Shown: in pieces, positions 1-64,000 of the stretch | Numbering within the stretch: the stretch's first letter is position 1 | Layout of the letters: every line of letters begins with the position of its first letter | Assembly (NCBI RefSeq): GCF_003334305.1 | Contig: NZ_QOWS01000003.1 | Source: Escherichia coli | GTDB lineage: Bacteria > Pseudomonadota > Gammaproteobacteria > Enterobacterales > Enterobacteriaceae | Reading direction: 5' to 3' (one strand) | DNA: 64,000 nucleotides | Position numbers and translations under genes: made by a program | The notes under the pieces: generated by a model | What the model saw: the letters and a program-made list of their open reading frames with translations, nothing else | What the model was told of the DNA's origin: nothing | Databases searched by the model: none

Positions 1-1
1 C

Positions 2-1543
2 TCATGCATCCTCCATCGGCGTAAACAGGCTACTTTCCATCAGGCGTGGGTGCTTGATAATTGGACGGAAAGCCATATACGGCAGAATGTCGCGCTCAAT
101 CTCCACACCCGGCGCGATTTCAATTAATTCAACGCCTTCTGCCGTTAACTGGAATACTGCGCGTTCAGTGATATACAACACTTCCTGACCACTTTGCTGT
201 GCGTAGGCGGCGCTAAAAGTGATTTTTTCCACCTGGGTAACCAGTTTAGGGATTTGACCTGACTGGGTGATATGCAAGCCATCTGGCGTTACATCAATCT
301 TGCTACCTTTGGCGTCGAACGTGCCGCAGAACACCACTTTACGGGCGTTTTGCGCAATTTCGAGAAATCCGCCGGGGCCAATCAGATTGCCATTGAGATG
401 GGAGACGTTGACGTTACCGTACTGATCCATCTCTCCCATGCCGAGGAAGGTGATATCGATCCCTCCGCCACTGTAGAACTCAAATTGATCGAGTGATGGA
501 ATAATGGCATCGGCGTTGCGGGCACAACCAAACAGAGCATCATCAAGCATCATGCCGTTATGTACGCCTTGCTCGACGCTCAGCCATAAACTTTGGTAAG
601 GAACGCCTTCGCGCAGCGCTACGCCTGGAATACCGCCAGGAATACCAAAGCCAAAGTTGGTTGAAGCGCCAGCCACCAGTTCGCGTGCTGCCCGACGGGC
701 AATCAGGCGGCGCACCGGATGACTAACCAGTTCAATAGCGTCGTTAGAACTCAGACGGCGATGTTGACCGCTAATGGTCAGGTCGTAACCGCCAAGATAG
801 GTTTGCGGTTGTTCGCGGTGTTCAACGATGCCATCAACCAGAATGCCCGGTAATTTGACCCGGCGTGGTTCAATCGCGCCAGCTTCCAGCACATCGCGTA
901 CCTGTACGAACACTTTGCCGCCGCTGTTGTGTGCTGCCAGCGCCATGGAATAGCTATCCATATCAATCGCTTCTTCTTCAAGGCTGACGTTGCCTCGAGG
1001 ATCGGCATAAGTGCCACGCAAAATCGCGTAATCCACTTTGAAAGGGCGATAACGAAGTTTGGTTTCACCATCGATTTCAATCAGTTCTACCAGGTCGTCG
1101 GTAGTGCATTCATTCGACTTACCGCCGCCATTGCGTGGATCAACAAACGATCCCAGCCCAACGTGGGTAAAAAGCCCCGGACGTCCGGCGCCGATCTCCC
1201 GTAGCAGTGCCTGAATCACGCCACCAGGAAAGCAGTAGGCTTCAATCGTGTTATTTTTTACCAGCGCCTGCATTTTGGGCGACCAGGTAAAGTGCCCGGC
1301 AATAATGCGTTTGAGCATCTCTGCGTGCGCAAAACGATTAGTGCCTTTGCAGTCGCGATCGCCAATACCCAGCGAGTGGATTAGCGTCAGGTCGCGAGGG
1401 TGTCCGGTTTGCAGGAAACGCGCTTCAATAGCAGCCAGAATATGGTCCGCTTCCACCATACCGCCGCCGTTACCGCTAATAGCAATAGTCGCACCGTCCT
1501 GAATTTGCGCCGCCAGTGCCTCGGCGGTTGTTATCTTACGCAT
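2..1543 (-). CDS. family I CoA-transferase, fused alpha/beta (YdiF / acetate-CoA-transferase-like), 513 aa
   Basis: Complete ORF with ATG at 1541-1543 and stop at 2-4; glycine-rich motifs typical of CoA-transferases (ISGNGGG, GFGIPGG); last gene of a four-gene minus-strand cluster. Confidence 0.7.
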   Translation of the reverse strand: MRKITTAEALAAQIQDGATIAISGNGGGMVEADHILAAIEARFLQTGHPRDLTLIHSLGIGDRDCKGTNRFAHAEMLKRIIAGHFTWSPKMQALVKNNTIEAYCFPGGVIQALLREIGAGRPGLFTHVGLGSFVDPRNGGGKSNECTTDDLVELIEIDGETKLRYRPFKVDYAILRGTYADPRGNVSLEEEAIDMDSYSMALAAHNSGGKVFVQVRDVLEAGAIEPRRVKLPGILVDGIVEHREQPQTYLGGYDLTISGQHRRLSSNDAIELVSHPVRRLIARRAARELVAGASTNFGFGIPGGIPGVALREGVPYQSLWLSVEQGVHNGMMLDDALFGCARNADAIIPSLDQFEFYSGGGIDITFLGMGEMDQYGNVNVSHLNGNLIGPGGFLEIAQNARKVVFCGTFDAKGSKIDVTPDGLHITQSGQIPKLVTQVEKITFSAAYAQQSGQEVLYITERAVFQLTAEGVELIEIAPGVEIERDILPYMAFRPIIKHPRLMESSLFTPMEDA

Positions 1544-1552
1544 ACAATTTCC

Positions 1553-2335
1553 TTATTGATTATGGAAGCTTACGCTACTTTTTTCGGCAAAGGCGCGCGT
1601 CGCCTGCTGGCAATCCTGAGTGGCGGACATTAATCCGGCCAGTAGCTGGTGCGGGTAATCGGCATGTTTATTTTCCAGTGCCAGAATCAGTTGCTTAATA
1701 TGTGCAAGCGCCACCGGACCGCATTTTTCCAGCTGCGCTAACTGGTTCGCCATCCAGCTTTCCACCTGTTCTTTTTCTACCACTTCATCAATTAAATTCG
1801 CCGCCTGGGCTTCCTGCGCCGTCAGGCGTTTACCCAGCATCAGCATCTGGCGACCGACCACCGGACCAACCTGATTAAGCACACGTTCAATGCCCATCCA
1901 GCCAGGCACCATGCCGAGCATCACTTCCGGGTTAGAGAATTTCGCGCCGGGGCGGGCAATACGAATATCGCAGCACAAGGCAAGTTCAATACCACCGCCG
2001 ATGGTATGACCGTTGAGATTCGCAACGGTTAATTGGGGTAAGTTGCGCAGGCGATTAAAAACGTCATTACCGCGTTTAATCCATTTTCTGCCCATATCTA
2101 ATGGCGAATAGGCTGACCACGATTTAATATCGCCACCCGCACAAAAGAATTTATCGCCGGTTGCCGTTAATTCGACTAATCGTAATGTGGTGTCGTTTTC
2201 AATTTCATTTAAATAATGGTCGAGAGATTCGATCATCTCTTCGTTAATAGCATGACATTTATCTTCACGGTTCAATGTCAGGCGGCAGGAAGCTGCCGCT
2301 CTGCTGAACAGAACGGGTTGGTCACTCATGATCAT
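1553..2335 (-). CDS. enoyl-CoA hydratase/isomerase (crotonase superfamily), 260 aa
   Basis: ORF-track protein has crotonase-like core (GGGIELALCCDIRIA); 9-nt gap to downstream CoA-transferase; alternative ATG two codons downstream. Confidence 0.7.
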   Translation of the reverse strand: MIMSDQPVLFSRAAASCRLTLNREDKCHAINEEMIESLDHYLNEIENDTTLRLVELTATGDKFFCAGGDIKSWSAYSPLDMGRKWIKRGNDVFNRLRNLPQLTVANLNGHTIGGGIELALCCDIRIARPGAKFSNPEVMLGMVPGWMGIERVLNQVGPVVGRQMLMLGKRLTAQEAQAANLIDEVVEKEQVESWMANQLAQLEKCGPVALAHIKQLILALENKHADYPHQLLAGLMSATQDCQQATRAFAEKSSVSFHNQ

Positions 2336-2338
2336 TCC

Positions 2339-3181
2339 TTAACAATAATGCGCGATGCGATCGACGCTAATATCCAGCGTGCTGTTAATATCTTTCTGCC
2401 ACCAGTAAGGCGAGAATATTTCCAGTTCAATAGCACCATTAAATCCGGCGTTTTCAACCAGCCGACGAATTGACGGAATATTGATGACGCCATCTCCCGG
2501 CATACCACGGTCATTGACCAGATCAGTGGTCGGCACTAACCAGTCGGAAACATGAAACGCGAGGATGCGTTTTCCGGCACGCAGGATCTGACTGGCGAGA
2601 TCCGGGTCCCACCAAACATGGTAGACATCTACCGCCACGCCGAGGCCAAATTCGCCATCGGGATCGAGTTCATCACACCAGTCCAGCGCCTGACGTAACG
2701 TGCACAGACAGGAACGATCGGCTGCGGTCATCGGGTGCAGCGGCTCCAGTGCAATTGGCACGCCGACATCTTTCGAATGTGGCAGCAACTGGCGAATCCC
2801 TTGTTTCACTTGTTCCCGCGCTTCATATAGATCTTTAGTGCCCGTTGGCAGACCGCCAACCACCTGCATATAACAGGCGGCATTCAGTACAGCGGCGTCG
2901 TCCAGCGCCCGGCGGTTATCGTCAATCGCCAGTTTGCGCTCCGCCAGCGTCGGTGCGGTGTAGTAGGTGCTACGGCACAAACCGGAAACGTTCATCTTAC
3001 TGGCGGCAAGCTGACGGGCGATCTGCTGGAGATCTTCGCCCTGCAACTCCCTGCGCCAGGGGGCAATTGCGCCAATACCGCGTGCAGCGCAGGCATCAAT
3101 AATGGCGGGTAGCGGCGTTTTATAGCCCAGTGTTGCGGTATTGATACTGAATAAATCCGGGCGTTGTAACAGATCTCTCAT
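2339..3181 (-). CDS. sugar-phosphate isomerase/epimerase-like TIM-barrel protein (xylose-isomerase-like fold), 280 aa
   Basis: ORF-track protein resembles the AP-endonuclease-2 / xylose-isomerase-like TIM-barrel family; tightly packed in the same operon (3-nt gap to hydratase). Confidence 0.55.
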   Translation of the reverse strand: MRDLLQRPDLFSINTATLGYKTPLPAIIDACAARGIGAIAPWRRELQGEDLQQIARQLAASKMNVSGLCRSTYYTAPTLAERKLAIDDNRRALDDAAVLNAACYMQVVGGLPTGTKDLYEAREQVKQGIRQLLPHSKDVGVPIALEPLHPMTAADRSCLCTLRQALDWCDELDPDGEFGLGVAVDVYHVWWDPDLASQILRAGKRILAFHVSDWLVPTTDLVNDRGMPGDGVINIPSIRRLVENAGFNGAIELEIFSPYWWQKDINSTLDISVDRIAHYC

Positions 3182-3190
3182 GATTCAGCC

Positions 3191-3982
3191 TCAGAAGCGC
3201 GGCATACTTAAGCCGCCGTCGATGGCGACCGCCTGACCACAGGTGTAAATCAGTTTACCTTCCGCCATCGCGCGGACGGTGGAAGCAATATCAGCCGGAT
3301 AACCCCAACGTCCCCACGGCACCAGACCTTTGGCAATCAGTTCGTCGTAATAAGCCGTTGCCGGAATAGTCATATCAGTTTTGATGAGACCTGGGCGCAC
3401 TTCATAAACGCCAATTTGTTCATTACAAAGGCGAGCAGCAAATAGACGAGCAGCGGCAGAAACGGCGGTTTTGGCAATGGTGTATTCGCCGCGATTCATC
3501 GCCAGCATGATGGCGTTGATGGAACTGACGAAAATAATCGAGCGGTGCGGCAGTTCCGCTTCCGGTTTCGGCTGTGCCAGTAAGCGCTTACTGAATGCCT
3601 GAGCAAGGAAGAACGGCGCGCGGGTGTTAATGGCAATGTTTTGATCGAAGCTGTCTGGTTCGAGGTCGAGGAGGTCACCGCGTTTTTTCACTGAAATCCC
3701 GGCGTTATTGAGCAGGCAGTCCAGACGCCCCCACTGGTTTTGCGCCGCGTCGAGCATCTCTTCATGCAAGGAGAGATCGCCGACATCGGCAGGGAAGCAA
3801 ATGACTTCCACGCCTTCTGCCAAACATTCTTGTTGTGTGATATGCAGTTTTTCTACGCTGTCGGCATCGGGACGATCGTTAATCAGCAGGTTAAACCCGC
3901 CACGAGCAAGCTCCAGCGCACAGCCCTTTCCAATACCACGAGCGGCTCCGGTAATCACGGCAACTGGACGAGTGGATTTCAT
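3191..3982 (-). CDS. short-chain dehydrogenase/reductase (SDR), 263 aa
   Basis: N-terminal TGAARGIGKG Rossmann motif and Y-x3-K catalytic motif (YTIAK); first gene of the minus-strand cluster, divergent from the TetR gene. Confidence 0.75.
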   Translation of the reverse strand: MKSTRPVAVITGAARGIGKGCALELARGGFNLLINDRPDADSVEKLHITQQECLAEGVEVICFPADVGDLSLHEEMLDAAQNQWGRLDCLLNNAGISVKKRGDLLDLEPDSFDQNIAINTRAPFFLAQAFSKRLLAQPKPEAELPHRSIIFVSSINAIMLAMNRGEYTIAKTAVSAAARLFAARLCNEQIGVYEVRPGLIKTDMTIPATAYYDELIAKGLVPWGRWGYPADIASTVRAMAEGKLIYTCGQAVAIDGGLSMPRF

Positions 3983-4047
3983 ACAATAACCCTCTTTTGA
4001 ATATCGTTTTCTTTAGTGATGATTAGCTTGCGACTGGCAGGTAAAAA

Positions 4048-4071
4048 GATCAACCATCTAGTTGGTTGATC
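4048..4071. promoter_or_regulatory. 24-bp near-perfect palindrome GATCAACCAtctagTTGGTTGATC in the SDR/TetR divergent intergenic region; candidate TetR operator
   Basis: Read directly in sequence between the divergent SDR start (3982) and the TetR gene. Confidence 0.5.
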
Positions 4072-4191
4072 TGCGAGAGTGATCACAGGTAATTTGATAA
4101 CTCAATGAAATTACGACTTTTATCCTTTTTGCTGTCGCTGAGATCAAATCCGGTTATGATAGCCATCACGAAGAGGAAGTGGGGAAGTGGA

Positions 4192-4830
4192 ATGTATCTT
4201 GATACCAGTCACGCACAAAACCTGAAGGAAAAATTGCTGCTATGTGCGGTTAATGAATTTGCCGAATATGGTTATGAAGGGGCCAGAGTAGATAATATTG
4301 TTAAGGCAGCAGGGTGTAGTAAACAGACGGTTTATCACCACTTTGGTAATAAAGAAAATTTGTTTATTGAAGTACTGGAATATACCTGGAACGATATTCG
4401 CGAAAAAGAGAGAGAGCTTGACATTTCAGGGCTTTCTCCGGTTATTGCGATCGAGAAAATAATTGATTTTACTTGGGATTATTACATCAATAATCCGTGG
4501 TTTTTAAAAATTGTCCATAGTGAAAACCAAAGTAAGGGTGTGCATTATAAAAAATCAAAACGCCTCGCTGAAATTAACCATGCACATTTGCAGTCAATGG
4601 CTTCGTTATTAGAAGAAGGGCAGCGACAGAAAACCTTTAAGAAAGATATTGATCCCTTACAAATCAATATTAATATCGCCGCACTGGGTGCATATTATTT
4701 AATAAACCAGTACACACTGGGGATGGTTTATCACATTAGCATGGTTTCACCTGAGGCTTTGGAAGCCAGACGCAGAGTGATCAAAGAGACCATCCTGAGC
4801 TGGCTTTTGGTGAACCCTGCCCGTGGGTAA
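4192..4830 (+). CDS. TetR-family transcriptional regulator (about 212 aa from ATG 4192; ORF track offers upstream ATG 4105)
   Basis: TetR-type N-terminal HTH ([19 protein letters not shown]); GGAAG Shine-Dalgarno upstream of ATG 4192; the 29-aa extension from 4105 looks non-native; divergent from the catabolic cluster. Confidence 0.65.
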
Positions 4831-5460
4831 TCAGCGTGCGCGGATGAAATTACCATCAGGTTGGCGGGTGAACAGTACTTGCTGATTATTTCCCGTATCA
4901 ATGGTTAAGCCGGTAACCACCCCATTCGCATTTTGACGGATTTTAACAATCTGACCATTTTGCAGGTTACTGAGCGGTTTATCCGCGCCCTCGACCTGGG
5001 CCATAGCGTACACATCTGTAGGCGGCAAATTATGGTCGCGGAACAGCTGGGCAAGGGTCTTGCCTGGTTCTACGCGATATGTCCGCCACTGTTGATCGAT
5101 ACCACTTTCCGGTTGGAAAGATTGTGTCTCTGCAACAGGTGGCTCTTCAGGTTGACCTTCCTGAATAGGTTCCGGCGCGACCGGGGCGACCTGATCCGGA
5201 TCGTTTTGCGGCGTCACTAAATGTGCCTGTAGCTGTGCTTCACCTGGGGGGGGTGATTGCATATCTAACTGCGCTTCGCGGGTGACAACAGGCATCTGGC
5301 GTGTTTCATCTCCAGGCAGAAGAATACCGATAATCAGCACTATTGCCGCAATAATGATTCCCCGGCGATGCATCGGCGGCAACGGGTCCATGAGGCGAAA
5401 GTTATCTGGTGCGTGCCAGATTTTCACCAGAGTTGGTTTTAGTTCAAAGCGCCCAGGCAT
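4831..5460 (-). CDS. ytfB: OapA/LysM-domain cell-division protein YtfB
   Basis: Protein MPGRFELKPTLVKIWHAPDNF... recognised as E. coli YtfB; ATG 5458-5460 preceded by GGAGG; ORF-track start 5493 is an upstream alternative. Confidence 0.85.
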   Translation of the reverse strand: MPGRFELKPTLVKIWHAPDNFRLMDPLPPMHRRGIIIAAIVLIIGILLPGDETRQMPVVTREAQLDMQSPPPGEAQLQAHLVTPQNDPDQVAPVAPEPIQEGQPEEPPVAETQSFQPESGIDQQWRTYRVEPGKTLAQLFRDHNLPPTDVYAMAQVEGADKPLSNLQNGQIVKIRQNANGVVTGLTIDTGNNQQVLFTRQPDGNFIRAR

Positions 5461-5678
5461 GGTTTTCCTCCAGCTCCGCGTCGTGTTCCTCAATCATAGC
5501 GCAGTAATAAGCTAACGCTATGATGTCCGTGGTATTACCGCTGTTTTTGTATTCATGCGGATTATCCCTATTGTTTCTGTTTCCCTGGGATTTGTCACTC
5601 ATCCCGCGACAAAGTTTTACCAGAAGAAGCGTGGCTGATATCCTGCCCGCTACTTTATACCCTAAGAAAGGAAATACG

Positions 5679-6299
5679 ATGACCACCCCAACTTTTGACA
5701 CCATCGAAGCGCAAGCAAGCTACGGCATTGGTTTGCAGGTAGGGCAACAACTGAGTGAATCTGGCCTGGAAGGGCTGCTGCCAGAAGCACTGGTTGCAGG
5801 TATTGCCGATGCGCTGGAAGGCAAACATCCGGCTGTTCCGGTTGATGTGGTGCATCGCGCGCTGCGTGAAATCCACGAGCGCGCCGATGCCGTTCGTCGT
5901 CAGCGTTTCCAGGCGATGGCTGCTGAAGGTGTGAAATACCTGGAAGAAAACGCCAAAAAAGAAGGTGTGAATAGCACCGAATCTGGCCTGCAATTCCGCG
6001 TGATCAACCAGGGTGAAGGCGCAATTCCGGCACGTACCGACCGCGTTCGTGTTCATTACACCGGTAAACTGATCGACGGCACCGTGTTTGACAGCTCCGT
6101 TGCTCGTGGTGAACCCGCTGAATTTCCGGTTAATGGCGTGATCCCTGGCTGGATTGAAGCACTGACTCTGATGCCGGTAGGTTCTAAATGGGAACTGACT
6201 ATCCCGCAGGAACTGGCATATGGCGAGCGCGGCGCAGGCGCATCCATCCCTCCGTTCAGTACCCTGGTGTTTGAAGTCGAACTGCTGGAAATTCTCTAA
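5679..6299 (+). CDS. fklB: FKBP-type peptidyl-prolyl cis-trans isomerase
   Basis: Protein [20 protein letters not shown]... recognised as FklB (206 aa); ATG 5679 with AAGGAAA Shine-Dalgarno; ORF-track start 5520 is an upstream extension. Confidence 0.9.
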
Positions 6300-6607
6300 G
6301 CAGCGCATTCTGTTCCCCTCGAACCAGAGGGGAGCAGGCATTCAGCAATAAACCCTTCAGTTTGCCAAACGGCGCTATTTTGTGTTGCAAAGACCCCGTA
6401 AGCGTGTATTTTTGTGAGCTGTTTCGCGTTATCACCGTGATATGACACTCACTTTAAACATAAAATTAACATTAGATCTAAATCTTAGTATTCATCCCGC
6501 GTATTGTTACCTAATATCGATGAGTCCCGATACAGATTCGTCGTATCATAGACTGACTAAAGGCCGTAGAGCCTGAACAACACAGACAGGTACAGGAAGA
6601 AAAAAAC

Positions 6608-8020
6608 ATGGTAGATCAGGTAAAAGTCGTTGCCGATGATCAGGCTCCGGCTGAACAGTCGCTACGGCGCAATCTCACAAACCGACATATTCAGCTTATT
6701 GCCATTGGCGGTGCCATTGGTACGGGGTTGTTTATGGGGTCCGGCAAAACGATTAGCCTTGCCGGGCCGTCGATCATTTTCGTTTATATGATCATTGGTT
6801 TTATGCTCTTTTTCGTGATGCGGGCAATGGGGGAATTGCTGCTTTCGAATCTGGAATACAAATCTTTTAGTGACTTCGCTTCCGATTTACTCGGGCCGTG
6901 GGCAGGATATTTCACCGGCTGGACCTACTGGTTCTGCTGGGTTGTAACCGGTATGGCAGACGTGGTGGCGATCACGGCTTATGCTCAGTTCTGGTTCCCC
7001 GATCTCTCCGACTGGGTCGCCTCGCTGGCGGTGATAGTGCTGCTGCTGACGCTCAACCTTGCCACCGTGAAAATGTTCGGTGAGATGGAGTTCTGGTTTG
7101 CGATGATCAAAATCGTCGCCATCGTGTCGCTGATTGTCGTCGGCCTGGTCATGGTGGCGATGCACTTTCAGTCACCGACCGGTGTGGAAGCGTCATTCGC
7201 GCATTTGTGGAATGACGGCGGCTGGTTCCCGAAAGGTTTAAGTGGCTTCTTTGCCGGATTCCAGATAGCGGTTTTCGCTTTCGTGGGGATTGAGCTGGTA
7301 GGTACTACAGCTGCGGAAACCAAAGATCCGGAGAAATCACTGCCACGCGCGATTAACTCCATTCCGATCCGTATCATTATGTTCTACGTCTTCGCGCTGA
7401 TTGTGATTATGTCCGTGACGCCGTGGAGTTCGGTAGTCCCGGAGAAAAGCCCGTTCGTTGAGCTGTTTGTGTTGGTAGGTTTGCCTGCGGCTGCCAGCGT
7501 GATCAACTTTGTGGTGCTGACCTCTGCGGCGTCTTCCGCTAACAGCGGTGTCTTCTCTACCAGCCGTATGCTGTTTGGTCTGGCGCAGGAAGGTGTTGCG
7601 CCGAAAGCGTTCGCTAAACTTTCTAAGCGCGCAGTACCCGCGAAAGGGTTGACCTTCTCGTGTATCTGTCTGCTCGGCGGCGTGGTGATGTTGTATGTGA
7701 ATCCTAGCGTGATTGGCGCGTTCACGATGATTACAACCGTTTCCGCGATTCTGTTTATGTTCGTCTGGACGATTATCCTTTGCTCGTACCTGGTGTATCG
7801 CAAACAGCGTCCTCATCTGCATGAGAAGTCGATCTACAAGATGCCGCTCGGCAAGCTGATGTGCTGGGTATGTATGGCGTTCTTTGTGTTCGTGATCGTG
7901 CTGCTGACACTGGAAGATGACACTCGCCAGGCGCTGCTGGTTACCCCGCTGTGGTTTATCGCGCTGGGGTTGGGCTGGCTGTTTATTGGTAAGAAGCGGG
8001 CTGCTGAACTGCGGAAATAA
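6608..8020 (+). CDS. cycA: D-serine/D-alanine/glycine:H+ symporter (APC family)
   Basis: 470-aa multi-pass membrane protein recognised as CycA; conserved fklB-cycA-ytfE order. Confidence 0.95.
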   Translation: MVDQVKVVADDQAPAEQSLRRNLTNRHIQLIAIGGAIGTGLFMGSGKTISLAGPSIIFVYMIIGFMLFFVMRAMGELLLSNLEYKSFSDFASDLLGPWAGYFTGWTYWFCWVVTGMADVVAITAYAQFWFPDLSDWVASLAVIVLLLTLNLATVKMFGEMEFWFAMIKIVAIVSLIVVGLVMVAMHFQSPTGVEASFAHLWNDGGWFPKGLSGFFAGFQIAVFAFVGIELVGTTAAETKDPEKSLPRAINSIPIRIIMFYVFALIVIMSVTPWSSVVPEKSPFVELFVLVGLPAAASVINFVVLTSAASSANSGVFSTSRMLFGLAQEGVAPKAFAKLSKRAVPAKGLTFSCICLLGGVVMLYVNPSVIGAFTMITTVSAILFMFVWTIILCSYLVYRKQRPHLHEKSIYKMPLGKLMCWVCMAFFVFVIVLLTLEDDTRQALLVTPLWFIALGLGWLFIGKKRAAELRK

Positions 8021-8032
8021 CCGCATTATCAT

Positions 8033-8060
8033 GCTGGATGGCGCAATGCCATCCAGCTTT
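8033..8060. terminator. hairpin terminator between convergent cycA and ytfE
   Basis: Perfect 10-bp stem GCTGGATGGC/GCCATCCAGC with 5-nt loop followed by TTT. Confidence 0.6.
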
Positions 8061-8064
8061 GAGA

Positions 8065-8727
8065 TCACTCACCCGCCAGCGCGCGTGGGAACAGCACATT
8101 GTTTTCCAGACTGATGTGATCCATCAGGTCATCAATCAGTTCATTAATACCGTTATACATCGCTTTCCAGGTGGTGCAGGCTTCTGGCGGCGGTGTGACG
8201 TTATTGGTAGTGTGTTTGATCACTTCCAGCAGTTCGCCCGCTTCATCGTGCTCGCTTTCCATTACGCTGATTGGCCCCATTGCCTGGCTGCCCATGCCTT
8301 GTTTGATCATCGGGAAGAGGATCTGCTCTTCTTTCATCATGTGGCTGGAAAGCTCTTCATGCAGCATAGTCAGGTATTTTGTCAGCCCTTTTGGCACGCT
8401 CGGTTTGTCGGCGTGAACGCGCTCGACTTTAGTCGCTTGCAGGATCAGCTCCGGCAGCTGCTCGCGGTGACGATCGTGGTAGCGCACGATGATATGGTCA
8501 ATGATTTCTGCCAGCGGGGCGCTACGCCAGTCTTTCTCAATCGGTTGTTCAGCAAGCTTTGCCAGTTCAGCTTCAATGACCTCAACATCCAGTTCTTTAC
8601 GTGCCGCCGCGCGCGCCAGCGTTTGCTTACCGCCACAGCAGTAATCCATATCATATTTACGAAACAGAGCTGAAGCGCGAGGAATAGAGAGCGCCAGTTC
8701 ACCTAAAGGTTGGTCGCGATAAGCCAT
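8065..8727 (-). CDS. ytfE: iron-sulfur cluster repair di-iron protein
   Basis: 220-aa protein [33 protein letters not shown]... recognised as YtfE; NsrR-type palindrome upstream. Confidence 0.95.
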
Positions 8728-8753
8728 AGCTGATACCTCATTCTTAAAAAGAT

Positions 8754-8776
8754 AAGATGTATTTTAAATACATCTT
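8754..8776. promoter_or_regulatory. NsrR-type operator, perfect palindrome AAGATGTATTTTAAATACATCTT upstream of ytfE
   Basis: 23-bp perfect inverted repeat about 27 bp upstream of the ytfE start; matches the known NsrR site type for this NO-responsive gene. Confidence 0.75.
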
Positions 8777-8834
8777 TAAGGCAAAAGCTATAACCCTTAC
8801 GTAGCAGAGGCTTATTTAACTCACTGCCAGCGTG

Positions 8835-9809
8835 TCAACTTTCTGAGACAGATTCAGTTAAAGGCTTTTCTGGTTTTGCTCTGACCGCGATGACCACGCC
8901 AATCACTAACAGCGCGATACCGCTCAGCGTCATTAGCGGCGGCATTTGCTGGCGGAGTAAAAAGGTGTACAGCAAACCTGCCAGCGTTTCGAAAACAATC
9001 AGCGGCCCGAGAATCACTGTCGGTAATCGCTGGCTGGCGACGTTCCAGCAGAGTGCGCCAACCCATGAGCAAAGCACGGCTATCGCAATCATCAGACTAA
9101 TAAACACCAGCGGACGGGGGCCAAAAGGTAAGGAGAAGTCCGGCGTTTGTATATTCAGCCAGTAACAGGCGACGAGATAGCCGATGAGAGAAACCGGCAG
9201 CGTGACCAGCGCCTGCGCCGTCGCCCACATCATCGGATGTTTGTCGGGATTTTCCCGCAGCCAGCGGGCGTTGCGCAGGGCATACCATGCCCAGCAAACC
9301 ACGGAAACTAACGCCAGCACGATGCCAGAGGTATAACGTGCCCAGTCAAAATCGGGGAGTCCGTGGTTTAACTCAGCAATATTCACACACGCCAGGCCGA
9401 TGCCAATACAAATCAGTGCCGGGGCGAGTTTTCCCCATGCGAGTTTGCCGTCGCGCTGGCTATAAAGCAGATTGGCAAAAACGGGAATCACCACCGGCAG
9501 GGTGCCGATAATCATCGTGGAAACAGGCGCGCCAGTACGTTGAATGGCACTGGCAAGGCAGAAGTAATAAATGAGGTTGCCCATCATAGTGAGCATCAAG
9601 GCGGTAAGCCAGTCCCGACGCGCCAACTGACGCAGACGCACGCGTCCCAGCCAGGCAATGGGTAGCGCAATTAACCCTAACGCCAGATAACGCCCCATCG
9701 ACTGCAACATCGCCGGGTATTCCGGCACGATCAACGGCCCGACAAAAATAAGCCCCCACATCAACCCTGCTAACAGGGCGTACAGCACGCCGCTAATCAT
9801 TACTGGCAT
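8835..9809 (-). CDS. ytfF: inner-membrane DMT/EamA-family transporter
   Basis: 324-aa hydrophobic ten-helix-type protein; position matches ytfF. Confidence 0.85.
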   Translation of the reverse strand: MPVMISGVLYALLAGLMWGLIFVGPLIVPEYPAMLQSMGRYLALGLIALPIAWLGRVRLRQLARRDWLTALMLTMMGNLIYYFCLASAIQRTGAPVSTMIIGTLPVVIPVFANLLYSQRDGKLAWGKLAPALICIGIGLACVNIAELNHGLPDFDWARYTSGIVLALVSVVCWAWYALRNARWLRENPDKHPMMWATAQALVTLPVSLIGYLVACYWLNIQTPDFSLPFGPRPLVFISLMIAIAVLCSWVGALCWNVASQRLPTVILGPLIVFETLAGLLYTFLLRQQMPPLMTLSGIALLVIGVVIAVRAKPEKPLTESVSES

Positions 9810-9908
9810 CCATTGGTCTGTCAGAAGAAACGTTCAGGAAGCAGACATGATTGCTCCCGGCATCCCGTCATTATCAGAGAGGATGCGGGAGGATGCCACT
9901 TTAATTAA

Positions 9909-10769
9909 CTAGTTATTAACATTAAAAAGATGGCTTACGCTTTCGGCTAACGTTGTCGTTGGGCGGCCAATCAATTTGCTAAGCGTTTTGCTGTCATCAA
10001 ACAGACCGCCTTTCGATGCGCCAACGTCAGAATCCGCCAGCATATCCGCCAGTCCGTCGGGCAGTCCGACGCTTTTCAGTGCCGCGGCGAAATCGGCTTC
10101 GCTCAGATTTTGATAGGTAACCTGTTTGCCGCTCTGTTTGGTCAGCTCTGCCGCTAACTGTGTCAACGTCCAGGCACTATCGCCCGCCAGTTCGTAAACC
10201 TTGCCTTCGTGACCGGCTTCGCTAATCACGCGTGCCGCAGCTGCCGCATAATCTGCCCGCGTTGCTGAGGCGATTTTGCCATCGCCCGCCGCACCGATAA
10301 ATACGCCGTGTTCCAGTGCTGCCGGGGCGCTGGCGAGGTAGTTTTCGCTGTACCAGCCGTTGCGCAGCAGGGTGTAAACGATGCCAGAATCAGCCAACAT
10401 TTTCTCCGTCTCGATGTGCTCATCGGCGAGGCCGAGCGGGGAGGTATCTGCATGTAGCAGGCTGGTATAAGCGATAAATTTCACACCAGCCGCCTTTGCG
10501 GCATTAATAACATTACGATGCTGCGGGGCACGTTGACCCACTTCGCTGGAAGAGATCAGCAGTAGTTTTTCCACTCCCTGAAGTGCAGATGTCAGTGCGG
10601 CTTCATCGCCGTAGTCAGCCTGACGCACGGTAATGCCTTGTGCTGCCAGAGCCTGGGCTTTTGCCGGATTACGAACGATAGCCACTATTTGGCTGACAGG
10701 AACCGTTTTCTTCAAGGATTCAATAACATAGTGACCAAGTTGGCCAGTGGCACCAGTAATAGCGATCAT
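9909..10769 (-). CDS. qorB: NAD(P)H:quinone oxidoreductase (NmrA-like)
   Basis: 286-aa protein with N-terminal GATGQLG Rossmann motif recognised as QorB/YtfG; divergent from ytfH. Confidence 0.9.
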   Translation of the reverse strand: MIAITGATGQLGHYVIESLKKTVPVSQIVAIVRNPAKAQALAAQGITVRQADYGDEAALTSALQGVEKLLLISSSEVGQRAPQHRNVINAAKAAGVKFIAYTSLLHADTSPLGLADEHIETEKMLADSGIVYTLLRNGWYSENYLASAPAALEHGVFIGAAGDGKIASATRADYAAAAARVISEAGHEGKVYELAGDSAWTLTQLAAELTKQSGKQVTYQNLSEADFAAALKSVGLPDGLADMLADSDVGASKGGLFDDSKTLSKLIGRPTTTLAESVSHLFNVNN

Positions 10770-10817
10770 GGGAAGTCTCCATCGTTTTGTCTTGTGTTTA
10801 AATACGCTAACACCTAA

Positions 10818-10834
10818 ACTTACTTTTAGTAAGT
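10818..10834. promoter_or_regulatory. inverted repeat ACTTAC-N5-GTAAGT in the qorB/ytfH divergent region; candidate YtfH (HxlR-family) operator
   Basis: 6-5-6 inverted repeat between divergent qorB and ytfH starts. Confidence 0.35.
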
Positions 10835-10857
10835 ACGCACAAAAAGGTAAGTATGAA

Positions 10858-11238
10858 ATGAGTCAGGTTAGCCTGTCGCAACAACTGAAAGAGGGTAATC
10901 TCTTTGCGGAACAGTGCCCGTCGCGCGAGGTGTTGAAACACGTCACCAGCCGTTGGGGGGTGTTGATTCTGGTGGCGCTACGCGAAGGTACTCATCGCTT
11001 TAGCGACCTGCGGCGCAAAATCGGCGGGGTGAGCGAAAAGATGCTTGCGCAGTCGTTACAGGCGTTAGAACAGGATGGTTTTCTTAACCGTATCGCGTAT
11101 CCGGTGGTGCCGCCGCATGTGGAATATAGCCTCACGCCGCTGGGCGAGCAGGTGAGCGAAAAGGTTGCTGCACTGGCGGACTGGATTGAGTTGAATTTGC
11201 CCGAGGTGTTGGCGGTGCGGGATGAACGTGCGGCATAA
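10858..11238 (+). CDS. ytfH: HxlR-family transcriptional regulator
   Basis: 126-aa protein from ATG 10858 with HxlR-type winged helix; ORF-track start 10747 overlaps qorB and is unlikely. Confidence 0.85.
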   Translation: MSQVSLSQQLKEGNLFAEQCPSREVLKHVTSRWGVLILVALREGTHRFSDLRRKIGGVSEKMLAQSLQALEQDGFLNRIAYPVVPPHVEYSLTPLGEQVSEKVAALADWIELNLPEVLAVRDERAA

Positions 11239-11239
11239 C

Positions 11240-11335
11240 TGCCGGATGCGCTGAGCTTATCTGGTCTACGGTGCATGGCTTGTAGGGCGGATAAGATGCG
11301 CCAGCATCGCATCCGCCAATAAATGCCGGATGCGG
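11240..11335. repeat. REP/BIME cluster between ytfH and cpdB
   Basis: Copies of the GCCGGATGCG / GTAGGGCGGATAAG palindromic-unit motifs. Confidence 0.8.
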
Positions 11336-11366
11336 TTGATGATTTATAGGCCGAAAAAGAAGTGTT

Positions 11367-13310
11367 TTACTTACTCAAATCCACCTGATAAATCGCAAAC
11401 CCGATATCATCGGTCGCGACTTTATTCATCGGATATTGCCCTTTCTCTTTAATAAACGCTGCGGCTTTATCTGACGGGGAAGTTTCGAAACGGATATCCA
11501 GTTTCTTATCGCCAGCAATCGGTGCTAAACGCCAGTTGTTATCTGCCGCCGGGTGAATTTCCCCCGCACGCTTCGACTCATCAGCAATCCACGCTGCCAG
11601 CACCGAGCGGTTCTCATCCGGTGAAGCAAAAGCGATATGGCTGTCGCCCGTACCGGCAAATTTGCCACCGTAAGCGCGATAGTTATTGGTGGCAACCAGG
11701 AACATAGCGTTCGGATCAATCGGCTTGCCATTAAAGGTCAGGTTCTTAATCCGCTCTGCATTGGCATTAATCATCTGGCACTCGCCGTCATAACGGGCGG
11801 GTTGGGTAACATCAATCTGATAATTCACACCATCAATAACATCAAAGTTATAAGTGCGGAAACCATCCCAGTTGATGAGTGACTGTGGTTTCGTGCTGTT
11901 AGGATCAATCTGGTTAAACTGTCCGGCGGAGCACTCCAGCCACTCTTTCACCTCTTTACCGCTGGCTTTCACCACAATCAGTGTATTGGGGTAGAGATAA
12001 AGATCGGCGGCATTACGGAAGGTCAACTGGCCTTTTTCCACCTCCACATAGCTTGCCGGGTCATTTTTGCGACCACCAACTTTAAACGGTGCGGCAGCTG
12101 AAAGCACCGGCAGTTTTGCCAGATCCGGATCGCCCTGAATGTAATGTTCGACATACGCTTTTTGCGCGTTGTTCACCACCTGCACGGTCGGATCGTCCTG
12201 CACCAGTGCCAGATAGCTATACATATTGTCGGCAGATTTACCGATTGGCTTGCTGACGAACTGGCGTGTGGCATCGTGATCGGCTTTGAGTGTTTCTACC
12301 AGCTTGCTGTCTTCCGCCGCGAGGGATTTTTTATTAGCGATGTCGTAAATCGGTCGTGCTTCCGCTTTCGCCTGCGTCACCTGCCATTTACCGCTGTCAT
12401 TACTGAGTTGTAAGTCGACCACACCAAGATGATCGCCCCACATGCCTGGCATTACCGCCGGAACACCATTCAGCGTGCCTTTCGCGATATCAGCTCCTTC
12501 GATATCAGCAAAATCTTTACTTGGGAAAACGGCGTGAGCATGGCCAAACATAATGGCGTCAACACCCGGAATTTCACTGAGATAATAAACTGAGTTTTCC
12601 GCCATCACTTTATACGGATCGGCAGACAGCCCGGAATGCGCCAGAACGACAACGAGATCGGCACCTTTCTCACGCATTTCAGGCACGTATTTGCGCACAG
12701 TTTCTGTTATATCGTTAACGGTGACTTTGCCGGACAAATTGGCTTTATCCCACCCCATAATCTGCGGCGGCACGACGCCAATATAGCCAATCTTTAACGT
12801 CTGTTTTTTTCCGTCTTTATCGACCACTTCGGTGTCTTTAATTAAATACGGTGTAAACATGGGCTGTTTGGTTTTTGCGTCAATGACGTTGGCATTTACA
12901 TAAGGGAATTTCGCTCCTGCCAACGCATTTTTCAGGTAATCCAGACCGTAGTTAAACTCGTGGTTGCCAAGCGTGCCGACGGTATAGTCCAGCGTATTTA
13001 ATGCCTTATAGACCGGGTGAATATCTCCGGCTTTTAATCCTTTCGCCGACATGTAATCGGCCAGCGGACTTCCCTGGATCAAGTCGCCGTTATCCACCAG
13101 CACGCTATTTTTGACTTCATTGCGGGCATCGTTAATCAGGCTTGCGGTGCGTACCAGTCCGAACTTTTCCGTGGCGGTGTCTTTGTAATAATCGAAATCC
13201 ATCATGTTGCTATGCAGATCAGTGGTTTCCATGATACGCAGATCGACCGTCGCTGCATTCACACTGGCGGCAATCAGCGTGGCCAGGAGCGTTGCGCTAA
13301 ACTTAATCAT
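11367..13310 (-). CDS. cpdB: periplasmic 2',3'-cyclic-nucleotide 2'-phosphodiesterase / 3'-nucleotidase
   Basis: Protein recognised as CpdB with signal peptide and metallophosphatase motifs; start may be 13310 (MIKF...) or 13319 (ORF track). Confidence 0.9.
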
Positions 13311-13499
13311 CAGGGACATCCTTTTATTATCGGGAATACGAAAGAAAAGGGAGAATAAACGTCTTACTTATAGAACAGTGAAGAATGCCACAATTTTACG
13401 CTTTGAAAATGATGACACTATCACAGTTGGCGCATTCATTAACGATAGGGTATAAGTAAAACAATAAGTTAACACCGCTCACAGAGACGAGGTGGAGAA

Positions 13500-14240
13500 A
13501 TGTTAGATCAAGTATGCCAGCTTGCACGGAATGCAGGCGATGCCATTATGCAGGTCTACGACGGGACGAAACCGATGGACGTCGTCAGCAAAGCGGACAA
13601 TTCTCCGGTAACGGCAGCGGATATTGCCGCACACACCGTTATCATGGACGGTTTACGTACGCTGACACCGGATATTCCGGTCCTTTCTGAAGAAGATCCT
13701 CCCGGTTGGGAAGTCCGTCAGCACTGGCAGCGTTACTGGCTGGTAGACCCGCTGGATGGTACTAAAGAGTTTATTAAACGCAATGGCGAATTCACCGTTA
13801 ACATTGCGCTCATTGACCATGGCAAACCGATTTTAGGTGTGGTGTATGCGCCGGTAATGAACGTAATGTACAGCGCGGCAGAAGGCAAGGCCTGGAAAGA
13901 AGAGTGCGGTGTGCGCAAGCAGATTCAGGTCCGCGATGCGCGCCCGCCGCTGGTGGTTATCAGCCGTTCCCATGCAGATGCGGAGCTGAAAGAGTATCTG
14001 CAACAGCTTGGCGAACATCAGACCACGTCCATCGGCTCTTCGCTGAAATTCTGCCTGGTGGCGGAAGGACAGGCGCAGCTGTACCCGCGCTTCGGACCAA
14101 CGAATATTTGGGACACCGCCGCTGGACATGCTGTGGCCGCAGCTGCCGGAGCGCACGTTCACGACTGGCAGGGTAAACCGCTGGATTACACTCCGCGCGA
14201 GTCGTTCCTGAATCCTGGGTTCAGAGTGTCTATTTATTAA
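13500..14240 (+). CDS. cysQ: 3'(2'),5'-bisphosphate nucleotidase
   Basis: 246-aa protein recognised as CysQ (inositol-monophosphatase fold, WLVDPLDGT motif). Confidence 0.95.
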
Positions 14241-14787
14241 TTAATTTATGCAGCAGGTCCATCACTTGCTGCACCTCTTCCTGAGTAAGCGCCCCGTCTT
14301 TGGCCCATTGCACGCGACCGTCTTTATCCAGCACCACTACAGCGGAACTTTTTTCATCCAGCTGCCAGGCACCGCGTGCGACGCCATTGCTATCAACAAT
14401 AAACTGCGACCAGGGATAAAGCTTTTTATTACTCTCCAGACTGCTGCGCACAAACATGCCGGAACCCGGAATTGCGTCGTCGGTGTTAACAATGGTGGTG
14501 GTCTGGTAACGATCGTGCGGTAACTTCGCTGATTTAATCGCTTCAATCAGCGTCGCGTTTTTCTCTTTTGCAGAGGTGCGACCAGCAATATGTTGCAGTA
14601 CTCGCACTTTTCCCACTAACTGCGCGCTGTTCCAGGTTTTGTAGCTAAACTGATCTTTATCAAGCACCAACTCGCCACGATCGGTGATGCCAATCGGCGG
14701 CACTCGCTGACCGGTTTCGAACTGATGTGCGGAAGCCATCATCGGCAACAGCAGGCAGGTGAGTGCCAGAATCTTGCGTAGGGTCAT
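14230..14787 (-). CDS. ytfJ: periplasmic YtfJ-family protein
   Basis: 185-aa protein with signal peptide recognised as YtfJ; its 3' end overlaps the cysQ 3' end by 11 nt. Confidence 0.85.
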
Positions 14788-15111
14788 GGTGTTTCCTTCT
14801 TATGATATGCAGGTGATCCGACCACTTGGGTCTGAGTTTTAATCATATGTGCTATTTATCGAATTTCCCGCAAGTGTGATGCCAGTTTGCGGTCAAGCGC
14901 ACAAATCATATGAAAAATGAATGCTTATACTGAAGACCGCGCTTCGGTAAAAAGATAATTCTGAATAATTGTAACCTTTAGGTAAAAAAAGTTATACGCG
15001 GTGGAAACATTGCCCGGATAGTCTATAGTCACTAAGCATTAAAATTTGCGCCTCATAATAGTTGGGCCGATTGTGGCACCGCACAGGCGTAATACTCAGC
15101 AGGAGATAACA

Positions 15112-15318
15112 ATGAAAATTTTCCAACGGTACAACCCACTTCAGGTGGCGAAGTACGTAAAGATCCTGTTCCGTGGACGGTTATACATCAAGGACGTTGG
15201 CGCTTTTGAATTTGATAAGGGTAAGATTCTTATCCCAAAAGTGAAGGATAAGCTGCATTTGTCAGTGATGTCCGAAGTTAACCGTCAGGTTATGCGTCTG
15301 CAAACAGAGATGGCTTAA
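15112..15318 (+). CDS. ytfK: small DUF1107 protein YtfK (68 aa)
   Basis: Protein [30 protein letters not shown]... recognised; ATG 15112 with AGGAGA Shine-Dalgarno; ORF-track start 15046 is an upstream extension. Confidence 0.85.
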
Positions 15319-15341
15319 CCAAAGTGCTATGCAGTAATAAG

Positions 15342-15370
15342 ACGGCTCCTGATTCAGGAGCCGTTGATGT
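15342..15370. terminator. hairpin terminator between convergent ytfK and ytfL
   Basis: ACGGCTCCTGATTCAGGAGCCGT stem-loop downstream of both genes. Confidence 0.5.
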
Positions 15371-15379
15371 TTCTGGGGG

Positions 15380-16723
15380 TTACGCGACGCTTTCTTCTTT
15401 ATCTTTAGCGTCAGGCAGTTTTGGCGAAAGGGCGGTGGCCTTGCTGTCGATCCGGGTCACCAGCAGCTGGTCGATGCGGTAGTTATCGATATCCACCACT
15501 TCAAATTTGTAGCCGGCGAATTTCACCGAATCGGTGCGTTTCGGGATCTTACGCAGCATAAACATCATAAAGCCGCCGATGGTTTCGTAGTTGCCCGACT
15601 GCGGGAATTCGTCAATATCCAGCACGCGCATGACGTCGTCAATTGGGGTGCCGCCGTCAATCAGCCATGAGTTCTCATCACGGGCGACAATCTGCTCTTC
15701 CAGCCCCTGACCGACCAGATCGCCCATCAGCGTGGTCATCACGTCGTTGAGGGTGATGATCCCCACCACCAGCGCGTACTCGTTCATGATCACCGCGAAG
15801 TCTTCACCTGCGGTTTTAAAACTTTCCAACGCCTCTGAAAGGGTTAACGTATCCGGCACAATCAGCGTGTTGCGAATTTGTACGCCGCTGTTCAGTGCCA
15901 GGCTTTGGTTAGCCAGCACGCGGTTCAGCAGGTCTTTAGAATCGACATATCCGATGATGTGGTCAATATCTTCATTACAGACGAGAAACTTAGAGTGCGG
16001 ATGTTCCGCCACCTTATTCTTCAGGCTTTGCTCATCTTCGTGGAGATCAAACCAAATCACGTTTTCACGCGGTGTCATTGAAGACGGAACGGTACGGGAT
16101 TCCAGCTCAAAGACGTTTTCAATCAGCTCGTGTTCCTGTTTACGTAACACGCCCGCCAGCGCACCGGCTTCCACTACCGCGTAGATGTCATCAGAAGTGA
16201 TGTCATCTTTACGTACCATTGGCAGTTTGAAAATACGGAAGATCATGTTCGCCAGGCCGTTGAAGAACCACACCAGCGGGGTGCATACGTACAGGCAGAA
16301 GCGCATCGGGTTGATGATACGCAAAGCTACCGCTTCTGGCGCAATCATACCGATGCGTTTCGGGGTTAAATCCGCAAACAGGATAAACATGCCAGTCACT
16401 AACGAGAAAGAGAGAATAAAGCTCAGTTGCTCAGAGAGTTCTGCCGACATATAGCGGGAGAACAGGCTGTGAAAAGCTGGAGAAAATGCCGCATCACCGA
16501 CGATACCGCCGAGAATCGCCACTGCGTTCAGACCGATTTGGACCACGGTAAAGAACATGCCGGGATTTTCCTGCATATTCAGAACGCGTTGGGCATTTAT
16601 ATTGCCTTCATCAGCCAGCAGTTTAAGTTTGATTTTGCGTGAGGCGGCAAGTGAGATCTCAGACATCGAGAAGAACGCACTTACAGCGATCAAGCAGAGT
16701 ATGACTAAAATACTGTTTAACAT
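15380..16723 (-). CDS. ytfL: inner-membrane protein with DUF21/CBS/CorC-HlyC domains
   Basis: 447-aa protein recognised as YtfL; conserved position between ytfK and msrA. Confidence 0.9.
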   Translation of the reverse strand: MLNSILVILCLIAVSAFFSMSEISLAASRKIKLKLLADEGNINAQRVLNMQENPGMFFTVVQIGLNAVAILGGIVGDAAFSPAFHSLFSRYMSAELSEQLSFILSFSLVTGMFILFADLTPKRIGMIAPEAVALRIINPMRFCLYVCTPLVWFFNGLANMIFRIFKLPMVRKDDITSDDIYAVVEAGALAGVLRKQEHELIENVFELESRTVPSSMTPRENVIWFDLHEDEQSLKNKVAEHPHSKFLVCNEDIDHIIGYVDSKDLLNRVLANQSLALNSGVQIRNTLIVPDTLTLSEALESFKTAGEDFAVIMNEYALVVGIITLNDVMTTLMGDLVGQGLEEQIVARDENSWLIDGGTPIDDVMRVLDIDEFPQSGNYETIGGFMMFMLRKIPKRTDSVKFAGYKFEVVDIDNYRIDQLLVTRIDSKATALSPKLPDAKDKEESVA

Positions 16724-16899
16724 ATCTTATCCGACCTTTCAGGCCAGATCCTCGGAAGGGGAAGTTGATTAATTTGTGTGAAATACACATTGAAAGCCGA
16801 TTCGAAGAAAGTGAACCGGCATTTTCAGTGGCTAGTATAGCGTAAGGTACTGTAAAGTCGCCAGAGGGTTAAAATTCAGACTGCTGATAAATGCAATAC

Positions 16900-17000
16900 T
16901 GCCTGATGCGCTATGCCGATCAGGCCTACGCAGTCCCTGCAATATATTGAATTTGGACGATTTTGTAGGCCTGGTAAGGCATTCACGCCGCATCTGGCAT
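16900..17000. repeat. REP/BIME cluster between msrA and ytfL
   Basis: GCCTGATGCG...CGATCAGGC and GTAGGCCTGGTAAGGC...GCCGCATC motifs. Confidence 0.75.
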
Positions 17001-17045
17001 AAACAAAACGCACTTTATCAACAATCTACATTTGTACCCGTAACG

Positions 17046-17675
17046 CTATGCTTCCGGTGGCAGACAGACGCCAATTCCACAGTAACCATACGGGTTTTTA
17101 TGCAGATATTGCTGGTGGTCATCTTCGGCATAATAAAACGGTGTGGCGTTAGCGATTTCCGTGGTGATGTGACGATCGTCATCGGCGGCAAGCATCGCCG
17201 CCTGAAAACGTTCCAGACTGGCGCGAGCTGCGGCATCCTGTTCTGGGGTCAGCGGATAAATCGCTGAACGATACTGCGTGCCGTGGTCATTGCCCTGACG
17301 CATTCCCTGGGCGGGATCGTGATTCTCCCAAAATACCTGTAGCAACTGCTCATAGCTGATGACGGAAGGATCGTAAACAATGCGTACCGCTTCGGCATGA
17401 CCCGTATCACCGGAGCACACTTCCCGATAAGTCGGATTTGGCGTATAGCCTCCGGTATAGCCTGCGGCGGTGCTGTAAACGCCGGGTAACTGCCAGAACA
17501 GACGCTCCACACCCCAGAAACAACCCATCGCAAAAATGGCAATCTCCATTCCGTCAGGTACATTGGTCATTGAGTGACCGTTGACCGCATGCAGCGTGGC
17601 TACGGGCATCGGGGTGTTACGTCCAGGCAGGGCATCGGCGGGGGAAACCAGATGCTTTTTATCAAATAAACTCAT
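17046..17675 (-). CDS. msrA: peptide methionine sulfoxide reductase A
   Basis: Protein [20 protein letters not shown]... with GCFWG active-site motif; ATG 17673-17675; ORF-track start 17741 is an upstream extension. Confidence 0.95.
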
Positions 17676-17838
17676 GGTGTCGCTCTCCCGAAAATCGGTC
17701 ATTGGGGTTAAGGTTGTAACAAGAGGCGTATTTGCACACAATAACCACCGTGAATAGGTCTAAAGTAAAACATAAGAAATATTTGGGGTTTAGTCTGCTT
17801 TTTAATCCATATTACTGGATTTTTGTTAAGCCGTTTAA

Positions 17839-23390
<5,552 letters not shown>

Positions 23391-23392
23391 CA

Positions 23393-23734
23393 ATGCGAAT
23401 ATTTGTCTACGGCAGTTTACGCCACAAACAAGGCAACAGTCACTGGATGACCAATGCCCAGTTACTGGGCGATTTCAGTATCGATAACTACCAGTTGTAT
23501 AGCCTGGGCCACTATCCAGGCGCAGTTCCGGGGAACGGAACAGTACACGGTGAAGTTTATCGTATTGACAACGCCACGCTGGCCGAACTTGATGCCTTGC
23601 GCACCAGGGGCGGTGAATACGCGCGCCAGTTGATTCAGACGCCGTACGGGAGTGCATGGATGTACGTTTATCAACGACCCGTCGATGGATTAAAGCTAAT
23701 TGAAAGCGGCGACTGGTTAGACAGGGATAAGTAA
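23393..23734 (+). CDS. ytfP: gamma-glutamylcyclotransferase-family protein
   Basis: 113-aa protein MRIFVYGSLRHKQGNSHWM... with the family YGSL motif; starts 2 nt after the tamB stop. Confidence 0.85.
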   Translation: MRIFVYGSLRHKQGNSHWMTNAQLLGDFSIDNYQLYSLGHYPGAVPGNGTVHGEVYRIDNATLAELDALRTRGGEYARQLIQTPYGSAWMYVYQRPVDGLKLIESGDWLDRDK

Positions 23735-23745
23735 TAATAAAAGCA

Positions 23746-23770
23746 CGCCACCTTCGGGTGGCGTTGTTTT
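23746..23770 (+). terminator. intrinsic terminator after tamA-tamB-ytfP
   Basis: CGCCACCTTCGGGTGGCG hairpin followed by a T-rich run. Confidence 0.75.
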
Positions 23771-24058
23771 ATGCGATGTATCTCGCGATTTTTTTTTGTA
23801 ACTTTTCCATCTTTTGCTTTTCTCTCCGAGCCGCTTTCCATATCTGCAATCGCATAAAAAACTCTGCTGGCGTTCACAAATGTGCAGGGGTAAAACGGGG
23901 GCACGCTTTGAACGGTGAGTATGAGTGAGGTCGGCTAACTTCCAGCAAGTGGCTATGAACAGCAAAATGGTGGTCGGGTTTGCTTGTTCTTACCGTTCAA
24001 GCCTTGCAACCGCTGAGAATAATGATGGTGGAATAGAGAGTTTATTTATCGCGGGCAT

Positions 24059-24097
24059 AAAAAAACCCTTACTAACCGAAGCCCGGCGTTCAGGGTT
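24059..24097 (-). terminator. intrinsic terminator after ppa
   Basis: On the minus strand a GC-rich hairpin followed by a 7-U run, about 15 bp past the ppa stop. Confidence 0.65.
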
Positions 24098-24113
24098 ATT
24101 GCGCTAGAAGAAC

Positions 24114-24644
24114 TTATTTATTCTTTGCGCGCTCGAAGGAAGCAACGATTTCAGCTTTAGCGGCTTCTGCGTTTTCCCAACCTTCAACTTTCACCCACTT
24201 GCCTTTTTCGAGGTCTTTGTAGTGCTCGAAGAAGTGAGCGATCTGCGCTTTCAGCAGCTCTGGCAGATCGTTAACGTCTTTAATGTGATCGTATTCTTTG
24301 CTCAGCTTTGTGTGCGGAACAGCAATCAGTTTCGCATCTTCACCGGCTTCGTCGGTCATTTTCAGAACGCCAACCGGACGGCAACGGATCACAGAACCCG
24401 GCTGCAGCGGGTACGGAGTCGGGACCAGTACGTCAACCGGGTCACCGTCCAGAGACAGGGTGTGGTTGATGTAACCGTAGTTGCACGGATAGAACATCGC
24501 GGTGGACATGAAGCGGTCAACGAACAGTGCGCCGCTCTCTTTGTCGATTTCGTATTTGATCGGATCTGCGTTAGCCGGGATCTCAATAACAACGTAGATG
24601 TCTTCCGGCAGATCTTTACCCGCAGGGACGTTGAGTAAGCTCAT
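24114..24644 (-). CDS. ppa: inorganic pyrophosphatase
   Basis: 176-aa protein [32 protein letters not shown]... recognised as Ppa. Confidence 0.97.
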
Positions 24645-24862
24645 GTCTGTTTCCTTTAAAAATATGTGGCAAACAAGTGCCGAGTATTATAGCCAACTCG
24701 CGCCGAATGTCTTTGCTTGTTTTCGTCTTCATTTTCCTTTTTCGCCAGTTTTAAGACGGTATACAGAGCAGGAAAATCCATAACCGTAGCCGCATTTTTC
24801 ATAGTGAGATGAAAGCGATTACAAACTTGTGATTAACGTTTTATTTACTTTTTTGAAGTGTG

Positions 24863-24883
24863 ATGTAACGCAATCCGTTACAT
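24863..24883. promoter_or_regulatory. inverted repeat ATGTAACG-N5-CGTTACAT about 70 bp upstream of ytfQ; candidate operator
   Basis: Perfect 8-bp arms with 5-bp spacer in the ytfQRT-yjfF promoter region. Confidence 0.35.
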
Positions 24884-24953
24884 AACGAATTGTCTATAGT
24901 TTTTTCGCGAACATCTTTTCACCAATAATAATTACCCCGACGAGGACAACCCT

Positions 24954-25910
24954 ATGTGGAAACGCTTACTTGTAGTCTCTGCAGTCTCGGCAGCCATGTC
25001 GTCTATGGCGTTGGCCGCTCCATTAACCGTAGGATTTTCGCAGGTCGGATCGGAATCCGGCTGGCGCGCTGCAGAAACCAATGTAGCGAAAAGTGAGGCC
25101 GAAAAACGCGGAATTACGTTGAAAATTGCTGATGGTCAGCAAAAGCAGGAAAACCAGATTAAAGCGGTACGTTCCTTCGTTGCACAAGGGGTGGATGCGA
25201 TCTTTATCGCTCCGGTGGTCGCGACAGGTTGGGAACCGGTATTAAAAGAGGCGAAAGATGCCGAAATCCCGGTCTTCTTGCTCGACCGTTCCATCGATGT
25301 GAAAGACAAATCTCTCTATATGACCACCGTTACTGCCGACAACATCCTCGAAGGTAAGTTGATCGGTGACTGGCTGGTAAAAGAAGTGAATGGCAAACCA
25401 TGCAACGTGGTGGAGCTGCAGGGCACCGTTGGGGCCAGCGTCGCCATTGACCGTAAGAAAGGCTTTGCCGAAGCCATTAAGAATGCGCCAAATATCAAAA
25501 TCATCCGCTCGCAGTCAGGTGACTTCACCCGCAGTAAAGGCAAAGAAGTTATGGAGAGCTTTATCAAAGCGGAAAACAACGGCAAAAACATCTGCATGGT
25601 TTACGCCCATAACGATGACATGGTGATTGGCGCAATTCAGGCAATTAAAGAAGCGGGCCTGAAACCGGGCAAAGATATCCTCACGGGTTCCATTGACGGT
25701 GTACCCGATATCTACAAAGCGATGATTGATGGCGAAGCGAACGCCAGTGTTGAACTGACGCCGAATATGGCAGGTCCCGCCTTCGACGCGCTGGAGAAAT
25801 ACAAAAAAGACGGCACCATGCCTGAAAAGCTGACGCTGACCAAATCCACCCTTTATCTGCCTGATACCGCAAAAGAAGAGTTAGAGAAGAAGAAAAATAT
25901 GGGGTATTGA
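24954..25910 (+). CDS. ytfQ: galactofuranose ABC transporter periplasmic binding protein
   Basis: 318-aa protein with signal peptide recognised as YtfQ; followed by ytfR, ytfT and yjfF. Confidence 0.9.
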   Translation: MWKRLLVVSAVSAAMSSMALAAPLTVGFSQVGSESGWRAAETNVAKSEAEKRGITLKIADGQQKQENQIKAVRSFVAQGVDAIFIAPVVATGWEPVLKEAKDAEIPVFLLDRSIDVKDKSLYMTTVTADNILEGKLIGDWLVKEVNGKPCNVVELQGTVGASVAIDRKKGFAEAIKNAPNIKIIRSQSGDFTRSKGKEVMESFIKAENNGKNICMVYAHNDDMVIGAIQAIKEAGLKPGKDILTGSIDGVPDIYKAMIDGEANASVELTPNMAGPAFDALEKYKKDGTMPEKLTLTKSTLYLPDTAKEELEKKKNMGY

Positions 25911-25917
25911 GGGTTGC

Positions 25918-26075
25918 TATGCCTGATGCCGATTCGTAGGCCGGATAAGGCGCTCGCGCCGCATCCGGCGGTGGTGCGCTGAAGCCTGATGCGACGCTTA
26001 CCGCGTCTTATCATGCCTACGAGTTCGGTGCTCTGTGTAGGCCGGATAAGGCGTTCACGCCGCATCCGGCAGTGG
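25918..26075. repeat. REP/BIME cluster (about four palindromic units) downstream of ytfQ
   Basis: Repeated GCCTGATGCGACGC and GTAGGCCGGATAAGGCG...GCCGCATCCGGC units. Confidence 0.85.
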
Positions 26076-26106
26076 TGCAACACCGGACTTAACACCGTGC
26101 ACAATC

Positions 26107-26148
26107 TGTCCCCTCGCCCCTTCGGGGAGAGGGTTAGGGTGAGGGGGA
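26107..26148. repeat. GC-rich boxC-like intergenic repeat, copy 1
   Basis: TGTCCCCTCGCCCCTTCGGGGAGAGGGTTAGGGTGAGGGGGA; nearly identical copies at about 59231 and 63303. Confidence 0.7.
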
Positions 26149-26219
26149 CAAACGGCGCAGCTCTTAACATCAGGCACGATCTATTCCCAGACTTTTAGAG
26201 CGTGGCTAAGGGGGAAACC

Positions 26220-27722
26220 ATGACGACCGACCAACACCAGGAAATCCTCCGCACCGAAGGATTAAGTAAATTTTTCCCCGGCGTCAAAGCGTTAGACAAC
26301 GTTGATTTCAGCCTGCGCCGTGGCGAAATCATGGCGCTGCTCGGTGAAAACGGGGCGGGAAAATCGACGCTAATCAAAGCATTAACCGGTGTATACCACG
26401 CCGATCGCGGCACCATCTGGCTGGAAGGCCAGGCTATCTCACCGAAAAATACCGCCCATGCACAACAACTCGGCATCGGAACCGTTTATCAGGAAGTCAA
26501 CCTGCTACCCAATATGTCGGTCGCTGATAATCTATTCATAGGTCGCGAACCCAAACGTTTCGGCTTTCTACGCCGCAAAGAGATGGAAAAGCGTGCCACC
26601 GAACTGATGACATCTTACGGTTTCTCCCTCGACGTGCGTGAACCGCTTAACCGTTTTTCGGTGGCGATGCAGCAAATCGTCGCCATTTGCCGGGCTATCG
26701 ATCTCTCCGCCAAAGTGCTGATCCTCGATGAACCCACCGCCAGCCTCGACACCCAGGAAGTGGAGCTATTATTTGTCCTGATGCGTCAGTTGCGCGATCG
26801 CGGCGTCAGCCTGATCTTTGTCACTCACTTTCTCGATCAGGTCTATCAGGTCAGCGATCGGATCACTGTCTTACGCAACGGCAGTTTCGTAGGCTGTCGG
26901 GAAACGCGCGAGCTACCGCAGATCGAACTGGTAAAAATGATGCTGGGGCGCGAGCTGGATACCCACGCGCTACAGCGTGCCGGGCGAACATTGTTGAGCG
27001 ACAAACCCGTTGCCGCGTTCAAAAATTACGGCAAAAAAGGAACGATAGCACCGTTTGATCTCGAAGTTCGCCCCGGCGAGATCGTCGGTCTGGCTGGCTT
27101 GCTGGGATCCGGACGTACCGAAACCGCCGAAGTGATCTTCGGTATCAAACCTGCTGACAGCGGCACGGCGTTGATCAAAGGCAAACAGCAAAACCTGCGA
27201 TCGCCACATCAGGCTTCGGTACTGGGTATCGGCTTCTGCCCGGAAGACAGGAAAACCGATGGCATCATCGCCGCCGCCTCGGTACGGGAAAATATCATCC
27301 TCGCTCTCCAGGCCCAGCGCGGCTGGCTACGACCCATTTCCCGCAAAGAGCAGCAAGAGATTGCCGAACGCTTTATCCGCCAGCTTGGCATTCGCACACC
27401 TTCAACTGAACAACCGATTGAATTTCTCTCTGGCGGCAATCAGCAAAAAGTGTTGCTTTCACGTTGGCTACTGACCCGACCGCAATTTCTGATCCTCGAT
27501 GAGCCAACCCGCGGCATTGATGTTGGTGCCCACGCCGAGATCATCCGCCTGATTGAAACGCTATGCGCCGATGGTCTGGCGCTGCTGGTGATCTCCTCCG
27601 AACTGGAAGAGCTGGTGGGCTATGCCGATCGGGTGATCATCATGCGCGATCGCAAACAGGTGGCGGAGATCCCGCTGGCAGAGCTTTCCGTTCCGGCGAT
27701 CATGAACGCCATTGCGGCGTAA
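26220..27722 (+). CDS. ytfR: sugar ABC transporter ATP-binding protein (tandem ABC domains)
   Basis: Two Walker A motifs (GENGAGKST, GLLGSGRTE); ATG 26220 preceded by AAGGGGGAAA; ORF-track start 26202 is six codons upstream. Confidence 0.9.
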   Translation: MTTDQHQEILRTEGLSKFFPGVKALDNVDFSLRRGEIMALLGENGAGKSTLIKALTGVYHADRGTIWLEGQAISPKNTAHAQQLGIGTVYQEVNLLPNMSVADNLFIGREPKRFGFLRRKEMEKRATELMTSYGFSLDVREPLNRFSVAMQQIVAICRAIDLSAKVLILDEPTASLDTQEVELLFVLMRQLRDRGVSLIFVTHFLDQVYQVSDRITVLRNGSFVGCRETRELPQIELVKMMLGRELDTHALQRAGRTLLSDKPVAAFKNYGKKGTIAPFDLEVRPGEIVGLAGLLGSGRTETAEVIFGIKPADSGTALIKGKQQNLRSPHQASVLGIGFCPEDRKTDGIIAAASVRENIILALQAQRGWLRPISRKEQQEIAERFIRQLGIRTPSTEQPIEFLSGGNQQKVLLSRWLLTRPQFLILDEPTRGIDVGAHAEIIRLIETLCADGLALLVISSELEELVGYADRVIIMRDRKQVAEIPLAELSVPAIMNAIAA

Positions 27723-27735
27723 GGAGAATAGTGTG

Positions 27736-28758
27736 ATGCCTCAATCTCTCCCGGACACTACGCCGCCGAAAAGGCGCTTTCGCTGGCCAACGGGAATGCC
27801 GCAGCTGGCGGCGCTATTGCTGGTGCTGCTGGTCGATAGCCTGGTAGCCCCGCATTTCTGGCAGGTGGTGCTTCAGGATGGGCGTTTGTTCGGTAGCCCT
27901 ATCGACATTCTTAACCGTGCAGCTCCCGTTGCGTTACTGGCGATTGGTATGACGCTGGTGATCGCCACCGGTGGGATTGATCTCTCCGTAGGGGCGGTGA
28001 TGGCTATCGCCGGAGCCACAACGGCTGCGATGACGGTCGCGGGATTCAGCCTGCCGATTGTTTTGTTAAGCGCCCTGGGCACCGGCATCCTGGCGGGATT
28101 GTGGAACGGCATACTGGTAGCGATCCTCAAAATTCAGCCGTTTGTCGCCACCCTGATCCTGATGGTCGCCGGGCGCGGCGTGGCGCAACTGATCACCGCC
28201 GGGCAGATCGTCACGTTTAACTCGCCGGATCTCTCATGGTTTGGCAGCGGATCGCTGTTGTTCCTGCCAACGCCGGTCATTATCGCGGTGCTGACGCTTC
28301 TCCTGTTCTGGCTGTTGACCCGCAAAACGGCGCTGGGGATGTTTATCGAAGCCGTTGGTATCAACATTCGGGCGGCAAAAAATGCCGGGGTAAACACGCG
28401 GATCATCGTCATGCTCACCTACGTGTTGAGCGGGCTGTGTGCGGCGATTGCGGGCATTATCGTGGCGGCGGATATTCGCGGTGCCGATGCCAATAACGCC
28501 GGGTTATGGCTGGAGCTGGACGCCATTCTTGCGGTGGTGATTGGCGGCGGATCGCTGATGGGCGGGCGCTTTAACCTGCTGCTCTCAGTCGTGGGGGCGC
28601 TGATTATTCAGGGGATGAACACCGGAATTTTACTTTCTGGCTTTCCGCCGGAGATGAACCAGGTCGTAAAAGCGGTGGTGGTGCTTTGTGTGCTGATTGT
28701 TCAGTCGCAACGCTTTATCAGTCTGATTAAAGGAGTACGTAGCCATGATAAAACGTAA
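27736..28758 (+). CDS. ytfT: sugar ABC transporter permease
   Basis: Multi-pass membrane protein from ATG 27736 (MPQSLPDTTPP...) with AAGGAG Shine-Dalgarno at 27721-27726. Confidence 0.9.
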   Translation: MPQSLPDTTPPKRRFRWPTGMPQLAALLLVLLVDSLVAPHFWQVVLQDGRLFGSPIDILNRAAPVALLAIGMTLVIATGGIDLSVGAVMAIAGATTAAMTVAGFSLPIVLLSALGTGILAGLWNGILVAILKIQPFVATLILMVAGRGVAQLITAGQIVTFNSPDLSWFGSGSLLFLPTPVIIAVLTLLLFWLLTRKTALGMFIEAVGINIRAAKNAGVNTRIIVMLTYVLSGLCAAIAGIIVAADIRGADANNAGLWLELDAILAVVIGGGSLMGGRFNLLLSVVGALIIQGMNTGILLSGFPPEMNQVVKAVVVLCVLIVQSQRFISLIKGVRSHDKT

Positions 28759-29740
28759 CTTGCCGCTGATGATCACCATCGGCGTCTTTGTGCTGGGCTA
28801 TCTCTACTGCCTGACCCAGTTTCCCGGTTTTGCTTCCACAAGAGTGATCTGCAATATCCTGACCGATAACGCCTTTCTTGGGATAATCGCCGTTGGCATG
28901 ACCTTTGTGATCCTCTCTGGCGGTATCGATCTCTCCGTCGGTTCGGTGATCGCCTTTACTGGCGTGTTTCTGGCAAAAGTGATTGGCGATTTCGGCCTCT
29001 CGCCGCTGCTGGCGTTTCCGCTAGTGCTGGTGATGGGCTGTGCCTTTGGCGCATTTATGGGGCTTTTGATCGACGCCCTGAAGATCCCGGCATTTATCAT
29101 TACCCTGGCAGGAATGTTCTTTTTGCGCGGCGTCAGCTATCTCGTTTCAGAAGAGTCGATCCCGATAAACCATCCCATTTATGACACGCTCTCAAGCCTT
29201 GCGTGGAAAATCCCTGGCGGCGGTCGCTTAAGTGCGATGGGACTGCTGATGCTGGCGGTGGTGGTTATCGGCATATTCCTCGCGCATCGTACCCGTTTTG
29301 GTAATCAGGTATACGCCATTGGCGGCAACGCAACGTCGGCAAACCTGATGGGGATTTCTACCCGCAGCACCACTATTCGCATTTATATGCTCTCCACCGG
29401 ACTGGCAACGCTGGCGGGGATTGTCTTCTCGATTTATACCCAGGCCGGATATGCGCTGGCGGGCGTAGGTGTGGAACTGGATGCTATCGCCTCAGTGGTA
29501 ATTGGCGGTACGCTTTTGAGCGGTGGCGTTGGAACGGTATTAGGGACGCTTTTTGGCGTGGCGATTCAGGGGCTAATTCAGACTTATATCAACTTTGACG
29601 GTACGCTGAGTTCCTGGTGGACGAAAATCGCCATCGGCATTTTGCTGTTCATTTTTATTGCCTTACAGCGTGGATTAACGGTGCTGTGGGAGAATCGTCA
29701 GAGTTCGCCAGTGACAAGAGTCAACATTGCGCAGCGATAA
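28745..29740 (+). CDS. yjfF: sugar ABC transporter permease
   Basis: 331-aa multi-pass membrane protein; start overlaps the ytfT 3' end by 14 nt. Confidence 0.9.
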   Translation: MIKRNLPLMITIGVFVLGYLYCLTQFPGFASTRVICNILTDNAFLGIIAVGMTFVILSGGIDLSVGSVIAFTGVFLAKVIGDFGLSPLLAFPLVLVMGCAFGAFMGLLIDALKIPAFIITLAGMFFLRGVSYLVSEESIPINHPIYDTLSSLAWKIPGGGRLSAMGLLMLAVVVIGIFLAHRTRFGNQVYAIGGNATSANLMGISTRSTTIRIYMLSTGLATLAGIVFSIYTQAGYALAGVGVELDAIASVVIGGTLLSGGVGTVLGTLFGVAIQGLIQTYINFDGTLSSWWTKIAIGILLFIFIALQRGLTVLWENRQSSPVTRVNIAQR

Positions 29741-29772
29741 AAACGCCTCTCCGTGTGGAGAGGCGCAGGAGA

Positions 29773-30771
29773 TTACGCGTCCGGGAACTCACGGATAAAG
29801 CGTTCGACATCTTCAACCATATGGTCGTTGCCGACAAAGAATGAACGGCGCTGGTGCAGGGTTTCCGGGATGATATCCAGAATACGCTCTTTGCCATCGC
29901 TCGCTTTACCGCCCGCTTGTTCCGCCAGGAATGCCATCGGGTTGCACTCATACAGTAAACGCAGTTTACCGTCCGGGTGGCTGGCGGTGCTTGGGTAGAG
30001 ATAAATACCGCCTTTCAGCAGGTTACGGTGGAAATCCGCAACCAGTGAACCGATATAACGTGAGGTATACGGGCGGTTGGTGGATTTATCTTCTTCCTGG
30101 CAGAATTTAATGTACTTCTTCACCCCGTTCGGAAACTTAATGTAGTTTCCTTCGTTGATGGAGTAGGTTTTGCCTTTCTCCGGGAAGCGCATCCGTTCCT
30201 GGCACAGGCAGAAAACGCCCAGCGAAGGATCGTAAGTAAAGGCGTGAACACCGCATCCGGTGGTGTAAACCAGCATAGTAGAGGAGCCGTATACCACGTA
30301 ACCTGCCGCAACCTGTTTGTTACCAGGCTGGAGGAAATCTTCTTCCGTTACCGGCGTGCCAACAGGCGTAACGCGGCGGTAGATGGAGAAAATGGTACCG
30401 ACAGAGACGTTAACATCGATGTTGGACGAGCCATCCAGGGGGTCCATCAGCACCACGTATTTTGCGTGTTCACAGCCTTCAAAGACGACAATCTCATCTT
30501 CTTCTTCAGAGGCAATGCCCGCAACGATATCGCGTGCTTTCAGTGCGGCTTTCAGTTTTTCATTAGCGAACAAGTCGAGTTTCTGCTGAACCTCGCCCTG
30601 CACGTTCTCAGCACCGCTGGCACCCAAGATATCAACCAGTCCTGCTTTGTTGATATCGCGATGGATAATCTTGGCGCCCAGTTTTATTGCCGACAGCAAA
30701 GCAGTGAGCTCACCGGTAGCATGAGAAAACTCGTGCTGCTTTTCGACAATAAATTCACCTAACGTTTTCAT
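29773..30771 (-). CDS. fbp: fructose-1,6-bisphosphatase class 1
   Basis: Protein [26 protein letters not shown]... recognised as Fbp (332 aa); ATG 30769-30771; ORF-track start 30954 is an upstream extension. Confidence 0.95.
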
Positions 30772-30946
30772 AAAACTTTCCCTGCAATGTTTATGGAGTA
30801 AAGCGACCGCAACAATCTTAACAAATAATCTCAATGTTGCGCTCAGGTGAATCGCGCCAGCAAATTGCGGATTATCCTGAAATGCGTTTCTCACTTGCCC
30901 GACATATGCGTAAAATGAGCGGCAGATTAAAAAAGGATAGTGACGT

Positions 30947-32320
30947 ATGCGCATTCATATTTTAGGAATTTGTGGCACATTTATGGGCGGTCTGGCGATG
31001 CTGGCGCGCCAGTTAGGCCATGAAGTAACGGGTTCGGACGCCAATGTGTATCCGCCGATGAGCACCTTACTTGAGAAGCAAGGCATTGAGCTGATTCAGG
31101 GTTACGATGCCAGCCAGCTCGATCCGCAGCCGGATCTGGTGATTATTGGCAACGCCATGACCCGTGGAAATCCGTGTGTGGAAGCGGTACTGGAAAAAAA
31201 CATCCCTTATATGTCAGGTCCACAGTGGCTGCACGATTTTGTGCTGCGCGACCGCTGGGTGCTGGCCGTTGCCGGTACACACGGCAAAACTACCACCGCG
31301 GGAATGGCGACCTGGATTCTGGAACAGTGCGGTTACAAACCGGGATTTGTGATCGGCGGTGTGCCGGGGAACTTTGAGGTTTCGGCGCGTCTGGGCGAAA
31401 GCGACTTCTTTGTTATCGAAGCGGATGAGTATGACTGCGCCTTCTTCGACAAACGCTCTAAATTTGTCCATTACTGCCCGCGTACGCTGATCCTCAACAA
31501 CCTTGAGTTCGATCACGCCGATATCTTTGACGACCTGAAAGCGATCCAGAAACAGTTCCACCATCTGGTGCGTATCGTTCCGGGGCAGGGCCGTATTATC
31601 TGGCCGGAAAATGACATCAACCTGAAACAGACCATGGCGATGGGCTGCTGGAGCGAGCAGGAGCTGGTGGGTGAGCAGGGTCACTGGCAGGCGAAAAAGC
31701 TGACCACTGACGCTTCTGAATGGGAAGTCTTGCTGGATGGCGAAAAAGTGGGCGAAGTGAAATGGTCGCTGGTGGGCGAACATAATATGCACAATGGCCT
31801 GATGGCGATTGCGGCGGCTCGCCATGTTGGTGTAGCGCCTGCAGATGCCGCTAACGCGCTGGGTTCGTTTATTAACGCTCGTCGCCGTCTGGAGTTGCGT
31901 GGTGAAGCGAATGGCGTGACGGTATATGACGATTTTGCCCATCACCCGACGGCAATTCTGGCAACGCTTGCGGCGCTGCGTGGCAAAGTTGGTGGTACGG
32001 CGCGCATTATTGCTGTGCTGGAGCCGCGCTCGAATACCATGAAAATGGGGATCTGCAAAGACGATCTGGCACCTTCATTAGGTCGTGCCGATGAAGTCTT
32101 CCTGCTGCAACCGGCGCATATTCCGTGGCAGGTGGCAGAAGTGGCAGAAGCCTGCGTTCAGCCTGCACACTGGAGTGGCGATGTGGATACGCTGGCAGAT
32201 ATGGTGGTGAAAACCGCTCAGCCTGGCGACCATATTCTGGTGATGAGCAACGGCGGTTTTGGTGGGATCCATCAGAAACTGCTGGATGGTCTGGCGAAGA
32301 AGGCGGAAGCTGCGCAGTAA
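30947..32320 (+). CDS. mpl: UDP-N-acetylmuramate:L-alanyl-gamma-D-glutamyl-meso-diaminopimelate ligase
   Basis: 457-aa Mur-ligase-family protein recognised as Mpl. Confidence 0.95.
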
Positions 32321-32344
32321 TTCGGCTTCAGCCTGATATAGCAT

Positions 32345-32445
32345 TGCCGGATAAGGCGTTTACGCCGCATCCGGCATTTGAGCATAGTGCCTGATGCGAC
32401 GCTTGATGCGTCTTATCCGGCCTACAGGTGCACCGCATCCGGCAA
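32345..32445. repeat. REP/BIME cluster between mpl and yjgA
   Basis: GCCGGATAAGGCGTTTACGCCGCATCCGGC and GCCTGATGCGACGC units. Confidence 0.85.
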
Positions 32446-32470
32446 ACCATACTCACATCAACAACGAAAA

Positions 32471-33022
32471 TTACCCTTCATTCTCCGCCAGTTCGCGCAG
32501 ATACTGGAAAATCTGGCGTGCGGATTTCGGCGGCTTATTCCCTTCTTTCTCTTTCTTCGCGTTACGGATCAGAGTACGCAGTTGCTGACGATCGGCATCG
32601 GGCCACAGATTCAATACTTCAGCGATGGCGTCATCACCTTGATCGATCAGACGATCGCGCAGGTTTTCCAGTTTATGGAACAGCACCACCTGCTGGTTGT
32701 GACGGTTTTTCAGCTTATCCAGCGCCTGACGAATAGGCTCTACGTCGCGCTGGCGCAGCATCTTACCGATGAGCTGCAACTGGCGGCGGCGACCTTCCAT
32801 CTTAATACGCTGGGCGAGCTCAATAGCCGCGCGCAGATCCGCATCTAACGGGATCTTATCCAGCGCGTTTTTCCCCAGATCAACAATTTCCGCGCCAAGG
32901 CGTTTTAGCTCCTCGGCATCACGTTTAATTTCACTTTTACTGACCCAGATAATTTCATCGTCTTCGTCTTCGATGTCATCACCGGGAACGTCGTCGAGCC
33001 AGTCTTCGGGCTGCTTAGTCAT
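32471..33022 (-). CDS. yjgA: ribosome-associated DUF615 protein YjgA
   Basis: 183-aa acidic/basic protein recognised as YjgA. Confidence 0.9.
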
Positions 33023-33115
33023 CTCAGGCTCCTTAAAAAAAGAGGCTAATGTTACCAGTTAAGATGCGCACTGAAAAACGGTTCTCTGTTAGACTTCAGA
33101 GAAACTCTCTACATT

Positions 33116-34468
33116 ATGGCACTTGCAATGAAAGTAATCTCTCAAGTTGAAGCGCAGCGCAAGATTCTGGAAGAAGCAGTTTCCACTGCGCTGGAGTTGG
33201 CCTCAGGCAAATCGGACGGTGCGGAAGTTGCCGTCAGCAAGACCACCGGCATTAGCGTAAGCACGCGTTATGGTGAAGTGGAGAATGTTGAATTCAATAG
33301 CGATGGCGCGCTGGGGATCACTGTTTATCACCAGAACCGCAAAGGTAGCGCATCATCCACCGATTTAAGCCCGCAGGCCATTGCCCGCACCGTACAGGCG
33401 GCGCTGGATATTGCCCGTTATACCTCGCCAGATCCCTGTGCCGGCGTGGCAGACAAAGAGCTGCTGGCCTTTGACGCACCAGATCTCGACTTGTTCCACC
33501 CTGCGGAAGTTTCCCCGGATGAAGCCATTGAACTGGCGGCCCGCGCAGAACAGGCGGCATTGCAGGCGGACAAACGCATTACCAATACCGAAGGCGGCAG
33601 TTTTAACAGCCACTACGGTGTCAAAGTTTTTGGCAACAGCCACGGCATGTTGCAGGGTTACTGCTCTACGCGTCATTCACTCTCCAGCTGTGTAATTGCC
33701 GAAGAAAATGGCGATATGGAGCGTGATTACGCCTACACCATTGGTCGTGCGATGAGCGATCTGCAAACGCCAGAGTGGGTTGGGGCCGACTGTGCTCGCC
33801 GTACTTTATCGCGCCTGTCACCGCGTAAACTCTCCACCATGAAAGCGCCAGTCATTTTTGCCAATGAAGTGGCAACCGGGCTTTTTGGCCATCTGGTGGG
33901 GGCGATAGCGGGTGGCTCGGTTTACCGTAAATCTACCTTTCTGCTGGATTCGCTGGGTAAACAAATTCTGCCGGACTGGCTGACCATTGAAGAGCATCCG
34001 CATCTGCTGAAAGGGCTGGCGTCGACGCCATTCGACAGCGAAGGTGTGCGCACCGAGCGTCGCGATATTATTAAAGATGGCATCCTGACTCAGTGGCTGC
34101 TGACCAGCTACTCGGCGCGGAAACTGGGGCTGAAAAGCACCGGACATGCGGGCGGTATTCACAACTGGCGGATTGCCGGACAAGGGCTAAGCTTCGAACA
34201 AATGCTCAAAGAGATGGGCACCGGGCTGGTGGTGACGGAGCTGATGGGCCAGGGCGTGAGTGCCATTACCGGTGATTATTCCCGTGGTGCAGCGGGCTTC
34301 TGGGTAGAGAATGGCGAAATTCAGTATCCCGTTAGTGAAATCACCATCGCAGGTAATTTAAAAGATATGTGGCGCAATATTGTCACCGTCGGTAACGATA
34401 TTGAAACACGCAGTAATATACAGTGTGGTTCTGTGCTGTTGCCGGAGATGAAAATCGCCGGGCAGTAA
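33116..34468 (+). CDS. pmbA: metalloprotease PmbA (TldE)
   Basis: 450-aa protein [22 protein letters not shown]... recognised as PmbA. Confidence 0.95.
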
Positions 34469-34647
34469 AAAACTGGCGCGACCTGCCGCGCTATAAACTA
34501 AAAAATTACACAAAATCATTCGCACTGCATCGAGACGGAAAGTGAATGAGGGCCGGGGAGCGTACTCGCAGTACGTGACCCGGGCGAATGAGCGTAGCCG
34601 TCGATGAGGCAGTGTGAAGGATGAAGTGTAAATAAAAAAGGAAGTGA

Positions 34648-35037
<390 letters not shown>

Positions 35038-35081
35038 TTCCTCATTTCCCTGTTGCCTGCACTCAGGTAACAGGGAACTTA

Positions 35082-35546
35082 TCATCGCAAATGATGCACC
35101 ACCTGATTGCTGCTGCCGCGCCAGATCAGGGAAGGGTCTTTTAAATCCTGCACAAATTTGCCGTCGACCAGTACGTTAATCAAATCAACAACCTGCATTT
35201 GCGCAGCGTTGAGTTCGTCGAGTTTATAGCCTGTCCACACCCAGATGTCTTTACCCGGACACTCGGCGCGGATGCGTTTTACCAGTTTCAGAATATCCGG
35301 CACGTTTTGCGGATGCAGCGGATCGCCGCCGGAGAGGGAAATCCCCTGGCGTTTGATACGAGTGTCATTCAGATCTTTAATGATCTTGTCTTCCATTGCT
35401 TTGGTAAATGGCTGACCAGAATTTACCCGCCATGTGCTTTTGTTATAGCAACCGGGGCATTCATGAACACACCCGGAGACAAACAGGGTGCAGCGAGTGC
35501 CGGGGCCGTTGACGATGTCGACAGGATAGTACTGATGATAATTCAT
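35082..35546 (-). CDS. nrdG: anaerobic ribonucleotide reductase activating protein (radical SAM)
   Basis: 154-aa protein with Cys-rich radical-SAM motif (CTLFVSGCVHECPGCYNK). Confidence 0.95.
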   Translation of the reverse strand: MNYHQYYPVDIVNGPGTRCTLFVSGCVHECPGCYNKSTWRVNSGQPFTKAMEDKIIKDLNDTRIKRQGISLSGGDPLHPQNVPDILKLVKRIRAECPGKDIWVWTGYKLDELNAAQMQVVDLINVLVDGKFVQDLKDPSLIWRGSSNQVVHHLR

Positions 35547-35552
35547 TATTTC

Positions 35553-35690
<138 letters not shown>

Positions 35691-35703
35691 CGCAGAGTGA
35701 AGA

Positions 35704-37842
35704 TTAACCTATCTGCCCATTCCCCAAATGTTTAACGCGGCGCTTAACTTCTTCCTGCTTACCAGCGTTAAACGGACGTGCATCCGGGCTACCTAAATAT
35801 CCGCACACGCGGCGAGTCACCGACACACGGGAGGCGTCATGGTTACCACATTTCGGGCAAGTGAAGCCTTTGCTGGTGCACTCGAACTCACCGGTAAAGC
35901 CACACTCGTAGCACTCATCAATCGGTGTATTGGTGCCGTAATACGGTACATGCTGATAGCTGTAATCCCAGACATCTTCCAGCGCCTTCAGGTTGTGCTG
36001 AATGTTTGGATACTCGCCGTAGCAAATGAAACCACCGTTCGCTAGCGGCGGGTAAGGCGCTTCAAAGTCGATCTTGTCGTACGGGTTCACCTTCTTCTCC
36101 ACATCGAGGTGGAAACTGTTGGTGTAGTAACCTTTATCGGTCACGCCCGGCACCACGCCAAACTCAGCAGTATCGAGACGGCAGAAGCGGTCGCACAGGT
36201 TTTCACTCGGCGTGCTGTAGAGACTGAAACCATAACCCGTTTCTTCTTTCCACTGATCCACTGCCTGGCGCAGACGTTCAACAATGGCGATACCTTTCGC
36301 GCGAAGCTGCTCGTTGTCGTAAACATGCTCGCCGCCGAACAGCGCGTTAATGGTTTCGTGGATGCCGATGTAACCCAGCGAAATAGACGCACGACCGTTT
36401 TTGAAGATTTCAGAAACATCATCGTCAGCATTCAGACGTACGCCACAAGCACCTTCCATATAGAGGATCGGGGCGACGCGCGCTTTCACGCCTTCGAGAC
36501 GAGCGATACGGGTCATCAGTGCCTTACGTGCCAGCACCAGACGTTCATCCAGCAGCTTCCAGAAGGTGGCTTCATCGCCTTTTGCTTCCAGAGCAATACG
36601 CGGCAGGTTCAGGCTGATCACGCCGAGGTTGTTACGACCATCGTGGATCTGCTCGCCGTTTTCATTTTCCCACACGCCGAGGAAGCTGCGGCAGCCCATC
36701 GGGGTTTTAAACGAACCGGTGACTTTCACTACCTGATCGTAGTTCAGGATATCCGGATACATGCGCTTGCTTGCGCACTCCAGCGCCAGCTGTTTGATGT
36801 CGTAGTTCGGATCGCCTTTTTTATGGTTCAGGCCATCGCGAATCGCAAACACCAGTTTCGGGAACACCGCAGTTTTACGGTTTTTACCAAGGCCTGCGAT
36901 ACGGTTACGCAGGATAGATTCCTGAATCAGGCGCGATTCCCAGCTGGTGCCCAGACCAAAACCAAAGGTTACAAACGGCGTCTGACCGTTGGCGGTGTGC
37001 AGGGTGTTTACTTCGTACTCCAGCGACTGGAAGGCATCGTAGCACTCTTTGATGGTACGAGAGTTTGCGTAGCCTTCGGCGTCCGGGATGTTCCACTCTT
37101 CTGCGGTCTTGCGATGTTTGTTGTAGCTGGCGGTAACAAACGGCGCCAGCACTTCATCGATACGGTTAATGGTGGTGCCGCCATAAATATGGCTGGCGAC
37201 CTGAGCAATAATCTGCGCAGTTACCGCGGTTGCCGTAGAGATCGACTTCGGCGGTTCAATCTCGGCGTTCCCCATTTTAAAGCCCTGGGTCAGCATGCCT
37301 TTCAGGTCGATCAACATGCAGTTGAACATCGGGAAGAACGGCGAGTAATCGAGATCGTGATAGTGAATATCGCCACGCTCATGTGCCTGCACCACGTCAC
37401 GCGGCAGCAGGTGCTGGCGTGCATAGTGTTTAGCCACGATCCCGGCCAGCAGGTCGCGCTGGGTTGGAATCACCTTGCTGTCTTTGTTGGCGTTTTCGTT
37501 GAGTAACGAGGCGTTGGTCTGCTCGACCAGACCACGGATCTCCTGGTTCAGGCGACCGCGTTTTTCACGTTCAATGTCGCGATCGTGACGGTACTCGATG
37601 TAAGCACGAGCCAGTTGTTTGTATGGACCCGACATCAGCTGGTTTTCAACTGCGGTCTGGATCTCGTTGATATCCACCTGGTTGCGGCCCTGCATCTGCT
37701 CGCTGACAACCGCGGCAACAGTGGCGCAATAATCGGCATCATCGACTTCCGCTGCTTTAGCTGCACGCAGAATCGCTTCTTTGATGCGCTCTGATTTAAA
37801 CGGCACTTTGCAGCCGTCTCGTTTCATCACATGCGGTGTCAT
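35704..37842 (-). CDS. nrdD: anaerobic ribonucleoside-triphosphate reductase
   Basis: 712-aa protein with C-terminal glycyl-radical motif and Zn-ribbon cysteines. Confidence 0.97.
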   Translation of the reverse strand: MTPHVMKRDGCKVPFKSERIKEAILRAAKAAEVDDADYCATVAAVVSEQMQGRNQVDINEIQTAVENQLMSGPYKQLARAYIEYRHDRDIEREKRGRLNQEIRGLVEQTNASLLNENANKDSKVIPTQRDLLAGIVAKHYARQHLLPRDVVQAHERGDIHYHDLDYSPFFPMFNCMLIDLKGMLTQGFKMGNAEIEPPKSISTATAVTAQIIAQVASHIYGGTTINRIDEVLAPFVTASYNKHRKTAEEWNIPDAEGYANSRTIKECYDAFQSLEYEVNTLHTANGQTPFVTFGFGLGTSWESRLIQESILRNRIAGLGKNRKTAVFPKLVFAIRDGLNHKKGDPNYDIKQLALECASKRMYPDILNYDQVVKVTGSFKTPMGCRSFLGVWENENGEQIHDGRNNLGVISLNLPRIALEAKGDEATFWKLLDERLVLARKALMTRIARLEGVKARVAPILYMEGACGVRLNADDDVSEIFKNGRASISLGYIGIHETINALFGGEHVYDNEQLRAKGIAIVERLRQAVDQWKEETGYGFSLYSTPSENLCDRFCRLDTAEFGVVPGVTDKGYYTNSFHLDVEKKVNPYDKIDFEAPYPPLANGGFICYGEYPNIQHNLKALEDVWDYSYQHVPYYGTNTPIDECYECGFTGEFECTSKGFTCPKCGNHDASRVSVTRRVCGYLGSPDARPFNAGKQEEVKRRVKHLGNGQIG

Positions 37843-38005
37843 GATCGCTCCATATTTTTAAGAACAGGTTATCCACAGAAATTGGGAAAGGCGTTTTCCG
37901 GTTTTTTCGTTTCGTTTTCCGGTGCTTTCCGCAATCGCCATCCGCTTATCCACAACGCCGCACCTTTTTCGTGGGGAGCTGTAGTAGCAATTATAGTCGA
38001 TTAAT

Positions 38006-38051
38006 ACAACATATTGGGTTGGGACGCATTTTAAAGTCTATATATAGTGCT
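38006..38051 (-). promoter_or_regulatory. two candidate NrdR boxes upstream of nrdDG (ACAACATATTGGGTTG and GTCTATATATAGTGC)
   Basis: Two AT-centred partially palindromic 16-bp elements about 30 bp apart, 165-210 bp upstream of the nrdD start. Confidence 0.5.
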
Positions 38052-38077
38052 TTGCATCAAGGATGTTTGAACTTTTT

Positions 38078-38091
38078 TTGATGTAGCTCAA
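38078..38091 (-). promoter_or_regulatory. candidate FNR site TTGATgtagCTCAA upstream of nrdDG
   Basis: One mismatch from the TTGAT-N4-ATCAA consensus; nrdDG is an anaerobically induced FNR-activated operon. Confidence 0.5.
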
Positions 38092-38189
38092 AGTAAAAAG
38101 CAGAGCGTACGGATGACGGGCGCTACAGCGTTATGTAAATTTTTTAATGAATTTGCTGGTTGAAAAATCAACAAAAACAACATGCTGAC

Positions 38190-38224
38190 AGACAAAACCC
38201 CGGAATGACAGGCATTCCCGGGGC
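38190..38224 (-). terminator. intrinsic terminator after treBC
   Basis: CCCCGGAATG...CATTCCGGGG hairpin followed by a U-run on the minus strand, just past the treC stop. Confidence 0.65.
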
Positions 38225-38235
38225 TTAGCGGATAC

Positions 38236-39891
38236 TTACTTCTGTAACCACCAGACAGCCTCAAAAGGCCGTAAAGTCATGGCACAGGGTTGTGGTGAGG
38301 CTTCTTCGTAGTTATGCATCACAAGCTGCCAGTTGCCGCGCATTTGCCCTGGCTGCCAGGGTTGGATCTCACGGCTAAGGTTGGCAATGACCAGCAAGGT
38401 TTGCCCCTTCCATTCACGGCGATAGCACCACAATACAGGGCTGTTTGGCAGCAGATCCTGGTAATTGCCCCATGTCAGGATGGCTTCTTGCTTACGCAGT
38501 GCGATTAACTTTTGGTAGGTGTAAAACACCGAGGAGTCATCGGCCAGCGCGGCTTCTACGTTGATTTGTTGATAGTTATCGCCCAGGCCAATCCACGGTT
38601 CGCCAGCCGTAAACCCGGCATTATCGCCGTTGCTCCATTGCATGGGCGTGCGGCTGTTGTCACGGGATTTACTGGCGAGGATTGCCAATAACTCGTCGGC
38701 ATCACGACCATCGTTGCGCAGCTCGGCAAACATATTGAGGCTCTCCACGTCGCGATAGTCAGTAATGCGCGTGAAATGCGGGTTGGTCATGCCAATCTCT
38801 TCGCCCTGGTAGATATACGGCGTTCCCTGCATGCCATGCAGCACCATCGCCAGCATTTTTGCCGCAGGCACGCGGTATTCACCTTCATCACCAAAGCGAG
38901 AAATAATGCGCGGCTGATCGTGGTTACACCAGAACAAGGCATTCCATGCCACGTTGTGCATTCCTTGTTGCCAGTGGCGGAACAATGTTTTCAACGCCAC
39001 AAAGTCAGGTTTAGCCAGCGTCCATTTTTCACCACCGGGATAATCGACCTTCAGGTGATGAAAATTAAAGGTCATCGACAATTCACTGCCTGTCAGTGCC
39101 GCGTATCGCTGGCAATGCTCAAGGCTGGTGGAGGACATTTCACCTACGGTCATTAACCCGCGTGGCGTAAACACATCGCGGTTCATCTCGTGCAAAAACT
39201 CGTGTGCTCGTGGCCCGTCGGTGTAAAAGCGACGCCCGTCGCCATCCAGGTCTTCAGGGAAACGCGGGTCTTTGGAGATCAGATTCACCACATCCAGGCG
39301 CAACCCGTCGACCCCACGATCGGCCCAGAATTCACAGACTTTTTTCAGCTCTGCGCGTACCGCTGGATTCTCCCAGTTGAGATCCGCCTGTTCTGGTGCA
39401 AAGAGATGCAAATAGTACTGTTCGCTTTCCGCATGCCAGCGCCACGCACTACCGCCAAATTTTGAACGCCAGTTGTTCGGTGGCGTTTCTGGTTCGCCAT
39501 CGCGCCAGATATAAAACTGGCGGTAAGGGCTTTCTTTGTTCAGCGCCTCGCGAAACCAGGCATGTTGGGTAGAGGTATGGTTAAACACCATATCAAGAAT
39601 GATACGAATCCCGCGCGATTTTGCCTGCGTCACCAGTTCGTCAAAATCGTCCAGCGTGCCGTAGGTGGGATCAATCGCCGTATAGTTCGCTACGTCGTAA
39701 CCGTTATCGACCTGGGGAGAGATATAAAAGGGGGTTAGCCAGATGGCATCAACGCCCAGTTTATGCAGATAGTCCAGGCGTTGGATAACGCCACGTAAAT
39801 CGCCGGTGCCGCTACCCGTGGTGTCCTGAAAACTCTTTGGATAAATCTGGTAGATAACGCCGTTTTGCCACCAGTGGGGAAGATTAGTCAT
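38236..39891 (-). CDS. treC: trehalose-6-phosphate hydrolase
   Basis: Protein MTNLPHWWQNGVIYQIYPKSF... (GH13 family); ATG 39889-39891; ORF-track start 40038 is an upstream extension. Confidence 0.95.
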   Translation of the reverse strand: MTNLPHWWQNGVIYQIYPKSFQDTTGSGTGDLRGVIQRLDYLHKLGVDAIWLTPFYISPQVDNGYDVANYTAIDPTYGTLDDFDELVTQAKSRGIRIILDMVFNHTSTQHAWFREALNKESPYRQFYIWRDGEPETPPNNWRSKFGGSAWRWHAESEQYYLHLFAPEQADLNWENPAVRAELKKVCEFWADRGVDGLRLDVVNLISKDPRFPEDLDGDGRRFYTDGPRAHEFLHEMNRDVFTPRGLMTVGEMSSTSLEHCQRYAALTGSELSMTFNFHHLKVDYPGGEKWTLAKPDFVALKTLFRHWQQGMHNVAWNALFWCNHDQPRIISRFGDEGEYRVPAAKMLAMVLHGMQGTPYIYQGEEIGMTNPHFTRITDYRDVESLNMFAELRNDGRDADELLAILASKSRDNSRTPMQWSNGDNAGFTAGEPWIGLGDNYQQINVEAALADDSSVFYTYQKLIALRKQEAILTWGNYQDLLPNSPVLWCYRREWKGQTLLVIANLSREIQPWQPGQMRGNWQLVMHNYEEASPQPCAMTLRPFEAVWWLQK

Positions 39892-39940
39892 TACGTTATT
39901 CCTGCAAATGCGAGGGGGCGCAATTGCGCCCCGAAGAAAA

Positions 39941-41362
39941 TTAAACAATATCCAGCGTGCCCAGGCGGTATTTCCGCTGATAGATAAACGAGGTGAGTAC
40001 AATCGGGATGATGATGGCGATAACCATTGCCAGCGCAAATACCTGCCAGTAGCTCGGTTGAATCGAGAGAATTCCCGGCAGGCCGCCTACGCCGATACCA
40101 TTCGCCATAACGCCGTTCAGGCCGCATAGTAATCCTGCCAGACCAGAACCAATCATCGCGCACAGCATCGGGAAGCGATATTTCAGGTTGATGCCGTACA
40201 TTGCAGGCTCAGTGACCCCAAGCCAGGCGGAGATAGCGGCAGGCACGGAGATCTCGCGTTCATTGTGCTTGCGGCTGGAAATGATAATGCCTATCACGGC
40301 GGAGCCCTGAGCGATATTCGACAGCGCAATCAGCGGCCACACTGGCGTGCCACCCATGCTTTGAATCATCTGCAAATCAATAGCAAGGGTGGTCTGGTGT
40401 ACGCCGGTGATCACCAGCGGCGCGTACAGGAAGCCAAACAATGCCGCACCAATCGGAGCAAAGCTGCCGGTCATCAGGTGACGTACCGCAAAGGCAACGC
40501 CATCGCCAATCATGCGACCAAACGGACCAATCAGCGCATGGGCGAGGAACACCGCGAGGATCAGCGAACAGACGGGCACCACCACCAGATAGAGGTAATC
40601 CGGTACGATGCGTTTAAGGCGAGTTTCAATAACGCCCAGCGCCAGCCCGGCTAACAGTGCCGGGATCACCTGCGCCTGATAGCCCACTTTGGCGATGCTG
40701 AACATGCCAAAGTCCCACACTTCCGGCAGCTGCTGCCCGAGCAGATAAGCGTTCATCAGCTGGGGGGAAACCAGTGTCACGCCAAGCACGATACCAAGGA
40801 TCGGCGTGCCGCCCATTTTTTTCACCGCTGACCAGCAAATCCCGACCGGCAGGTAGAAGAAGATCGCTTCACCGATCAACCACAGAAAATCGTAGATCGT
40901 TTGCAGGGAAGGGTACATTTGCGCCAGCGTTTGACCGTTGCTCATGGGCAAATCGCCGATCACATTACGAAAACCGAGGATCAAACCGCCGCTAATCAAC
41001 GCGGGCAGCAACGGGAAGAAGATCTCCGCGAAATGAGAGATCAACTGCTCATGCCATTTCATATTCTGCCGGGCGGCTTTTTTTACCTGCTCTTTATCAA
41101 CCTGCGCCTGTCCGGTTGACGCTATTAGTGCTTGATAGTAATCACCCACGTTGGTGCCAATCACCACCTGAAATTGCCCGGCATTGGTGAAACAGCCTTT
41201 CACCATGGGGAGTTGCTCAATTTCTTTCGGTCTGGCATTGGCCGGTTGGTTGAGGACAAAGCGCAGGCGAGTAATACAGTGGCTCACCGTCGCAATATTG
41301 CCGCGCCCGCCGACCAGTTCAATCAACCGATCGATATCCGTTTGGTTTATTTTGCTCATCAT
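39941..41362 (-). CDS. treB: PTS trehalose-specific EIIBC component
   Basis: 473-aa protein with N-terminal EIIB cysteine motif (VSHCITRLRF) and EIIC membrane domain. Confidence 0.95.
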   Translation of the reverse strand: MMSKINQTDIDRLIELVGGRGNIATVSHCITRLRFVLNQPANARPKEIEQLPMVKGCFTNAGQFQVVIGTNVGDYYQALIASTGQAQVDKEQVKKAARQNMKWHEQLISHFAEIFFPLLPALISGGLILGFRNVIGDLPMSNGQTLAQMYPSLQTIYDFLWLIGEAIFFYLPVGICWSAVKKMGGTPILGIVLGVTLVSPQLMNAYLLGQQLPEVWDFGMFSIAKVGYQAQVIPALLAGLALGVIETRLKRIVPDYLYLVVVPVCSLILAVFLAHALIGPFGRMIGDGVAFAVRHLMTGSFAPIGAALFGFLYAPLVITGVHQTTLAIDLQMIQSMGGTPVWPLIALSNIAQGSAVIGIIISSRKHNEREISVPAAISAWLGVTEPAMYGINLKYRFPMLCAMIGSGLAGLLCGLNGVMANGIGVGGLPGILSIQPSYWQVFALAMVIAIIIPIVLTSFIYQRKYRLGTLDIV

Positions 41363-41428
41363 AAAGCCCCATGGCAGATGACATTTTTGGTTGGCTGCAG
41401 AATATATTGCGCGGAAAAATTTAAAAAC

Positions 41429-41440
41429 GGGAACGTTCCC
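41429..41440. promoter_or_regulatory. perfect palindrome GGGAACGTTCCC in the treR/treB intergenic region; candidate TreR operator
   Basis: 12-bp perfect palindrome about 70 bp upstream of treB. Confidence 0.55.
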
Positions 41441-41480
41441 GAAACGCAGCGAAGATCACAATTTATCGTTCAGGAAACGA

Positions 41481-42428
41481 TCAGGACAGGGTGGCGGGGA
41501 TGATGATTTGTTGCGGTTCGCTGCGCCCGGTTACCTGTGCGATCAATTGGCAGGCCGCCTGGCGTCCAGCTTCGGCGTAGCCAGGATCTACGGTGACGAT
41601 CTCCGGATGAAGGAATTTCATTAACGGCGTATTACCGACGCTCGCCAGTTGCAAGGTGTCGATGCGTTGCTCTTGCAGGTATTTACTTGCGCCAAGAGCC
41701 AGAGTGTCGGTTGCGCACAGTAACGCGGTAGTTTCAGGCGTAATCACTTTTGCTACGTTTTCATAGCCTTGCTTCATAGCAAGCCCTGGCAGAGCGGCAA
41801 CGGGATGCAGTTTATGCGCTTTGCAGAACGCCAGGTAGGCTTCGTGACGTCGCTTCCCGGTCGTCACGTCACTATGCGGCACGCCGAGATAACTGATATT
41901 GCGATGCCCCTGGTCATAGAGCCGTTGCATCAGGATCTTGATTGCCCCTTCGTCGTCATAACAGACCGAAGCAAAGCCTTTTGCGTCACGCGCCAGCAGA
42001 ACCAGCGATGACTGCCAGTGGGCTAACATTTCTTCTGTTATGCCAGTAAAACCGAACAACACTACGCCGTCGATATTACGCCGTTTCAGCACCCCCAAAT
42101 GTTCGGCAACTAATTGCGGGGAAAACTGACTTTCCATCATGATTGGGTCGTAACCTTGTTCATAGAACGCTGGCAGCATGGTTTGAACAGCGAGATTTTC
42201 TGACAACGAATCCAGGCGGGTAACAATGATGGCGACCACTTTATCGCTTTGCCCACGCATAGCGCGCGCAGAGCGGGAAGGGGAAAATCCATGCTGATTC
42301 ATCACTGCTTCAACACGCTCGCGGGTGCGCTGGCTCACGCCGCTTTCGTTATTCAGCACCCGGGAAACCGTAGATTTCCCCACGCCGCTTAAGCGCGCGA
42401 TGTCTTTGATGGTCAGCCGATTTTGCAT
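41481..42428 (-). CDS. treR: trehalose operon repressor (LacI family)
   Basis: 315-aa protein with N-terminal LacI-type HTH (MQNRLTIKDIARLSGVGKSTVSRVLNN). Confidence 0.95.
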   Translation of the reverse strand: MQNRLTIKDIARLSGVGKSTVSRVLNNESGVSQRTRERVEAVMNQHGFSPSRSARAMRGQSDKVVAIIVTRLDSLSENLAVQTMLPAFYEQGYDPIMMESQFSPQLVAEHLGVLKRRNIDGVVLFGFTGITEEMLAHWQSSLVLLARDAKGFASVCYDDEGAIKILMQRLYDQGHRNISYLGVPHSDVTTGKRRHEAYLAFCKAHKLHPVAALPGLAMKQGYENVAKVITPETTALLCATDTLALGASKYLQEQRIDTLQLASVGNTPLMKFLHPEIVTVDPGYAEAGRQAACQLIAQVTGRSEPQQIIIPATLS

Positions 42429-42502
42429 CCTGTTGTCCTGTAACGTGTTGTTTAATTATTTGAGCCTAACTTTACCCGTGCATTCAGCAATGGGTAAAGT
42501 CT

Positions 42503-42519
42503 GGTTTATCGTTGGTTTA
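42503..42519 (+). promoter_or_regulatory. PhoP box (GGTTTA-N5-GGTTTA direct repeat) of the mgtA promoter
   Basis: Perfect hexamer direct repeat with 5-nt spacer followed by a TATTAT -10-like element, about 95 bp upstream of mgtL. Confidence 0.75.
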
Positions 42520-42539
42520 GTTGCCAGCAGGTATTATAT

Positions 42540-42806
42540 CGCCATAGATGCTACGAATATTATTGGATTCTCCTTATTATTTGCGGCGCTTTTTTCACTT
42601 ACCGGAGGTTATATGGAACCTGATCCCACGCCTCTCCCTCGACGGAGATTAAAACTTTTCCGGTAAGCCCGTCTTTTCACGGCGTTACCGGATGCGTAAG
42701 GCCGTGACGTTTTAACGTCCCTGCTCAGCTTTATTACCTTCAGGTAAGGCTTCGCCACGCCTGAAGACATTTCTGTACTGTTTCAGACAGTGCGGAGGGA
42801 CTCCTT
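42540..42806 (+). promoter_or_regulatory. mgtA 5' leader (Mg2+/proline-responsive attenuation region containing mgtL)
   Basis: About 265-nt untranslated leader between the PhoP-dependent promoter and the mgtA start, containing the proline-rich leader ORF. Confidence 0.7.
42613..42666 (+). CDS. mgtL: mgtA leader peptide MgtL (17 aa, proline-rich)
   Basis: ATG 42613 to TAA 42664-42666 encodes [17 protein letters not shown] inside the mgtA 5' leader. Confidence 0.8.
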
Positions 42807-45503
42807 ATGTTTAAAGAAATTTTTACCCGGCTCATTCGCCATTTACCTTCCCGTCTGGTTCATCGCGATCCATTGCCTGGCGCGCAGCAGACAGTGAATA
42901 CGGCGGTCCCGCCGTCCTTAAGTGCGCATTGCCTGAAAATGGCGGTGATGCCCGAAGAAGAATTATGGAAAACGTTCGACACCCATCCGGAAGGGTTAAA
43001 TCAGGCGGAAGTGGAATCTGCCCGCGAACAACATGGTGAAAATAAATTACCCGCACAACAACCGTCGCCGTGGTGGGTACATTTATGGGTCTGCTATCGC
43101 AACCCCTTTAATATTTTACTCACCATTCTCGGCGCTATTTCTTACGCCACGGAAGATTTATTTGCCGCGGGCGTTATTGCGCTAATGGTCGCTATTTCAA
43201 CGTTACTGAACTTTATTCAGGAAGCACGTTCCACTAAAGCGGCAGATGCCCTGAAAGCGATGGTCAGCAATACCGCGACGGTGCTGCGCGTAATTAACGA
43301 CAAAGGCGAAAATGGCTGGCTGGAGATCCCGATCGACCAGCTGGTGCCCGGCGATATTATAAAACTGGCGGCGGGAGATATGATCCCGGCAGATTTACGT
43401 ATCTTGCAGGCGCGGGATCTGTTCGTCGCTCAGGCGTCGTTAACCGGTGAGTCTCTGCCCGTGGAAAAAGCCGCTACCACTCGCCAGCCGGAGCACAGCA
43501 ATCCGCTGGAGTGCGACACGCTGTGTTTTATGGGCACCACCGTGGTGAGCGGCACGGCACAAGCAATGGTGATTGCTACAGGTGCCAATACCTGGTTTGG
43601 TCAACTGGCGGGGCGTGTTAGTGAGCAGGAAAGCGAGCCGAATGCCTTTCAGCAGGGGATCAGCCGCGTCAGTATGCTGCTGATTCGCTTTATGCTGGTG
43701 ATGGCTCCGGTGGTGTTGCTTATCAACGGTTACACCAAAGGCGACTGGTGGGAAGCGGCACTGTTTGCGCTTTCGGTCGCGGTAGGCTTAACGCCGGAAA
43801 TGTTGCCGATGATTGTTACCTCGACGCTGGCGCGCGGCGCAGTAAAGCTGTCGAAACAGAAAGTGATCGTCAAACATCTGGATGCTATTCAGAACTTTGG
43901 CGCAATGGATATTCTGTGCACTGATAAAACTGGCACCCTGACACAGGACAAAATTGTGCTGGAGAATCATACCGATATCTCCGGTAAAACCAGCGAACGC
44001 GTGCTGCATAGCGCGTGGTTGAACAGTCATTATCAGACCGGACTTAAAAACCTGCTCGATACAGCGGTGCTCGAAGGTACGGATGAAGAGTCAGCGCGCT
44101 CGCTGGCCAGTCGTTGGCAAAAAATTGATGAGATTCCGTTTGATTTCGAGCGTCGCCGGATGTCGGTGGTAGTGGCAGAAAATACCGAGCACCATCAGCT
44201 GGTTTGCAAAGGTGCATTGCAGGAAATCCTCAATGTGTGTTCGCAGGTGCGTCACAATGGCGAGATTGTGCCGCTCGATGACATCATGCTGCGTAAGATT
44301 AAGCGGGTTACTGATACGCTGAATCGTCAGGGGCTGCGCGTGGTTGCGGTGGCGACGAAATACCTGCCAGCGCGTGAAGGAGATTACCAGCGGGCGGATG
44401 AATCCGACCTGATCCTCGAAGGATATATTGCTTTCCTTGATCCGCCAAAAGAGACAACCGCTCCGGCACTGAAGGCATTAAAAGCGAGTGGCATTACCGT
44501 AAAAATCCTTACTGGCGACAGTGAGTTAGTTGCAGCGAAAGTGTGCCATGAAGTGGGGCTGGACGCGGGAGAGGTGGTCATTGGTAGTGATATTGAAACG
44601 CTATCTGACGACGAACTGGCAAATCTTGCACAGCGCACCACGCTGTTTGCCCGCCTGACGCCGATGCATAAAGAACGCATTGTGACCTTACTGAAGCGCG
44701 AAGGGCATGTGGTTGGCTTTATGGGCGATGGTATTAATGATGCGCCCGCCTTACGCGCTGCGGATATCGGCATTTCTGTGGACGGCGCGGTAGATATTGC
44801 CCGTGAAGCGGCTGATATCATCCTGCTGGAAAAAAGCCTGATGGTGCTGGAAGAGGGGGTTATTGAAGGACGTCGCACTTTCGCCAACATGCTGAAATAC
44901 ATCAAAATGACGGCGAGCTCCAACTTCGGTAATGTGTTCAGCGTGCTGGTGGCGAGTGCTTTCTTGCCCTTCCTGCCGATGTTGCCGTTACACTTGCTTA
45001 TTCAGAACCTGCTGTATGATGTGTCACAGGTGGCGATCCCGTTTGATAACGTCGACGACGAGCAAATTCAAAAGCCGCAGCGTTGGAATCCGGCGGATCT
45101 GGGGCGCTTTATGATCTTCTTCGGACCGATCAGCTCGATCTTCGATATTCTGACGTTTTGCCTGATGTGGTGGGTATTCCATGCCAACACGCCGGAAACG
45201 CAAACGCTGTTCCAGTCGGGATGGTTTGTGGTGGGCTTACTGTCGCAAACGCTGATTGTGCATATGATCCGCACCCGCCGTGTGCCGTTTATTCAGAGCT
45301 GTGCATCGTGGCCGTTAATGATCATGACCGTGATCGTGATGATTGTCGGGATCGCATTGCCGTTTTCACCGCTGGCCAGTTATCTGCAGCTGCAGGCGCT
45401 GCCGTTAAGCTATTTCCCGTGGCTGGTTGCGATTCTGGCAGGGTATATGACATTAACTCAGTTGGTGAAAGGATTTTATAGCCGTCGTTACGGCTGGCAG
45501 TAA
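42807..45503 (+). CDS. mgtA: Mg2+-importing P-type ATPase
   Basis: 898-aa protein with P-type ATPase DKTGTLT phosphorylation motif; N-terminus MFKEIFTRLIRHLPSRL... Confidence 0.97.
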   Translation: MFKEIFTRLIRHLPSRLVHRDPLPGAQQTVNTAVPPSLSAHCLKMAVMPEEELWKTFDTHPEGLNQAEVESAREQHGENKLPAQQPSPWWVHLWVCYRNPFNILLTILGAISYATEDLFAAGVIALMVAISTLLNFIQEARSTKAADALKAMVSNTATVLRVINDKGENGWLEIPIDQLVPGDIIKLAAGDMIPADLRILQARDLFVAQASLTGESLPVEKAATTRQPEHSNPLECDTLCFMGTTVVSGTAQAMVIATGANTWFGQLAGRVSEQESEPNAFQQGISRVSMLLIRFMLVMAPVVLLINGYTKGDWWEAALFALSVAVGLTPEMLPMIVTSTLARGAVKLSKQKVIVKHLDAIQNFGAMDILCTDKTGTLTQDKIVLENHTDISGKTSERVLHSAWLNSHYQTGLKNLLDTAVLEGTDEESARSLASRWQKIDEIPFDFERRRMSVVVAENTEHHQLVCKGALQEILNVCSQVRHNGEIVPLDDIMLRKIKRVTDTLNRQGLRVVAVATKYLPAREGDYQRADESDLILEGYIAFLDPPKETTAPALKALKASGITVKILTGDSELVAAKVCHEVGLDAGEVVIGSDIETLSDDELANLAQRTTLFARLTPMHKERIVTLLKREGHVVGFMGDGINDAPALRAADIGISVDGAVDIAREAADIILLEKSLMVLEEGVIEGRRTFANMLKYIKMTASSNFGNVFSVLVASAFLPFLPMLPLHLLIQNLLYDVSQVAIPFDNVDDEQIQKPQRWNPADLGRFMIFFGPISSIFDILTFCLMWWVFHANTPETQTLFQSGWFVVGLLSQTLIVHMIRTRRVPFIQSCASWPLMIMTVIVMIVGIALPFSPLASYLQLQALPLSYFPWLVAILAGYMTLTQLVKGFYSRRYGWQ

Positions 45504-45561
45504 AGAATAAACTGGGCACGATAGCCCCGATTCAGATTGCAGACAAAGTAAGCTTTGTTCA

Positions 45562-45655
45562 TGCCGGATGCGGCGTAAATGCCTTATCCGGCCAACAAAT
45601 TCAATAAATTGCAGGAATCACGTAGGCCTGATAAGCGTAGCGTATCAGGCGATTT
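45562..45655. repeat. REP/BIME cluster between mgtA and ridA
   Basis: GCCGGATGCGGCGTAAATGCCTTATCCGGCC and GTAGGCCTGATAAGCG units. Confidence 0.8.
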
Positions 45656-45708
45656 TGCGTTTGTCATCAGACTTAATCCGGGCATGATAGCCCGGATTTC
45701 CATCAAGA

Positions 45709-46095
45709 TTAGCGACGAACAGCGATCGCTTCGATCTCAATCTTCACGTCTTTCGGCAGACGGGCAACTTCAACGCAAGAACGTGCCGGGAAGGTGGCAT
45801 TGTGTTCGGTGAAGAAGGCTTCGTAGGTAGCATTAACGGTTGCGAAGTCGTTCAGATCTTTCACAAACACGGTGGTTTTAACGATGTCGCCCACTTTCAG
45901 GCCTGCGGCTTCGACGATCGCTTTTACGTTATCCAGCGACTGACGTGCCTGTGCAGCGACGTCTGCCGGTACTTCACCCGTTTTCGGATTTACCGGGATC
46001 TGACCGGAGGTGATGATCATATTGCCCAGATCAACGCCCTGTACGTAAGGACCGATAGCTGCCGGTGCATTTTCCGTCGCGATAGTTTTGCTCAT
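45709..46095 (-). CDS. ridA: 2-iminobutanoate/2-iminopropanoate deaminase (YjgF/RidA)
   Basis: Protein MSKTIATENAPAAIGPYVQG... (128 aa); ORF-track start 46167 is an upstream extension. Confidence 0.95.
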   Translation of the reverse strand: MSKTIATENAPAAIGPYVQGVDLGNMIITSGQIPVNPKTGEVPADVAAQARQSLDNVKAIVEAAGLKVGDIVKTTVFVKDLNDFATVNATYEAFFTEHNATFPARSCVEVARLPKDVKIEIEAIAVRR

Positions 46096-46167
46096 GATTT
46101 CTCCTTTATTACAGCGGTAAAAAGTCTGGCTCATTATAGGGAGCCAGACTTTTATTACCAACCGCAA

Positions 46168-46629
46168 TTAATTGGCCAGCACCACATTATGGGAAAACTC
46201 TTTTTCACAGTATTTGCATTTGAGCGCGATGTCATTGGCGCGTTTTCGCACGGCAAAGCTGGAAGAAACCGGTTCGGCATGGCTGATACAGTTGCTGTTC
46301 GGGCAGACCAGCACATTGTCGATGCGCTCTGGCAGACTGGGGCGCGATTTACCCACCACTTCATAGTTGTCGATACGGTTAACCGTGGCTTGCGGCGCAT
46401 ACAATGCCAGTTGATCTACCTGATCTTCACTCAAAAAGGTATTTTCGATTTTGATCAGATCTTTGCGGCCCATCTCGCCAGAAGGCAAGTTCAGACCGAT
46501 GGTGATGCGCTGATCCGTTTCGGTCAGCTTGAACAGACTCAACAGCTTAAAACCGATCTGGGCGGGGATATGGTCAATTACCGTGCCGCGTTTAATAGCT
46601 TCAACCTGCAATTTATTATCGTGTGTCAT
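46168..46629 (-). CDS. pyrI: aspartate carbamoyltransferase regulatory subunit
   Basis: 153-aa protein with C-terminal Zn-binding cysteines (CPNSNC...CKYCEKEF). Confidence 0.97.
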
Positions 46630-46641
46630 CTCTATTTCCCC

Positions 46642-47577
46642 TTACAGTACCAGATCGCGATTCAGAACCAGTGCCAGTAACGCCTGGCGAGCGAAAATCC
46701 CGTTGCCTGCCTGCTGGAAGTACCAGGCGTGTGGCGTTTTATCAACATCCGTCGCAATCTCATCAACACGCGGCAGCGGATGCAGCACTTTCATATTGGC
46801 TTTGGCGTTGTGGAGATCGCTGGCGCGAAGAACAAACTGCGCTTTCACGTTGGCGTACTCGGACGGGTCCAGACGCTCTTTTTGCACGCGGGTCATGTAC
46901 AGGATGTCTACTTCCGCCATCACTTCTTCAATAGAGCTGTGCAGACTCCATGCGATCCCTTTTTCATCGAGCATATCCAGAATGTATTGCGGCATTGCCA
47001 GCGCGTCCGGCGCGATGAAGTAAAAACGGTTGCCGTCGAACTTCGCTAACGCCTGAGTCAGGGAGTGAACGGTGCGGCCATATTTCAGGTCACCAACCAT
47101 TGCGACGTGGAGATTGTCCAGACGCCCCTGGGTTTCCTGAATAGTGAATAAGTCCAGCAAGGTTTGCGTCGGATGTTGGTTGGAGCCATCACCGGCATTC
47201 AGTACCGGTACATTGCCGGAAAACTCGGTGGCCAGGCGCGCCGCACCTTCCTGCGGATGACGCATCACTATCGCATCGACGTAAGTGCTGATAACCGAAA
47301 TGGTATCGGCCAGCGTTTCGCCCTTTTTACCCAGTGATGTATTGGCGCTGTCGGAGAAGCCCACCACGCTGGCACCCAGGCGGTGCATAGATGTTTCGAA
47401 AGAGAGGCGGGTACGGGTAGAGGCTTCGAAGAAACAGCTGGCAATGACTTTGTGCTTCAACAGCTCTGGTTGCGGGTTTGCTTTCAGTTTCGCCGCTGTC
47501 GCCAGCACCAGATTAAGGTCATCGCGACTAAGGTCGTTTATGGAAATGATATGTTTCTGATATAGCGGATTAGCCAT
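46642..47577 (-). CDS. pyrB: aspartate carbamoyltransferase catalytic subunit
   Basis: 311-aa protein [25 protein letters not shown]... with STRTR motif. Confidence 0.97.
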
Positions 47578-47580
47578 CTT

Positions 47581-47715
47581 TTATCTCCTGACGCCTGGGC
47601 AAAAAAAAGCCCCTCGATTGAGGGGCTGGGAATGGGTGATCAACGGGAAGAAAAACGGCAGGCCAGCGTCTTTTTTCAGACGCGGTAAGACAAAATGTCG
47701 AACACACTGAACCAT
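47581..47715 (-). CDS. pyrL: pyrBI operon leader peptide (44 aa)
   Basis: ORF MVQCVRHFVLPRLKKDAGLPFFFPLITHSQPLNRGAFFCPGVRR spans the attenuator hairpin and ends 3 nt before pyrB. Confidence 0.85.
   Translation of the reverse strand: MVQCVRHFVLPRLKKDAGLPFFFPLITHSQPLNRGAFFCPGVRR
47601..47628 (-). terminator. pyrBI attenuator: intrinsic terminator hairpin within pyrL
   Basis: On the minus strand GCCCCTCAATCGAGGGGC hairpin followed by an 8-U run, inside the leader-peptide ORF just upstream of pyrB. Confidence 0.85.
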
Positions 47716-47995
47716 ACATCCTCCCGGCAAATTGTCCGGCATTATACTCATCGTCAGAAGCGGTGCAAGCATTTGATGCAATATTTTGTCAGCGCAAACG
47801 GTTTATTTGAATTATAAGTCAAAATGCATGCATTTTTATTTGTTGTGATTCTGCAGGGGAACGGTCGTTCGGTATCAATAATTGCAGACATTTCCTGCTT
47901 TTTTCTTTTTCACTTTCACGCAATCAGATATGCATTTTATTCCATTCATCCGACTTATAGGGCGGAGTGTGAAAACGAACGGCTAACACTATTGC

Positions 47996-64000: not shown

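What the first reader, a model, noticed from the sequence alone, without database searches (positions are those of the whole stretch)
2..4830. Accessory TetR-regulated CoA-dependent catabolic cluster next to ytfB, apparently absent from K-12
Four tightly packed minus-strand genes (SDR oxidoreductase, xylose-isomerase-like TIM-barrel protein, enoyl-CoA hydratase, fused family I CoA-transferase; gaps of 3-9 nt) are divergently paired with a TetR regulator. In K-12, as I recall, ytfB is preceded by ytfA and yjfZ, not by these enzymes. The enzyme set suggests activation of a hydroxy- or keto-carboxylic acid (possibly sugar-acid or cyclitol derived) to a CoA thioester, followed by redox and hydration/isomerisation steps. 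I cannot assign the substrate from sequence alone. This is the best candidate in the window for an uncharacterised system.
Basis: partly seen in the sequence, partly recalled or inferred. Interest (0 to 1): 0.7.

Follow-up and report, generated by a model that had tools for sequence, protein, structure and literature searches.

The report
Orphan sugar-acid operon lost from K-12
This is a real, well-conserved but functionally uncharacterised E. coli operon, probably for importing and breaking down a glucuronate-like sugar acid partly through CoA thioesters; about 57% of E. coli strains carry it and K-12 has lost it.

Summary
Window 2-4830 holds four tightly packed minus-strand genes: a fused family I CoA-transferase, a crotonase, an AP_endonuc_2 TIM barrel and an SDR. 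They face a divergent TetR gene, and all five Pfam calls check out. K-12 lacks the enzymes. Three corrections apply. (1) The window edge cuts the operon. It continues with a 693-aa stand-alone FrdA/SdhA-like flavoprotein, whose start overlaps the CoA-transferase stop, and a TRAP transporter, up to rplI. (2) It is not an insertion. The same operon fills the same ytfB-rplI slot in Salmonella and Klebsiella, and K-12 keeps remnants (a 112-bp SDR fragment and ytfA, which is the truncated TetR). (3) The locus is trimorphic in 5,426 complete E. coli genomes: TRAP version 1,446, MFS version 1,686, yjfZ/deleted about 2,500. The transporters point to a hexuronate-type carboxylate. The binding protein shares seven ligand-contact residues with a Vibrio protein encoded in a UxaC/UxuAB cluster. 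Relatives show a core of SDR, TIM barrel and flavoprotein, with the CoA-transferase and hydratase as an add-on. Enzyme genes are under strong purifying selection (dN/dS 0.03-0.07). No characterised homologue or paper was found, so the substrate and the order of steps are inferred.

The parts
2..1543 (-). Fused (alpha+beta) family I CoA-transferase, 513 aa, paralogue of E. coli YdiF. Last operon gene inside the window. Its TGA (4..2) overlaps the ATG (5..3) of the next gene, a 693-aa FrdA/SdhA-like flavoprotein lying left of the window, which is followed by TRAP dctQ, dctM and dctP up to rplI.
   Evidence: ORF; Pfam CoA_trans; PDB 2ahu YdiF E 2.8e-114 over residues 6-508, with catalytic Glu333 of YdiF aligned to Glu324; ATGA overlap; downstream genes in the 100%-identical strain H15 and in CPF6.
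1553..2329 (-). Crotonase-family enoyl-CoA hydratase/dehydratase, 258 aa
   Evidence: ORF; Pfam ECH_1 7e-45; below every NCBIfam equivalog cut-off; closest solved relative is 3-hydroxypropionyl-CoA dehydratase 5zai, 3.6e-40; sequence shows GGGIE and NPE motifs at the places of the two catalytic glutamates (read by eye; reference positions from memory); dN/dS 0.05-0.07.
2339..3181 (-). Xylose-isomerase-like (AP_endonuc_2) TIM-barrel protein, 280 aa, of the uncharacterised SMc04130 family; predicted metal-dependent isomerase, epimerase or beta-eliminase acting next to a carbonyl
   Evidence: Pfam AP_endonuc_2 1.6e-37; 50% identical to SMc04130 structures 3qc0/3ju2 and 41% to 7vpf, all of unassigned function; invariant E146, D185, H210, E252 in alignment A1; model pLDDT 87; next folds are IolI, ketose 3-epimerases, QuiC1 and YcjR at 14-22% identity.
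3191..3982 (-). Classical short-chain dehydrogenase/reductase, 263 aa, first gene of the operon
   Evidence: Pfam adh_short and adh_short_C2; NCBIfam PRK12745 419.8 bits against a cut-off of 250, an uninformative '3-ketoacyl-ACP reductase' name; TGAARGIG and YTIAK motifs in the sequence; PDB 4da9 and 4one, E about 1e-56, unassigned.
3983..4191 (.). Divergent control region between the SDR and TetR genes, holding the candidate TetR operator: a 26-bp palindrome AGATCAACCATCT|AGTTGGTTGATCT at 4047-4072, plus a conserved GTGATCAC box
   Evidence: Inverted repeat 13+13 nt, 92% complementary, no spacer; the only match with up to 6 mismatches in the 64-kb window, and the single best match falls in the TetR-operon intergenic region in other E. 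coli alleles, Salmonella, Klebsiella and Sodalis, and more weakly in ESNIH1 and Rhodocyclaceae. No consensus sigma-70 promoter found.
4192..4830 (+). TetR-family regulator (full-length form of the K-12 pseudogene ytfA), 212 aa; this strain carries a deeply divergent allele
   Evidence: Pfam TetR_N 2.9e-14 and TetR_C_29 1.3e-31; K-12 aligns only from window 4447 onward and annotates a TetR pseudogene 'missing N-terminus'; ytfA is listed as a TetR-family gene present in only some E. coli (PMC6790063); 83% amino-acid identity and dS about 1 to the common E. coli allele.

Best explanation
The window holds the promoter-proximal two thirds of a TetR-repressed catabolic operon (ytfA | SDR, TIM barrel, hydratase, CoA-transferase, FrdA/SdhA-like flavoprotein, transporter). 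The operon is ancestral at the ytfB-rplI position in Enterobacteriaceae and has been lost from K-12. SHOWN: gene content, families and catalytic residues; conservation and purifying selection; the conserved operator palindrome; a carboxylate transporter (uronate-type TRAP, or ACS-family MFS) always linked to the enzymes; K-12 as a deletion derivative. INFERRED: the substrate is a hexuronate-type ring hydroxy-carboxylate, meaning D-glucuronate or a close analogue. It is imported by the TRAP or MFS system and, directly or as a CoA ester, releases the TetR repressor from the palindrome. The core chemistry, shared with relatives that lack the CoA genes, would be as follows. The SDR oxidises a hydroxyl to a ketone. 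The metal-dependent TIM barrel (E-D-H-E site) then isomerises, epimerises or beta-eliminates next to that ketone. The stand-alone flavoprotein carries out a C-C/C=C two-electron step next to the carboxyl group, most likely as a reductase, because relatives are fused to an OYE FMN domain or encoded beside a flavodoxin. In Escherichia, Salmonella and Klebsiella a YdiF-like CoA-transferase (Glu324) converts the acid or a 3-oxo-acid intermediate to its thioester, and the crotonase adds or removes a beta-hydroxyl. There is no thiolase or ligase, so CoA would be recycled by the transferase. The order of steps and the end product are not determined.
For: Families and residues. Operon extent and translational coupling. 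Same operon in the same slot in K. oxytoca, S. enterica and K. huaxiensis. Synteny in Sodalis and Rhodocyclaceae. Purifying selection. K-12 remnants. Operator. Substrate class: the TRAP binding protein's best solved relatives are 4ovr, 4x8r, 4n8y, 4n15 and 4mij at E 1e-60 to 1e-72, of which 4X8R binds glucuronate and 4N8Y galacturonate (PMC11668362); a 59%-identical V. cholerae relative lies in a KdgK-UxaC-UxuB-GH31-DctMQP-GH2-GntR-UxuA cluster; all seven positions matched to the glucuronate-contact residues reported for STM3169 (PMC7660916) are identical in operon-linked and Vibrio-tier proteins; the alternative transporter is an ACS-family MFS, TIGR00893, 315 bits. Core versus add-on: Brenneria (SDR-TIM-flavoprotein-MFS) and ESNIH1 (SDR-GFO-TIM-MFS-flavoprotein) lack the CoA-transferase and hydratase; L090 has TetR|SDR-flavoprotein. 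Reductase hint: an OYE+FAD_binding_2 fusion flanked by a TIM barrel and an SDR, and a flavodoxin next to the Sodalis gene. Flavoprotein fold is FrdA/SdhA.
Against: No enzyme of the operon has a characterised close homologue, so every step is assigned from family-level chemistry. The flavoprotein lacks the catalytic Arg and His of fumarate reductase and aspartate oxidase, so its reaction and direction are guesses. In the Burkholderiales variant an acyl-CoA dehydrogenase takes its place, which would fit an oxidative role equally well. The transporter evidence is not uniform: Brenneria has a PcaK-like aromatic-acid MFS, and the related GFO-DUF993-TIM triads sit beside unrelated ABC transporters. 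A binding protein at 45-59% identity to uronate binders may have a different ligand. E. coli already catabolises hexuronates through UxaC/UxuAB, so a second route needs a reason. In the 100%-identical strain H15 the TRAP permease gene is broken by IS3, so the system may not work in this particular strain.
Confidence: 0.45

Rival explanations
1. Hydroaromatic route. The substrate is a hydroxylated cyclohexane or cyclohexene carboxylate (quinate or shikimate type, from dietary chlorogenic acids). It would be processed by oxidation (SDR), dehydration (TIM barrel, as in dehydroshikimate dehydratases), CoA activation, beta-elimination (hydratase) and ene-reduction (flavoprotein), that is, a reductive dehydroxylation towards cyclohexanecarboxylate-type products.
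For: The CoA-transferase's closest characterised relative is YdiF. From my memory of the K-12 map, YdiF sits beside ydiB (quinate/shikimate dehydrogenase), aroD (dehydroquinase) and ydiO (acyl-CoA dehydrogenase), which is the same logical set. The QuiC1 dehydroshikimate dehydratase TIM domain is among the fold matches. Brenneria links the core to a PcaK-like aromatic-acid permease, 369 bits. Hosts include wood- and plant-associated Sodalis ligni and Brenneria. Quinate and shikimate are ring carboxylates shaped like pyranuronates, so a uronate-like binding site is not strongly against this.
Against: The seven ligand-contact positions of the binding protein are identical to those of a protein encoded in a UxaC/UxuAB glucuronate cluster. 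The TIM barrel is only about 19% identical to QuiC1, no closer than to epimerases. No aroD, aroE, quiA or pca genes occur in any of the loci examined. No literature link was found.
Confidence: 0.2
2. Thiolase-less beta-oxidation of an ordinary short or medium-chain (hydroxy/keto) acid, as the RefSeq names suggest. The CoA-transferase activates the acid, the flavoprotein desaturates C2-C3, the hydratase adds water, and the SDR ('3-ketoacyl reductase') gives the 3-oxoacyl-CoA. The '3-ketoacid CoA-transferase' then passes CoA to the next substrate molecule and releases a beta-keto acid, which the TIM-barrel protein handles.
For: It accounts for all enzymes of the enteric version, and of the Burkholderiales version where an acyl-CoA dehydrogenase replaces the flavoprotein and DUF993 replaces the hydratase. 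NCBIfam best hits are Staphylococcus FadX for the transferase and short-chain enoyl-CoA hydratase for the crotonase. The absence of a thiolase and a ligase fits a transferase-closed cycle.
Against: It does not explain relatives that have the SDR, TIM barrel and flavoprotein but no transferase or hydratase, nor the uronate-type TRAP and ACS-family sugar-acid permeases. All the NCBIfam hits are far below their equivalog cut-offs. The TIM barrel has no known role with fatty acids.
Confidence: 0.12
3. Not nutrition but an electron sink or detoxification. The flavoprotein is a cytoplasmic terminal reductase for an unsaturated carboxylate (like soluble fumarate, urocanate, acrylate or cinnamate reductases), and the other enzymes prepare or recycle that acceptor. 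The locus would then give an anaerobic redox-balancing advantage in the gut.
For: FrdA-like fold. OYE fusion and flavodoxin neighbour in relatives. Family members occur in strict anaerobes: Succinatimonas, Clostridium bolteae, Halanaerobium, Treponema, Coriobacterium.
Against: The catalytic Arg and His of enoate-reducing FAD_binding_2 enzymes appear to be absent. No FMN_bind or NADH-oxidising domain exists in the enteric protein. The operon has the layout of a substrate-inducible catabolic unit with a dedicated importer.
Confidence: 0.1

Closest known systems
E. coli YdiF (acetate/short-chain acyl-CoA transferase; PDB 2ahu) and, from memory, its ydiB-aroD-ydiF-ydiO neighbourhood in K-12
   Same: Fused alpha/beta family I CoA-transferase aligned over almost its full length (E 2.8e-114), with the catalytic glutamate conserved (E333 = E324). 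Both clusters combine a dehydrogenase, a dehydratase-type enzyme, this transferase, a flavoprotein and MFS-type importers.
   Different: A paralogue, not an orthologue. The ydi cluster has no AP_endonuc_2 TIM barrel, no FrdA-like flavoprotein and no TetR, and its physiological role is itself unsettled. The neighbourhood comparison rests on my memory, not on a tool result.
Hexuronate TRAP transporters (Salmonella STM3169-3171; EFI structures 4X8R and 4N8Y; the V. cholerae UxaC/UxuAB-linked system)
   Same: The operon's DctP-type binding protein is 45-59% identical to these. It keeps both carboxylate-binding arginines, the Asn and the other contact positions, and all seven are identical to the V. 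cholerae protein.
   Different: Those transporters feed the UxaC-UxuB-UxuA-KdgK isomerase pathway. Here none of those enzymes is present, and the transporter is co-transcribed with CoA-dependent and flavin enzymes. Ligand binding was not measured.
SMc04130 family and the Gfo/Idh/MocA-DUF993-TIM barrel triad (structures 3ju2/3qc0 and 4dnh)
   Same: The TIM barrel is 50% identical to SMc04130. 52 of 79 sampled loci pair this TIM barrel with DUF993 and a GFO oxidoreductase, often with a TetR_C_29 regulator.
   Different: The triad has no CoA enzymes or flavoprotein, uses a GFO rather than an SDR oxidoreductase, sits beside varied ABC transporters and is itself uncharacterised.
Complex II flavoproteins, soluble fumarate reductases and L-aspartate oxidase (FAD_binding_2)
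   Same: Four-domain fold with TM 0.65-0.8 to FrdA/SdhA; equivalents of NadB His351 and Arg386 are retained.
   Different: 15-19% identity. Gly stands at the positions of the catalytic Arg (NadB R290) and His244. There is no His for covalent FAD, no Fe-S or membrane subunits in the operon, and a distinct set of invariant capping-domain residues. No characterised member exists.
Klebsiella michiganensis acyl-CoA pathway for 2-deoxy-D-ribonate (Price et al. 2019, PMC6365646)
   Same: A precedent for an enteric bacterium catabolising a sugar acid as CoA thioesters, with MFS importers and a CoA-transferase.
   Different: A different gene set (CoA-synthetase, hydroxyacyl-CoA dehydrogenase, thiolase, glycerate kinase, lactonase), with no TIM barrel, FrdA-like flavoprotein or TetR, at a different locus.

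Membership tests
Family I CoA-transferase (YdiF/SCOT/AtoDA type) | CoA_trans domain architecture with fused alpha and beta halves | tested here: met
   Pfam CoA_trans on residues 5-241; NCBIfam subunit A model on 4-244 and subunit B model on 278-442; aligns to YdiF 17-518.
Family I CoA-transferase (YdiF/SCOT/AtoDA type) | Catalytic glutamate that forms the glutamyl-CoA thioester | tested here: met
   YdiF Glu333 (role from memory of the 2ahu/2ahv work) aligns with Glu324 in the motif SVEQG.
Crotonase superfamily enoyl-CoA hydratase | ECH_1 fold | tested here: met
   Pfam ECH_1 7e-45 on residues 14-257.
Crotonase superfamily enoyl-CoA hydratase | Two catalytic glutamates (hydratase rather than isomerase or hydrolase) | tested here: inconclusive
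   GGGIE and NPE motifs are visible in the translation where rat hydratase has Glu144 and Glu164, but the reference positions are from memory and no reference alignment was made.
Classical SDR | adh_short domain, TGxxxGxG cofactor motif, YxxxK catalytic motif | tested here: met
   Pfam adh_short 8.6e-36; TGAARGIG and YTIAK in the sequence.
FabG (3-oxoacyl-ACP reductase), as RefSeq names the SDR | Reaches the FabG equivalog score, or has a fatty-acid-synthesis context | tested here: not met
   TIGR01830 125 bits against a cut-off of 298 and FabG PRK05653 models below cut-off. Only PRK12745, a sequence-cluster model carrying that name, is passed. The context is catabolic.
Xylose-isomerase-like TIM barrel (AP_endonuc_2) | Domain, fold and the Glu-Asp-His-Glu metal site | tested here: met
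   Pfam 1.6e-37; TM 0.88 to 3qc0; E146, D185, H210 and E252 invariant in A1. Assignment of these four to the metal site is by analogy with ketose 3-epimerases.
TetR-family repressor with divergent target operon | TetR_N HTH plus a ligand domain; palindromic operator in the divergent intergenic region | tested here: met
   TetR_N and TetR_C_29; 26-bp palindrome, unique in the window and positionally conserved across genera. Binding and the inducer were not testable.
Fumarate reductase / succinate dehydrogenase / L-aspartate oxidase | FAD_binding_2 domain and four-domain fold | tested here: met
   Pfam 1.3e-27; Foldseek FrdA/SdhA TM 0.65-0.8. This gene lies left of the window.
Fumarate reductase / succinate dehydrogenase / L-aspartate oxidase | Capping-domain catalytic Arg and substrate His (NadB R290 and H244; FrdA R287 and H232) | tested here: not met
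   phmmer alignments place Gly at both positions (SQFG; AVPGD). That part of the alignment has low confidence, but G276 is invariant across the family.
Fumarate reductase / succinate dehydrogenase / L-aspartate oxidase | Fe-S and membrane-anchor partner subunits encoded alongside (complex II types) | tested here: not met
   None in any of the operon versions examined.
Hexuronate isomerase pathway (Uxa/Uxu regulon) | UxaC, UxuB/UxaB and UxuA/UxaA enzymes linked to the transporter | tested here: not met
   Absent from all operon versions; present next to the 59%-identical V. cholerae binding protein.
DctP-type TRAP transporter for a carboxylate | DctP, DctQ and DctM genes; conserved carboxylate-binding Arg | tested here: met
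   NCBIfam TRAP_S1 252 bits and dctP 248 bits; annotated Q and M genes; R146 and R166 conserved. These lie left of the window, and dctM is split by IS3 in strain H15.
Horizontally acquired genomic island | Present only in some lineages, with mobility genes, a tRNA or repeats at the borders, and absent from the same slot in sister genera | tested here: not met
   The same operon lies between ytfB and rplI in Salmonella, K. oxytoca and K. huaxiensis. K-12 retains SDR and TetR remnants. Enzyme genes have GC 0.53-0.57. No integrase was found.

The most novel reading that the evidence does not exclude
The operon encodes a so far undescribed route for a ring hydroxy-carboxylate (a hexuronate, or a quinate/shikimate-type hydroaromatic) in gut Enterobacteriaceae. 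In this reading the acid is handled as a CoA thioester without thiolase or ATP, and a new, uncharacterised class of stand-alone FrdA/SdhA-like flavoprotein, also widespread in strict gut anaerobes, performs the C=C redox step. That would be a reductive dehydroxylation of sugar or hydroaromatic acids, comparable in logic to bile-acid 7-dehydroxylation. The three locus states in E. coli would then mark a strain-level metabolic niche difference.
Probability: 0.2. Interest if true: 0.72.

Novelty: new variant of a known kind. Interest (0 to 1): 0.5.

Why it matters
More than half of E. coli strains, including B2 uropathogens such as UM146 and NU14, and many Salmonella and Klebsiella, maintain this operon under strong purifying selection. 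The laboratory reference K-12 lacks it, which may explain why it has escaped study. Glucuronate-type acids are abundant in the gut (from glucuronides and glycosaminoglycans) and have been proposed as a carbon source in macrophages, so a second, CoA- and flavin-dependent route would bear on colonisation and strain competition. Three of its protein families (the SMc04130-type TIM barrel, this FrdA-like flavoprotein, and DUF993 in the sister clusters) have no characterised member despite solved structures or thousands of homologues. One solved substrate would therefore annotate many genomes. The three-state polymorphism (TRAP, MFS, deleted) is also a ready-made natural experiment for genotype-phenotype association.

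Tried and rejected
(1) Already characterised? Ten full-text searches found nothing on this operon. The terms included yjfZ/ytfA, the PDB codes 3ju2/3qc0/7vpf/SMc04130, DUF993, product-name combinations, uronate plus CoA-transferase, quinate/shikimate/cyclohexanecarboxylate, and the ydi genes. Only open-access papers are covered. (2) Same as the Klebsiella michiganensis deoxyribonate acyl-CoA cluster? Rejected, because the gene set differs. (3) An OYE/2,4-dienoyl-CoA reductase downstream, my first guess from its length? Rejected, since Pfam gives FAD_binding_2. (4) A canonical fumarate reductase or aspartate oxidase? Rejected, because the catalytic Arg and His are not conserved and there are no partner subunits. 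(5) A genomic island inserted in this strain? Rejected. (6) A Glu-to-Gln change in the binding protein as a specificity switch away from glucuronate? Rejected, because the Gln is universal in the Vibrio-type tier, including a protein in a glucuronate cluster. My residue mapping to STM3169 assumes a constant +4 offset, which is supported by identical spacings but not by a direct alignment. (7) Flanking genes of the GFO-DUF993-TIM and Burkholderiales variants as a substrate clue: too heterogeneous to use. (8) Fold searches for the TIM barrel and the flavoprotein returned only uncharacterised close neighbours. (9) My first operator search pattern was mis-spaced and found nothing; the corrected mismatch scan is. 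(10) The low overall identity to most E. coli (about 92%) looked like a divergent island. It turned out to come only from the TetR-ytfB segment.

Full report
OBSERVATION

- CoA-transferase, 2-1543, 513 aa
- Hydratase, 1553-2329, 258 aa (the longest ORF runs to 2335)
- TIM barrel, 2339-3181, 280 aa
- SDR, 3191-3982, 263 aa

The gaps between them are 3-9 nt. A plus-strand TetR gene ends at 4830, abutting the convergent ytfB. RefSeq starts the TetR gene at 4192 rather than 4105. Pfam confirms all five family calls: CoA_trans, ECH_1, AP_endonuc_2, adh_short, and TetR_N plus TetR_C_29. Only the SDR passes an NCBIfam curated cut-off (PRK12745, an uninformative name). The other four fall far below every equivalog model.

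THE CLUSTER IS LARGER THAN THE WINDOW

The window is 100% identical to E. coli strain H15. In that genome the operon continues leftwards with a 693-aa 'FAD-dependent oxidoreductase', then TRAP dctQ, dctM (split by IS3 in H15) and dctP, and ends at rplI. Strain CPF6 has the same arrangement intact. The flavoprotein's ATG overlaps the CoA-transferase TGA (ATGA, window 5..2), which suggests translational coupling. The functional unit is therefore about 11 kb: ytfA(TetR) | SDR, TIM, ECH, CoA-T, flavoprotein, transporter.

K-12 AND THE POPULATION

K-12 has yjfZ plus a TetR pseudogene 'missing N-terminus' (ytfA) at this position. Direct BLAST shows that K-12 aligns from window 4447 onward and also retains a 112-bp remnant of the 5' end of the SDR gene at 81% identity. 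K-12 is therefore a deletion/replacement derivative.

| State in 5,426 complete E. coli genomes | Genomes |
|---|---|
| At least 80% of window 1-5600 (operon present) | 3,115 |
| TRAP genes | 1,446 |
| ACS-family MFS gene at the same place (includes UM146, NU14) | 1,686 |
| yjfZ | 2,524 |

In Klebsiella oxytoca and Salmonella enterica the same operon, with the MFS, lies in the same ytfB-rplI slot. Klebsiella huaxiensis has the TRAP version there. The locus is therefore ancestral in Enterobacteriaceae, and the frame of 'accessory insertion' should be replaced by 'ancestral locus, repeatedly lost, with transporter replacement'. The enzyme genes are 87-93% identical in protein between genera, with dN/dS of 0.03-0.07.

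REGULATION

The 209-bp divergent region contains a 26-bp near-perfect palindrome at 4047-4072. It is the only such sequence in the 64-kb window. In every enteric locus, in Sodalis, and more weakly in ESNIH1 and a Rhodocyclaceae genome, the single best match lies in the TetR-operon intergenic region. This is good comparative evidence for a TetR operator. Repression and the inducer are inferred.

THE ENZYMES

CoA-transferase: it is a paralogue of E. coli YdiF (E 2.8e-114) with the catalytic Glu conserved (E333 = E324).

TIM barrel: it is 50% identical to SMc04130 (3qc0, 3ju2) and 41% identical to a Paenibacillus 'putative sugar isomerase' (7vpf), none of which has an assigned function. It keeps an invariant E-D-H-E tetrad. 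Beyond those, its fold neighbours are IolI, ketose 3-epimerases, the QuiC1 dehydratase domain and YcjR, at 14-22% identity. Those are enzymes that abstract a proton next to a carbonyl.

Flavoprotein:
- It carries FAD_binding_2.
- A confident model (pLDDT 91) matches the whole FrdA/SdhA architecture (TM 0.65-0.8) at 15-19% identity.
- It retains equivalents of NadB His351 and Arg386, but has Gly at the catalytic Arg290 and at His244, and it has its own invariant capping-domain residues.
- All AlphaFold-database neighbours are unannotated, and several come from strict anaerobes. The family comprises about 420 clusters at 50% identity with E up to 1e-30.

COMPARATIVE ANATOMY

A scan of one genome per species with a TIM-barrel alignment returned 79 loci, which I mapped with tblastn. 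At about 50% identity the TIM barrel most often sits in a (TetR |) Gfo/Idh/MocA, DUF993, TIM triad (52 loci). DUF993 has only an uncharacterised structure, 4dnh. The other arrangements are:

- Burkholderiales and Pseudomonas: CoA-T | ACAD, SDR, DUF993, TIM.
- Enteric type: also found in Sodalis (MFS plus flavodoxin) and in a Rhodocyclaceae genome (TRAP).
- Brenneria: TetR | SDR, TIM, flavoprotein, MFS.
- 'Escherichia sp. ESNIH1': TetR | SDR, GFO, TIM, MFS, flavoprotein.

Neither of the last two has a CoA-transferase or hydratase. A 46% relative of the flavoprotein follows TetR | SDR. In a distant MAG an OYE-FMN + FAD_binding_2 fusion is flanked by an AP_endonuc_2 gene and an SDR. Hence the recurrent core is oxidoreductase plus TIM barrel plus flavoprotein plus carboxylate importer, and the CoA-transferase and hydratase form an add-on module. 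The OYE fusion and the Sodalis flavodoxin hint that the flavoprotein is supplied with electrons, that is, that it acts as a reductase. The substitution by an ACAD in the Burkholderiales variant leaves the direction open.

SUBSTRATE

The best clue is the importer.

- The best solved relatives of the TRAP binding protein (E 1e-60 to 1e-72) are 4ovr, 4x8r, 4n8y, 4n15 and 4mij. Of these, 4X8R binds glucuronate and 4N8Y galacturonate (PMC11668362).
- The STM3169 study gives the glucuronate-contact residues (PMC7660916). With a constant +4 offset, for which all spacings agree, the E. coli protein has N31, Q32, Q70, R146, R166, N206 and D233.
- Its next tier of homologues (53-61% identity; Vibrio, Photobacterium, Aeromonas) has the same residues. 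One of them, from V. cholerae, is encoded inside a KdgK-UxaC-UxuB-GH31-DctMQP-GH2-GntR-UxuA cluster.
- The alternative importer in Salmonella, Klebsiella, Sodalis and many E. coli belongs to the ACS family, which holds the galactonate, hexuronate and glucarate permeases.

The exception is Brenneria's PcaK-like aromatic-acid permease. It keeps a hydroaromatic (quinate/shikimate-type) substrate alive as a rival.

MECHANISM (INFERRED)

The acid is imported and TetR is released. The SDR makes a ketone. The TIM barrel isomerises, epimerises or beta-eliminates next to that ketone. The flavoprotein performs a two-electron step on the carbon-carbon bond next to the carboxyl group. In enterics the YdiF-like transferase makes the thioester, and the crotonase adds or removes the beta-hydroxyl. 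With no thiolase or ligase present, CoA would be passed on by the transferase. For a pyranuronyl-CoA the C4 hydroxyl is the beta-hydroxyl, so crotonase-type elimination followed by flavin-dependent reduction is chemically reasonable. This ordering is my inference, not a result.

COMPARISON WITH KNOWN SYSTEMS

This is not the Uxa/Uxu pathway, because those enzymes are absent. It is not the Klebsiella deoxyribonate acyl-CoA pathway, which has a different gene set. The flavoprotein is not a canonical fumarate reductase or aspartate oxidase. The closest logical parallel is the K-12 ydiB-aroD-ydiF-ydiO neighbourhood (from memory), which contains the paralogous transferase and is itself unresolved. 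Ten literature searches found no study of this operon.

VERDICT

This is a real, conserved, selectively maintained but orphan catabolic operon. Interest is moderate. The parts are ordinary families, but three of them have no characterised member. The combination (sugar-acid-type importer, CoA transferase without thiolase, stand-alone FrdA-like flavoprotein) matches no described pathway, and the three-state polymorphism in E. coli invites direct testing.

Caveat for this strain: in the identical genome H15 the TRAP permease gene is interrupted by IS3, so uptake may be defective.

Noticed in passing
window 3900-5700 (operon promoter region, TetR gene, ytfB, ytfB-fklB spacer): This strain carries a deeply divergent haplotype of the TetR gene and ytfB. 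It is 73-87% identical in DNA to the common E. coli allele, while the flanking enzyme genes and fklB are 96-100% identical. Protein identity is 83% and dS is 1-2, as far as from Salmonella or Klebsiella. The distribution is bimodal: 355 genomes at 95% or more, 2,749 at about 79%, almost none between. RefSeq does not even name this YtfB allele YtfB. It could be an old balanced polymorphism or an import from an unsampled enteric lineage. The operator palindrome is nevertheless conserved.
   Followed up: partly
L001 8031-9193 (strain H15, about 2.8-4 kb left of window position 1): An IS3-family element splits the TRAP large-permease gene dctM in the genome that is 100% identical to the window, so the operon's importer is probably inactive in this strain. 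IS1 insertions in the TRAP or MFS genes appear among the top hits in other strains as well, which suggests recurrent inactivation.
   Followed up: no
L089 8689-11871 (E. coli JA0072) compared with L006 7059-9903 (CPF6); L094 (K. huaxiensis) compared with L087 (K. oxytoca): The importer at the end of the operon is swapped between a TRAP system and an ACS-family MFS, within E. coli and also within Klebsiella, while the enzyme genes stay the same. The E. coli MFS version is followed by a HipA-family toxin-antitoxin pair, and the Salmonella and Klebsiella versions by an EamA-family gene.
   Followed up: partly
L007 3926-5957 (E. coli UCPROB-002): In this operon-less strain the remnant of the TetR gene is further interrupted by an IS609 (IS200/IS605-type) element with a TnpB gene. 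The remnant region keeps accumulating insertions.
   Followed up: no
window 4001-4750: The TetR gene is markedly AT-rich (GC 0.36-0.39) compared with the enzyme genes next to it (0.53-0.57) and with ytfB (0.53).
   Followed up: no
L001 3019-3570 (strain H15, between ulaF and yjfY): A YagU-family gene is present in H15 that is absent at this place in K-12 and CPF6. It is another small presence/absence difference near the locus.
   Followed up: no
proteins P0122 (1078 aa), P0155 (973 aa), P0206 (1043 aa): Some assemblies predict a single protein carrying both CoA_trans and FAD_binding_2 domains. Given the ATGA overlap of the two genes, these may be frameshift or annotation artefacts, or genuine fusions. 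Either way they underline how tightly the two genes are coupled.
   Followed up: no
loci L016-L085 (for example L018 Variovorax, L044 Sinorhizobium, L047 Rhizobium): A very widespread three-gene unit (Gfo/Idh/MocA oxidoreductase, DUF993, SMc04130-type TIM barrel, often with a TetR_C_29 regulator) has two structural-genomics structures (3ju2/3qc0 and 4dnh) but no known function. It is the likely evolutionary source of the TIM-barrel gene in this operon.
   Followed up: partly
window 12601-13200 and other bins: The comparison with strain CPF6 shows a mosaic of 100%-identical and 91-95%-identical 300-nt bins across the downstream core genes, consistent with frequent recombination in this chromosomal region.
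   Followed up: no

What the first reader, a model, noticed from the sequence alone, without database searches (positions are those of the whole stretch)
4048..4071. 24-bp palindrome in the divergent promoter region of the accessory cluster
GATCAACCAtctagTTGGTTGATC sits between the SDR gene start and the TetR gene. A long near-perfect inverted repeat at this position is the expected operator of the adjacent TetR regulator, which would repress the operon until a ligand (probably the substrate or a CoA intermediate) binds.
Basis: seen in the sequence. Interest (0 to 1): 0.4.

Follow-up and report, generated by a model that had tools for sequence, protein, structure and literature searches.

The report
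Predicted YtfA (TetR) operator in E. coli
The palindrome is real and is very probably the DNA site where the neighbouring TetR-type repressor YtfA shuts off an uncharacterised acid-degrading operon by sitting on its CRP-dependent promoter, which is an ordinary kind of switch not yet described for this regulator.

Summary
GATCAACCATCTAGTTGGTTGATC lies at 4048-4071, pairs at 11 of 12 positions, and extends to 13-nt arms at 4047-4072. Only one other palindrome of this quality occurs in the 64 kb, and that one is a GC-rich terminator.

The window is E. coli. The locus is an accessory operon between rplI and ytfB, encoding an SDR, a TIM-barrel enzyme, an enoyl-CoA hydratase, a CoA-transferase, a flavoprotein and a transporter. 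It is divergent from ytfA, an intact TetR-family gene that is a pseudogene in K-12.

The interpretation as an operator is supported by comparison, not by experiment:
- The core TCAACCA-N6-TGGTTGA (4050-4069) is the most conserved block of the intergenic region across eleven alleles and genera.
- It keeps a fixed distance from the SDR start even where the spacer to ytfA is doubled.
- The same half-sites, 2 bp apart, flank YtfA homologues of 33-41% identity in alphaproteobacteria that sit next to unrelated genes.

New here: a CRP site (4072-4087) abuts the palindrome. Its ETEC H10407 allele is listed as the predicted site at a published in vivo CRP ChIP-seq peak. The left arm also contains an inferred -35 hexamer, which points to a class I CRP promoter.

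The right-hand GATC is specific to this allele. Binding, ligand and transcription start are untested. This is a new member of a known kind, of modest interest.

The parts
4048..4071 (.). The reported 24-bp palindrome GATCAACCATCTAGTTGGTTGATC (11 of 12 pairs). It extends to 4047-4072 with 12 of 13 pairs.
4050..4069 (.). Conserved operator core TCAACCA-N6-TGGTTGA, matching the family half-sites at 14 of 14 positions. This is the proposed YtfA binding site.
   Evidence: It is the best hit in the window and in the whole cluster. Invariant columns of the 11-sequence alignment concentrate here. The half-sites are shared with alphaproteobacterial homologues.
4050..4065 (.). Alternative 16-bp register TCAACCA-tc-TAGTTGG, with half-sites 2 bp apart. 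It scores 12 of 14 here and 13 of 14 in alleles with G at 4060. This is the spacing used by the alphaproteobacterial homologues and by the RutR box.
4072..4087 (.). CRP binding site TGCGAGAGTGATCACA (TGCGA-N6-TCACA), abutting the palindrome, with its centre at 4079.5.
   Evidence: It is conserved as TGTGA-N6-TCACx in Salmonella, Klebsiella, Leminorella and Entomohabitans. The ETEC H10407 allele TGCGATAGTGATCACA is listed as the MEME-predicted site at an in vivo CRP ChIP-seq peak between an ETEC-specific gene and ytfA (PMC4287617). I verified that sequence in H10407.
4048..4053 (-). Inferred -35 hexamer TTGATC of the operon promoter, inside the left arm of the palindrome.
   Evidence: Inference. 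The hexamer is invariant except in one metagenomic locus and lies exactly 17 nt from the inferred -10 in all 11 sequences.
4025..4030 (-). Inferred -10 hexamer CAAGCT (CATYTT in other genera). The bases at -11 (A) and -7 (T) are invariant. The inferred transcription start is near 4017-4018.
   Evidence: The invariant columns A4025, T4029 and G4030 stand in an otherwise variable stretch. The spacing is constant. The simple consensus scan did not find it. No transcription-start data are available.
3191..3982 (-). First gene of the regulated operon: an SDR, annotated as 3-ketoacyl-ACP reductase.
2..3181 (-). The rest of the operon inside the window: a sugar-phosphate isomerase/epimerase-type TIM barrel (2339-3181), an enoyl-CoA hydratase (1553-2335) and a family I CoA-transferase (2-1543). 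The flavoprotein and TRAP transporter genes lie beyond the window edge.
4192..4830 (+). ytfA, an intact TetR/AcrR-family regulator of 212 aa (TetR_N plus TetR_C_29). It is the proposed repressor.
4155..4160 (+). Conserved TATGAT, about 31 nt upstream of the ytfA ATG. It is the likely ytfA -10 and lies about 95 nt from the operator.
   Evidence: It is conserved as TATGAT, TAAGAT, TATAAT or TATAGT in all orthologous loci. This is an inference.

Best explanation
The palindrome is the operator of YtfA, the TetR-family repressor encoded divergently.

Proposed mechanism:
- YtfA recognises TCAACCA/TGGTTGA half-sites through its helix-turn-helix.
- The site lies at about -29 to -54 of the promoter that drives the SDR / TIM-barrel / hydratase / CoA-transferase / flavoprotein / transporter operon.
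- It covers the -35 hexamer (TTGATC, which is the left arm itself) and fills the gap up to a CRP site centred near -61.5.
- Bound YtfA would therefore block sigma-70 region 4 and the alpha-CTD and CRP contacts.
- An unknown ligand, presumably the carboxylic-acid substrate or a CoA thioester made from it, would release the repressor. CRP-cAMP would then activate transcription when glucose is absent.

Shown: the sequence, its rarity, its conservation, its fixed position relative to the operon, the association of the motif with the regulator family, and CRP occupancy of the neighbouring site in ETEC (from the literature).

Inferred: the promoter hexamers and transcription start, repression, the ligand, and whether one or two dimers bind.
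For: 1. Rarity. Two palindromes of this quality occur in 64 kb, against 0.12 expected, and the other is a terminator.

2. Position. The site lies in a 209-bp divergent spacer next to an intact TetR gene.

3. Footprint. In an alignment of 11 orthologous spacers, where TetR identity to this window's YtfA runs from about 59% upward, mean column identity is 68%. The invariant columns cluster in GATCAACCA..T.GTTGGT, in the CRP half-sites and at two bases of the inferred -10. In E. coli genomes the 36 nt around the site are at least 90% identical in all 3123 carriers, while the surrounding 401 nt are only 80-90% identical in 2743 of 3150.

4. Anchoring. AACCA begins 70-76 nt from the SDR start in all 11 loci. 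This includes Entomohabitans, whose spacer is 429 bp instead of about 215.

5. The motif follows the regulator.
- I scanned 12 alphaproteobacterial loci with YtfA homologues of 33-41% identity for the E. coli half-sites.
- This gave 16 hits of at least 12 of 14 positions in 147 kb. All lie within about 135 nt upstream of the tetR gene or just downstream of it.
- Four of these hits are perfect TCAACCAACTGGTTGA.
- In 645 kb of loci holding unrelated TetR genes there were 4 hits, none adjacent to the TetR gene.
- In the two loci I annotated (L017, L027) the neighbours are amidase and, in L017, ABC-transporter genes, and tblastn finds no SDR/TIM/hydratase cluster in any of the twelve.
- Reverse test: of 120 metagenome stretches holding the exact 16-mer, 9 carry a YtfA-like gene within 241 nt.

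6. The recognition helix is conserved between the E. coli and alphaproteobacterial proteins: K44, Q45, V47, Y48, H49 and H50 are invariant.

7. There is a single site. No second match of 13 or more positions occurs in the window or in the full cluster of strain H15. The site is single-copy per genome.

8. A CRP site adjoins the palindrome, and its ETEC H10407 allele lies at a published in vivo CRP ChIP-seq peak.
Against: - There is no direct evidence of binding, repression or induction. No paper on a YtfA operator was found.
- The promoter is inferred only from conservation. Its -10 in this allele (CAAGCT) is poor, and the consensus scan found no promoter.
- The register is ambiguous. The 14-of-14 register puts the half-site centres 13 bp apart, which is wide for a single TetR dimer. 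The 2-bp register favoured by the family scores only 12 of 14 here.
- The outer right GATC is not conserved.
- Three of the 12 alphaproteobacterial loci show no site.
- 110 of the 120 exact 16-mers in metagenomes have no YtfA-like gene on the stretch retrieved.
Confidence: 0.8

Rival explanations
1. The palindrome is bound by a different transcription factor, not YtfA. One candidate is RutR, a TetR-family protein present in all E. coli whose box TTGACCAnnTGGTCAA shares the ACCAnnTGGT core. Another unlinked regulator is also possible.
For: The RutR consensus is confirmed in PMC2475637. The site shares the core and the two positions (4 and 13) that paper calls most important. NCBIfam finds weak similarity between the YtfA HTH and RutR.
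Against: By my own count the site matches only 8 of 14 positions of the RutR consensus (9 of 14 in other alleles). The motif travels with YtfA homologues into alphaproteobacteria, and the outer bases (TCAA versus TTGA) differ consistently. The site occurs only where ytfA is present.
Confidence: 0.06
2. The inverted repeat acts as an RNA hairpin on the minus strand, either as an intrinsic terminator or as a leader attenuator ahead of the SDR gene.
For: The scan reports a terminator-like site on the minus strand: 10 pairs, 4 of them G-C, followed by TTTTT. The RNA folds at -13.6 kcal/mol with a z-score of -2.3.
Against: - No co-oriented gene ends upstream of it. The next minus-strand gene, ytfB, ends at 4831, beyond the opposite-strand ytfA.
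- The stem is AT-rich and only 4 shuffles in 200 fold as well, which is a modest result.
- The T-tract is broken in Leminorella and Entomohabitans.
- With the inferred promoter the hairpin lies upstream of the transcription start and would not be transcribed.
- The real terminator in this window looks quite different.
Confidence: 0.03
3. The conservation reflects only promoter architecture, namely a -35 hexamer plus an alpha-CTD or UP-like region next to CRP. On this reading the symmetry is incidental and no repressor binds.
For: The left arm coincides with the inferred -35 hexamer, and the right arm lies where the alpha-CTD would sit in a class I CRP promoter (inference).
Against: An alpha-CTD region does not require invariant TTGGTT. 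The same two half-sites recur as perfect palindromes next to distant YtfA homologues with different promoters and different genes.
Confidence: 0.05
4. YtfA binds the site but works as an activator or co-activator with CRP rather than as a repressor.
For: The site lies upstream of the core promoter and is contiguous with CRP, a position that some activators occupy. The inferred -10 is weak, so the promoter needs activation.
Against: The site overlaps the -35 hexamer, and CRP already supplies a class I activator. By established knowledge of the family, the great majority of characterised TetR-family proteins beside divergent catabolic operons are ligand-released repressors.
Confidence: 0.05

Closest known systems
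RutR and the RutR box (E. coli TetR-family regulator of pyrimidine catabolism)
   Same: It is a TetR-family protein with a 16-bp palindromic box, TTGACCAnnTGGTCAA. The box has the same ACCAnnTGGT core and the same 2-bp half-site spacing as the YtfA-family consensus TCAACCAnnTGGTTGA (PMC2475637).
   Different: The outer bases differ (TTGA versus TCAA), and the window site matches only 8 of 14 positions of the RutR consensus. RutR has many targets, several of them inside genes. The YtfA site is single-copy and sits in one promoter. The C-terminal domains are unrelated beyond the fold (the RutR match covers residues 12-65 only).
TetR/tetO and similar divergent TetR-family repressor and target-gene pairs
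   Same: The regulator gene is divergent from its target across a spacer of about 200 bp, with a palindromic operator in the spacer overlapping promoter elements. Ligand-released repression is expected from family knowledge.
   Different: In tet, two operators control both divergent promoters. Here there is a single site anchored to the target promoter and about 95 nt from the likely ytfA -10, so autoregulation is not indicated. CRP co-control is also added.
QacR and its 28-bp IR1 operator (two dimers on one long palindrome)
   Same: The palindrome is longer than a single TetR dimer normally spans. Outer half-sites 13 bp apart centre to centre, plus inner pseudo-half-sites offset by 4 bp, would fit two staggered dimers. 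This comparison is recalled from the literature and not tested.
   Different: There is no evidence on stoichiometry here. The inner half-sites are weak (5 of 7 and 4 of 7), and the alphaproteobacterial relatives use a plain 16-bp site.
Class I CRP-dependent promoters such as lacP1 (CRP at -61.5)
   Same: A CRP site with a good consensus is centred 29 bp upstream of the centre of the inferred -35 hexamer (28 bp in lac). The -10 is weak. The controlled genes are catabolic.
   Different: In lac the repressor operator lies downstream of the start. Here it lies between CRP and the -10 and covers the -35. The transcription start has not been mapped.
Acyl-CoA-sensing TetR regulators (KstR2, Bacillus FadR/YsiA, PaaR, DesT)
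   Same: These are TetR-family repressors of CoA-dependent catabolic operons. Some databases label YtfA orthologues as 'KstR2'.
   Different: That label is an automatic annotation. YtfA scores far below every NCBIfam equivalog cut-off, for example 43 bits against 200 for FadR. Its closest solved structure is an uncharacterised structural-genomics protein, 3NPI. The ligand is unknown.

Membership tests
TetR-family repressor operator | An inverted repeat of roughly 15-30 bp | tested here: met
   The site is a 24-bp palindrome (11 of 12 pairs) that extends to 26 bp (12 of 13). It is rarer than chance.
TetR-family repressor operator | It lies next to an intact TetR-family gene, typically in a short divergent spacer | tested here: met
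   The spacer is 209 bp. ytfA encodes 212 aa with TetR_N and TetR_C_29.
TetR-family repressor operator | The site co-varies or co-occurs with the regulator across genomes, independently of the target genes | tested here: met
   It is conserved in 11 orthologous loci. The same half-sites flank homologues of 33-41% identity next to amidase and ABC-transporter genes. Control loci are negative. The reverse search gave 9 of 120.
TetR-family repressor operator | It overlaps core promoter elements of the regulated gene | tested here: inconclusive
   The left arm is the inferred -35 hexamer TTGATC, 17 nt from the inferred -10 in all loci. No transcription-start data exist, and the consensus scan found no promoter.
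TetR-family repressor operator | The protein binds the site and a ligand releases it | not testable with these tools
   This needs EMSA or footprinting and ligand screening. No published data were found.
Class I CRP-dependent promoter | A match to TGTGA-N6-TCACA | tested here: met
   TGCGAGAGTGATCACA at 4072-4087 matches 9 of 10 core bases. Leminorella has both half-sites perfect.
Class I CRP-dependent promoter | CRP occupies the site in vivo | not tested
   Taken from the literature. The ChIP-seq peak in ETEC H10407 has the predicted site TGTGATCACTATCGCA between an ETEC-specific gene and ytfA (PMC4287617). I verified the sequence in that genome. That allele differs from the window by one base in the N6.
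Class I CRP-dependent promoter | The site is centred near -61.5 relative to the transcription start | tested here: inconclusive
   The centre is at 4079.5 and the inferred start at 4017-4018, giving -61.5 or -62.5. The start is inferred only.
Intrinsic (rho-independent) terminator | A G+C-rich stem-loop followed by a U-tract, downstream of a co-oriented gene | tested here: not met
   The hairpin and TTTTT are present. Only 4 of 10 pairs are G-C, and no co-oriented gene lies upstream. The T-tract is not conserved.
RutR box | A match to TTGACCAnnTGGTCAA | tested here: not met
   It matches 8 of 14 positions by my own count against the consensus.
Dispersed repeat (REP/BIME-type palindromic element) | Many copies per genome | tested here: not met
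   There is one place per genome (median 1, highest 2) in 3123 E. coli genomes, and one copy in the window.

The most novel reading that the evidence does not exclude
The operator may be composite rather than a simple dimer site. It has one left half-site and two overlapping right half-sites 4 bp apart (TCAACCA-tc-TGGT-TGGTTGA). The same architecture recurs upstream of the Belnapia homologues (CCAACCATTTGGTTGGTTGATAG). This could mean two staggered YtfA dimers, as with QacR, or a register switch.

In addition, the left arm, which is also the inferred -35, and the CRP site each contain a Dam GATC. Occupancy by YtfA and CRP could therefore leave a heritable methylation pattern and make expression of the operon bistable.
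Probability: 0.1. Interest if true: 0.5.

Novelty: new member of a known kind. Interest (0 to 1): 0.3.

Why it matters
About 58% of complete E. coli genomes carry this operon (3150 of 5426), as do some Salmonella, Klebsiella, Leminorella and other enterobacteria. K-12 lacks it, so neither its substrate nor its regulator has been studied.

A defined operator, a predicted promoter and a documented CRP input give a direct experimental handle. Deleting ytfA or mutating the site should derepress the pathway. The YtfA-operator pair can be used as a reporter to screen for the inducing compound and so identify the substrate.

The family consensus TCAACCAnnTGGTTGA also predicts targets for a whole subfamily of TetR_C_29 regulators. 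Beyond that, this is a conventional repressor-plus-CRP catabolic switch.

Tried and rejected
- Consensus promoter scan of 3900-4300. It found no sigma-70 match, so the promoter had to be inferred from conservation. Several hand-picked alternatives did not line up with the invariant columns or with CRP phasing and were dropped. These were a class II geometry with a GATCTT -10, a TAATCA -10, GATATT, and a plus-strand TTGATC-N18-TAATTT promoter for ytfA.
- Literature. Exact-sequence searches for the palindrome found nothing relevant. Searches for 'ytfA' returned only inventories of TetR genes, K-12 pseudogene mentions and the CRP ChIP-seq table. One search for the pathway failed for lack of capacity and a second found nothing relevant. 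The substrate therefore remains unknown.
- NCBIfam and PDB sequence searches did not place YtfA in any characterised equivalog. The 'KstR2' name on some orthologues is not supported.
- The genome-contig scan returned few enterobacterial orthologues. Salmonella, Leminorella and three metagenomic loci had to be fetched one by one, and one locus had no DNA available.
- The terminator, dispersed-repeat, RutR-box and chance readings were considered and rejected. See the rival explanations and the membership tests.
- I could not decide between the 2-bp and 6-bp registers or between one and two dimers.

Full report
**1. Observation**

One search shows GATCAACCATCTAGTTGGTTGATC at exactly 4048-4071. 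Eleven of the twelve symmetric pairs are complementary. The exception is T4057/T4062. The repeat finder extends the symmetry to 13-nt arms at 4047-4059 and 4060-4072, 92% complementary.

I scanned the whole window for palindromes of this quality: 13-nt arms, at least 12 of 13 complementary, no spacer. There are two. One is this site. The other, at 55809-55834, is a GC-rich hairpin followed by a T-run between two convergent ORFs, so it is an ordinary bidirectional terminator. Sixty dinucleotide-preserving shuffles gave 0.12 such palindromes per window on average. The 24-mer has no second copy in the window at up to three mismatches.

**2. Where it is**

The window is E. coli chromosome and is 100% identical to strain H15 over 2.5 kb. 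The annotation of that strain places the palindrome in an accessory cluster between rplI and ytfB.

On the minus strand the cluster runs in this order:
- an SDR (window 3191-3982)
- a sugar-phosphate isomerase/epimerase-type TIM barrel (2339-3181)
- an enoyl-CoA hydratase (1553-2335)
- a family I CoA-transferase (2-1543)
- beyond the window edge, a 693-aa FAD_binding_2 flavoprotein and a TRAP transporter

On the plus strand, starting at 4192, is a 212-aa TetR/AcrR regulator with TetR_N and TetR_C_29 domains. This gene is ytfA. A survey of TetR-family genes lists it as present in some E. coli strains only (PMC6790063), and in K-12 it is a pseudogene.

About 58% of complete E. coli genomes carry the locus (3150 of 5426). 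NCBIfam places none of the enzymes in a characterised pathway, and YtfA scores far below every equivalog cut-off. Its closest solved structure is an uncharacterised structural-genomics TetR protein. The substrate is unknown. A carboxylic acid activated by CoA transfer is a reasonable inference from the gene content.

**3. Conservation**

Six E. coli alleles that differ by up to 15% across the spacer all keep GATCAACCATCT(A/G)GTTGGTTGAT. In four of them the last base of the right-hand GATC is A.

I collected orthologous loci from E. whittamii, E. albertii, Klebsiella spallanzanii, Entomohabitans, Salmonella, Leminorella and three metagenomic contigs. In these the YtfA orthologues are about 59-84% identical to this window's protein. 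Every locus long enough to show it has the same five enzyme genes in the same order.

In an alignment of the SDR-proximal 130 nt from 11 sequences, mean column identity is 68%. The invariant columns fall in three places:
- G-A-(T)-C-A-A-C-C-A..T.G-T-T-G-G-T, which is the palindrome
- the two halves of a TGYGA-N6-TCAC motif immediately to its right
- three bases at 4025, 4029 and 4030

Inside E. coli, the 36 nt around the palindrome are at least 90% identical in all 3123 carriers and occur once per genome. The surrounding 401 nt are only 80-90% identical in 2743 of them.

The motif AACCA-N6-TGGTT begins 70-76 nt from the SDR start codon in all 11 loci. This holds in Entomohabitans, where the spacer to ytfA is 429 bp instead of about 215. 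The element therefore belongs to the operon's promoter, not to ytfA's.

**4. The motif follows the regulator**

The genome scan also returned 12 alphaproteobacterial loci whose TetR is 33-41% identical to YtfA over nearly its whole length. They lack the SDR/TIM/hydratase cluster. In the two I annotated (L017, L027) the neighbours are amidase and ABC-transporter genes.

I scored every position of these loci against the E. coli half-sites TCAACCA and TGGTTGA at spacings of 2 and 6 bp.
- In four loci the best hit in 12.5 kb is a perfect TCAACCAACTGGTTGA in the gap between tetR and the next gene. In L027 it lies about 23 nt upstream of the amidase start.
- Nine of the 12 loci have hits of at least 12 of 14 positions: 16 hits in 147 kb. 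All lie within about 135 nt upstream of tetR or just downstream of it.
- As a control, 645 kb of loci holding unrelated TetR genes gave four such hits, none adjacent to the TetR gene.
- As a reverse test, I searched metagenome contigs for the exact 16-mer. The other 110 do not, as expected for a 16-mer in a very large collection. Nine is far more than chance for so rare a gene, by my own estimate.

The recognition helix is conserved between the enterobacterial and alphaproteobacterial proteins: K44, Q45, V47, Y48, H49 and H50 are invariant. This is the strongest available evidence that YtfA-type proteins read this half-site.

**5. Two registers**

In this window the half-sites match 14 of 14 positions at the 6-bp spacing (4050-4069) and 12 of 14 at the 2-bp spacing (4050-4065). 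In alleles with G at 4060 the 2-bp register scores 13 of 14.

The right side is effectively TGGT-TGGTTGA, which is two overlapping right half-sites 4 bp apart. The Belnapia upstream sites (CCAACCATTTGGTTGGTTGATAG) share this extended form.

From general knowledge of TetR-DNA complexes, the recognition helices of one dimer are about 35 Å apart. That fits half-site centres 9 bp apart, as in the 2-bp register and in the RutR box TTGACCAnnTGGTCAA (PMC2475637). It fits centres 13 bp apart poorly. So either one dimer uses 4050-4065, or two staggered dimers cover the 24-bp palindrome as QacR does on IR1. I cannot decide this in silico.

The right-hand GATC is present only in this allele and one other fetched allele.

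**6. Promoter context (new)**

Immediately to the right of the palindrome lies TGCGAGAGTGATCACA (4072-4087), a 9-of-10 match to the CRP core. It is conserved in the other genera, and in Leminorella both half-sites are perfect.

Haycocks et al. 2015 (PMC4287617) list an in vivo CRP ChIP-seq peak in ETEC H10407 between an ETEC-specific gene and ytfA, with the predicted site TGTGATCACTATCGCA. This is the reverse complement of the H10407 and REL606 allele of this very site. I verified the sequence in the H10407 genome next to the palindrome.

On the minus strand, the left arm reads TTGATC (4053 to 4048). Exactly 17 nt downstream lies CAAGCT (4030 to 4025), which is CATYTT in other genera. The 17-nt spacer varies in sequence, but the 16 nt between ATGC and GATCAA are constant in length in all 11 loci. 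The invariant bases at 4029 and 4025 are the A at -11 and the T at -7 of that hexamer.

This gives an inferred start near 4017-4018 and places CRP at about -61.5, the geometry of a class I promoter such as lac. The palindrome then spans about -29 to -54. It covers the -35 hexamer and fills the space up to CRP, a classical occlusion position. All of this paragraph is inference from conservation. The simple consensus scan found no promoter, and no transcription-start data are available.

A conserved TATGAT (4155-4160) about 31 nt before the ytfA ATG is the likely ytfA -10. It is about 95 nt from the operator, so autoregulation through this site is not indicated.

No second site exists in the window or in the whole cluster of strain H15.

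**7. Rivals**

- Terminator or attenuator. The scan flags the minus-strand hairpin followed by TTTTT, and the RNA folds at -13.6 kcal/mol with z = -2.3. However, no co-oriented gene ends upstream, the stem has only 4 G-C pairs, the T-run is not conserved, and it would lie upstream of the inferred start.
- RutR cross-binding. The core is shared, but only 8 of 14 positions match the consensus.
- Pure promoter architecture without a repressor. This does not explain the invariant right arm or the recurrence of the half-sites next to distant homologues.
- Dispersed repeat. Excluded by the single copy per genome.
- Activator rather than repressor. Not excluded, but unlikely given the overlap with the -35 hexamer.

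**8. Verdict**

The palindrome is real and non-random. It is very probably the operator of YtfA on a CRP-dependent catabolic promoter (confidence 0.8).
- The conserved core is 20 nt.
- The site is tied to the operon promoter, with CRP alongside.
- The ligand is unknown.

It is a new, undescribed member of a well-known kind of switch. Its practical value lies in opening an unstudied, widespread E. coli and Salmonella accessory pathway to experiment. It is not mechanistically surprising. Interest 0.3.

Noticed in passing
window 4072-4087: There is a CRP site, TGCGAGAGTGATCACA, directly abutting the palindrome. It is conserved across genera. Its ETEC H10407 allele is the predicted site at a published in vivo CRP ChIP-seq peak (PMC4287617).
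   Followed up: yes
window 55809-55834: This is the only other palindrome of comparable quality in the window (AAAAAGGCCGGAGCATGCTCCGGCCTT). It is GC-rich, flanked by A- and T-runs, and lies between convergent ORFs 54577-55800 (+) and 55856-58711 (-). It looks like an ordinary bidirectional intrinsic terminator.
   Followed up: partly
window 4192-4830 (ytfA) compared with 2-3982 (enzyme genes): This window's YtfA is only 83-84% identical to the majority E. coli allele, and its closest relative is a Citrobacter MAG protein. The adjacent enzymes are 92-98% identical to those of E. whittamii and E. albertii. The differences lie mostly in the ligand-binding domain, and the HTH is nearly unchanged. 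About 370 of the 3150 carrier genomes have this allele type (at least 95% identical). This suggests recombinational replacement or fast evolution of the regulator.
   Followed up: partly
window 4048, 4068, 4081, 4142: There are four Dam GATC sites in the 209-bp spacer, where about 0.8 would be expected. One lies in the left arm and inferred -35, one in the right arm (not conserved in most other alleles), and one in the centre of the CRP site (GTGATCAC). Protein occupancy could leave them unmethylated.
   Followed up: no
window 4089-4114: There is a second, weaker inverted repeat, GTAATTTGAT / ATGAAATTAC, with 10-nt arms, 90% complementary and a 6-nt gap. Parts of it (TAAC...ATGAAA) are conserved in other genera. 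Its function is unknown.
   Followed up: no
L001 3823-6385, and hit H8: In strain H15 an IS3 element splits the TRAP large-permease gene of the cluster. In strain KFu021 an ISVsa5 element sits in or next to the TetR gene. The cluster is therefore being inactivated in some lineages, and it is deleted in K-12, leaving the ytfA pseudogene.
   Followed up: no
L087, L088, L089 and L091 compared with L001: The transporter at the far end of the operon differs. It is a TRAP system (DctPQM type) in E. coli but a single MFS permease in Salmonella, Leminorella and the metagenomic loci. The five enzyme genes and ytfA stay the same.
   Followed up: no
L013, L017, L018 and L027 (alphaproteobacteria), about 640-790 nt after the tetR start: A perfect TCAACCAACTGGTTGA lies in the gap downstream of tetR, ahead of an amidase gene in L027 and of ABC-permease and amidase genes in L017 (the neighbours in L013 and L018 were not annotated). 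A weaker copy lies upstream of tetR. This predicts the regulon of an uncharacterised TetR_C_29 subfamily.
   Followed up: partly

Follow-up and report, generated by a model that had tools for sequence, protein, structure and literature searches.

The 23-bp palindrome at positions 8754-8776 of the window (the whole stretch of Escherichia coli chromosome analyzed here, 64,000 nucleotides in length) is almost certainly the known NsrR operator of ytfE, as judged from its sequence and orthology; binding of NsrR and the response to nitric oxide (NO) are taken from the literature for the K-12 and CFT073 alleles of this site. An NsrR operator upstream of ytfE is already known and, as such, ordinary. 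The sole novelty concerns the allele: of the three common natural alleles of the operator, the window has the rarest, which is one of the two that are perfectly symmetric.

An 11-1-11 palindrome upstream of ytfE

The 23-mer AAGATGTATTTTAAATACATCTT was found exactly at window positions 8754-8776, inside the 107-bp intergenic region between ytfF and ytfE. It is composed of AAGATGTATTT-T-AAATACATCTT and forms a perfect 11-1-11 inverted repeat, the arms of which (8754-8764 and 8766-8776) are 100% complementary and separated by a spacer of 1 nt; on the ytfE sense strand, the same positions read AAGATGTATTT-A-AAATACATCTT. The A of the ytfE start codon is at 8727 on the minus strand, and the palindrome occupies the interval 27-49 bp upstream of this ATG, as had been originally predicted in stating that a perfect 23-bp palindrome is located directly upstream of ytfE. 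The promoter-distal half-site, AAGATGTATTT (8766-8776, minus strand), was assigned by alignment with K-12, and the promoter-proximal half-site (8754-8764, minus strand), which reads AAATACATCTT on the sense strand and AAGATGTATTT on the opposite strand, was assigned from the sequence and the repeat search. We annotated the operator as a whole, without a strand, on the evidence of the repeat search, a weight matrix, orthology, and alignment. The identity of the regulated gene was likewise borne out: the open reading frame at 8065-8727 (minus strand) scored 416.7 bits against NCBIfam NF008221 (cutoff, 254), and its product is identical to K-12 YtfE, a di-iron iron-sulfur cluster repair protein of the RIC family, at 220 of 220 residues.

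For comparison of the palindrome with experimentally defined NsrR sites, we used a symmetrized weight matrix derived from 25 distinct 11-1-11 NsrR sites of CFT073 (PMC5320621, Table 4), from which the ytfE site was left out. The window site scored 29.5 of a possible 31.2 bits, compared with 26.2 bits for the best training site, and this was by far the top score in the 64 kb. In 300 simulated first-order Markov versions of the window, the maximum matrix score per window had a mean of 13.95 and an SD of 2.3, and the largest value was 24.0. Further, the site fits the published NsrR consensus gATGyAT-N5-ATrCATc (Rodionov 2005), its half-site matches the AAGATGYATTT-type NsrR consensus, and its architecture is the 11-1-11 arrangement given for NsrR operators in PMC5320621. 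It is orthologous to the ytfE NsrR sites of K-12 and CFT073, the latter defined by ChIP-seq, and differs from each by 1 base. Four features of an E. coli-type NsrR operator (the 11-1-11 repeat, the half-site sequence, location and orthology, and a cognate repressor in the matching genomes) were found. The proposal that the palindrome is of the NsrR type, a known class of site, agrees with both the curated and the experimental sites, to which the match is near-perfect. When the three ytfE alleles were scored with the same matrix, the values were 29.5 bits for the window, 30.2 bits for K-12, and 31.0 bits for CFT073; at sense position 7, the matrix shows a slight preference for C over T.

The intergenic DNA is A/T-rich, and the window contains a second perfect 11-1-11 palindrome, as might be expected if the repeat were a functionless product of base composition. 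The probability that this is so is negligible. Perfect 11-1-11 palindromes of any sequence occurred in only 5 of the 300 simulations (mean, 0.017 per simulated 64-kb window), no match to the 23-mer with up to 3 mismatches was seen in 100 dinucleotide-preserving shuffles, and the matrix score is far above that of every simulation. In addition, the sequence is conserved across genera and in at least 120 species (see below). Conservation and scores together already refute the idea of a chance palindrome.

The second perfect 11-1-11 palindrome (15342-15364, ACGGCTCCTGA-T-TCAGGAGCCGT) is rich in G+C and bears no relation to the NsrR motif. It lies between the convergent genes ytfK (which ends at 15318) and paeA (which ends at 15380) and is probably a terminator-like hairpin shared by the two. 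Two weaker matrix matches were considered as further NsrR sites and rejected, both lying within ∼1.3 SD of the simulated mean maximum of 13.95. The first (53318-53340; 17.0 bits) straddles the ARG boxes of argI, an overlap apparently due to the A/T-rich, palindromic nature of the two motifs, and the second (54611-54633; 15.75 bits) is in the first codons of yjgN. The ARG boxes are arranged in tandem at 53310-53348 (AATGAATTAAAATTCAAT with 0 mismatches and TATGGATGATTATTCATT with 2 mismatches) upstream of the ornithine carbamoyltransferase gene (argI, 52280-53284, minus strand) and constitute an ArgR operator.

Promoter context and alternative readings

Next to the operator, we noted the following elements of the ytfE promoter, all on the minus strand. 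A Shine-Dalgarno sequence, GAGG, was read at 8736-8739, and the surrounding motif (A/C)GAGGTA is kept in each of the seven ytfE-type promoters included in the 12-sequence alignment described below. Two candidate -10 hexamers were picked out by eye: TAAAAT (8761-8766), at the center of the dyad, and, as an alternative, TATCTT (8749-8754), which abuts the proximal end of the operator and the counterpart of which is TATATT in Citrobacter, Kluyvera, and Klebsiella. A scan of positions 8650-8900 for consensus sigma-70 promoters returned no match at the stringency of the scan, and we found no paper in the literature with a mapped ytfE transcription start. Bodenmiller and Spiro, in 2006, reportedly described the repeat as overlapping the -10 element. 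We infer that the operator overlaps the ytfE core promoter.

The mechanism that would follow is the one described for NsrR in the literature, where it figures as an iron-sulfur repressor of the Rrf2 family that senses NO. A dimer of holo-NsrR would bind the two 11-bp half-sites via its winged helix-turn-helix domains. With the operator overlapping or adjoining the core promoter, 27-49 bp ahead of the ATG, bound NsrR would thereby keep RNA polymerase off the promoter, and ytfE would be silent. Nitrosylation of the cluster by NO would then release NsrR from the DNA and allow ytfE to be transcribed.

The palindrome could also be read as an RNA hairpin, acting either as an intrinsic terminator of the upstream, co-oriented ytfF or as a structure in the 5′ leader of ytfE. 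The location would suit this, as ytfF is on the same strand and its stop codon is 59 bp away from the palindrome; the perfect stem of the window strain has a calculated stability of −7.7 kcal/mol, and, 5 nt past the stem, a SNP at 8748 generates a T5 run that is absent in K-12 (TTATT). However, the stem is A/U-rich with just 2 G-C pairs, and a terminator scan of positions 8650-8900 detected no terminator-like site; a Rho-independent terminator, defined by a G+C-rich stem and a U-tract, was rejected on these grounds. The calculated stability is only −3.0 kcal/mol for the majority K-12 allele, which means that a hairpin is not a conserved feature of the species. Further, distant taxa keep the same primary sequence before unrelated genes (hmp and tehB), and with respect to ytfE it is found in either orientation; no compensatory changes accompany it. 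Retention in this form fits a protein-binding site and not an RNA structure. Overall, we consider the hairpin reading very improbable.

Equally little probability attaches to the view that the site is an operator for which the main binder is a protein other than NsrR, such as FNR, Fur, IscR, or NarL/NarP. It is true that fnr and fur mutants show derepression of ytfE, but no FNR or Fur sites have been recognized in the ytfE promoter, and these effects are thought to be indirect (reviewed in PMC9268430). Similarly, NarP sites have been predicted upstream of enterobacterial dnrN/ytfE genes (Rodionov 2005), but, with up to 3 mismatches allowed, the ytfF-ytfE intergenic region contained no match to the NarL/NarP 7-2-7 arrangement (TACYYMT-NN-AKRRGTA), and the number of such matches over the window (28 observed versus 29.8 expected) is that of chance. 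The 12-sequence alignment did reveal a conserved block upstream of the operator, AAGGGTTATA (8789-8798, minus strand; AAGGGGTAT in other genera), which resembles one NarL/NarP heptamer. In the form AAGGG(T/G)TAT, this block is located ∼15-25 bp upstream of the operator in the ytfE promoters of Escherichia, Citrobacter, Kluyvera, Pluralibacter, and Klebsiella, and its AGGGTTA (compare AKRRGTA of NarL/NarP) is the sole conserved heptamer-like block. The palindrome itself has the half-site sequence and the 11-1-11 spacing of NsrR sites, and NsrR remains our assignment.

Operator alleles, repressor, and chromosomal setting

To count the operator alleles within E. coli, we used megablast with 33-nt queries and seeds only on an exact 28-mer covering the whole palindrome, such that each match represents an exact 23-mer. 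Among 5426 complete E. coli genomes, 4176 (77%) have the K-12-type imperfect site, with C in one half and T in the other, 960 (18%) have the C/G-perfect site of the CFT073 type, and 121 (2.2%) have the T/A-perfect site of the window. The description of the site as clean and perfect consequently applies to the window strain and does not extend to the species, in which the site of K-12 and of the 77% majority is imperfect. The variable position of the operator corresponds to the degenerate “y” of gATGyAT. Base 8770 (T on the sense strand and A on the plus strand) is the single difference between the window operator and that of K-12 (sense C), and it is this base that makes the repeat perfect. 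In a published alignment (Rodionov 2005, Fig. S2), the five closest genera (E. coli, Klebsiella, Salmonella, and two more enterobacteria) all read AAGATGCATTT in the distal half, and the T at 8770 is therefore probably a derived C-to-T change that removed the one asymmetry, and the K-12-type site is probably ancestral. Two symmetrizing changes occur in E. coli, the distal C-to-T change of the window and a proximal A-to-G change in the CFT073 type.

We presume that the rare window allele acts like the common ones. If symmetry, or the identity of the base at position 7 (C or T), were to alter the affinity of NsrR, thresholds of NO for ytfE induction would be lineage-specific; it is conceivable, albeit rather unlikely, that the three alleles set different thresholds across E. 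coli lineages and so represent natural cis-regulatory tuning of a nitrosative stress gene. The allele census is of modest added value, in that it provides a natural series for relating operator symmetry or the y position to NsrR affinity and NO threshold. Beyond this and the correct annotation of the site, a textbook NsrR operator of high affinity, the finding has little significance.

The nsrR gene is outside the window and is annotated ∼35 kb from ytfE in strain H15 (L129, 20631-21056), which is 100% identical to window positions 1-25000, and ∼27 kb from ytfE in E62 (L004, 10827-11252). The NsrR of the matching genomes scored 291 bits (cutoff, 182) and is identical to K-12 NsrR at 140 of 141 residues, the exception being a P70S substitution. 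We considered whether the repressor and the operator have co-varied and rejected this: the codon for Ser-70 is present in at least 1252 of the 5426 genomes and is a common polymorphism, and, because its carriers are ten times more numerous than the 121 carriers of the T/A operator, there is no specific association between the two.

With respect to the wider chromosomal setting, window positions 1-25000 align without a break, and at 100% identity, with the corresponding DNA of H15, A7, 41, and WL164. The window is colinear with E62 only at ∼4.8-17.7 kb, and its sequence past 45.5 kb corresponds to that of neither H15 nor E62; the E62 annotations of IS609 and rpsF-rplI are not applicable to window positions 1-4830. 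The local gene order is cycA (6608-8020, plus strand), ytfE (minus strand), ytfF (8835-9800, minus strand), qorB, ytfH, and cpdB. The region before ytfB (1-4830) is an accessory cluster encoding an acyl-CoA:acetate/3-ketoacid CoA transferase, an enoyl-CoA hydratase, a sugar-phosphate isomerase/epimerase, a 3-ketoacyl-ACP reductase-like SDR, and a TetR/AcrR regulator (4192-4830), which is intact in the window and split by IS609 in its E62 counterpart. At this place, K-12 has yjfZ and only a pseudogene remnant of ytfA. We further note that two sets of genes present in K-12 are absent from the window: ytfI, from the interval between cysQ and ytfJ, which overlap at 14230-14240, and the chpS-chpB toxin-antitoxin pair, from the interval between ytfP and ppa, which are separated by ∼380 bp (23735-24113). 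The mgtA-ridA intergenic region (45504-45708) is a hotspot for insertion of mobile elements and contains IS621 in H15 and a gene for a 151-amino acid transposase in E62; the window has neither, and ridA, pyrI, and pyrB directly follow mgtA. Matches above the Rfam gathering score were obtained for the Mg riboswitch of the mgtA leader (42598-42713), two copies of naRNA4 (25939-26017 and 32345-32422), ES239 (13311-13433), STnc450 (16785-16842), ES036 (16922-16964), and Ysr276 (60047-60241), all of which this part of the E. coli chromosome would be expected to contain.

Conservation and comparison with known systems

In a published alignment of the ytfE/dnrN upstream regions of six enterobacteria, the NsrR site is the main conserved block (Rodionov 2005, Fig. 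S2). Our own alignment comprised 12 motif-carrying promoter sequences from 11 taxa, seven of which are of the ytfE type in the same orientation and two of which have ytfE in the opposite orientation; of the remaining three, one precedes hmp and one precedes a tehB-like gene. Across the 12 sequences, only the polymorphic position 7 and the central base vary among the 23 operator positions. Outside the operator, just two isolated upstream columns are invariant, and the operator is the sole contiguous block conserved to this extent.

We then widened the comparison by scanning 100,044 species, each represented by one genome, with the strict pattern AAGATGYATTTNAAATRCATCTT, which was found in at least 120 species. 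By our own calculation, roughly 0.1-2 matches would be expected, with ∼0.07 for equal base frequencies and no more than a few if the DNA were very A/T-rich. Enterobacterales, Acinetobacter, Legionella, Methylobacter, Vibrio, and Bacillaceae are represented among the matches listed. The window-type pattern AAGATGTATTTNAAATACATCTT, in which the central base is free, accounts for 48 of the 120 loci among the matches listed, mostly from Acinetobacter, Legionella, and Bacillaceae, and the other loci are of the C/G-perfect (23) or mixed (49) type. At all six loci sampled, the pattern adjoins NO stress genes: ytfE in E. albertii and Serratia, hmp in Acinetobacter, tehB in Photorhabdus, divergent nsrR-like and hmp genes in Virgibacillus, and, in Legionella, an nsrR-like gene and a putative globin gene (identified by eye, with no NCBIfam match). 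In these loci, AAGATGTATTTNAAATACATCTT is located before hmp in Acinetobacter and Virgibacillus and between the putative globin gene and the nsrR-like gene in Legionella. The nsrR-like Rrf2 proteins encoded at the distant loci scored 139-142 bits, which is under the curated NsrR cutoff of 182. At the sequence level, the recurrence of AAGATGTATTTNAAATACATCTT amounts to strong cross-phylum conservation of the operator.

Of the systems described previously, the closest is that of K-12 MG1655, in which the ytfE site reads AAGATGCATTTAAAATACATCTT on the ytfE sense strand and shares 22 of 23 bases with the window site; the two occupy the same locus and are equally far from the ytfE ATG. At sense position 7, the base is C in K-12 and T in the window, such that the K-12 repeat contains one asymmetric pair. 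The 200 bp of flanking DNA are identical between the two except for two other SNPs. The SNP at 8748 relative to K-12 is situated between the operator and the Shine-Dalgarno sequence, where the sense strand reads ATCTTTTTAAG in the window and ATCTTATTAAG in K-12. In CFT073, the ytfE site (AAGATGCATTTAAAATGCATCTT) is at the same locus and is likewise a perfect 11-1-11 palindrome, but its symmetry is achieved via C/G at position pair 7/17, whereas that of the window is achieved via T/A. The CFT073 site falls beneath an NsrR ChIP-seq peak and scores highest among the NsrR sites of that genome, and ytfE of CFT073 is induced 69.6-fold under nitrate-derived NO (PMC5320621). According to reviews and reporter studies, ytfE is repressed by NsrR and induced by NO, and the PytfE promoter is in use as a reporter and biosensor for NO (PMC7336997). 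The NsrR operators of distant hosts share the window-type pattern but serve other target genes. In contrast, the NsrR of Streptomyces, which has been crystallized in complex with hmpA1 operator DNA, recognizes a different sequence and does not bind to E. coli-type sites (PMC9338935).

What the first reader, a model, noticed from the sequence alone, without database searches (positions are those of the whole stretch)
10818..10834. Inverted repeat in the qorB/ytfH divergent promoter
ACTTAC-N5-GTAAGT lies between the quinone oxidoreductase gene qorB and the HxlR-family regulator gene ytfH. HxlR/MarR-type regulators commonly control a divergently transcribed oxidoreductase, so this may be the YtfH operator.
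Basis: inference. Interest (0 to 1): 0.3.

Follow-up and report, generated by a model that had tools for sequence, protein, structure and literature searches.

The report
Likely YtfH operator at qorB promoter
The short palindrome between the divergent E. coli genes qorB and ytfH is real, and it is one half of a very conserved 36-bp element that is most likely where the regulator YtfH binds to switch off the quinone reductase gene qorB; this is an ordinary local repressor-operator pair whose site has not yet been mapped experimentally.

Summary
The window is E. coli chromosome. ACTTAC-N5-GTAAGT is present at 10818-10834 and is really a perfect 7-N3-7 palindrome, ACTTACT-TTT-AGTAAGT. It lies in the 88-bp qorB(-)/ytfH(+) spacer.

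On its own it is weak evidence: P is about 0.07 in the shuffled spacer, and the window holds 93 such palindromes. Conservation is what makes the case.

- **Enterobacterales:** across 79 species, 10818-10854 is 97% identical per column. The rest of the spacer and qorB third codon positions are about 74%.
- **Structure of the block:** it is two tandem units. O1 is ACTTAC-TTTTA-GTAAGT. O2 is ACGCAC-AAAAAG-GTAAGT.
- **Distant relatives:** the same architecture sits upstream of YtfH homologues at 45-67% identity, where nothing else in the spacer is shared.
- **Reverse search:** 64 metagenome contigs carry a non-enteric variant of the motif. About 35 have a YtfH-like gene immediately downstream, usually divergent from a qorB-like or other NAD(P) oxidoreductase.
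- **Expression:** a 2025 preprint reports that ytfH knockdown raises qorB about 24-fold.

Best reading: a bipartite YtfH operator overlapping the inferred qorB -35 region. This is a new member of a known kind (QorR/YodB/QsrR-type). Binding, transcription start sites and the inducer are untested.

The parts
9909..10769 (-). qorB (ytfG), an NmrA-family NAD(P)H:quinone oxidoreductase. It is the presumed regulated gene.
   Evidence: ORF. RefSeq annotation of identical sequence. Divergent qorB-like gene present in 78/80 orthologous loci.
10858..11238 (+). ytfH, an HxlR/DUF24-family winged-helix regulator of 126 aa with a single cysteine, Cys20.
   Evidence: ORF frame. Pfam PF01638 on identical or near-identical proteins. 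PDB relatives are 1YYV (Salmonella YtfH), HxlR, HypR and YodB. Cys20 is kept in 109/127 aligned representatives.
10818..10834 (.). H1 is ACTTAC (10818-10823), the spacer is TTTTA, and H2 is GTAAGT (10829-10834). In this genome it is a perfect 7-N3-7 palindrome.
   Evidence: H2 is invariant in 79/79 species. H1 is ACTAAC in 41, ACTTAC in 21 and GCTAAC in 15. H1-like hexamers also occur in distant loci.
10835..10853 (.). O2, a second imperfect unit directly abutting O1. H3 is ACGCAC (10835-10840), the spacer is AAAAAG, and H4 is GTAAGT(A) (10847-10853).
   Evidence: Direct repeat D1. H3 is ACGTAC in 50, ACGCAC in 23 and ACATAC in 5. H4 is GTAAGT in 72 and GTTAGT in 7. It is kept in L081, L082, L083, L087, L088 and L091 with 0-2 mismatches of 17, P<0.0005 each. 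Within E. coli only the two inner bases of H3 vary.
10818..10854 (.). The whole conserved block, interpreted as a bipartite YtfH operator.
   Evidence: Mean column identity is 0.968 over 79 species, with 30 of 37 columns at 95% or more. The rest of the spacer is 0.74 and qorB third codon positions are 0.734.
10804..10812 (-). Inferred qorB extended -10 element. It reads TGTTAGCGT on the minus strand: TG at 10812-10811 and the hexamer TAGCGT at 10809-10804. The inferred transcription start is near 10797.
   Evidence: Positions 10804, 10808, 10809, 10811 and 10812 are invariant in 79/79 species. The TAnnnT signature sits at this fixed offset from H2 in 79/79 enterics and 13/33 distant loci, and no other offset is enriched. 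No start-site data were available, so this is inference. The simple consensus scan found no promoter.
10827..10832 (-). Inferred qorB -35 hexamer, TTACTA on the minus strand, 17 bp from the -10. It lies inside O1.
   Evidence: Geometry derived from the inferred -10, read directly from the sequence. Inference only.
10844..10847 (+). Probable ytfH Shine-Dalgarno sequence (AAGG), inside the O2 spacer.
   Evidence: Read from the sequence. Its distance is 5 nt to the ATG at 10853 and 10 nt to the ytfH ATG at 10858. Inference.

Best explanation
The palindrome is the left unit (O1) of a bipartite operator spanning 10818-10853. The product of the adjacent gene, YtfH, binds this operator, probably as two dimers.

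Each unit pairs a strong half-site, GTAAGT(A), with a weaker inverted partner, ACnnAC, across an A/T-rich spacer. The spacer is 5 bp in O1 and 6 bp in O2.

Relative to the inferred qorB promoter, O1 covers about -21 to -37, which includes the -35 hexamer. O2 covers about -38 to -55. Bound YtfH would therefore keep RNA polymerase off the qorB promoter. O2 also lies over the ytfH leader and ribosome-binding site, and O1 lies just upstream of it, so YtfH very likely represses its own gene as well.

By analogy with one-Cys relatives (QorR, QsrR, YodB), oxidation or alkylation of Cys20 by quinones or other electrophiles would release YtfH and induce the quinone reductase.

Status of each step:
- **Shown here:** the sequence anatomy, its conservation, and its specific association with ytfH-like genes.
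- **Shown by others:** ytfH knockdown raises qorB.
- **Inferred:** physical binding, promoter positions, autoregulation and the inducing signal.
For: 1. **Conservation far above background.** The block is 96.8% identical per column across 79 Enterobacterales species, including Proteus and Morganella. The rest of the spacer is 74% and qorB third codon positions are 73%.
2. **Pattern of variation fits a protein site.**
   - Changes fall on the inner bases of the left half-sites (10821, 10837/10838) and on one base of H4 (10849). This holds between species and within E. coli.
   - The spacer stays A/T but changes sequence in Proteus and Morganella.
3. **The element travels with the regulator.**
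   - YtfH homologues at 53-67% identity keep GTAAGTAC-nn-AC-N6-GTAAGTA with 0-2 mismatches of 17, in otherwise unrelated spacers (P<0.0005 each). A 45% homologue next to a Zn-ADH gene keeps it with 3 mismatches.
   - In L081 the O2 spacer is a T-tract and the start codon lies 14 nt further on. H4 is therefore not conserved merely as a ribosome-binding site or start codon.
4. **Unbiased reverse test.** A non-enteric variant of the motif had 64 exact metagenome hits.
   - 30 have a YtfH-like gene (39-77% identity) starting within 120 bp downstream in the right orientation. The count is about 35 when cases cut by contig ends are included.
   - 26 have a divergent qorB-like gene. Others have F420-reductase-like or SDR oxidoreductases.
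   - The remaining hits are mostly on low-GC contigs, and several lie inside very long ORFs.
5. **Natural experiment.** In a Lelliottia genome that has lost qorB, O1 survives as a perfect palindrome through a change in both arms (ACTAAC-TTTTA-GTTAGT), while O2 has decayed.
6. **Family fit.** YtfH is an HxlR/DUF24 protein. Relatives bind 15-16 bp palindromes: YodB TACT-N7-AGTA (PMC8063818) and HypR 7-2-7 (PMC3351151). The sensing cysteine is conserved.
7. **Expression.** CRISPRi of ytfH raises qorB with log2 fold change 4.6, and qorB was differentially expressed only in that perturbation (bioRxiv 10.64898/2025.12.20.695731, supplementary note 6).
8. **Promoter in the spacer.** An RpoD-holoenzyme SELEX peak maps to the qorB/ytfH spacer (PMC3946193).
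Against: - No binding experiment exists. The preprint states there were no prior binding data.
- The knockdown effect was seen in only about 4% of cells, and dCas9 sat next to the shared control region.
- The palindrome alone is not statistically remarkable.
- O1 and O2 have different spacers (5 and 6 bp). Their centres are 17.5 bp apart, which is not an integral number of helical turns, so a simple two-identical-dimers model is not guaranteed.
- The right half-sites are far more constrained than the left ones. This suggests that part of the conservation comes from overlapping promoter or translation signals.
- The promoter positions are inferred. The simple sigma-70 scan found nothing, and I could not place the ytfH promoter.
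- The metagenome search pattern fixed H2, part of H3 and H4, so conservation of those bases among those particular hits is circular. Only their genomic context and H1 are independent.
Confidence: 0.8

Rival explanations
1. The block is conserved mainly because it holds the core signals of two back-to-back promoters plus the ytfH ribosome-binding site and start codon. On this view the palindrome is incidental and is not a regulator-binding site.
For: The inferred qorB -35 (10827-10832) lies in O1. The ytfH Shine-Dalgarno sequence (10844-10847) and the upstream ATG (10853) lie in O2. The right half-sites are more constrained than the left ones. RNA polymerase holoenzyme alone selects this spacer in SELEX.
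Against: - Promoter and ribosome-binding signals do not normally need 30 of 37 near-invariant columns.
- The same GTAAGTA ... GTAAGTA arrangement persists in 52-75% GC bacteria with different spacers and start-codon distances from 0 to over 40 bp.
- In L081 the Shine-Dalgarno-like A-tract is replaced by a T-tract while H4 is kept.
- The motif tracks the presence of a ytfH-like gene whatever the partner gene is.
Confidence: 0.08
2. The repeats act at the RNA level. In the ytfH leader, ACUUACUUUU (10818-10827) could pair with AAAGGUAAGU (10843-10852) and mask the ribosome-binding site, like a fourU-type thermometer. Alternatively, the 7-bp hairpin could form.
For: The two stretches can form 10 pairs including one G-U (I2). 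The minimum-free-energy fold uses exactly this pairing. One paper lists ytfH as heat-activated in array data (PMC9308461).
Against: - The fold is no better than shuffled sequence: z = -0.40, with 65 of 200 shuffles folding as well.
- There is no Rfam match of note.
- In 56/79 species the left arm carries A at 10821, giving an A-A mismatch with both possible partners. The variable positions in H1 and H4 change independently rather than in a compensatory way.
- In Proteus and Morganella the U-tract becomes UAAA or UUAAA, and in L081 the A-tract becomes a U-tract. Both changes destroy the extension that would mask the ribosome-binding site.
- It is unknown whether the ytfH transcript even includes 10818.
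Confidence: 0.04
3. The element is a real protein-binding site, but the mode differs from the best explanation. Either a different conserved factor binds it, or YtfH stays bound and switches to an activator when modified, as the relatives HypR and HxlR do.
For: HxlR and HypR are activators that bind upstream of -35 (PMC3351151). The O2 centre at about -46 relative to the inferred qorB start would suit an activator. The 17.5-bp offset between the two units is unusual for a plain roadblock.
Against: - Knockdown of ytfH raises qorB about 24-fold, so the net effect of YtfH is negative.
- The motif co-occurs with ytfH-like genes in dozens of unrelated lineages, which points to the adjacent regulator as the binder.
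- O1 overlaps the inferred -35 and promoter spacer, which is a repressor position.
Confidence: 0.06
4. The palindrome is a chance feature of an A/T-rich spacer.
For: About 7% of shuffled spacers contain such a repeat, and the window holds 93 of them.
Against: It is conserved across 79 species and in distant homologues, and it shows a specific motif-to-gene association.
Confidence: 0.02

Closest known systems
QorR-qor2 of Corynebacterium glutamicum (Ehira et al. 2009, J Biol Chem 284:16736; I could not read the paper, so details beyond searches are from memory)
   Same: A DUF24/HxlR-family repressor encoded next to a quinone oxidoreductase gene that it controls. It senses oxidants such as diamide and H2O2 (PMC3351151). 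From memory, it works through a single N-terminal cysteine and the two genes are divergent. Some databases already name YtfH orthologues 'redox-sensing transcriptional regulator QorR'.
   Different: It comes from a different phylum. I could not compare the QorR operator sequence. For YtfH no binding, no inducer and no role for Cys20 has been demonstrated. The bipartite GTAAGTA operator described here is specific to the YtfH subfamily as far as I tested.
YodB (Bacillus subtilis) and QsrR (Staphylococcus aureus), quinone-sensing repressors
   Same: They share the HxlR/DUF24 fold: YodB matches YtfH at E 9e-10. The N-terminal sensing cysteine is conserved. They repress quinone and azo reductases and bind a palindrome of about 15 bp spanning two adjacent major grooves, TACT-N7-AGTA for YodB. 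The O1 hexamers are 11 bp apart centre to centre, the same as YodB's tetramers.
   Different: - They control multi-gene regulons at unlinked promoters. In the knockdown screen YtfH affected only the adjacent qorB.
- The half-site sequence differs: GTAAGT against AGTA.
- The YtfH element has two abutting units in the same orientation rather than one symmetric box.
HypR (B. subtilis YybR)
   Same: Same family (E 4e-14). It binds a 7-2-7 inverted repeat that is present both at its target and in its own leader, which parallels the autoregulation inferred here.
   Different: HypR is an activator of hypO and binds at -53 to -95. YtfH behaves as a repressor, and its site overlaps the inferred core promoter.
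HxlR (B. subtilis), the family's founding member
   Same: It is the closest non-orthologous solved relative with a characterised function (E 2e-17). From memory (Yurimoto et al. 2005), it binds two tandem sites upstream of hxlAB, a precedent for a two-unit operator.
   Different: It is a formaldehyde-responsive activator. Its sensing involves a Cys-Lys pair (from memory), and YtfH lacks the lysine two residues after the cysteine: YtfH has C-P-S.

Membership tests
HxlR / DUF24 (MarR-like) transcriptional regulators (for YtfH, the presumed binder) | HxlR-type winged helix-turn-helix domain (Pfam PF01638) | tested here: met
   PF01638 is precomputed on identical and near-identical proteins and on all distant homologues fetched. 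PDB relatives are 1YYV, HxlR, HypR and YodB.
HxlR / DUF24 (MarR-like) transcriptional regulators (for YtfH, the presumed binder) | Conserved N-terminal reactive cysteine at the start of helix alpha-1 | tested here: met
   Cys20 in the motif C-P-S-R is the only cysteine in YtfH. It is kept in 109/127 aligned representatives and aligns with the HxlR and HypR N-terminal Cys region.
HxlR / DUF24 (MarR-like) transcriptional regulators (for YtfH, the presumed binder) | Thiol-based response to oxidants or electrophiles that changes DNA binding | not testable with these tools
   This needs EMSA with and without quinone or diamide, and a C20S mutant.
Operator of a local DUF24-type repressor (for the DNA element) | (Pseudo)palindrome of about 15-20 bp with half-sites in adjacent major grooves | tested here: met
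   O1 is 6-N5-6 (7-N3-7), perfect in this genome. It has the same 11-bp centre-to-centre spacing as the YodB box. O2 is 6-N6-6 with 4 of 6 matches.
Operator of a local DUF24-type repressor (for the DNA element) | Conserved in orthologous control regions while neighbouring non-coding DNA diverges | tested here: met
   (79 species). (distant homologues).
Operator of a local DUF24-type repressor (for the DNA element) | Co-occurs specifically with the regulator gene | tested here: met
   In the motif-first metagenome search, 30 to about 35 of 64 exact hits lie immediately upstream of a YtfH-like gene. The remaining hits are mostly on low-GC contigs, and several lie inside very long ORFs.
Operator of a local DUF24-type repressor (for the DNA element) | Overlaps the core promoter of the regulated gene | tested here: inconclusive
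   An extended -10 signature at 10804-10812 is invariant and sits at a fixed offset from the operator. That places O1 over the -35. However, no start-site data were available and the consensus scan found no promoter.
Operator of a local DUF24-type repressor (for the DNA element) | Loss of the regulator derepresses the adjacent gene | not testable with these tools
   Not tested here. It is reported by others: CRISPRi of ytfH raises qorB with log2 fold change 4.6, in about 4% of cells.
Operator of a local DUF24-type repressor (for the DNA element) | Direct, sequence-specific binding by the regulator | not testable with these tools
   No binding data exist, according to the preprint. None was found in literature searches.

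The most novel reading that the evidence does not exclude
YtfH-type regulators may not use a single symmetric box like YodB, QsrR or HypR. Instead they may use a bipartite operator of about 36 bp made of two abutting units in the same orientation. Each unit has an invariant GTAAGTA half-site and a degenerate ACnnAC partner. The spacers are 5 and 6 bp and the unit centres are 17.5-18 bp apart. This architecture is kept from Enterobacterales to high-GC bacteria, down to about 40% protein identity. It would imply cooperative binding of two dimers on different faces of the DNA with asymmetric half-site use. It would also define a widespread, previously undescribed regulon type pairing this regulator with varied NAD(P)-dependent oxidoreductases.
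Probability: 0.4. Interest if true: 0.4.

Novelty: new member of a known kind. Interest (0 to 1): 0.3.

Why it matters
YtfH is one of the remaining E. coli K-12 transcription factors with no known binding site. qorB is a quinone reductase that the 2025 preprint describes as implicated in quinone toxicity and antibiotic resistance.

- **A testable site.** This work gives a precise operator, with half-sites at 10818-23, 10829-34, 10835-40 and 10847-52, and an inferred promoter geometry. These turn a knockdown observation into a mechanism that can be tested directly.
- **A search tool.** The motif is shared by homologues across Proteobacteria and high-GC lineages. It can be used to predict targets of this HxlR subfamily in many genomes.
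- **No new principle.** The logic is the familiar local redox repressor paired with a detoxifying oxidoreductase.

Tried and rejected
- **Simple sigma-70 and terminator scan of 10650-10950.** It found no promoter and one weak terminator-like site inside qorB. It was not informative.
- **Rfam scan.** The only match was a sub-threshold Trp_leader hit at E 0.36. Rejected.
- **RNA folding of 10810-10875.** Not better than shuffles. The RNA-switch idea was rejected, also because of the variation pattern.
- **The promoter printed for qorB in the RpoD SELEX paper (TCGACA-15-TACATT).** It is not present near this spacer; the nearest 1-mismatch match is at 31446. I used only that paper's peak location.
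- **A third inverted repeat, CTTTTAGTA-N6-TACAAAAAG, centred at 10834.5.** Rejected because the A-tract becomes a T-tract in L081.
- **A SoxS/MarA box or CRP site in the spacer.** Inspection by eye found no acceptable match, so I did not pursue it.
- **The search for homologous proteins.** It returned only close relatives and did not help to reach distant loci. The search of protein representatives did.
- **Distant homologues without the motif.** Three (L085, L089, L093) lack both the motif and an adjacent oxidoreductase. L090 has a reversed variant, TTTTGGTAAG twice, 18 bp apart.
- **Genome-wide search for further sites in E. coli.** Not possible with the tools. Within the 64-kb window there is no other site with 3 or fewer mismatches.
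- **The QorR paper (PMC2719308).** It is not held.

Full report
**What is in the sequence**

The window is E. coli chromosome. Positions 9900-11400 are 100% identical to many complete E. coli genomes, where the genes are annotated qorB, ytfH and cpdB (annotation table).
- qorB runs 10769 to 9909 on the minus strand. ytfH runs 10858 to 11238 on the plus strand. I first misplaced the ytfH ATG by one base; this was corrected through.
- The spacer is 10770-10857, 88 bp.
- The reported ACTTAC-N5-GTAAGT is at 10818-10834. It is in fact a perfect 7-N3-7 palindrome, ACTTACT-TTT-AGTAAGT.
- A further copy of GTAAGTA lies at 10847-10853, 18 bp downstream of the right arm.

**Is it more than chance?**

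Taken alone, only marginally. A perfect 7-bp inverted repeat with a 0-10 bp spacer appears in 6.9% of shuffles of the spacer, and there are 93 in the window. The case rests on comparative evidence.

**Conservation among orthologues**

One scan of species-representative genomes returned 80 Enterobacterales loci with a YtfH orthologue at 77-98% identity. Of these, 78 have qorB divergent.
- In the 79-sequence alignment, positions 10818-10854 have a mean column identity of 0.968, with 30 of 37 columns at 95% or more. The rest of the spacer is 0.74 and qorB third codon positions are 0.734.
- The block reads as four hexamers:
  - H1 (10818-23): ACTAAC 41, ACTTAC 21, GCTAAC 15.
  - Spacer TTTTA: 74/79.
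  - H2 (10829-34): GTAAGT 79/79.
  - H3 (10835-40): ACGTAC 50, ACGCAC 23, ACATAC 5.
  - Spacer AAAAAG: 76/79.
  - H4 (10847-52): GTAAGT 72, GTTAGT 7.
- So there are two abutting imperfect palindromes. O2 is H3-N6-H4.
- The perfect palindrome is a feature of the Escherichia/Citrobacter/Salmonella group. Most genera carry one mismatch.
- Within E. coli, the polymorphisms I sampled inside the block fall only on the two inner bases of H3.

**Distant relatives**

I took representatives at 45-67% identity and looked up their contigs.
- The same architecture appears in otherwise unalignable spacers:
  - L081: GCTTAC-TTTTG-GTAAGT-ACGCAC-TTTTTG-GTAAGT.
  - L082: GCTTAC-TTTTG-GTAAGT-ACGCAC-CTGAAG-GTTAGT.
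  - L083/L084: GCTGAC-AAAAG-GTAAGT-ACCTAC-AAAAAG-GTAAGT.
  - L087, L088 and L091 are similar.
- Each has 0-2 mismatches to GTAAGTAC-NN-AC-N6-GTAAGTA, against about 7.7 for the best match in shuffled spacers.
- L092 (45% identity, next to a Zn-ADH gene) has 3 mismatches, counted by hand.
- The partner gene is NmrA/qorB-like in L081, L083, L087 and L088. It is SnoaL-like in L091 and Zn-ADH in L092.
- In L081 the O2 spacer is a T-tract and the start codon is 14 nt beyond H4. H4 is therefore not kept merely as a ribosome-binding site or start codon.
- Three homologues without an adjacent oxidoreductase (L085, L089, L093) lack the motif.

**Reverse test**

I searched metagenome contigs for the exact pattern GTAAGTACCNACNNNNNNGTAAGTA. 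This variant excludes enteric sequences, which carry G or A at the ninth position. There were 64 hits.
- 30 have a YtfH-like gene (39-77% identity) beginning within 120 bp downstream in the correct orientation. About five more are cut by contig ends or fall just outside my criteria.
- 26 have a divergent qorB-like gene. Others have F420-reductase-like or SDR oxidoreductases.
- The positives are 52-75% GC contigs in which the A/T-rich element stands out. At the H1 position they again show ACTTAC, GCTTAC, ACGCAC and GCTAAC.
- The negatives are mostly low-GC contigs. Several are repeated families inside ORFs of 500-2000 codons, so they are unrelated or chance matches.
- The bases fixed by the pattern are not independent evidence in this set. 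The genomic context and H1 are.

**A natural experiment**

In two Lelliottia-like genomes qorB has been replaced by thiol-disulfide genes that read towards ytfH.
- One genome keeps the whole block.
- In the other, O1 persists as a perfect palindrome through matching changes in both arms (ACTAAC-TTTTA-GTTAGT), while O2 has decayed.
- This is a single case, but it fits O1 being a self-sufficient dimer site used for autoregulation.

**Promoter geometry (inferred)**

- Outside the block, the invariant spacer positions are 10804, 10808, 10809, 10811 and 10812. On the qorB strand these spell TGnTAnnnT, an extended -10 element.
- The TAnnnT signature sits at this same offset from H2 in 79/79 enterics and 13/33 distinct metagenome loci, with no other offset enriched.
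- This implies a qorB start near 10797 and a -35 of TTACTA at 10832-10827. O1 then lies at -21 to -37 and O2 at -38 to -55.
- O1 therefore overlaps the -35 and promoter spacer, which is a repressor position.
- I could not place the ytfH promoter with confidence. The block fills the 40 bp next to ytfH, and O2 contains the probable Shine-Dalgarno sequence, so autoregulation is geometrically likely.
- The consensus scan found no promoter, and I had no start-site data. RNA polymerase holoenzyme SELEX does place a constitutive promoter in this spacer.

**The regulator**

- YtfH carries the HxlR domain. Its solved relatives are Salmonella YtfH (1YYV), HxlR, HypR and YodB.
- NCBIfam gives only sub-threshold similarity to the Campylobacter redox regulators RrpA and RrpB.
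- Its single cysteine, Cys20, lies in a C-P-S-R motif kept in 109/127 representatives. It corresponds to the sensing cysteine of the family.

**Literature**

- No paper in the searchable library defines a YtfH site. RefSeq annotates nothing in the spacer.
- A December 2025 preprint reports that CRISPRi of ytfH raised qorB by log2 4.6. qorB was differentially expressed only in that perturbation, and the effect was detected in about 4% of cells. The authors suggest divergent regulation and state that no binding data existed.
- Family operators for comparison are YodB TACT-N7-AGTA and the HypR 7-2-7 repeat, found both at its target and in its own leader.

**Rivals**

- **RNA switch** (left arm pairing with the Shine-Dalgarno region). 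Disfavoured: the fold is no better than shuffles, there is no Rfam match, the variable positions do not covary, and the pairing extension is lost in Proteus, Morganella and L081.
- **Promoter and ribosome-binding signals only.** This cannot explain the motif's persistence with variable start-codon distances, or its association with ytfH-like genes. Overlapping signals probably do add constraint on H2 and H4.
- **Activator mode or a different binder.** Not excluded, but disfavoured by the knockdown result.

**Verdict**

The palindrome is half of a bipartite operator whose most conserved parts are two same-orientation GTAAGTA half-sites.

This is a new, as yet unmapped member of the well-known class of DUF24/HxlR local redox repressors paired with a detoxifying oxidoreductase. 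It is useful for annotating an uncharacterised E. coli regulator, but it is not surprising.

Noticed in passing
window 10853-10861: In E. coli the ATG inside or just after H4 (10853) opens a two-codon mini-ORF, ATG AAA TGA. Its stop overlaps the annotated ytfH ATG at 10858 (ATGAAATGA). In most other Enterobacterales the upstream ATG is in frame and appears to be the real start: 128-aa proteins in Citrobacter, and MKT... N-termini elsewhere. E. coli therefore seems to carry a 1-nt frame difference that gives it a different N-terminus and possibly coupled re-initiation.
   Followed up: partly
L042 1-2000 and L053 1-2000: In two Lelliottia-like genomes qorB is absent. Thiol-disulfide (DsbD/ScsB-, ScsC-, ScsD-like) genes lie upstream of ytfH in the same orientation. 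One genome keeps the full block. The other keeps only O1, as a perfect palindrome with changes in both arms.
   Followed up: partly
L090 about 1420-1460: A 49%-identity HxlR homologue has CTTACCAAAA twice, 18 bp apart, upstream of its gene. This is the reverse complement of TTTTGGTAAG, so it is the same kind of element but in the opposite orientation relative to the regulator gene.
   Followed up: no
L103, L110, L111, L119, L120, L138, L144; L096, L114, L148, L101, L113, L115; L117, L137, L153: Among the metagenome hits without a ytfH-like gene there are three recurring sequence families on low-GC contigs. Several lie inside ORFs of 300-2000 codons. They look like unrelated coding sequence that happens to contain the pattern. 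GTAAGT is also the eukaryotic splice-donor consensus.
   Followed up: partly
window 10837-10838: This window has ACGCAC in H3. K-12-like and most sampled E. coli strains have ACGTAC, and some have ACATAC. These two positions were the only polymorphic ones inside the block in the five E. coli sequences compared.
   Followed up: partly
window 10821: The variable base of the left arm trades off two features. T (Escherichia, Citrobacter, Salmonella) makes the palindrome perfect. A (most other genera) creates TAACTT at 10820-10825, a better -10-like hexamer on the ytfH strand, 17 bp after a TTG at 10797-10799. This may be a hint to where the ytfH promoter lies.
   Followed up: no

Follow-up and report, generated by a model that had tools for sequence, protein, structure and literature searches.

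The DNA analysed here, a 64-kb stretch from Escherichia coli that we call the window, carries two genes that run towards each other and share their last codons:

13500-14240, plus strand: cysQ, 3'(2'),5'-bisphosphate nucleotidase, 246 aa, with the stop TAA at 14238-14240 (open reading frame and NF008182 match)
14230-14787, minus strand: ytfJ, YtfJ family protein, 185 aa, with the stop TAG at 14230-14232 (open reading frame and TIGR01626 match)
14230-14240, no strand: convergent (tail-to-tail) overlap of cysQ and ytfJ, 11 nt, CTATTTATTAA (sequence and list of open reading frames)

The shared nucleotides encode part of a serine codon, I, Y and the stop of cysQ and, on the other strand, part of an isoleucine codon, N, K and the stop of ytfJ. 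The 3' end of cysQ reads GTG TCT ATT TAT TAA (VSIY-stop) and that of ytfJ reads CAT AAA TTA ATT AAT AAA TAG (HKLINK-stop), the latter stop appearing as cta on the plus strand at 14230-14232. A preliminary description of this DNA had claimed an 11-nt convergent overlap, and both the sequence and the list of open reading frames confirm it. The RefSeq/PGAP annotation agrees: in locus L083, whose genome matches the window at 100% identity across the 1.5-kb query, cysQ occupies 1601-2341 and ytfJ 2331-2888, which is the same 11-nt overlap. An Rfam search retrieved no known RNA at the junction, its sole real match being a full-length one to the sRNA family ES239 (RF02756) at 13311-13433 on the plus strand (155.9 bits, gathering score 62), in the intergenic region that separates cpdB from cysQ, immediately upstream of the latter.

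Both genes are genuine, full-length and protein-coding. CysQ scores 526 bits against NF008182 (cutoff 379) over positions 1-246 of 246, and YtfJ scores 306.5 bits against TIGR01626 (cutoff 151) over positions 1-183 of 184; TIGR01626 is the model tested here, while PF09695 comes from the K-12 annotation of YtfJ. The chance that the overlap is an artefact of calling open reading frames, one of the two frames ending sooner or being no gene at all, is virtually nil: we found nothing to support it, the stop codons are set by the sequence itself, both proteins fit curated models from end to end, and the tails of CysQ (GFRVSIY-stop) and YtfJ (LLHKLLxK-stop) are kept in other genera. Lying on opposite strands, sharing 3' nucleotides, being real genes and being kept in related taxa, cysQ and ytfJ form a convergent overlapping pair in the ordinary sense of the term.

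The arrangement differs in K-12. In MG1655 the order is cysQ (b4214), ytfI (b4215, 312 aa, plus strand) and ytfJ (b4216), with 1,212 nt, ytfI included, from the cysQ stop to the ytfJ stop, so that ytfI does lie between the two genes in that strain, as the preliminary description had stated. Its absence from the window is also borne out, as neither tblastn with YtfI nor blastn with the K-12 islet gave a significant match anywhere in the 64 kb. Pairwise alignment equates window 13400-14236 with 2656-3492 of the K-12 locus (L001), and window 14249-14900 with 4725-5376 of the same locus, which leaves one short interval between the two aligned blocks:

14237-14248, no strand: empty site of the ytfI islet, 12 nt against 1,232 nt in K-12 (L001 3493-4724) in the pairwise alignment

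The K-12 segment contains a cysQ-proximal hairpin, ytfI, and a second hairpin between ytfI and ytfJ. Its presence or absence leaves CysQ with the same C-terminus (VSIY-stop), the only difference between the window and K-12 proteins being I59V. YtfJ is one residue longer here than in K-12 (185 against 184 aa) and differs only in its last few residues, HKLINK-stop against QKLLK-stop. Conservation of the two C-termini thus holds for CysQ, whose tail is the same in both alleles, and for both tails across genera, but the very end of YtfJ is not that of K-12. With its contiguous junction, its lack of islet DNA and a junction sequence common to other E. coli without ytfI, the window carries the ytfI-less allele.

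This allele is the majority state of the species. Of 5,426 complete E. coli genomes, 3,795 (70%) have a contiguous junction, defined as at least 80% coverage of a 100-nt probe spanning the window junction; the best match reaches at least 99% identity in 2,263 records, a band that may include partial matches. The ytfI segment was found in 1,623 of the 5,426, with at least 80% coverage in 1,605 (about 30%), among them K-12 derivatives, O157:H7 and O145. The few remaining genomes, which show neither state, include rearranged cases such as strain ETEC1738 (NZ_CP122768.1, L082 2501-3794). There, an IS1 element lying 164 nt past cysQ replaces ytfI and the 3' part of ytfJ, which is annotated as a partial pseudogene, and the strain has a third allele of the locus.

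The composition of the K-12 islet is deviant (30-38% GC, against 51-58% in the flanking cysQ and ytfJ) and its distribution is patchy (30% of E. coli), as fits a horizontally acquired islet. It holds no integrase or transposase; apart from ytfI, nothing is annotated between cysQ and ytfJ. For the function of YtfI, searches returned no Pfam match even at E of 10 or less and no NCBIfam match; a PADLOC match to Cas6b was weak (41 residues, E of 8e-4, 17 bits) and we judged it to be due to chance. Within E. coli, ytfI alleles show differences of up to 3.5-6%, which makes this an old polymorphism, and the gain of ytfI by K-12 was not recent. E. coli SCPM-O-B-8794, a separate GTDB species representative, has a divergent ytfI (L005 4056-5285) with 69% amino-acid identity to K-12 YtfI, at the same site, between the same flanking hairpins and next to the same QKLLK-stop tail of YtfJ. 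This allele, with its K-12-type flanks and tail, points to one old insertion event, still segregating in Escherichia. The cysQ/ytfJ arrangement and the ytfI insertion are already known: ytfI has been described as a K-12-specific inserted segment that is bound by H-NS, and that strains SE11 and SE15 lack (Higashi et al., 2016, PLoS Genet, S10 Fig; PMC4720273). We deal with the same locus and the same two states, the window being like SE11 and SE15, and there is no substantive difference from that report (PMC4720273), to which we add the frequencies, the exact breakpoints and, from outgroups, evidence for the empty site as the ancestral state.

That evidence comes from enterobacterial assemblies that are GTDB species representatives, one genome per species. 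With YtfJ as query we obtained 80 loci, a set to which E. fergusonii, E. marmotae, E. ruysiae and Salmonella enterica subsp. enterica do not belong, and for each of them we calculated how far apart the stops of cysQ and ytfJ lie. The two genes overlap tail to tail in 73 of the 80 species loci, by 11 nt (n=40), 7 nt (n=27) or 4 nt (n=6). These 73 include Escherichia whittamii and other Escherichia species, Citrobacter, Salmonella arizonae, Klebsiella, Raoultella, Kosakonia, Enterobacter, Lelliottia, Kluyvera and Pluralibacter, among others. The junction nucleotides are homologous throughout the overlapping outgroup loci, and the 11-nt overlap itself, with homologous nucleotides beginning TCTATTTAYTRA, is found in E. 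whittamii, other Escherichia species, Citrobacter, Salmonella enterica subsp. arizonae, Klebsiella, Raoultella and Kosakonia. The CysQ and YtfJ tails are likewise conserved in the outgroup genera. Since such a large share of the species loci overlap, with homologous nucleotides and tails across genera, the overlap very probably represents the ancestral state of enterobacteria, into which the K-12 segment was inserted. The preliminary description had proposed an indel at this junction relative to K-12. An indel is what the alignment gives, but the window is not the unusual state that had been implied, the overlap being in all likelihood ancestral, and in the majority within E. coli.

The opposite polarity, in which the lineage of the window would have lost ytfI by deletion from a K-12-like ancestor and the overlap would be newly fused and derived, deserves consideration because ytfI is old in Escherichia, as the allele with 69% amino-acid identity attests, and because a gapped alignment paired the window strings TTAATT and AATTTA with the islet ends of K-12. 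Matches of 6 nt in AT-rich sequence are, however, what chance would give, and the low GC of the islet marks it as foreign DNA. Moreover, a random deletion would not restore the overlap exactly, and the same 11-nt overlap with homologous nucleotides exists in genera from which ytfI is wholly absent. On this last ground we rejected an origin of the window junction by deletion from K-12-like sequence, and we consider it very unlikely.

The empty site of E. coli has a peculiarity of its own. At window 14237-14244, the junction forms the palindrome TTAATTAA, which results from four substitutions with respect to E. whittamii (TTGAGCAACTT to TTAATTAATTT). Through them the cysQ stop TGA became TAA and the end of YtfJ went from HKLLNK to HKLINK; together they amount to a local cluster of AT-enriching changes.

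An ancestral overlap, with K-12 as the inserted state, also allows the edges of the islet to be read. The left edge in K-12 lies directly after the cysQ stop, with TCTATTTACTAA before the boundary and ATTCAGATGGCAGAA after it, followed by a 10-bp hairpin; at the right edge, TTATTGCCA precedes the boundary and TTATTTGAGCAACTTTTGCAGCAGG follows it, and the sequence resembles the ancestral TATTT[ATT]GAGCAAC of E. whittamii with one codon fewer. The overlap sequence is therefore in effect present on both sides of the islet, as an imperfect duplication (CTATTTACTAA on the left, TATTTGA on the right) of about 10 AT-rich bases, a length too short to prove a target-site duplication, and by this comparison both genes kept intact ends. 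The history that we propose is that the islet of K-12, O157:H7 and about 30% of E. coli would have landed right after the cysQ stop, leaving CysQ unchanged. It would have cost YtfJ one codon and slightly altered its tail (QKLLK-stop in place of HKL[L/I]NK-stop), and it equips cysQ and ytfJ each with a hairpin of its own downstream. The strain of the window, for its part, either would never have gained this AT-rich islet of about 1.2 kb, or would have regained the ancestral allele by homologous recombination. Some of the lineages without ytfI may descend from ytfI-bearing ancestors and be recombinational revertants.

An overlap of this kind leaves no intergenic space, and each transcript must therefore end inside the other gene. 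Two hairpins lie in the coding sequence close to the junction:

14249-14273, no strand: candidate 3'-end hairpin, 9-bp stem with a 7-nt loop (TGCAGCAGG TCCATCA CTTGCTGCA), inside ytfJ codons 172-180
14208-14224, plus strand: 7-bp hairpin CTGAATC-CTG-GGTTCAG, terminator-like by consensus scan, inside the last cysQ codons

The one at 14208-14224 was all that the consensus scan gave at the junction, no canonical terminator being present in or next to the overlap, and terminator-like sites do not exceed the expectation from shuffled sequence (4 against 2.0 ± 1.4). It sits inside translated cysQ, and other genera do not keep its register, so that it probably has no function. The hairpin at 14249-14273, which the same scan did not report, starts 9 nt past the cysQ stop and folds with -15.8 kcal/mol (z -4.4) on the plus, cysQ-sense strand and with -15.6 kcal/mol (z -3.2) on the minus, ytfJ-sense strand. 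Across 73 distinct enterobacterial sequences, 99.5% of the cells of the stem are paired and six of its nine pairs are invariant. One pair is compensatory, G-C having become A-U in three related Escherichia sequences, and G·U intermediates occur in three further sequences; a claim of RNA structure on covariation alone was rejected, given that it would stand on this single pair in three related sequences. Codon usage adds to the picture. Within the hairpin, ytfJ L178 and L179 are CTG in 0.94 and 0.99 of the sequences, compared with 0.33-0.86 at other conserved Leu codons; Q173 is CAG in 1.00, compared with 0.59-0.85 elsewhere in ytfJ; and V172 is GTG in 0.96, compared with 0.40-0.86 elsewhere in the gene. 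Synonymous sites are thus more fixed in the hairpin than at the same codon types of ytfJ, which suggests selection at the nucleotide level.

From its position and conservation, this hairpin within ytfJ would be the likeliest 3'-end element of the cysQ mRNA, a role that we consider plausible. Of the hallmarks of an intrinsic terminator it has the GC-rich stem-loop and lacks the U-tract, there being none after the stem on either strand (the tail is ACCUCUUCC on the plus strand and AUAAAUUAAUU on the minus strand). It is like a bidirectional intrinsic terminator in being a stable GC-rich hairpin where two convergent transcription units meet; yet it is part of the coding sequence of ytfJ and is not flanked by U or A tracts, and its membership of that class is not supported.

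Does the overlap do anything? The preliminary description had raised possible mutual interference between the 3' ends. A harmful effect is unlikely, because the overlap has been kept over some 20 genera and because a single E. coli reference genome contains 75 convergent overlapping pairs (Huvet and Stumpf, 2014; PMC4161906). Any interference between the 3' ends is evidently tolerated, or useful, across these 20 or so genera, and separation of the genes is equally tolerated in 30% of E. coli. Like other short convergent overlaps (PMC4161906), this one consists of two real opposite-strand genes that share their last codons over a short length kept among related species; its 11 nt exceed the 4 and 7 nt found at the same junction in other genera, and it is otherwise typical. 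One could go further and give the overlap a regulatory role, expression of cysQ and ytfJ being coupled through convergent transcription or through the complementarity of their 3' ends, with the hairpin as a shared bidirectional 3'-end element. The persistence of the overlap across those genera would agree with this, as would a hairpin so close to the cysQ stop, so completely paired and with such unusually fixed synonymous sites, whose intermediates are G·U and not C·A on the cysQ-sense strand. However, the length of the overlap drifts between 11, 7 and 4 nt with changes of phase, about 30% of E. coli do without it, and E. coli, E. albertii, C. youngae and Kluyvera tolerate insertions that push the genes apart. 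Covariation amounts to one event in three related sequences, the U-tract is missing, and short convergent overlaps are common and are usually put down to drift of stop codons (PMC4161906). We therefore regard a regulatory coupling of the two genes as unlikely.

The tolerance of insertions is most apparent in the seven of the 80 loci that have no overlap, where unrelated DNA lies between cysQ and ytfJ. The insertion in L005 is the E. coli-type ytfI mentioned above. In E. albertii (L007 4056-5559) there is an AT-rich open reading frame of 385 aa (33% GC) with pentapeptide-repeat similarity, and in Citrobacter youngae ATCC 29220 (L044 4059-6178) a membrane protein that has a TIGR04222 domain and a tail rich in Cys, Gly and Ser, together with a radical SAM/SPASM enzyme. 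Two Kluyvera species (L058 4056-4959, and L061) have a 350-aa protein that resembles D-Ala-D-Ala carboxypeptidase, and K. intermedia (L067 4056-4126) a mere 71-nt spacer with its own hairpin. Not counting one short spacer, the cysQ/ytfJ junction thus has four or more mutually unrelated cargos, and the C-termini and 3' ends of both genes are intact each time. The C. youngae locus retains a duplication: the 3' end of ytfJ, including the conserved hairpin, is present twice, at about 6131-6178 next to cysQ and at 4020-4058 at the true end of ytfJ. A remnant of the former ytfJ 3' end, about 35 nt long, abuts the cysQ stop, and a second, complete ytfJ 3' end is found past the cargo. By analogy, this resembles integration into the 3' end of a gene by an element that carries a replacement copy of that end.

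Taken together, these observations allow a double proposal, which we put forward tentatively and hold to be rather doubtful: that the hairpin at 14249-14273, maintained over some 20 genera by constraint on synonymous sites, would serve cysQ, and ytfJ as well perhaps, as a 3'-end or terminator element embedded in coding sequence for want of intergenic space, and that the junction would be a preferred landing site for small accessory cassettes in Enterobacteriaceae.

K-12 is not always the ancestral reference. At this locus, the gene that seems to be missing from the window is in all likelihood an accessory insertion of K-12, and the compact overlap is the norm. Annotators should expect the 11-nt overlap of cysQ and ytfJ, and accept it. 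The embedded hairpin and the insertions that preserve the ends of both genes make the junction a possible case study of how transcription may terminate without intergenic space, alongside a tolerance of inserted DNA.

What the first reader, a model, noticed from the sequence alone, without database searches (positions are those of the whole stretch)
23735..24113. No chpS-chpB toxin-antitoxin module between ytfP and ppa
Only about 380 bp of non-coding sequence (two terminators, no ORF of plausible size) separates ytfP from ppa. In K-12 this interval holds the chpS/chpB (MazEF-like) toxin-antitoxin pair. Its absence marks this as a non-K-12 lineage and a variable site in the core chromosome.
Basis: partly seen in the sequence, partly recalled or inferred. 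Interest (0 to 1): 0.4.

Follow-up and report, generated by a model that had tools for sequence, protein, structure and literature searches.

The report
Decayed chpSB toxin-antitoxin scar
The gap between ytfP and ppa in this E. coli strain is not an empty site but the worn-down remains of the chpS-chpB toxin-antitoxin genes, an old dead allele carried by about 43% of complete E. coli genomes, and the underlying gene-presence polymorphism is already published.

Summary
ytfP (23393-23734) and ppa (24114-24644, minus strand) are separated by 379 nt that contain two terminators, no chpS, no intact chpB and no conserved ORF. K-12 has chpS-chpB at this position.

The spacer is not an ancestral empty site. 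Window 23907-24031 is a relic of chpB codons 7-48: 74% DNA identity, z = 24 against shuffles, three in-frame stops and two 1-nt deletions. The last chpB codons plus the stop survive at 24029-24036.

Differences from intact chpB are spread evenly over codon positions (11/11/11), which indicates neutral decay after inactivation.

Identical breakpoints and shared stop codons occur in E. coli B2 (CFT073), a divergent Escherichia lineage and E. albertii, so the scar arose once and is old.

Among 5426 complete E. coli genomes, 3100 carry chpSB and 2322 carry the scar.

Truly empty sites, seen in Klebsiella, Kluyvera, Enterobacter and Salmonella, are only about 100-170 nt.

The three-state locus (chpBS, esiB, neither) was published in 2013. 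Only the relic inside the "neither" class appears unreported. Interest is low.

One weak oddity: the relic keeps more of an inherited chpB hairpin than random decay predicts (P about 0.003, post hoc).

The parts
23393..23734 (+). ytfP (gamma-glutamylcyclotransferase family protein), the left flanking core gene
   Evidence: ORF of 113 aa; annotated as ytfP in all matching genomes.
23745..23797 (+). ytfP intrinsic terminator: hairpin 23745-23764 plus T-run, followed by a small second hairpin 23772-23787 plus T9
   Evidence: Terminator scan; fold -24.5 kcal/mol, z -4.4, 0 of 200 shuffles as stable. The hairpin is conserved in Klebsiella, Kluyvera, Enterobacter and Salmonella empty sites. It is the repeat duplicated on either side of esiB in CFT073.
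23798..23897 (+). Retained upstream leader of the chpSB cassette, homologous to the K-12 sequence between the ytfP terminator and the chpS promoter region
   Evidence: Aligns to K-12 upstream of chpS at 87%. The ytfP 3' end, terminator and first part of this stretch (window about 23734-23839) align at 71% to the equivalent region of the Enterobacter asburiae chpSB allele (E 6e-7), while empty-site alleles lack the sequence between the terminators. For the 3' part the cassette origin is inferred from the Enterobacter and Kluyvera cassette boundaries. Haplotypes of this stretch are shared between chpSB and scar alleles.
23897..23906 (.). Left deletion junction plus 9 nt (GGGGCACGC) of unassignable sequence. 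Relative to K-12, about 313 nt are missing: the palindrome GTTATAC-TTT-GTATAAC, the Shine-Dalgarno sequence, all of chpS and chpB codons 1-6.
   Evidence: Alignments and sequence print-out. The breakpoint is identical in all four scar alleles.
23907..24031 (+). Relic of chpB codons 7-48, with three in-frame stops and two 1-nt deletions
   Evidence: blastn 72%, E 2e-14. Smith-Waterman score 71 against 18.3 +/- 2.2 in 1000 dinucleotide shuffles, z 23.7. tblastn to ChpB aa 15-42 at 50% identity. Frame-repaired translation 22/42 identical. The only NCBIfam hit is the ChpB equivalog NF007320, E 1.5e-4. Differences by codon position are 11/11/11.
24026..24036 (+). Right deletion junction in the repeat TGGTGG, followed by the last chpB codon and stop (GAA TAG; K-12 has GAA TAA). 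About 196 nt (chpB codons ~49-114) are missing.
   Evidence: K-12 has TGGTGG both at chpB nt ~141-146 and in its last codons. The junction is identical in all scar alleles.
24057..24097 (-). ppa intrinsic terminator (hairpin plus U7), shared with chpSB-bearing alleles
   Evidence: Fold (structure visible, not significant against shuffles). 95% identical to K-12 downstream of chpB. Homologous to the Salmonella empty site.
24114..24644 (-). ppa (inorganic diphosphatase), the right flanking core gene
   Evidence: ORF of 176 aa; annotation; promoter-like site at 24713-24686.

Best explanation
The 379-nt ytfP-ppa spacer is a dead, decayed allele of the chpS-chpB (ChpBI/ChpBK, MazEF-like) type II toxin-antitoxin cassette. 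Shown: relative to the intact cassette, two deletions are present. The left one removed the operator-like palindrome, the ribosome-binding site, all of chpS and the first six codons of chpB. The right one, bounded by a TGGTGG repeat, removed chpB codons ~49-114. What remains between the two terminators is about 100 nt of cassette leader, chpB codons 7-48 and the last chpB codon with the stop. The relic carries three stops and two frameshifts, and its substitutions are even across codon positions. Inferred: the left deletion alone would silence antitoxin and toxin together, since chpB would lose its promoter and translation start. That would be a safe one-step way to lose an addictive module. 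The relic has since drifted neutrally and does nothing. The only working elements in the spacer are the ytfP and ppa terminators. Shown: the scar arose once, because breakpoints and stops are the same in E. coli non-B2, B2, a divergent Escherichia lineage and E. albertii. It coexists with intact chpSB in E. coli at 43% against 57%. Inferred: it is old, on the timescale of the genus, and both alleles are exchanged between lineages and species by homologous recombination through the conserved ytfP and ppa flanks.
For: Homology of 23907-24031 to chpB: (z 23.7). Same position, orientation and retained stop codon context. No ChpS anywhere in the window. Neutral decay: remnant against chpB differs 11/11/11 by codon position, whereas intact-to-intact comparisons give 5/4/21, 5/4/25 and 10/4/27. 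GC falls from 0.54 to 0.47. Single origin: identical junctions and shared stops at codons 10, 12 and 17 in four alleles from at least three species-level lineages. Age: JC distance of relic to chpB is 0.33, against 0.04-0.19 among scars. Census: chpSB in 3100 and scar in 2322 of 5426 genomes; esiB in 188, and in CFT073 esiB sits in a scar-type spacer. Recombination: LD91-1 has 100%-identical flanking genes but intact chpSB. Left-spacer haplotypes are shared across allele classes and species. The relic between the window and L008 differs by only 0.044 although tamB and ytfQ 4-fold sites differ by 0.27. Cassette boundaries and true empty sites of about 100-170 nt in other genera. chpSB sits at the same site in Enterobacter, Lelliottia, Kluyvera and Pseudocitrobacter.
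Against: Pfam does not recognise the repaired 42-aa fragment, and the NCBIfam score (21.8 bits) is far below the curated cut-off of 129, so protein-level evidence alone would be weak. The case rests on the DNA alignment and synteny. The order of the two deletions and the microhomology mechanism are inferred: only the right junction shows a clear repeat, and 9 nt at the left junction cannot be assigned. Dating is rough, resting on 125 nt and an uncertain local neutral rate. The relic keeps more of an inherited hairpin than random decay predicts (28 of 34 pairs against 21.5 +/- 2.2, P about 0.003), which sits uneasily with pure neutrality.
Confidence: 0.88

Rival explanations
1. This is an ancestral empty site: the strain never had chpSB, and K-12-type strains gained the cassette by insertion.
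For: Many Enterobacteriaceae have no chpSB between ytfP and ppa, so at family level the empty state may be the older one.
Against: The window's spacer contains chpB-derived sequence and cassette leader. True empty sites are about 100-170 nt and hold only the two terminators plus unrelated filler, whereas this spacer is 379 nt.
Confidence: 0.02
2. The fragment comes from a divergent but until recently functional chpB-like or other MazF/PemK allele that was deleted recently, so the 26% divergence would reflect allele diversity and not age.
For: Divergent chpSB alleles (63-78% amino-acid identity) exist at this site in other genera. Alleles do move by recombination.
Against: Differences are spread 11/11/11 over codon positions, not concentrated at third positions as in functional alleles. 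The relic is closest to Escherichia chpB (73-76%) and aligns poorly to the other genera's alleles. The stops are shared by scars in separate species. The only NCBIfam hit is ChpB, not MazF.
Confidence: 0.05
3. The relic has been co-opted: its long hairpin (23907-24003) is kept by selection as a structured RNA or DNA element, for example an insulator or stabiliser between the convergent ytfP and ppa genes. That would explain why about 130 nt of dead gene persists at constant length across species.
For: The hairpin folds better than shuffles (z -2.3). 28-29 of 34 ancestral stem pairs survive 25 substitutions against 21.5 +/- 2.2 expected (P about 0.003). Two both-sided changes keep pairing. Spacer length is 378-379 nt in three lineages. 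Between-species divergence of the relic (0.04-0.12) is well below tamB and ytfQ 4-fold sites (0.23-0.46).
Against: The hairpin is inherited from the chpB coding sequence and is eroding: Watson-Crick pairs fall from 28 to 21, and in E. albertii the fold is no better than chance (z 0.08; MFE P 0.49). Substitutions do not significantly avoid paired columns (Fisher P 0.22). The relic's divergence matches 4-fold sites of the adjacent ytfP and ppa genes (0.08-0.13), so recombination explains it equally well. There is no Rfam family, no promoter-like site and no U-tract after the stem. The test was post hoc on one lineage.
Confidence: 0.06

Closest known systems
chpS-chpB (ChpBI/ChpBK) type II toxin-antitoxin module of E. 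coli K-12 (Masuda et al. 1993, cited in PMC7232551 and PMC7167474)
   Same: Same chromosomal site between ytfP and ppa, same orientation, shared upstream leader and downstream ppa terminator. 125 nt are homologous to chpB codons 7-48, and the stop-codon context is retained.
   Different: No chpS, no promoter or operator region, no chpB start, only 42 of 116 toxin codons, three stops and two frameshifts. It cannot encode either protein.
The 'both esiB and chpBS absent' class of the esiB locus (Pastorello et al., mBio 2013, PMC3735183)
   Same: This is that allele class. The paper reports chpBS in 53%, esiB in 15% and neither in 32% of 47 genomes, and short direct repeats flanking esiB. Here the figures are 57% chpSB, 3.5% esiB and about 39% plain scar in 5426 genomes. 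The repeat is the ytfP terminator hairpin.
   Different: The passages I read describe the genes simply as absent. Here the 'absent' class, and the esiB class too, are shown to carry a chpB relic with a single origin that is also present in E. albertii.
Decay of the chromosomal ccdO157 toxin-antitoxin system in E. coli (Mine et al. 2009, Genetics; cited as ref. 34 in PMC7167474)
   Same: The same kind of phenomenon: a chromosomal type II TA at a fixed intergenic site that is intact in some strains and degraded by deletion or nonsense mutation in others. It has been interpreted as neutral loss of a selfish or anti-addiction module.
   Different: A different toxin family (CcdB against MazF/PemK-like ChpB) and a different locus. 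I did not read the primary paper, so the comparison rests on the review's description.

Membership tests
Functional chpSB type II toxin-antitoxin module | Antitoxin gene chpS (83 aa) immediately upstream of the toxin gene | tested here: not met
   tblastn of ChpS finds nothing in the spacer or elsewhere in the 64-kb window (best E 2.5). The alignment shows the whole gene is deleted.
Functional chpSB type II toxin-antitoxin module | Intact toxin ORF of about 116 aa (ChpB, NCBIfam NF007320 at or above 129 bits) | tested here: not met
   Only codons 7-48 and the last codon survive, with three in-frame stops and two 1-nt deletions. NF007320 scores 21.8 bits against a cut-off of 129.
Functional chpSB type II toxin-antitoxin module | Upstream promoter/operator region and ribosome-binding site for autoregulated expression | tested here: not met
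   The K-12 palindrome GTTATAC-TTT-GTATAAC and the Shine-Dalgarno sequence lie inside the left deletion. No promoter-like site was found on the + strand of the spacer. That the palindrome is the operator is my inference.
Functional chpSB type II toxin-antitoxin module | Location between ytfP and ppa, same orientation as ytfP | tested here: met
   PMC5120126.
Sequence derived from chpB (homology, not function) | Significant, collinear nucleotide similarity to chpB at the syntenic position | tested here: met
   74% identity over 125 nt; Smith-Waterman z 23.7 against 1000 dinucleotide shuffles; the reverse-complement control scores at background level; blastn E 2e-14.
Sequence derived from chpB (homology, not function) | Recognition by the Pfam PemK/MazF toxin profile | tested here: not met
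   No Pfam match even at E <= 10 for the frame-repaired 42-aa fragment. The fragment is short and decayed, so this does not contradict the DNA-level result.
Neutral pseudogene / deletion scar | Disabling lesions, and substitutions unbiased with respect to codon position | tested here: met
   Three stops and two frameshifts. Differences are 11/11/11 by codon position, against a third-position excess among intact alleles.
Ancestral empty ytfP-ppa site | Only the two terminators and no cassette-derived sequence between the genes (about 100-170 nt) | tested here: not met
   Empty sites in Enterobacter, Kluyvera, Klebsiella and Salmonella are about 100-170 nt and match only the terminator regions. 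The window has 379 nt with cassette leader and a chpB relic.
Known structured RNA family | Match to a curated covariance model, or covariation-supported structure | tested here: inconclusive
   No Rfam match in the spacer at E <= 1 apart from a chance-level S15 hit inside ppa, and none at gathering threshold. The hairpin shows pair retention above random expectation, but it is inherited from chpB and is eroding.

The most novel reading that the evidence does not exclude
The chpB relic is not inert. Its inherited 97-nt hairpin would be maintained by selection as a structural element between the convergent ytfP and ppa genes, or the intact and scar alleles would be kept as a long-lived balanced polymorphism across Escherichia species. 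Either would explain why a dead 130-nt fragment has persisted with fixed boundaries since before the E. coli / E. albertii scars diverged.
Probability: 0.08. Interest if true: 0.45.

Novelty: already known. Interest (0 to 1): 0.18.

Why it matters
The practical value is mainly in annotation and interpretation. Strains scored as chpSB-negative, which is about 43% of complete E. coli genomes and includes B2 strains such as CFT073 and Nissle 1917, are not naive for this module. They carry an unannotated, single-origin relic of it. This gives a clean and datable example of how an addictive toxin-antitoxin cassette is lost: one deletion takes out the promoter, the antitoxin and the toxin start together. 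It also shows that dead and live alleles coexist and are shuffled by recombination across Escherichia species. Finally, it confirms the ytfP-ppa gap as a recurrent cargo site (chpSB, esiB, a prophage, a sugar operon, IS1). None of this changes what is known about TA biology.

Tried and rejected
1. Strain HH45 looked like an intermediate allele: PGAP annotates a truncated PemK/MazF pseudogene there, and it matches the relic at 81.6%. The alignment shows window-type flanks, 100 nt identical to K-12 chpB and an implausible C/G-rich filler. I treated it as a mosaic or assembly artefact and did not use it.

2. A MAFFT multiple alignment of whole spacers placed the relic against chpS instead of chpB. 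The apparent 80-85% "divergent haplotype" in sliding windows is that misalignment and not real flank divergence. I relied on pairwise local alignments instead.

3. The idea that a divergent haplotype block surrounds the indel was rejected, because left-spacer haplotypes are shared between allele classes.

4. Apparent constraint on the relic, based on low between-species divergence, was not upheld. The neighbouring ytfP and ppa 4-fold sites are equally low, although the ytfP sample is small (46 sites) and ppa may be affected by codon bias.

5. Quasi-palindrome template-switch "perfecting" of the hairpin was rejected, because Watson-Crick pairs fall from 28 to 21.

6. Pfam on the repaired fragment gave no hit. 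Rfam gave no hit in the spacer. The promoter scan found nothing in the spacer.

7. In the literature, no paper in the held library describes the relic. Either paper may have described it.

8. A first shuffle control that launched blastn repeatedly timed out and was redone with an in-process aligner.

Full report
**Observation**

The window is E. coli chromosome. tamB (19611-23390), ytfP (23393-23734), ppa (24114-24644, minus strand) and ytfQ (24954-25910) are all in place, and the ytfP-ppa spacer is 379 nt.

The spacer holds a strong ytfP terminator: hairpin 23745-23764 plus a T-run, z -4.4, followed by a second small hairpin plus T9. It also holds the ppa terminator on the minus strand at about 24057-24097.

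tblastn with K-12 ChpS and ChpB finds no antitoxin anywhere in the 64 kb and no full-length toxin.

K-12 has chpS and chpB exactly here, 211 nt after ytfP and 79 nt before ppa (PMC5120126).

**What is actually in the spacer**

blastn of the spacer against the K-12 interval gave the two expected flank matches: window 23675-23897 at 87% and 24026-24173 at 95%. It also gave a third match, window 23907-24031 against the inside of chpB at 72%, E 2e-14.

A local alignment scores 71 against 18.3 +/- 2.2 (maximum 29) for 1000 dinucleotide-preserving shuffles, which is z = 23.7. The reverse-complement control scores at background level.

Read in the chpB frame, the segment covers codons 7-48 with 22 of 42 residues identical, three in-frame stops and two 1-nt deletions. 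tblastn sees ChpB residues 15-42 at 50% identity.

The only NCBIfam model that the repaired fragment hits is the ChpB equivalog NF007320 (E 1.5e-4, profile positions 7-47), not MazF. Pfam finds nothing, which is unsurprising for 42 decayed residues.

At the 3' end the window reads ATGGTGGAATAG where K-12 chpB ends GTGGTGGAATAA. The last chpB codon and the stop position therefore survive.

The left junction (23897/23898) removes the K-12 palindrome GTTATAC-TTT-GTATAAC, the ribosome-binding site, all of chpS and chpB codons 1-6. Nine nucleotides there cannot be assigned.

The right junction lies in a TGGTGG repeat that K-12 has both at chpB nt ~141-146 and in its last codons. This fits a microhomology-mediated deletion of about 196 nt, which is an inference.

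**Cassette boundaries and true empty sites**

I fetched the ytfP locus from 80 species.

- Intact chpSB lies between ytfP and ppa in four other Escherichia lineages, including E. whittamii.
- More diverged copies (63-78% amino-acid identity) lie at the same site in Enterobacter asburiae, a Lelliottia, Kluyvera genomosp. 1, two Pseudocitrobacter and an unnamed Enterobacteriaceae isolate.
- Many other species have only about 100-170 nt between the genes.

Comparing Enterobacter and Kluyvera genomes with and without the module shows that the cassette is everything between the two terminators, about 760-790 nt including roughly 150 nt upstream of chpS.

The window's ytfP terminator region and the first part of its left spacer align to the equivalent Enterobacter region at 71%, E 6e-7. 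Essentially everything between the terminators in the window (about 23798-24036) is therefore cassette debris.

This rules out an ancestral empty site.

**Neutral decay, single origin, age**

The relic differs from intact chpB at 33 of 125 aligned positions, spread 11/11/11 over codon positions. Intact chpB alleles of other genera differ from K-12 with the usual third-position excess: 5/4/21, 5/4/25 and 10/4/27. The divergence therefore accumulated after inactivation, not in a divergent functional allele.

The relic is closest to Escherichia chpB (73-76%) and barely aligns to the other genera's alleles.

The same scar is present in four places:
- CFT073 (E. coli B2);
- a record titled E. coli (L008) that is 0.29 diverged at 4-fold sites and is therefore likely a cryptic Escherichia species;
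- the E. albertii type strain;
- the window itself.

All have identical left and right junctions and the same stops at codons 10, 12 and 17. That indicates one origin.

The Jukes-Cantor distance from relic to chpB is 0.33, against 0.04-0.19 among scars. For the window, 4-fold-site distances are 0.04 to K-12, 0.10 to CFT073, 0.41 to E. albertii and 0.63-0.72 to Salmonella, Citrobacter and Enterobacter.

On this rough yardstick (125 nt only) the inactivation is old, on the timescale of the genus.

**Population picture and recombination**

Among 5426 complete E. coli genomes:
- chpSB is present in 3100;
- the relic is present in 2322;
- esiB, which in CFT073 is inserted after the ytfP terminator in a scar-type spacer and is flanked by a duplicated terminator hairpin, is present in 188;
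- a beta-glucoside operon with a P2-like prophage is present in about 3.

The two main classes sum to 5422, so scar genomes essentially never carry chpSB elsewhere.

Allele state is not clonal. LD91-1 is 99.1% identical to the window across 22 kb and 100% identical in ytfP and ppa, yet it carries intact chpSB. Left-spacer haplotypes are shared between scar and chpSB alleles and between species.

The relic in the window and in L008 differs by 0.044, although tamB and ytfQ 4-fold sites differ by 0.27. I infer that both alleles are moved by homologous recombination through the conserved flanks.

4-fold divergence in ytfP and ppa themselves is low between species (0.08-0.13). This fits such exchange, but codon bias in ppa and the small ytfP sample (46 sites) could also produce it.

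**Is the relic doing anything?**

There is no Rfam match, no promoter-like site in the spacer, no conserved ORF and no RefSeq annotation in the listed genomes.

One oddity remains. Window 23907-24003 forms a long imperfect hairpin (z -2.3). The hairpin already exists in intact K-12 chpB (z -2.5).

The scars keep 28-29 of its 34 pairs despite 25 substitutions. Random substitution of chpB gives 21.5 +/- 2.2 pairs (P about 0.003), and two pairs changed on both sides while staying paired.

Against a functional reading:
- Watson-Crick pairs fall from 28 to 21;
- substitutions do not significantly avoid paired columns (P 0.22);
- the E. albertii version folds no better than chance;
- functional chpB genes of other genera do not conserve the stem (21-24 of 34 pairs);
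- the test was post hoc on a single lineage.

I record it as a weak, unexplained hint and not as evidence of function.

**Comparison with what is known, and verdict**

The three-state nature of this locus was published in 2013: chpBS in 53%, esiB in 15% and neither in 32% of 47 genomes, with short direct repeats around esiB (PMC3735183).

Decay of chromosomal TA modules in E. coli is an established theme (review PMC7167474 citing Fiedoruk 2015 and Mine 2009).

What I could not find in the accessible literature is the statement that the "neither" class contains a single-origin chpB relic shared with E. albertii. The two most relevant papers could not be read.

The finding is therefore real but ordinary. 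It is a known presence/absence polymorphism, refined here to a deletion scar. Interest is low.

Noticed in passing
L002 (CFT073) 4334-6368; corresponds to window 23747-23772: esiB is inserted just after the ytfP terminator in a scar-type spacer. It is flanked by a direct duplication of the terminator hairpin region (about 26 nt), which matches the 'short direct repeats with partial inverted symmetry' described in the EsiB paper. esiB is present in 188 of 5426 complete genomes.
   Followed up: partly
L003 / L087 (strain N50, NZ_CM165889.1): The same ytfP-ppa spacer holds a beta-glucoside PTS / glycoside hydrolase / licT operon next to a P2-like prophage (integrase, Cox, portal, terminase, tail genes). 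The site therefore also serves as an integration spot. The operon is at >=99% identity in only 3 genomes.
   Followed up: partly
L004 (strain HH45, NZ_CP116411.1) 2207-2718: An odd 512-nt spacer with window-type flanks, 100 nt identical to K-12 chpB (annotated as a truncated PemK/MazF pseudogene) and a stretch of implausible C/G-rich sequence. It looks like an assembly artefact or a gene-conversion mosaic.
   Followed up: partly
NZ_CP069571.1 (FDAARGOS_1250), hit H1: An IS1A element is inserted within the ytfP-ppa region of an otherwise 100%-identical scar allele.
   Followed up: no
window 23907-24003: A long imperfect hairpin inherited from the chpB coding sequence. The scars retain 28-29 of 34 stem pairs where random decay predicts about 21.5 (P about 0.003, post hoc).
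   Followed up: yes
window 23393-24644 versus L005-L010: 4-fold-site divergence between Escherichia species is only 0.08-0.13 in ytfP and ppa, against 0.23-0.46 in the adjacent tamB and ytfQ. This local valley could reflect inter-species recombination around the variable spacer, or codon bias in ppa.
   Followed up: partly
L027 (Citrobacter sedlakii) 3933-3971; L033 (Enterobacter cloacae DSM 26481) 5600-5668: There are short, different TA fragments at the same locus in other genera: ChpB aa 64-76 (11/13 identical) in a 341-nt gap, and a ChpS-like stretch (aa 9-31) next to ppa. These suggest independent decay events, or another AbrB-type gene in L033.
   Followed up: partly
L007 (CP089930.1) and L008 (NZ_JAATUR010000006.1): These records are titled Escherichia coli but are 0.27-0.29 diverged from the window at 4-fold sites, against 0.04-0.10 for genuine E. 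coli strains. They are probably cryptic-clade Escherichia species carrying an E. coli label.
   Followed up: no
window 14240-14245: About 1.2 kb that K-12 has between cysQ and ytfJ (the ytfI gene) is absent from the window, as it is in strain LD91-1. This is another K-12-versus-this-strain presence/absence difference.
   Followed up: no
window 25911-26210: The ytfQ-ytfR intergenic region carries about 190 nt more than K-12. It is an array of REP/BIME-type palindromes with an Rfam naRNA4 match at 25939-26017 and a GC-rich hairpin near 26110-26150. This is ordinary repetitive extragenic sequence.
   Followed up: partly
E. coli genome collection: Three of the 3101 chpSB matches lie on plasmids rather than chromosomes. 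I did not examine them.
   Followed up: no
window 13311-13433, 16785-16964, 32345-32422, 42598-42713, 60047-60241: Rfam gathering-level hits elsewhere in the window: ES239, STnc450, ES036, naRNA4, the Mg2+ riboswitch and Ysr276. All are expected enterobacterial elements and none is near the finding.
   Followed up: no

What the first reader, a model, noticed from the sequence alone, without database searches (positions are those of the whole stretch)
24863..24883. Perfect inverted repeat upstream of the ytfQRT-yjfF transporter operon
ATGTAACG-caatc-CGTTACAT lies about 70 bp upstream of ytfQ. The 5-bp spacer does not fit the contiguous 16-bp LacI/GalR-type operators, so a different regulator class may bind here. 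No regulator gene is adjacent.
Basis: seen in the sequence. Interest (0 to 1): 0.3.

Follow-up and report, generated by a model that had tools for sequence, protein, structure and literature searches.

The report
Conserved orphan palindrome in ytfQ promoter
A 21-base palindrome in front of the E. coli galactofuranose/arabinofuranose transporter genes is real and unchanged across many related genera; it sits on top of the promoter's likely CRP activator site, and no known regulator of this operon explains it, so it is most likely the docking site of a regulator that has not yet been identified.

Summary
The inverted repeat ATGTAACG-caatc-CGTTACAT is present at window 24863-24883, in the E. coli ppa-ytfQ intergenic region. 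A perfect 8-base repeat is not rare by chance (about 12 expected per window, 45 observed). Its conservation is what matters. In 21 aligned promoters, and in Klebsiella, Cronobacter and Siccibacter, the arms ATGTAAC and GTTACAT are essentially invariant while the 7 bases between them drift. The conserved unit is therefore 7-7-7, not 8-5-8; K-12 itself has only 7-base arms.

The repeat lies between two canonical GalR/GalS operators: O1 at 24809-24824 (15.3 bits) and O2 over the start codon (18.8 bits). It is downstream of AraC-like direct repeats. It overlaps a conserved TGTGA-N6-nCAnn CRP-like site whose centre is 28.5 bp from an invariant TATAGT. The repeat itself scores only 7.2 bits as a GalR operator and lacks the central CG.

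There is no covariation, no Rfam match and no terminator. No second copy turned up in about 1 Mb, and the held literature does not contain the sequence.

Best reading: an operator for an unidentified dimeric regulator that occludes CRP and the -35 region. The binder is not identified. This is an orphan regulatory site of moderate interest.

The parts
24863..24883 (.). The inverted repeat. Conserved arms are ATGTAAC (24863-24869) and GTTACAT (24877-24883); the 7-nt spacer (24870-24876) is variable except CA at 24871-24872.
   Evidence: Arms invariant in 20 of 21 aligned promoters. Also in Klebsiella, Cronobacter and Siccibacter. No covariation.
24856..24877 (+). CRP-like 22-mer AAGTGTGATGTAACGCAATCCG. 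TGTGA is at 24859-24863 and the weak right half GCAAT at 24870-24874; centre 24866.5. It overlaps the left arm and spacer of the repeat.
   Evidence: TGTGA and the C and A of the right half are invariant, an asymmetric pattern the palindrome does not explain. They are kept in Pluralibacter gergoviae, which has lost both arms. ytfQR expression falls in a cya mutant. Assignment to CRP is an inference from the consensus TGTGA-N6-TCACA.
24890..24900 (+). Near-invariant block TTGTCTATAGT (CTATAGT invariant) containing the probable -10 hexamer TATAGT (24895-24900). The implied transcription start is about 24907-24909.
   Evidence: (columns 41-51). It lies 28.5 bp from the CRP-like centre, against 29.5 bp in the mglB promoter and in canonical class II promoters. 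No start-site data could be obtained, so this is an inference.
24809..24824 (.). Canonical GalR/GalS operator O1, ATGAAAGCGATTACAA.
   Evidence: 15.3 bits with the GalR matrix. Conserved as xTGxAAxCGxTTACAx in all aligned genera, at a fixed 40.5 bp from the AraC-like TCCATA. One base different from the chiP site listed in PMC5110547. Not listed in that paper's main text.
24956..24971 (.). Canonical GalR/GalS operator O2, GTGGAAACGCTTACTT, overlapping the ytfQ start codon.
   Evidence: GalR ChIP-chip and qPCR site for ppa/ytfQ in PMC5110547. 18.8 bits. Conserved.
24766..24803 (+). AraC-like direct repeats with a 21-bp period: GAGC-N7-TCCATA (24766-24782) and TAGC-N7-TTCATA (24787-24803).
   Evidence: TCCATA is invariant and AGC...ATA is conserved. 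The operon is AraC-regulated and arabinose-induced. An AraC profile hits the ytfQ upstream region in Pectobacterium. The site call rests on the known half-site consensus and is an inference.
24954..25910 (+). ytfQ (gafA), the periplasmic galactofuranose/arabinofuranose-binding protein and first gene of ytfQRT-yjfF.

Best explanation
The palindrome is a protein-binding operator for a dimeric, sequence-specific DNA-binding protein that has not been identified. It is not CRP, AraC, or GalR/GalS bound in their canonical modes.

The ytfQ promoter appears to be a class II-type CRP-dependent promoter. It has a CRP-like site centred at 24866.5, no -35 hexamer, and an invariant -10 TATAGT at 24895-24900. 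The palindrome, centred at 24873, would then span about -45 to -25. It covers the promoter-proximal half of the CRP site and the -35 region.

A protein bound there would exclude or neutralise CRP and RNA polymerase, acting as a repressor or anti-activator. This would add a further input to an operon already controlled by GalR/GalS (operators O1 and O2 flanking the promoter), AraC and cAMP-CRP.

Shown: the repeat, its sequence-level conservation, its separability from the TGTGA site, and its misfit to GalR operators. Inferred: the promoter geometry, the CRP assignment, protein binding, and the sign of regulation.
For: - Both arms are invariant at the sequence level in 20 of 21 promoters from more than 8 genera, while the spacer and the 6 bases after the repeat vary freely. 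The same holds in Klebsiella, Cronobacter and Siccibacter.
- No compensatory changes occur. The inner pair decays to G-T or to mismatches. This is the pattern of base-specific recognition rather than of a structure.
- Pluralibacter gergoviae keeps TGTGA-N6-GCATT and CTATAG at the same spacing but has lost both arms together. The repeat is therefore a module separable from the core promoter.
- Position: the repeat overlaps a conserved CRP-like site 28.5 bp from an invariant TATAGT. The consensus scan finds no sigma-70 -35/-10 pair on this strand, which fits an activator-dependent promoter. ytfQR is cAMP-dependent.
- It is not a canonical GalR operator, at 7.2 bits against at least 14.4.
- It is not a terminator and matches no Rfam family.
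Against: - No binder was identified.
- No second copy was found. None with up to 1 mismatch occurs in 868 kb of window plus orthologous loci. None occurs in a further 150 kb of MG1655 sugar-regulon DNA. All enterobacterial hits of a metagenome scan were ytfQ promoters.
- The two TGTAA/TTACA pentamers are 14 bp apart centre to centre, which is awkward for a rigid helix-turn-helix dimer.
- A genome labelled Hafnia alvei keeps TGTGATGTAAC at the same distance from CTATAG but has no right arm. The left arm may therefore be conserved for another reason.
- The transcription start is not known, so 'overlaps -35' is inferred.
- Each arm equals a GalR/GalS half-site, so a non-canonical GalR/GalS mode is not excluded.
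Confidence: 0.45

Rival explanations
1. It is a non-canonical auxiliary site for GalR and/or GalS. Each arm is a consensus GalR/GalS half-site. The pair would be contacted weakly or in a flexible, CytR-like manner, stabilised by repressor bound at O1 and O2. This would help close a repression loop around the promoter.
For: ATGTAAC is exactly the strong half of the conserved mgl operator, gATGTAACCGcTTTCAA. It recurs next to TGAAAC in the mgl leader. The repeat lies between two strong canonical operators, at 15.3 and 18.8 bits. The ppa/ytfQ region gave one of the highest GalR ChIP-chip ratios, 22.
Against: The central CG present in all 18 GalR sites used for the matrix is missing and not conserved. 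The half-sites are 5 bp further apart than in any listed operator, which puts them on different faces of the helix. The best sub-site scores 7.2 bits, and roughly 30-150 such 15-mers occur in the window by chance. The O1-O2 distance varies (131-147 or 230-245 bp) without helical phasing. No flexible binding mode is known for GalR/GalS (own knowledge).
Confidence: 0.2
2. It is an RNA hairpin in a long 5' leader made from an upstream, AraC-dependent promoter near 24805-24840. It would affect mRNA stability or be read by an RNA-binding factor.
For: The AraC-like repeats end at 24803 and travel with O1 as a fixed module, 100-200 bp upstream of the TATAGT block. This suggests a separate upstream start whose transcript would contain the repeat. 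The 31-nt stretch folds at -9.2 kcal/mol, z = -2.4.
Against: No pair shows a compensatory change. Six of 8 pairs never vary. The inner pair is broken in 4 sequences, and one arm substitution is uncompensated. The 129-nt leader folds no better than shuffles, z = 0.25. There is no Rfam hit at gathering score. No convincing -10 sits at the right distance from the AraC-like site (reading).
Confidence: 0.1
3. It is part of the CRP/RNA polymerase promoter architecture rather than a separate operator. TGTAA and TTACA would be degenerate CRP pentamers, giving alternative CRP registers or contacts that tune activation.
For: TGTGATGTAAC is conserved as an 11-mer even in a genome that lacks the right arm. 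TGTAA occurs as a CRP half-site in some known sites (own knowledge).
Against: No register pairs TGTAA or TTACA with a partner at the obligatory 6-bp spacing; the pentamers are 9 bp apart (reading). CRP makes no base-specific contacts that would hold six spacer bases invariant (own knowledge). GTTACA is 12 bp from TATAGT, too close to be a -35 element. P. gergoviae keeps the CRP-like site without the arms.
Confidence: 0.1
4. It has no function of its own: a chance palindrome kept by linkage to neighbouring functional bases.
For: Perfect 8-nt repeats are common by chance, about 12 per 64 kb.
Against: Fourteen arm positions are invariant across genera whose flanking non-functional positions are saturated with change.
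Confidence: 0.04

Closest known systems
GalR/GalS operators of the gal regulon (LacI family; 16-bp dyad GTGnAAnC.GnTTnCAC)
   Same: Each arm (A)TGTAAC is a consensus half-site, identical to the strong half of the mgl operator. The repeat is in a GalR/GalS-controlled promoter and lies between two canonical operators.
   Different: There are 7 bp rather than 2 bp between TGTAAC and GTTACA. There is no central CG. It scores 7.2 bits against at least 14.4.
CytR anti-activation at CRP-dependent promoters (deoP2, cdd, udp)
   Same: The repressor has no adjacent gene, acts at a cAMP-CRP promoter, and tolerates variable half-site spacing and orientation. The arms resemble the CytR octamer GTTGCATT at 6 of 8 positions (own knowledge of the octamer).
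   Different: The discriminating base is T (TGTAA), not C (TGCAA), and it is invariant. Only one CRP-like site is conserved, not the tandem pair that CytR bridges. The repeat overlaps the CRP site instead of lying between two sites.
Class II CRP-dependent promoters with flanking GalR operators (galP1 with OE/OI; mglB)
   Same: A CRP-like site is centred about -40.5/-41.5, there is no -35 hexamer, and GalR operators lie upstream and downstream of the start (about -91 and +56 here, against -60.5 and +53.5 in gal).
   Different: Those promoters have no additional conserved palindrome over the promoter-proximal half of the CRP site.
TyrR boxes (TGTAAA-N6-TTTACA) and GacA/UvrY boxes (TGTAAG-N6-CTTACA)
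   Same: TGTAA...TTACA palindromes of similar length.
   Different: Both have 8 bp between TGTAA and TTACA, where this has 9. Their regulons are unrelated, and UvrY sites lie far upstream of csrB/csrC (own knowledge).

Membership tests
GalR/GalS (LacI-family) operator | 16-bp dyad with contiguous half-sites and a central CG | tested here: not met
   the half-sites are separated by 7 bp, and the positions equivalent to the central CG are C-C, C-T, T-T or A-C and vary between genera.
GalR/GalS (LacI-family) operator | Score within the range of ChIP-defined GalR sites | tested here: not met
   best 15-mer 7.2 bits against a training range of 14.4-22.1. O1 and O2 in the same region score 15.3 and 18.8 bits.
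GalR/GalS (LacI-family) operator | Half-site sequence xTGTAAx | tested here: met
   both arms are ATGTAAC, the same as the strong half of the mgl operator.
GalR/GalS (LacI-family) operator | Occupancy by GalR or GalS in vivo or in vitro at these bases | not testable with these tools
   The ChIP-chip peak in PMC5110547 covers the whole region at probe resolution and was assigned to O2.
CRP site | TGTGA-N6-TCACA dyad | tested here: not met
   For the palindrome itself, TGTAA and TTACA are 9 bp apart. The overlapping frame 24856-24877 matches 7 of 10 core bases, and its matching bases are invariant; that frame is a separate element.
Structured RNA element or riboswitch | Covariation, or a match to a curated family | tested here: not met
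   0 pairs with changes on both sides; only a 22-bit OrzO-P match on the opposite strand, against a gathering score of 60.
Intrinsic terminator | G+C-rich stem followed by a T run | tested here: not met
   none found. The stem is A+T-rich and is followed by AACGAATT.
TyrR box / GacA-UvrY box | TGTAA-N8-TTACA spacing | tested here: not met
   the spacing is N9 and is invariant across genera.
LysR-type recognition site | T-N11-A within an interrupted dyad | tested here: not met
   Reading: the dyad gives A-N11-T (A24867...T24879), not T-N11-A.

The most novel reading that the evidence does not exclude
The palindrome is the operator of an E. coli transcription factor not yet linked to this operon: either an uncharacterised regulator or a previously unknown flexible binding mode of GalR/GalS. 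It was acquired only in the core Enterobacteriaceae. There, about 23 bp carrying it lie between the CRP TGTGA and the ATTGTC block that are contiguous in Erwinia and Pantoea. It would veto cAMP-CRP activation of furanose uptake and add a fourth signal to a promoter already integrating galactose, arabinose and cAMP.
Probability: 0.4. Interest if true: 0.5.

Novelty: new member of a known kind. Interest (0 to 1): 0.36.

Why it matters
ytfQRT-yjfF (gafABCD) is the only known furanose-specific sugar importer of E. coli. Its promoter already integrates GalR/GalS, AraC and cAMP-CRP.

A fourth cis-element conserved across Escherichia, Citrobacter, Enterobacter, Klebsiella, Cronobacter and relatives, placed over the activator site, implies an unrecognised input. 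That could be a further sugar or a hierarchy signal, in one of the best-annotated genomes.

It is a concrete, cheap target for a pulldown or a look-up in ChIP/DAP-seq data, and could assign a function to one of the remaining uncharacterised E. coli regulators. The likely outcome is one more operator-repressor pair, not a new principle.

Tried and rejected
Looking for other copies (none found):
- Window, up to 3 mismatches: only this copy.
- 868 kb of window plus orthologous loci, up to 1 mismatch: only ytfQ promoters.
- 150 kb of MG1655 around mgl/galS/fru, als/phn and galR/araE: only 2-mismatch hits at the chance rate. I stopped the piecemeal genome scan because the yield was low.
- Metagenome scan for ATGTAAC-N7-GTTACAT: 120 hits, almost all random non-enterobacterial DNA. 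All enterobacterial hits were ytfQ promoters.

A lead that failed: five high-G+C metagenome contigs carry aacATGTAACGTATTACGTTACATgtt with the same 8-5-8 geometry. In the one contig where the flanking genes could be named (L149) it lies between two convergent glycosyltransferase genes, so it looks like a terminator-type hairpin, not an operator with a nearby regulator.

Literature:
- No held paper contains the sequence.
- Searches of ytfQ with GalR, AraC, CRP, SELEX, ChIP-exo and regulon gave only GalR/GalS, AraC, cAMP, CsrA and NrdR-overexpression effects.
- The NrdR box ACACwATATATwGTGT does not fit.
- Stringer 2014 and Horler 2009 are not held.

Transcription start data: the Cappable-seq supplement is cut before this coordinate; Conway 2014 has no held supplement; Kim 2012 has no entry.

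Motifs compared from memory and rejected on spacing or sequence: CRP, FNR, TyrR, GacA/UvrY, HexR, GlpR, GntR/IdnR, PurR, Cra, KdgR/IclR, ArcA (12-bp, not 11-bp, period), CpxR, RstA, NarL, LexA, LysR-type T-N11-A, MerR-type spacer operators, Tus/Ter, EcoKI.

GTTACA as a -35 hexamer: only 12 bp from TATAGT. A promoter on the opposite strand: not conserved.

Adjacent regulator in other genera: none; ppa is always the upstream neighbour.

Full report
**Observation.** The window is E. coli chromosome. The 801 bases around the finding match all 5426 complete E. coli genomes and are annotated ppa / ytfQ. The sequence ATGTAACG-CAATC-CGTTACAT occupies 24863-24883, and its right end is 71 bp upstream of the ytfQ ATG at 24954. 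It is the only copy in the window at up to 3 mismatches. It extends imperfectly to 11-nt arms. Perfect 8-nt-arm repeats with 0-10 nt spacers are common: 45 in the window against about 12 in Markov-1 random sequence. The repeat alone is therefore not significant.

**Conservation.** I fetched 80 YtfQ loci from species-representative genomes.
- The repeat lies 87-92 bp upstream of the ATG in Escherichia coli and E. albertii, three Citrobacter, two Pseudocitrobacter, several Enterobacter, Superficieibacter, Phytobacter, Mangrovibacter, Pluralibacter sp. and several MAGs. In strain RIT691 it is at -201 because of an insertion near the ribosome-binding site.
- It is also present in Klebsiella pneumoniae, Cronobacter malonaticus and Siccibacter colletis.
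- It is absent from Pluralibacter gergoviae, Pantoea, Erwinia, Tatumella, Serratia, Rahnella, Pectobacterium, Brenneria, Yersinia, Budvicia, Aeromonas and Vibrio.
- In a 21-sequence alignment the run TGTGATGTAAC, the dinucleotide CA two bases later, and GTTACAT are invariant, with one substitution in one Enterobacter cloacae arm. The other spacer bases and the six bases after the repeat vary freely.
The conserved geometry is therefore 7-7-7.
- MG1655 has the G-T form. The perfect form is the majority E. coli allele: 4614 of 5426 genomes are identical over 24852-24902.

**Context from phylogenetic footprinting.** Reading toward ytfQ, the conserved blocks are as follows.
- (i) Direct repeats GAGC-N7-TCCATA (24766-24782) and TAGC-N7-TTCATA (24787-24803). 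These fit the AraC half-site consensus as I know it. The operon is AraC-regulated and arabinose-induced, and an AraC profile hits the same promoter in Pectobacterium.
- (ii) A canonical GalR/GalS operator, ATGAAAGCGATTACAA (24809-24824), always 40.5 bp from the TCCATA.
- (iii) In many genera, about 100 bp of variable DNA.
- (iv) TTAAC-N6-TTCAC followed by a T tract.
- (v) GAAnTGTGATGTAAC-n-CA-nnnn-GTTACAT.
- (vi) A near-invariant TTGTCTATAGT block (24890-24900).
- (vii) The Shine-Dalgarno GAGGA.
- (viii) A second GalR operator, GTGGAAACGCTTACTT (24956-24971), over the start codon. This is the site reported by ChIP-chip and qPCR.

With a matrix built from 18 published GalR sites, the two operators score 15.3 and 18.8 bits. 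The best 15-mer inside the palindrome scores 7.2 bits.

**Promoter geometry (inferred).**
- The consensus scan finds no sigma-70 -35/-10 pair on the ytfQ strand.
- TATAGT at 24895-24900 is the only strong, invariant -10 candidate.
- TGTGA (24859-24863) with the conserved C and A at 24871-24872 gives a CRP-like frame, 24856-24877, centred at 24866.5.
- That centre is 28.5 bp from the -10. The figure is 29.5 bp in the mglB promoter read from MG1655 and in canonical class II promoters.
- ytfQ and ytfR fall in a cya mutant.
- On this reading the palindrome spans about -45 to -25, O1 lies near -91 and O2 near +56. The gal-like arrangement of flanking operators then encloses a CRP-dependent promoter.
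- I could not obtain start-site data.

**Separability.** Pluralibacter gergoviae keeps TGTGA-N6-GCATT and CTATAG at the same spacing but has CCTCGC and GTTCAT where the arms should be. Erwinia and Pantoea have TGTGA joined directly to GCATTGTC. The Escherichia clade has 23 further bases, TGTAACGCAATCCGTTACATAAC, between the homologous TGTGA and GAATTGTC. The palindrome therefore behaves as a clade-specific module placed inside the promoter. One caution: a genome labelled Hafnia alvei has TGTGATGTAAC at the same 35-bp distance from CTATAG but no right arm.

**DNA site or RNA structure.** As RNA the repeat folds at -9.2 kcal/mol (z = -2.4), but the whole putative leader folds no better than shuffles. 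No pair shows a compensatory change, and 6 of 8 pairs never vary. There is no Rfam match at gathering score and no terminator. Sequence-level invariance of both arms, with a free spacer, is the signature of base-specific recognition by a symmetric protein.

**Who binds.** I could not identify the protein.
- No regulator gene is adjacent in E. coli or in any other genus; ppa is always the neighbour.
- No second copy was found in about 1 Mb of available enterobacterial DNA.
- No second copy was found among the enterobacterial hits of a metagenome scan.
- No held paper contains the sequence.
- The arms equal the GalR/GalS half-site. The same heptamer ATGTAAC is the strong half of the conserved mgl operator, and it recurs 4-5 bases after TGAAAC/TGTAAC in the mgl leader of four of five genera.
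- The missing central CG and the extra 5 bp exclude the canonical LacI-family mode.
- Known motifs with TGTAA...TTACA (TyrR, GacA/UvrY, HexR) differ in spacing. This comparison rests on my own knowledge.

**Verdict.** The best-supported explanation is an operator for an unidentified dimeric regulator that overlaps the CRP site and the -35 region and acts negatively (confidence 0.45). The rivals are:
- a non-canonical GalR/GalS auxiliary site (0.2);
- an RNA hairpin in an AraC-driven leader (0.1);
- part of the CRP/polymerase architecture (0.1);
- chance (0.04).

It is an orphan cis-regulatory element of a known kind in a well-studied promoter. It is moderately interesting and directly testable.

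Noticed in passing
window 24809-24824: A strong canonical GalR/GalS operator (ATGAAAGCGATTACAA, 15.3 bits) is conserved in every genus aligned. The main text of the GalR ChIP paper lists only the operator over the start codon, not this one. With that operator it brackets the promoter, about 147 bp apart in E. coli.
   Followed up: partly
window 24766-24803: AraC-like direct repeats always sit 40.5 bp from operator O1 but 100-200 bp upstream of the probable -10. It is unclear how AraC activates from there: a separate upstream promoter, or relief of GalR looping.
   Followed up: partly
window 24825-24833 equivalent; L005, L009-L012, L014, L015, L017, L019, L053: Many genera carry about 100 extra, partly conserved bases between O1 and the TTAAC block, for example TTTTCGCGCGnCAGATCTCAAC. 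The O1-O2 distance is 131-147 bp in some genera and 230-245 bp in others, without helical phasing.
   Followed up: partly
window 24834-24858: A conserved TTAAC-N6-TT(C/T)AC followed by a T tract lies just upstream of the CRP-like site. It resembles the CreB 'cre tag' TTCAC-N6-TTCAC (from memory) or an UP-like element.
   Followed up: no
L202 15349-15627 (MG1655 galS-mglB spacer); L205, L206, L208: The mglB leader carries a direct pair TGTAAC-N5-TGTAAC in E. coli (cTGAAAC-N4-ATGTAACgG in other genera). It is conserved in 4 of 5 genera and lies downstream of the CRP site and the -10. It uses the same heptamer as the ytfQ arms. Its function is unknown.
   Followed up: partly
L082 6533, L149 7432, L151 11034, L152 5509, L188 1962: High-G+C metagenome contigs share an A+T-rich 27-bp palindrome, aacATGTAACGTATTACGTTACATgtt, with the same 8-5-8 geometry. 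In L149 it lies between convergent glycosyltransferase genes.
   Followed up: partly
L013 (Enterobacteriaceae RIT691), between the CTATAG block and the ribosome-binding site: An insertion of about 110 bp separates the promoter block from the Shine-Dalgarno sequence, moving the palindrome to -201 from the ATG.
   Followed up: no
whole window: Perfect 8-nt-arm inverted repeats (spacer 0-10) are nearly four times more frequent than in Markov-1 random sequence: 45 against 12.
   Followed up: no
window 24686-24713, minus strand: The only consensus sigma-70 promoter in the intergenic region (AAGACA-16-TATAAT, 10 of 12 matches) points toward ppa.
   Followed up: no
L212 (labelled Hafnia alvei): This ytfQ locus is not next to ppa. 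Its GalR operator lies upstream of the AraC-like TCCATA, the reverse of the order in E. coli. It keeps TGTGATGTAAC but not the right arm.
   Followed up: partly
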